DNA of 50,348 nt from Acutalibacteraceae bacterium (GTDB lineage Bacteria; Bacillota; Clostridia; Oscillospirales; Acutalibacteraceae), in contig JAZUOC010000258.1 in assembly GCA_045604465.1 (NCBI GenBank), positions 1-50,348 on the forward strand, in the 5' to 3' direction. Shown in pieces: positions 1 through 50,348 of the stretch; position 1 is the first letter of the stretch; each line of letters starts with the position of its first letter. A model generated the notes under the pieces. That model worked only from the letters and a program-made list of their open reading frames with translations. It had not been told where the DNA came from and did not search any database. The translations under genes were made by a program, and so were the position numbers.

Positions 1-36409: not shown

Positions 36410-36425
36410 GATAAACAGGTGCATT
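36391..36425 (-). terminator. Hairpin at the end of the radical SAM gene
   Basis: Minus strand reads AATGCACCTG (36425-36416), a 15-nt loop, then CAGGTGCATT (36400-36391), followed by TGTATTATTAT. Confidence 0.5.
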
Positions 36426-37188
36426 ATTTGTTTAATTGTGGCTTATACTCCGACAATATCTGCATAATATCCTTCTCATGAATATTATTTCCTAAAATAT
36501 CTCCCTTTGCGCCGAAGCACACTGCCCGTATATCCGCAGGGTCCTCCTGATAGGGATTTTTTCTTTCCTCATTCAAATCAAAGTATTCGCCCAAATATTT
36601 CAGGGCATTACCGCTTGGAAATATAATATTGCCCTCATTTTCTTCTATTCCTAATTCTTTGAAGGGAATCAGATATATTCTCGTTTTGATATTATAATAA
36701 TTATCATCCCGGTCACTTACAAGCCAAGCAGGCTGTGTCTTAATGGGTATTCCCTCTTTCAGAGCTGCTTTTGCAAAGGTCTCCACATATTCAACAGGGA
36801 TAGTCTCCTGATGAAAAGCATCGACAGAAAGCAGAATTTCATTTACGCCGCTTTCTTTAAGCTTCCGGGCAATAAGTTTTATCTTATCAGCTTTCTTATT
36901 GAAATAGCCATTGGTTATAAGCTGTCTTTTCGGAATGTTCATTTCTGTGGCAGCCTTATGTATTTCGCATACCGTATCGGGAAAGAGTAAAGGCTCACCG
37001 CCGAAGGTCATAACCGAGGTTATGTTATACTCCTCTGCGATTTTACGCACAGCGTCAGCGGCTATAGTTTTGTCGATATTATCGGTACATCCTGTGTGGT
37101 CGCCTTGAGAGCAGTGCTTGCATTTGCCTGTACAAGCCATAGTGACAAGAAATTCTATGCGGTTAAGGTTTTTGAGGTATTTGTTCAT
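36424..37188 (-). CDS. Radical SAM protein, unknown function
   Basis: 254 aa. MACTGKCKHCS (CxxxCxxC) near the N-terminus and FGGEPLL. I see no SPASM-type Cys cluster. Confidence 0.75.
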   Translation of the reverse strand: MNKYLKNLNRIEFLVTMACTGKCKHCSQGDHTGCTDNIDKTIAADAVRKIAEEYNITSVMTFGGEPLLFPDTVCEIHKAATEMNIPKRQLITNGYFNKKADKIKLIARKLKESGVNEILLSVDAFHQETIPVEYVETFAKAALKEGIPIKTQPAWLVSDRDDNYYNIKTRIYLIPFKELGIEENEGNIIFPSGNALKYLGEYFDLNEERKNPYQEDPADIRAVCFGAKGDILGNNIHEKDIMQILSEYKPQLNK

Positions 37189-37993
37189 TAGTATATCCTT
37201 TCAACCATTGTACAGAATTTTTCAGTCCGTCAACAGTTTTTGTTTCTAAAACAACACGGCAGTTTTGTTCATTCGCAAGGTCGAGATACTGTCGGATATT
37301 CATTTCACCTGTACCGAGTGCAAGGTGATTTTTTCTACCTTTAGCATCATGCAAATGAATATGTCTCAATCTGTCTTTACGTTTCATAATAAATTCTTCG
37401 TCAGTGCCACCGATACCGTAATTATGTCCTACATCAAAAGTCAGAGCAAAAACTTTGCTTTTTAATAATAAATCAATAGCCTCTTTTTGGAAATCCTCGT
37501 AACCGTCACAGTTTTCAATACAGATTTTTATGTCAGCATCGTCAATAGTAATGTCGCACATATCTCGGAAATCAATAATGCCTTTAAAATACTGTTCTTT
37601 GTATTGCGAAAAAAGAAACGTCTTTCTTTCAGGCAAAGTAAAATATACACCTTTTGACATATGCATATTCAAAACCTTTATGTTAAGTTGCTTTGCAAGT
37701 TCTATGGTTTCAATAACGGTTTTGATATATGCTTTTGCTATGTAAGAATTAAAATCACATACATTTAAATTTTCATCAAGGTGAAGGGTGTAATAAATAC
37801 CGTATTTTTCAGCAATATTTCTAAAAAATTCTATATCAATTTTATGAAACTGATATTGAGGAAGGTTCATATTAAGTTCAATAAAATCAAGCCCTAATAC
37901 CGAACAAAGATTTGCACATTCTTCAATTTTGTCCGTTTCAATCAATGTAGGCATTCCATAGCTTATATGCTCCATATTTTTATCGCATTTCAT
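37163..37993 (-). CDS. Xylose-isomerase-like TIM-barrel protein (sugar phosphate isomerase/epimerase family)
   Basis: 276 aa. Patterns LGLDFIELN, NMHMS, CIEN, FDVGH and IHLHD are typical of AP-endonuclease-2/TIM-barrel family members. The start is uncertain (37993, 37975 or 37954, none with a good SD). It overlaps both neighbours. Confidence 0.65.
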   Translation of the reverse strand: MKCDKNMEHISYGMPTLIETDKIEECANLCSVLGLDFIELNMNLPQYQFHKIDIEFFRNIAEKYGIYYTLHLDENLNVCDFNSYIAKAYIKTVIETIELAKQLNIKVLNMHMSKGVYFTLPERKTFLFSQYKEQYFKGIIDFRDMCDITIDDADIKICIENCDGYEDFQKEAIDLLLKSKVFALTFDVGHNYGIGGTDEEFIMKRKDRLRHIHLHDAKGRKNHLALGTGEMNIRQYLDLANEQNCRVVLETKTVDGLKNSVQWLKGYTNEQIPQKP

Positions 37994-38471
37994 TTAAAAA
38001 TTCATCTGCCTCTTCTCTCGATTTAAAAATTATCACCTGTTTTTCTTCTTTATACCTGTCAAGCAATTCATATATATAAGGCAAGGTGTTATTAGGAAAA
38101 TCCTCTATAAATTTTCTGAATTCGGGGTCTAATTCCTTTTCGAGCCACGGCAAATCGTATCTTTCTTTACCTATCCGGTCTGTTACGCCCTGTAGACAGA
38201 CCTCTGTGGGCAAATCAAAGAGAAAAACCGTATCGCACTCTCTGAGCCTCATTTCTATGGTTCTTTTATAATTCCCGTCGATTATCCATTCCTCTTCGGA
38301 GAAGATTCCGGATATTCTTTCGTCGAACTCTTCCCGGGGAATATGTGTTTTATCGGGCTTATGCCATATAGCATCGAGGTAATATAAGGGTAGTCCCGTT
38401 ATTTTGTTCAGCTTTTCTGCGAAGGTTGTCTTACCCGAGCCGGGACAGCCGATAACGATTACTTTTTTCAT
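37980..38471 (-). CDS. P-loop NTPase, adenylate-kinase-like (topology modulation protein FlaR-like)
   Basis: 163 aa. VIVIGCPGSGKTTFAEKL Walker A. Size and pattern match the FlaR/AAA-kinase family. Confidence 0.7.
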   Translation of the reverse strand: MKKVIVIGCPGSGKTTFAEKLNKITGLPLYYLDAIWHKPDKTHIPREEFDERISGIFSEEEWIIDGNYKRTIEMRLRECDTVFLFDLPTEVCLQGVTDRIGKERYDLPWLEKELDPEFRKFIEDFPNNTLPYIYELLDRYKEEKQVIIFKSREEADEFLNEMR

Positions 38472-38472
38472 A

Positions 38473-39027
38473 TCACTTTAACTCTTTCTGCATATAGAAT
38501 AAATCCTGATAGGTACCATCCTTAAGCTTACAGATTTTCGGCTTTACGGCTACGGTTTCAAATCCGAATTTCTCATAGAGAGCCTTTCCTCTTTCGTTGC
38601 CTTCAAGATATTCAAGCTCAATTATTTCAGTGCCTTCGTGTTCTTTTGCGATTTCTGTAAGCTCCGTAAACATAGCGGAGCCGATACCTATATTCCAATA
38701 ATCCTTAAGAATAGCAATTCCTATACCGGCTCTGTGAGAGGTTTTCATGTCACTGAAAAATGTAATATCACAGGAGCCGACGGTTTTACCTTCGATGTAG
38801 CAGGCGATTATAAGGTTGCGGTCTGATTCCCTGTTGCCGGAAATCCATTTTTCTTCGTCTTCTACGGAAAAGCCTTTCCAGTCTTCAGCGCAACGTGAGA
38901 GAAAATCTGTTTCTGCGCTTGCGGCTTGAACAGTGCTGAGAAGCATTTCCGCATCTGCGATTTCAGGTGTTTTCAGTAGAGCTGCTATGCCGTTTTTCAG
39001 AATAATTTCCTTTTCGTTAAATATCAC
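38473..39027 (-). CDS. GNAT-family N-acetyltransferase (RimJ/RimL-like)
   Basis: 184 aa. AILKDYWNIGIGSAMF (acetyl-CoA loop) and ALYEKFGF. GTG start 6 nt after a GGAGGG SD. Confidence 0.8.
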   Translation of the reverse strand: MIFNEKEIILKNGIAALLKTPEIADAEMLLSTVQAASAETDFLSRCAEDWKGFSVEDEEKWISGNRESDRNLIIACYIEGKTVGSCDITFFSDMKTSHRAGIGIAILKDYWNIGIGSAMFTELTEIAKEHEGTEIIELEYLEGNERGKALYEKFGFETVAVKPKICKLKDGTYQDLFYMQKELK

Positions 39028-39045
39028 GGTGTTCCCTCCTTTTTT

Positions 39046-39085
39046 ATATAAAAAATGCGTCTCTGACCGTAAAATCAGAAACGCA
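39046..39085 (-). terminator. Leader terminator/attenuator directly upstream of the GNAT SD
   Basis: Minus strand reads TGCGTTTCTGA-ttttacgg-TCAGAGACGCA followed by TTTTTTATAT, about 10 nt before GGAGGG. Confidence 0.55.
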
Positions 39086-39199
39086 AACCAATTAAAAAGT
39101 TATACAGTTATCTGCACACGGACAAAGAAATATCGCTTTTACTGTTCATCACTCGCCACATCATTTCGTCCGCCTGCCTTTCATTTTTTCGTTTTAAAC

Positions 39200-39228
39200 A
39201 GTATATCACCCGTTTTTTGAAATGTCAA
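39200..39228 (-). promoter_or_regulatory. SigmaA promoter of the GNAT operon leader
   Basis: Minus strand reads TTGACA (39228-39223), a 17-nt spacer, then TATACT (39205-39200), with a TGa extended -10. Confidence 0.65.
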
Positions 39229-39320
39229 TATCATATCTTGTTACCCGATTTTATCCTTATACAACATATCCCCTGCGTTATAAAAAAATATTATTATTCT
39301 GTAACATTTCAACATAACTA

Positions 39321-39349
39321 TTGACAGAAAGCTGTAATTTTGGTAAAAT
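39321..39349 (+). promoter_or_regulatory. SigmaA promoter of the SCP2-aminotransferase-transketolase operon
   Basis: TTGACA (39321-39326), a 17-nt spacer, then TAAAAT (39344-39349), with a TGg extended -10. Confidence 0.7.
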
Positions 39350-39418
39350 ATCTACAACTGCAATTGGTTGCAAAAGAAATTTCGGGTGAGTATCCGCTCA
39401 CCGAAGGAGGATTATATC

Positions 39419-40180
39419 ATGATGACAGATGCAAAAACCTTAGCGTACATAAACATGTATGCTATCCTGGGTACTCTGGAAAACCTTTGCGAACTTGATA
39501 AGGAAGCAAGTGAGCTCGTTAAGACAAAGAAGCCTGTTTCCGTAGGTCTCGAAGTAAAGGGCGGTCCCAGTGCTACTCTCACCTTCGCTAACGGAAGATG
39601 CAGAATGGAACAGGGCACAGCAAACTGTGACGTTCTTCTTCCCTTCTCTTCCTGCGAAAAGTTTAACGGTCTCATCGACGGTACCGTTACTCCCATTCCT
39701 TCAAAGGGCTTTACTAAGATAGGCTTCCTTCTTAAGAAGTTCACTCCCCTTACGGATATTCTTTCCAAGTACCTTAAGGCTACCGAAGAAGATCTCAAGG
39801 ATGATAAGTTCTTTGAAATCAGCACAAAGCTTATGTTCTATGTCATCACCGTTGCTCTTTCACAGATCGGTAACAATGATGAAATCGGTAAGTTCAGCGC
39901 AAGCCTTATCCCCGACGGCATCATCGATGTTTCCATCAAGGACTGCGTGGCTTCCACCATTCAGGTTAAAGACAGCCATATGATCACAATCAAGGAAAAG
40001 CCCGAAGCTTTCCGTTCACAGATGCAGTTCTGCGACATCAGAACCGCAAGAGCTCTCTTCGACGGTAAAATCAATGCCATCGCTTCCATAGGCGAAGGTC
40101 TGATCGAAATGCACGGTCTTATCAATATGATCGACAACGTAAACAGAATACTTGACAGAGTAGCACTCTATCTTGCATAA
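39419..40180 (+). CDS. Double SCP2-like (sterol-carrier-protein fold) protein, paralog A
   Basis: 253 aa. Two halves each follow the SCP2 pattern (..VSVGLEVKGGPSATLTFANGRCRMEQG..CDVLLPFSSCEKFNGLIDGTVTP.. and ..DVSIKDCVASTIQVKD..MQFCDIRTARALFDGKINAIASIGEGLIEMHG..). The ATG follows a GAAGGAGG SD. Confidence 0.55.
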   Translation: MMTDAKTLAYINMYAILGTLENLCELDKEASELVKTKKPVSVGLEVKGGPSATLTFANGRCRMEQGTANCDVLLPFSSCEKFNGLIDGTVTPIPSKGFTKIGFLLKKFTPLTDILSKYLKATEEDLKDDKFFEISTKLMFYVITVALSQIGNNDEIGKFSASLIPDGIIDVSIKDCVASTIQVKDSHMITIKEKPEAFRSQMQFCDIRTARALFDGKINAIASIGEGLIEMHGLINMIDNVNRILDRVALYLA

Positions 40181-40193
40181 GGAGGAATTAATA

Positions 40194-41459
40194 ATGAGCT
40201 TTCCTATTTATAACACTGAAAAAAGCAGAGAAATGTTCACCAGAGCGACAAAAGTAATTCCTTCAGGTATCTACGGCCACCTCGGCCCCGCTGAAGGTCA
40301 GTTCATCCCTGTTAATAAATGGCCTATGTTTGCTGAAAAGGCAAAGGGTACTTATGTATGGGACGTAGACGGCAACAAGTACATCGACTATATGTGTGCT
40401 TACGGCCCCAACGTTTTAGGCTACTGTGATCCCGACGTAGACGCTGCTGCTGCAAAGCAGACCGCGCTCGGTAACTGTACTACTCAGCCCGGCAAGGTTA
40501 TGGTCGAATGTGCTGAGCTTTTAGTAGACACCGTAGCTACTGCTGACTGGGCTTTCTTCGCAAAGAACGGTAACGATGCTACTCAGGGTGCTATTATGTG
40601 CGCCAGAGCATATACACACAGAAAAAAGGTTATCATGTTCTCCGGCTACTATCACGGTGTTTCACCCTGGTGTCAGAAGATCGACTATCCGGGTGTTCTT
40701 CCCGAGGACGTAGCCAATAACATTATGCTTCCCTGGAACGATATTCCTCTTTTAGAGAGAACTATCGAAGAAAATAAAAATGAAATCGCATGTCTTATCG
40801 CTCAGCCCTATGACCACGGTAACTTCCATGATAACGCATTCCCCGAAGAAGGCTTCTGGCCGAAGGTAAGAGAAATCTGTACAAAGAATGACATCGTTCT
40901 TATCGTAGACGACGTTCGTGCAGGCTTCCGTCTCGACCTTAAAGGCTCTGACCATTTCTTCGGCTTCGAGGCTGACCTTATCTGCTTCTGCAAGGCACTG
41001 GCTAACGGCTATAATATGTCAGCTATCTGCGGTAAGGAATTCCTTAAGGGCGCTATGAGCTCTCTCGCATACACAGGCTCCTACTGGCTTTCAGCTGTTC
41101 CCTTCGCAGCCTGTATCGCAAACATCAATAAGATGAAAGAGCTTGACATTCCCACTATGTTCAAGCAGAAAGGCGAAATGCTCTGTGACGGTCTCGTAAA
41201 AGCAGGTAAGGAGCACGGTATAGACCTGGTAGTATCAGGTGCTCCCGCTCTCTTCTACTTAAGAATAGGTAACGATGACAGCATGCTTCTCCATCAGGAA
41301 TGGATCGCTGAAATGGTTTCAAGAGGTATCTTCCTCGCATCTCACCATAACCACTTCATCAACGCCGCTCTTTCCACAAAGGACATCAAGCACTCAATCG
41401 AGGTTGCTGAGGAATGCTTCGGCGTCGTAGCAAAGAATCATCCCGAGCTTTTCAGATAA
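40194..41459 (+). CDS. Class-III PLP-dependent aminotransferase (glutamate-1-semialdehyde aminomutase-like)
   Basis: 421 aa. GTYVWDVDGNKYIDY, VDDVRAGFRL (cf. DEVMTGFR) and FCKALANG (PLP lysine position). AAGGAGG SD. Confidence 0.85.
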   Translation: MSFPIYNTEKSREMFTRATKVIPSGIYGHLGPAEGQFIPVNKWPMFAEKAKGTYVWDVDGNKYIDYMCAYGPNVLGYCDPDVDAAAAKQTALGNCTTQPGKVMVECAELLVDTVATADWAFFAKNGNDATQGAIMCARAYTHRKKVIMFSGYYHGVSPWCQKIDYPGVLPEDVANNIMLPWNDIPLLERTIEENKNEIACLIAQPYDHGNFHDNAFPEEGFWPKVREICTKNDIVLIVDDVRAGFRLDLKGSDHFFGFEADLICFCKALANGYNMSAICGKEFLKGAMSSLAYTGSYWLSAVPFAACIANINKMKELDIPTMFKQKGEMLCDGLVKAGKEHGIDLVVSGAPALFYLRIGNDDSMLLHQEWIAEMVSRGIFLASHHNHFINAALSTKDIKHSIEVAEECFGVVAKNHPELFR

Positions 41460-41524
41460 TCAAGTGAATCTTTCTCCCCTTAAGGGAGAATAAAATAACA
41501 TCATTATAAATGGAGGAAAACATT

Positions 41525-42403
41525 ATGCCACTTTCAAAAAACGAATGGCTTGCTCTCGAAAAGAAAGCTTATGATCTGCGTAAGCTTACGGTTCAGACCA
41601 CCGTATGGGCAGGCAGCGGACATTTCGGCGGCGGTATGAGCGTCATGGACCTTCTTACCGTTCTCTATCACAAGTATCTCAACATCAAGGTTGACGATCC
41701 CAAATGGGAAGACAGAGACCGCTTCATCCTTTCAAAGGGTCACGCAGCTATCGCTTATGCTCCCGTGCTCTGCGACAAAGGCTTCAACGATGTAGAAATG
41801 CTCAAATCCTTTAACCTTTCCGGTTCAAAGATGGGTATGCACCTCGACTCAAATAAGGTTGTCGGCGTAGACGCATCCACAGGCTCACTCGGCCACGGTC
41901 CTTCCATCGCAGCAGGTACCGCTCTCGCAGCAAGACTTCTCGGTAAGGATTATCTTACATACGTTGTTACCGGTGACGGTGAACTCGGTGAAGGCTCATG
42001 CTGGGAAGGCTTTATGACCATCAATCACTACAACCTTTCCAACTGTATCGTATTCATTGACAGAAACCACAATATGATCGACGGTAACACCGAAGACATC
42101 AAAAAGCTCGAGCCTCTTGCAGACAAGATGACAGCTTTCGGCTTCAACACTATCGTTGTTGACGGTAACAATATCGGTGAGCTTTGCGATGCTATCGACA
42201 AGGCTATCGAAAGATCAAAGGAGCCCTGTGCACCTACATGTATTCTTATGGATACCAAAAAGGGCGCAGGTATCAAATCAATTGAAGGCGATTACACATG
42301 GCACTACGGCGCTATCGACGATGCTCTTTTCGAAAAATTCAATAAGGAACTCGACGAAGATTACAAGGCACGCTGCGCTCGTGCAGAAAAGGAGGGCAAA
42401 TAA
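41525..42403 (+). CDS. Transketolase, N-terminal (ThDP/PP-domain) subunit
   Basis: 292 aa. GSGHFGGGMSVMDLLTVLY, SKGHAA, GSLGHG, VTGDGELGEGSCWE. The ATG at 41525 lies 8 nt after GGAGG. Confidence 0.9.
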   Translation: MPLSKNEWLALEKKAYDLRKLTVQTTVWAGSGHFGGGMSVMDLLTVLYHKYLNIKVDDPKWEDRDRFILSKGHAAIAYAPVLCDKGFNDVEMLKSFNLSGSKMGMHLDSNKVVGVDASTGSLGHGPSIAAGTALAARLLGKDYLTYVVTGDGELGEGSCWEGFMTINHYNLSNCIVFIDRNHNMIDGNTEDIKKLEPLADKMTAFGFNTIVVDGNNIGELCDAIDKAIERSKEPCAPTCILMDTKKGAGIKSIEGDYTWHYGAIDDALFEKFNKELDEDYKARCARAEKEGK

Positions 42404-42405
42404 TT

Positions 42406-43413
42406 ATGGCAGGCGGATTTGTTTACACAGCAGTTGACCAGACTTCTCTTTCCACAGCTGAAATTTACGGTAAGGCTCTTGCTGACATTATTTTAAAGGA
42501 CCCCAAGGTTGTTGCCATCACAGCAGACCTTGCTAAATCTACAAAACTCGGCGACGTTCTTAAGGTTTGCCCCGAAAGAGTTATCAATGTAGGTATCGCA
42601 GAGCAGGATATGTTCGGTGTAGCTGCAGGTATGGCCAGAGCAGGTATGATCCCCTTCCTTTCAGGCTTCTCAGCATTCACATCAATGAGAGCATGTGACC
42701 AGCTCCACACAGACATCTGCTACCAGAATGTAAACGCTAAGATTATCGCTACACATTCAGGTACCTCCTTCGGTCAGGCAGGCTCCACTCACCACGCTAT
42801 CACTGACCTCGCTATTACTAGAGCAATGCCCAACCTTACAGTTATCGTTCCCGCTGACGGCTTCGAAACAGCAAACGCTGTAAACGCAGCTTACGAAAAC
42901 TTCGGTCCCTACTATATCCGTATCAACCGCGGATTTGACCGTGTTCTTTATGAAAATCAGGACTACGGCTTCGAGGTAGGTAAGGCAGTGGAGGTTCACG
43001 AGGGTACAGATATTACTGTTATCGCTTGCTGCTCCTGCGCATTCCAGGCACGTGAAGCAGCTAAGTTCCTCAAAAACTCTGACGGACTCAGCGTTCGTGT
43101 TCTTAATATGCACACTATCAGCCCCATCGACGTTGAGGCTATCCAGAAGGCTATTTCCGAAACAAGAAGAATCGTTACAGTAGAAGACCACCTCGTTACA
43201 GGCGGCCTCGGTTCAGCTGTCGCTGAGGTTATGGCTCAGTACGGTAAGGGCTGTGCATTCAAGATGCTCGGTCATACGGGCTTCGCTATGATCGGTCTCC
43301 ACGAGGATATTATGTCCGATGCAGGCATCGACGCTAACGGTATCATCGCTGCAGTCCGCGAAACAATGAACGCAGACTTCGAAGAAGACGACAACTGGGA
43401 CGACGAATTCTAA
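42406..43413 (+). CDS. Transketolase, C-terminal (Pyr-domain) subunit
   Basis: 335 aa. NVGIAEQDMFGVAAGMA, THSGTSFGQAGSTHH, VEDHLVTGGLGSAV. It starts 2 nt after the N-subunit stop. Confidence 0.9.
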   Translation: MAGGFVYTAVDQTSLSTAEIYGKALADIILKDPKVVAITADLAKSTKLGDVLKVCPERVINVGIAEQDMFGVAAGMARAGMIPFLSGFSAFTSMRACDQLHTDICYQNVNAKIIATHSGTSFGQAGSTHHAITDLAITRAMPNLTVIVPADGFETANAVNAAYENFGPYYIRINRGFDRVLYENQDYGFEVGKAVEVHEGTDITVIACCSCAFQAREAAKFLKNSDGLSVRVLNMHTISPIDVEAIQKAISETRRIVTVEDHLVTGGLGSAVAEVMAQYGKGCAFKMLGHTGFAMIGLHEDIMSDAGIDANGIIAAVRETMNADFEEDDNWDDEF

Positions 43414-43435
43414 TTAATACAAGGAGGCAAAGATT

Positions 43436-44239
43436 ATGGCTCATACAAAAGAAGCCTTATACTCAAATAAAATTTTCCTTAATGCAGCTTTGCCGCTTGT
43501 AAAGGTTATTGCAAACGATATTCCCTCTCTTAAGAAAAAGTTCGAAAATGTGGAAGCAGTTATCCAGGTAAGCTGTCTTGATCCCGAATGTGAGGACGGC
43601 AAGCAGGGTATGCACTTCATCGTAAACAAGGGCGAATGGCTCGTTCACACCTGTCTTACGGAAAATCCCGACATCGAGCTTACCTTCAAGAGCATGGAAG
43701 CTCTCAATGATTTCTTCAAGGGCAATATTACTCCTGCAGGTATTCCCAAAATCAAAGGTCTCAAGAAGGCTCCCGTACTCATTTCTTTCGTAATGGTACT
43801 TCTTAAGATGGCTGACCTTCTCGGTGCTACCGAGCCTCCCAAGGATGAAGAAACAAAGGAATTACTCGTAAAATGTTATTTCTATCTTCTTTCCAGCGGT
43901 ATCAGTCAGCTTAACAAGCTCGGACATCCCGAGATCAGAGACTGGACCTCGAAGAGCCCTGACCGTGTTTATGCTTTCGCAGTCGACGGTTATCCCCAGG
44001 TAGGCGCTTACCTTCGTATCAAGGCAGGTAAATCCCGTGCAGGCCGTGGCGAATATAAGAGAGCTATGCCCTTCTTCACTCTTCGCTTCAATAACCTTGA
44101 CAGCGCACTCGGTATCCTTATGAGTATCGACGATATGCTCGAGGCTACCAAGGCAGGCCGTCTCGTTATGGACGGCGGTCCCGAATTCGGTGCACAGATC
44201 GGTGGATTTATGCTTGAAATCGGCGCACTTGCTAAATAA
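43436..44239 (+). CDS. Double SCP2-like protein, paralog B
   Basis: 267 aa, collinear with paralog A (LTFKSMEALNDFFKGNITPAGIPKIKGLKK vs LLPFSSCEKFNGLIDGTVTPIPSKGFTK; C-terminus RLVMDGGPEFGAQIGGFMLEIG vs GLIEMHGLINMIDNVNRILDRV). AAGGAGG SD. Confidence 0.55.
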   Translation: MAHTKEALYSNKIFLNAALPLVKVIANDIPSLKKKFENVEAVIQVSCLDPECEDGKQGMHFIVNKGEWLVHTCLTENPDIELTFKSMEALNDFFKGNITPAGIPKIKGLKKAPVLISFVMVLLKMADLLGATEPPKDEETKELLVKCYFYLLSSGISQLNKLGHPEIRDWTSKSPDRVYAFAVDGYPQVGAYLRIKAGKSRAGRGEYKRAMPFFTLRFNNLDSALGILMSIDDMLEATKAGRLVMDGGPEFGAQIGGFMLEIGALAK

Positions 44240-44311
44240 ATGCAAAATCGCGGGCGAGAGTGTGACCGGAGAAAATACCGTCACCGCCCCGTAAAGGCTG
44301 ATTAATAATTT

Positions 44312-44345
44312 CAAGGACACGGCTAGCCGTGTCCTTGGTTTTTCC
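44312..44345 (+). terminator. Intrinsic terminator of the operon
   Basis: CAAGGACACGG-CTAG-CCGTGTCCTTG followed by GTTTTTCC. Confidence 0.9.
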
Positions 44346-44349
44346 TTTA

Positions 44350-44378
44350 TTGAAATGTGAGTATACTTATGGTAGAAT
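44350..44378 (+). promoter_or_regulatory. SigmaA promoter of the orphan Cys4 gene
   Basis: TTGAAA (44350-44355), a 17-nt spacer, then TAGAAT (44373-44378), with a TGg extension. Confidence 0.65.
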
Positions 44379-44414
44379 GTTTTGGGGATAAGATTTGTGA
44401 AAAGAGGTACTATT

Positions 44415-50348: not shown

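Follow-up and report, generated by a model that had tools for sequence, protein, structure and literature searches.

A five-gene operon in the window, a 50,348-nt stretch of Acutalibacteraceae DNA (contig JAZUOC010000258.1), points to an undescribed route that breaks down, or makes, sphingosine-like lipids. Hundreds of uncultured gut Clostridia carry the operon, and a rearranged form occurs in soil bacteria; a literature search on the gene set found no publication, in agreement with the first-pass annotation, which knew of no such pathway. Our preferred reading, to which we give a probability of roughly 0.45, is that the five genes form a self-contained module whose two soluble enzymes process a long-chain 2-amino-1,3-diol lipid of membrane origin, each with its own tandem-SCP2 carrier. 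This reading draws on the SCP2 folds of the flanking proteins, a FumI-like aminotransferase, a transketolase (TK) that has lost R358 and D469, an invariant gene order, conserved gene pairings, TKC::S2 fusions, and a variant with a hydroxylase.

The five co-directional genes, S1-AT-TKN-TKC-S2, lie between one promoter and one terminator:

39321..39349, + strand: sigma-70-type promoter with extended -10 (TTGACA-17-TG-n-TAAAAT; 11/12 in the promoter scan)
39385..39402, + strand: small 5'-UTR hairpin (GGTGAG-TATCCG-CTCACC) directly 5' of the SD, read from the sequence
39419..40180, + strand: S1, 253 aa, tandem-SCP2 protein, the paralog tied to the aminotransferase
40194..41459, + strand: AT, 421 aa, class-III PLP aminotransferase of the FumI (aminopentol aminotransferase) type
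41525..42403, + strand: TKN, 292 aa, split-transketolase subunit with the ThDP-binding PP-domain
42406..43413, + strand: TKC, 335 aa, split-transketolase subunit with Pyr and C-terminal domains, an altered substrate channel and an acidic Trp tail
43436..44239, + strand: S2, 267 aa, tandem-SCP2 protein, the paralog tied to the transketolase
44311..44345, + strand: intrinsic terminator, 12-bp stem (44311-44338) with 7 GC pairs and a 4-nt loop, followed by a T run

Intergenic gaps are 13, 65, 2, and 22 nt in operon order, and a GGAGG-type SD precedes all five start codons. Promoter, layout, gaps, SDs, and terminator had all been proposed from the sequence and were borne out. An upstream ATG at 41510 was rejected as the TKN start since it lacks an SD; 41525 has GGAGG 7 nt upstream, and the orthologs are 292 aa long. 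Orthologous loci keep the promoter hexamers at an equal distance from S1. They also keep the position of the 5'-UTR hairpin, with different stem sequences, and a search of the hairpin against Rfam gave no match. With a near-consensus promoter and no linked regulator, expression looks constitutive rather than substrate-induced.

By their predicted structures and family profiles, S1 and S2 are full-length paralogs, each a tandem duplication of the SCP2 fold. Foldseek searches with the AF2 models of S1 (pLDDT 92.8) and S2 (pLDDT 96.6, pTM 0.92) returned SCP2-fold structures as the only significant matches (E<=0.001); the best matches of S1 include UbiJ-SCP2 and human SCP-2L, with a TM of about 0.67 per target. 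The N-half and C-half profiles of these SCP2x2 proteins match each other (97.3%, E 2.4e-11), indicating an internal duplication. A Pfam search of the S1 and S2 sequences themselves found no match, but PF02036 is matched by 19 of 39 family members, in one half or the other. The earlier assignment of two SCP2-type folds to each flanking protein thus stands, through the family rather than through a direct Pfam match. To call the two proteins clear paralogs was generous by pairwise BLASTP (E 8e-8, 34% over 87 aa) and is solid by profile-profile comparison (hhalign of the S1 and S2 families: 98.9%, E 2.8e-17, 243 columns).

The SCP2 fold is known to hold hydrophobic ligands. Its members bind many kinds of hydrophobic molecule, an observation that weighs against the module proposal. 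In the Ubi metabolon, an SCP2 protein holds the lipid intermediate for soluble enzymes. The closest functional parallel to S1 and S2 is offered by UbiJ (and UbiT; PDB 6h6n/o/p), SCP2-fold accessory proteins of ubiquinone biosynthesis that rank with the best Foldseek matches; they differ in having a single SCP2 domain, polyprenyl quinone precursors as ligands, no detectable sequence similarity, and no linkage to ThDP or PLP enzymes.

AT belongs to Pfam Aminotran_3 (2.9e-42) and contains the motifs DDVRAGFR and FCKALANG, the latter with the PLP lysine. It scores below every NCBIfam cutoff, hemL included (TIGR00713, 211 bits where the cutoff asks for 527). The best PDB match is 6hbs, 'Aminopentol aminotransferase' (FumI; E 8e-84, 285 bits, 36% identity, 406 aa), with GSAM at about 170. 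The low TIGR00713 score and the better FumI match rule out HemL, so the hemL orthology that the first-pass annotation had named as one mark of a fortuitous housekeeping cluster falls away. FumI (Sphingopyxis sp. MTA144; PDB 6hbs/6hbv) takes as substrate hydrolysed fumonisin B1, a long-chain sphinganine mimic with 2-amino and 3-hydroxy groups, and turns it into its 2-ketone with pyruvate as acceptor (PMC3136697). That the nearest solved relative of AT uses a sphinganine analogue supports the earlier guess of an amino-diol or sphingoid substrate, a function that we infer from sequence relationships. The identity to FumI is only 36%, and FumI works on an aminopentol that is 1-deoxy rather than a 1,3-diol; both speak against the proposal. 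In one locus (L119) a bona fide alanine dehydrogenase lies directly 3' of TKN-TKC-S2, which fits alanine/pyruvate as the amino pair.

Pfam domains confirm the reading of the next two genes as the ThDP and Pyr halves of a transketolase: TKN matches Transketolase_N (3.9e-39) and contains the motif GDGELGEG, and TKC matches Transket_pyr and Transketolase_C. Their best PDB matches are 6yak, for TKN (N-chain), and 6yaj, for TKC, of the split TK of Carboxydothermus hydrogenoformans (ChTK; PMC7661550), with which they share the alpha2beta2-type split, the ThDP motif, the cofactor Glu, and the catalytic His. TKN keeps the GDG...N motif and the His equivalents of E. coli H26, H66, H100, and H261; TKC retains E411, S385, H461, H473, and R520 (E. 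coli numbering). However, where ChTK has R358 and E468-D469, the operon TK has Ala and Gln-Ala (R358 to A18, E468 to Q124, D469 to A125), and its TKC carries a C-terminal acidic Trp tail (..EEDDNWDDEF) and has a tandem-SCP2 partner, adjoining or fused. The residue signature is identical in 72/72 TKC orthologs except at the R358 position, which is Ala in 55 and Ser in 17. R358 and D469 are also absent from every SCP2x2-linked TK of other phyla, and the tail Trp is invariant in all SCP2x2-linked TKCs.

In E. coli TK, R358 binds the phosphate, and D469 binds a sugar hydroxyl and selects the stereoisomer (PMC11387542); mutations at these sites shift the enzyme toward non-phosphorylated, non-polar aldehydes (PMC5073344, PMC7661550). 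Judged by its residues, the operon TK is not a canonical pentose-phosphate enzyme, as no ortholog keeps R358 or D469. The missing R358 should also impair binding of the sugar phosphates that normally serve as acceptors, a point against the module proposal. Conserved H100 and H473, which bind the donor C1-hydroxyl, argue for a true 1-hydroxy-2-ketone and against 1-deoxy substrates of the fumonisin type, such as that of FumI.

Could the five genes be a fortuitous housekeeping cluster, in which a pentose-phosphate split TK sits beside a HemL-type aminomutase and two unrelated small proteins? Split transketolases are common in Clostridia, and AT matches GSAM models at 2e-62 to 3e-67. This explanation is nonetheless close to refuted: the GSAM and hemL scores are far under curated cutoffs and FumI fits much better, the phosphate-binding Arg and the GEDG-motif Asp are replaced in every ortholog, and the genes move together. 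All Oscillospirales loci with sufficient flanking sequence (57/80) show the five genes in one order while the flanking genes differ, and this order recurs in a metagenomic contig of 46% GC (L123). Distant high-GC metagenomic bacteria have the permuted order TKN-TKC-S2-S1-AT. Across rearranged loci and distant lineages, S1-type genes are always immediately 5' of AT, and S2-type genes are always directly 3' of TKC or fused to it (TKC::S2 in P0249/L086 and L099). The neighbourhood survey suggested in the first-pass annotation thus found the five families together far beyond close relatives, with either the order or the TKC-S2 and S1-AT pairings kept.

In the module that we propose, the substrate would be a sphingoid-base-type amino alcohol. 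S1 would lift the lipid from the membrane and hand it to the FumI-type AT, which would move the amino group from C2 onto an oxo-acid, pyruvate if FumI is a guide, and so give a 1,3-dihydroxy-2-ketone. S2 would dock on TK, possibly via the acidic Trp tail of TKC, and offer the lipid ketol as donor substrate. The specialised TK would then cut C2-C3, releasing a fatty aldehyde; the glycolaldehyde unit would stay on ThDP until it is set free or taken up by an acceptor aldehyde. In sum, a cationic antibacterial head group would be removed, and the C2 unit, nitrogen, and acyl chain would be salvaged. Stereochemistry speaks against the proposal: natural D-erythro sphingoid bases would yield a ketol of (3R) configuration, but transketolases canonically use (3S) donors. 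TK would therefore need inverted or relaxed stereoselectivity, unless the true substrate is threo-configured.

AT and TK are both reversible, so the module could run in either direction. In the biosynthetic direction, TK would join an S2-held fatty aldehyde to a C2 ketol unit donated by hydroxypyruvate or a ketose, and AT with S1 would aminate the product to a sphinganine-like 2-amino-1,3-diol, which would amount to sphingoid-base synthesis without serine palmitoyltransferase (SPT) in Firmicutes. The constitutive-looking promoter agrees with this direction, and the L119 alanine dehydrogenase could equally supply alanine as amino donor. A TK-transaminase route to 2-amino-1,3-diols is also established in synthetic biocatalysis, where an engineered cascade runs the same two reaction types in series. 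Its TKs, mutated at D469, R358, and R520, take non-phosphorylated aliphatic or aromatic aldehydes (PMC5073344, PMC7661550), and D469/R358 substitutions are needed for non-hydroxylated aliphatic acceptors. The cascade is, however, man-made, short-chain, and carrier-free, whereas the equivalent substitutions in the operon TK are natural and conserved across phyla.

We consider biosynthesis unlikely. Near the operon, neither an acyl-ACP/CoA reductase nor any other source of aldehyde is conserved, and genes for an N-acyltransferase, a ceramide synthase, a kinase, or a head group are likewise missing; loss of R358 would hamper ketose-phosphate donors too. To our knowledge, sphingolipids have not been reported from the host clade. 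FumI and its cluster are catabolic: a Sphingopyxis fumonisin-type cluster encodes a FumI ortholog (88% identical), a ThDP enzyme, and a Zn-ADH, and thus pairs an aminotransferase with a ThDP enzyme as the operon does. The nearest characterised enzyme, this shared logic, and the missing aldehyde-generating and ceramide-forming genes make us lean towards degradation. The fum-type ThDP enzyme differs in having an acetolactate-synthase/POX rather than a transketolase fold, and that cluster lacks SCP2 proteins and includes carboxylesterase, tricarballylate, and TonB-receptor genes that the operon does not have. Against the degradative module, too, the operon shows no consistent association with a ceramidase, transporter, aldehyde dehydrogenase, or regulator.

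Another hydrophobic amine or ketol, still carried by the SCP2 proteins, is an improbable substrate, about on a par with the biosynthetic direction; candidates are dietary sphinganine-analogue mycotoxins (fumonisin/AAL aminopolyols), an amino alcohol of polyketide or isoprenoid origin, or an aryl amino-diol. FumI itself takes a fumonisin aminopentol, the (3S) alcohol of fumonisin-type bases fits canonical TK stereochemistry better than D-erythro bases do, and the hosts, by record titles rumen, pig, chicken, and human gut bacteria, are exposed to feed. SCP2 folds also carry quinone intermediates, as the UbiJ match illustrates. Anisomycin biosynthesis offers a natural pair that handles an aromatic substrate: AniP, a TK-like enzyme without sugar-phosphate-binding residues, works with the aminotransferase AniQ on a non-phosphorylated hydrophobic substrate (PMC11387542); AniP differs in being single-chain, lacking the histidine-rich motif, and using an aryl-pyruvate donor, and it belongs to a Streptomyces secondary-metabolite cluster without SCP2 proteins. 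Against a fumonisin-type substrate stand the conserved H100 and H473 and the absence of carboxylesterase and tricarballylate genes near the operon. Matching stretches in at least 572 places in species-representative genomes suggest a common substrate, not a sporadic toxin.

If a sphingoid substrate is correct, the operon shares its substrate or product class with SPT and with the sphingosine kinase and S1P lyase route. Cleavage by S1P lyase likewise falls between C2 and C3 and leaves a fatty aldehyde. Both this lyase and SPT are PLP enzymes that belong to other fold types, with no ThDP step, the kinase-lyase route phosphorylates before cleavage, and SPT, kinase, and lyase genes are absent from the operon.

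The composition of the module varies around TK. About 20 loci have S1 and AT replaced by a member of a membrane lipid-hydroxylase family (PF04116; nearest NCBIfam model OlsE); most soil loci have a fatty-acid-hydroxylase-family protein at this position, and single loci have a Zn-dependent or GFO-type dehydrogenase. TK and S2 may form the conserved core, with S1 and AT as one among several exchangeable partner steps. The hydroxylase variant, which has no amine-handling enzyme, weighs against the module proposal in that it argues against a dependence of this core on amines in particular.

Constant gene order and non-conserved flanks indicate that five genes of the window, encoding two tandem-SCP2 paralogs (S1 and S2, 253 and 267 aa), a class-III aminotransferase (AT), and the ThDP-binding (TKN) and Pyr plus C-terminal (TKC) subunits of a split transketolase (TK), form a self-contained unit. 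The five-gene plus-strand operon of the first-pass annotation is present as described, including its ORFs, gaps, Shine-Dalgarno sequences, promoter, and terminator:

39321-39349, upstream of S1: near-consensus promoter with an extended -10
39419-40180 (+): S1 ORF
40194-41459 (+): AT ORF
41525-42403 (+): TKN ORF
42406-43413 (+): TKC ORF
43375-43410: acidic, Trp-containing tail of TKC (..EEDDNWDDEF; DDDWEDE, ENWEDE, and similar elsewhere)
43436-44239 (+): S2 ORF
44311-44338: terminator, a 12-bp stem followed by a T run

The ORFs are separated by 13, 65, 2, and 22 nt, a GGAGG Shine-Dalgarno sequence precedes each of the five starts, and the promoter hexamers are kept at the same position in the orthologous loci of other species. 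A hairpin (GGTGAG-TATCCG-CTCACC, 39385-39402) lies in the 5'-UTR immediately upstream of the S1 Shine-Dalgarno sequence; orthologous loci carry a hairpin at the same site with different stem sequences, and an Rfam scan of the whole window, this hairpin included, gave no match.

When one genome per GTDB species was scanned, an S2 relative was encoded in at least 572 stretches. The best 80 of these all belong to MAGs of Acutalibacteraceae/Oscillospirales recovered from the guts of humans, ruminants, pigs, rabbits, and chickens, and the neighborhood survey proposed in the first-pass annotation recovered the order S1-AT-TKN-TKC-S2 in every one of them with enough upstream sequence. The genes flanking the operon differ between species; a transporter, regulator, ceramidase, or aldehyde dehydrogenase was sought as a conserved flank and none was found.

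Identity to the window is unevenly distributed along the operon. Some lineages (L053, L059, L060, L077, L084) have TK genes 92–96% identical to those of the window and are elsewhere diverged (S1 59–61%, AT 70–72%, S2 67–70%), to the same extent as lineages whose TK is only 73–77% identical (L028-L032). This mosaic suggests either exchange of TK genes between lineages or far stronger constraint on TK. Two contigs of a single MAG (JAZNWZ01, 'Candidatus Fimenecus sp.'; L051 and L084) each carry a copy of the module, with S2 70% and 67% identical to that of the window, respectively, reflecting either two operon copies per genome or bin contamination.

S1 and S2 had been read as paralogs, each composed of two SCP2 folds. 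Neither protein matches Pfam (E ≤ 0.1) or NCBIfam, and searches of PDB sequences returned chance matches only; the suggested direct match to the Pfam SCP2 family (PF02036) was thus not obtained, but the fold was recovered from structural models. In the SCP2 fold, helices at the N terminus and one at the C terminus flank a five-stranded sheet, and together they enclose a hydrophobic tunnel. AlphaFold (AF2) models of S2 (pLDDT 96.6, pTM 0.92) and S1 (pLDDT 92.8) show the order helix / five strands / helix twice in each protein, and every Foldseek match of either model to the PDB at E ≤ 0.001 is an SCP2-fold protein, among them AF1534, TT1886, human SCP2, SCP-2L, UbiJ-SCP2, and the SCP2 domain of alkylsulfatase. 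The family is small: among 1.84 billion cluster representatives, an HMMER search recovered only 186 S2 relatives. PF02036 is matched by 19 of 39 diverse members (best 2e-11), in the N-terminal half of some and the C-terminal half of others, with most of the matches inspected scoring under the 21.3-bit cutoff; profiles of the two halves match one another (hhalign 97.3%, E 2.4e-11). Compared pairwise, S1 and S2 show modest similarity (E 8e-8 across 87 residues), but their family profiles match over the full length (hhalign 98.9%, E 2.8e-17), in line with paralogy. This evidence together confirms S1 and S2 as double-SCP2 proteins at the level of the fold; both are putative binders of a hydrophobic ligand.

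AT is a class-III PLP enzyme (PF00202, 145 bits against a cutoff of 30.5), in which the Schiff-base Lys of FCKALANG aligns with that of CWGKCFANG in FumI, the aminopentol (hydrolysed fumonisin B1) aminotransferase of Sphingopyxis sp. MTA144. FumI is also its nearest solved relative (PDB 6hbs/6hbv; E 8e-84, 285 bits, residues 8-416; 36% identity to 6hbs over 406 residues), ahead of glutamate-1-semialdehyde aminomutase structures at ~170 bits. With the hemL equivalog TIGR00713 (NCBIfam), AT scores 210.8 bits, so far under the cutoff of 527 that it is not HemL, a relationship that the first-pass annotation had named as a potential objection. FumI strips the C2 amino group off hydrolysed fumonisin B1, a sphinganine analogue, leaving a 2-ketone; it prefers pyruvate as acceptor and does not accept 2-oxoglutarate (PMC3136697). 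Judged by its nearest characterised relative over the full length, AT would be a FumI-type enzyme, its putative reaction being the deamination of a long-chain 2-amino-3-hydroxy lipid with pyruvate as the acceptor. Environmental operons encode ATs that are 41–45% identical to that of the window (three full-length genes) and 40% identical to FumI.

TKN and TKC both most resemble the split TK of Carboxydothermus hydrogenoformans (ChTK). Residue numbers below are those of E. coli TK, taken from a fragment that we presume to be accurate and in which all landmark residues fell on the expected amino acids. TKN contains the ThDP/Mg motif GDGELGEG...N, and alignments with 6yak, human TK, and the E. coli fragment show conservation of the cofactor-activating Glu (E411) and of the catalytic His residues H26, H66, H100, H261, and H473, so that the two His residues that bind the C1 hydroxyl of the donor, H100 and H473, are kept. 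The substrate channel is altered. In E. coli TK, R358, S385, H461, and R520 hold the substrate phosphate and D469 forms a hydrogen bond to a sugar hydroxyl, selecting between stereoisomers (PMC11387542); mutations at these very sites change the preference of TK, which then favors non-phosphorylated, non-polar aldehydes over phosphorylated sugars (PMC5073344, PMC7661550). In the window TKC, S385, H461, and R520 are kept, R358 is replaced by Ala18, and E468-D469 by Gln124-Ala125, leaving the sugar-phosphate set of pentose-phosphate-type TK (EC 2.2.1.1) incomplete and D469 missing as well. These channel replacements occur in 72/72 orthologs, with Ala or Ser at the R358 position in all 72. By its predicted active site, the operon TK is a specialised enzyme and not the housekeeping one of the pentose-phosphate pathway. 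The active-site replacements, together with the sub-cutoff hemL score, led us to reject a reading of the operon as a housekeeping cluster of pentose-phosphate TK and HemL.

The distant relatives separate a constant core from exchangeable partners. Distant S2-family members were traced, and 38 further loci came from scanning metagenomes with a high-GC sub-alignment. Among the loci mapped, whose GC contents range from 37% to 76%, almost all have an S2-type gene directly 3' of TKC; in two (P0249/L086 and L099), TKC and S2 are fused into a single protein. One locus (L123) has the window order S1-AT-TKN-TKC-S2, and five (L110, L113, L121, L122, L126) have TKN-TKC-S2-S1-AT. HMM scoring assigns the TKC-adjacent copy always to the S2 type and the AT-adjacent copy always to the S1 type. 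In ~20 other loci, TKN-TKC-S2 is followed by a membrane protein of the fatty-acid-hydroxylase family (PF04116) in place of S1 and AT; its closest NCBIfam model, the ornithine-lipid hydroxylase OlsE, is a weak match. The core is adjoined by a Zn-dependent dehydrogenase of the secondary-alcohol type in L087, by a GFO/IDH/MocA oxidoreductase in L098, and by a true alanine dehydrogenase directly after TKN-TKC-S2 in L119 (TIGR00518, 508 bits). The last is only a hint: it fits alanine/pyruvate as the amino pair and leaves the direction of the pathway unset. A candidate alanine dehydrogenase in L123 was rejected; the gene is PntA, beside PntB. Two S2-family members have no adjacent TK (L091:2093-3629 and L089:971-2099): one lies directly 3' of a histone-deacetylase/AcuC-family gene (GC 65%) and the other follows ribosomal protein L20 on a contig with a GC content of 29%.

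All TKs linked to tandem SCP2 have lost both R358 and the E468-D469 pair. The pair is Gln-Ala in the window, in all type-B loci, and in AT-linked TKs, and Gln-Gly in type-A and fused TKs; the hydroxylase-linked variant combines Gln-Gly with H461 replaced by Leu. Every separate TKC subunit linked to tandem SCP2 (L085-L128) has an acidic C-terminal tail in which one Trp is invariant. This tail is absent from the ChTK comparison sequence, taken from the PDB alignment, and in the TKC–S2 fusions a Ser/Thr/Pro linker stands in its place. The C-terminal half of S2 bears conserved basic residues (R194, K196, R204, and R209 in the S2-family alignment), and the tail may serve as a docking peptide for S2.

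We infer that the conserved core comprises TK and its own tandem-SCP2 partner, with AT and its SCP2 protein, a lipid hydroxylase, or a secondary-alcohol dehydrogenase as variable partners, each of which could form or remove a ketone or hydroxyl group on the head end of a hydrophobic chain. A FumI-like AT combined with a TK that retains the residues binding the C1 hydroxyl and has lost those for the phosphate and the next hydroxyl points to a long-chain 1,3-dihydroxy-2-ketone as the simplest substrate. In such a pathway, AT would transaminate a 2-amino-1,3-diol (sphingoid base) to the long-chain 1,3-dihydroxy-2-ketone, and TK would cut the C2-C3 bond of this lipid ketol to release a fatty aldehyde and a C2 unit. 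We tentatively favor this catabolic or detoxifying direction, at slightly below even odds (about 0.45), because FumI itself is catabolic, because a Sphingopyxis-type fum cluster pairs a FumI ortholog with a ThDP enzyme, and because no aldehyde-generating or ceramide-forming gene is linked to the module in any locus mapped. The same lack of linked genes speaks against the reverse route, in which these gut Firmicutes (Acutalibacteraceae/Oscillospirales) and some soil bacteria would make sphingoid-type 2-amino-1,3-diol lipids de novo, independently of serine palmitoyltransferase: TK would extend a carrier-held fatty aldehyde by a C2 ketol, and the FumI-type AT would aminate the product. We give this route a low but real probability; if true, it would give sphingoid bases their first alternative origin and Firmicutes their first sphingolipid-type biosynthesis. 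Stereochemistry counts against sphingoid-base cleavage, as the ketol derived from D-erythro sphingoid bases would be (3R), the reverse of the configuration in canonical TK donors. The substrate could be some other hydrophobic amino alcohol, and the hydroxylase-linked variant shows that the TK–S2 core is not tied to amines.

The fum-type cluster (L130:93-16212) offers by analogy a catabolic precedent for the sequence aminotransferase, then ThDP enzyme. It encodes a FumI ortholog (88% identical to FumI), a carboxylesterase, tricarballylate genes (CitB, FAD oxidoreductase), a TonB receptor, a Zn-ADH, and a ThDP enzyme of the ALS/POX fold. We know of no description of what this ThDP enzyme does after FumI; it may cleave a 2-keto-3-hydroxy unit. 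A FumI homolog of Variovorax (70% identity) is encoded among peptide-transporter and amidase genes, a setting that provided no useful parallel. The closest counterparts described so far are FumI with its cluster, canonical split TK, the TK-aminotransferase pair AniP/AniQ of anisomycin biosynthesis (PMC11387542), UbiJ-type SCP2 accessory proteins, and the engineered TK-transaminase cascade, none of which joins a transketolase to dedicated SCP2 carriers. A literature search found no description of this gene set, which we regard as a probable lipid-amine-processing cluster whose parts come from known superfamilies and are combined in a way not described before.

The gut contains abundant free sphingoid bases, which originate from diet, host, and Bacteroidota and are bactericidal; to our knowledge, little has been worked out about the ways in which Gram-positive commensals tolerate or exploit them. 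If the operon handles sphingoid bases, it would cut (or build) their C2-C3 bond without phosphorylation, give widespread uncultured gut bacteria a route to alter host-relevant sphingolipid pools, and possibly supply enzymes against sphinganine-analogue mycotoxins in feed. Whatever the substrate, a natural TK lineage bears the active-site changes that engineers introduced for non-phosphorylated aliphatic substrates, and a new tandem-SCP2 family is dedicated to, sometimes fused with, and putatively docked on a ThDP enzyme, a pairing that widens the concept of the soluble metabolon on a lipid to systems other than ubiquinone synthesis. The operon's components are all small and soluble.

Upstream of the operon and divergent from it, 36424-39027 (-) encodes a GNAT acetyltransferase, a small P-loop kinase-like protein, a xylose-isomerase-like TIM-barrel protein, and a radical-SAM protein; this four-gene run was not found adjoining the operon in other species. 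Just past the terminator, a small Cys-rich ORF (147–158 aa; 44382-44858, +) follows a promoter-like site of its own (44350-44378) and has no Pfam match and no homolog in the other operon loci. Convergent to the operon are two secreted alpha/beta-hydrolase-like proteins, whose lipase/hydrolase matches are weak and sub-threshold, and a 608-aa MFS transporter (44949-46400, 46603-48249, and 48387-50213, all -). In a 94%-identical relative (L006), a homolog sits downstream; the adjacency is not conserved more widely.
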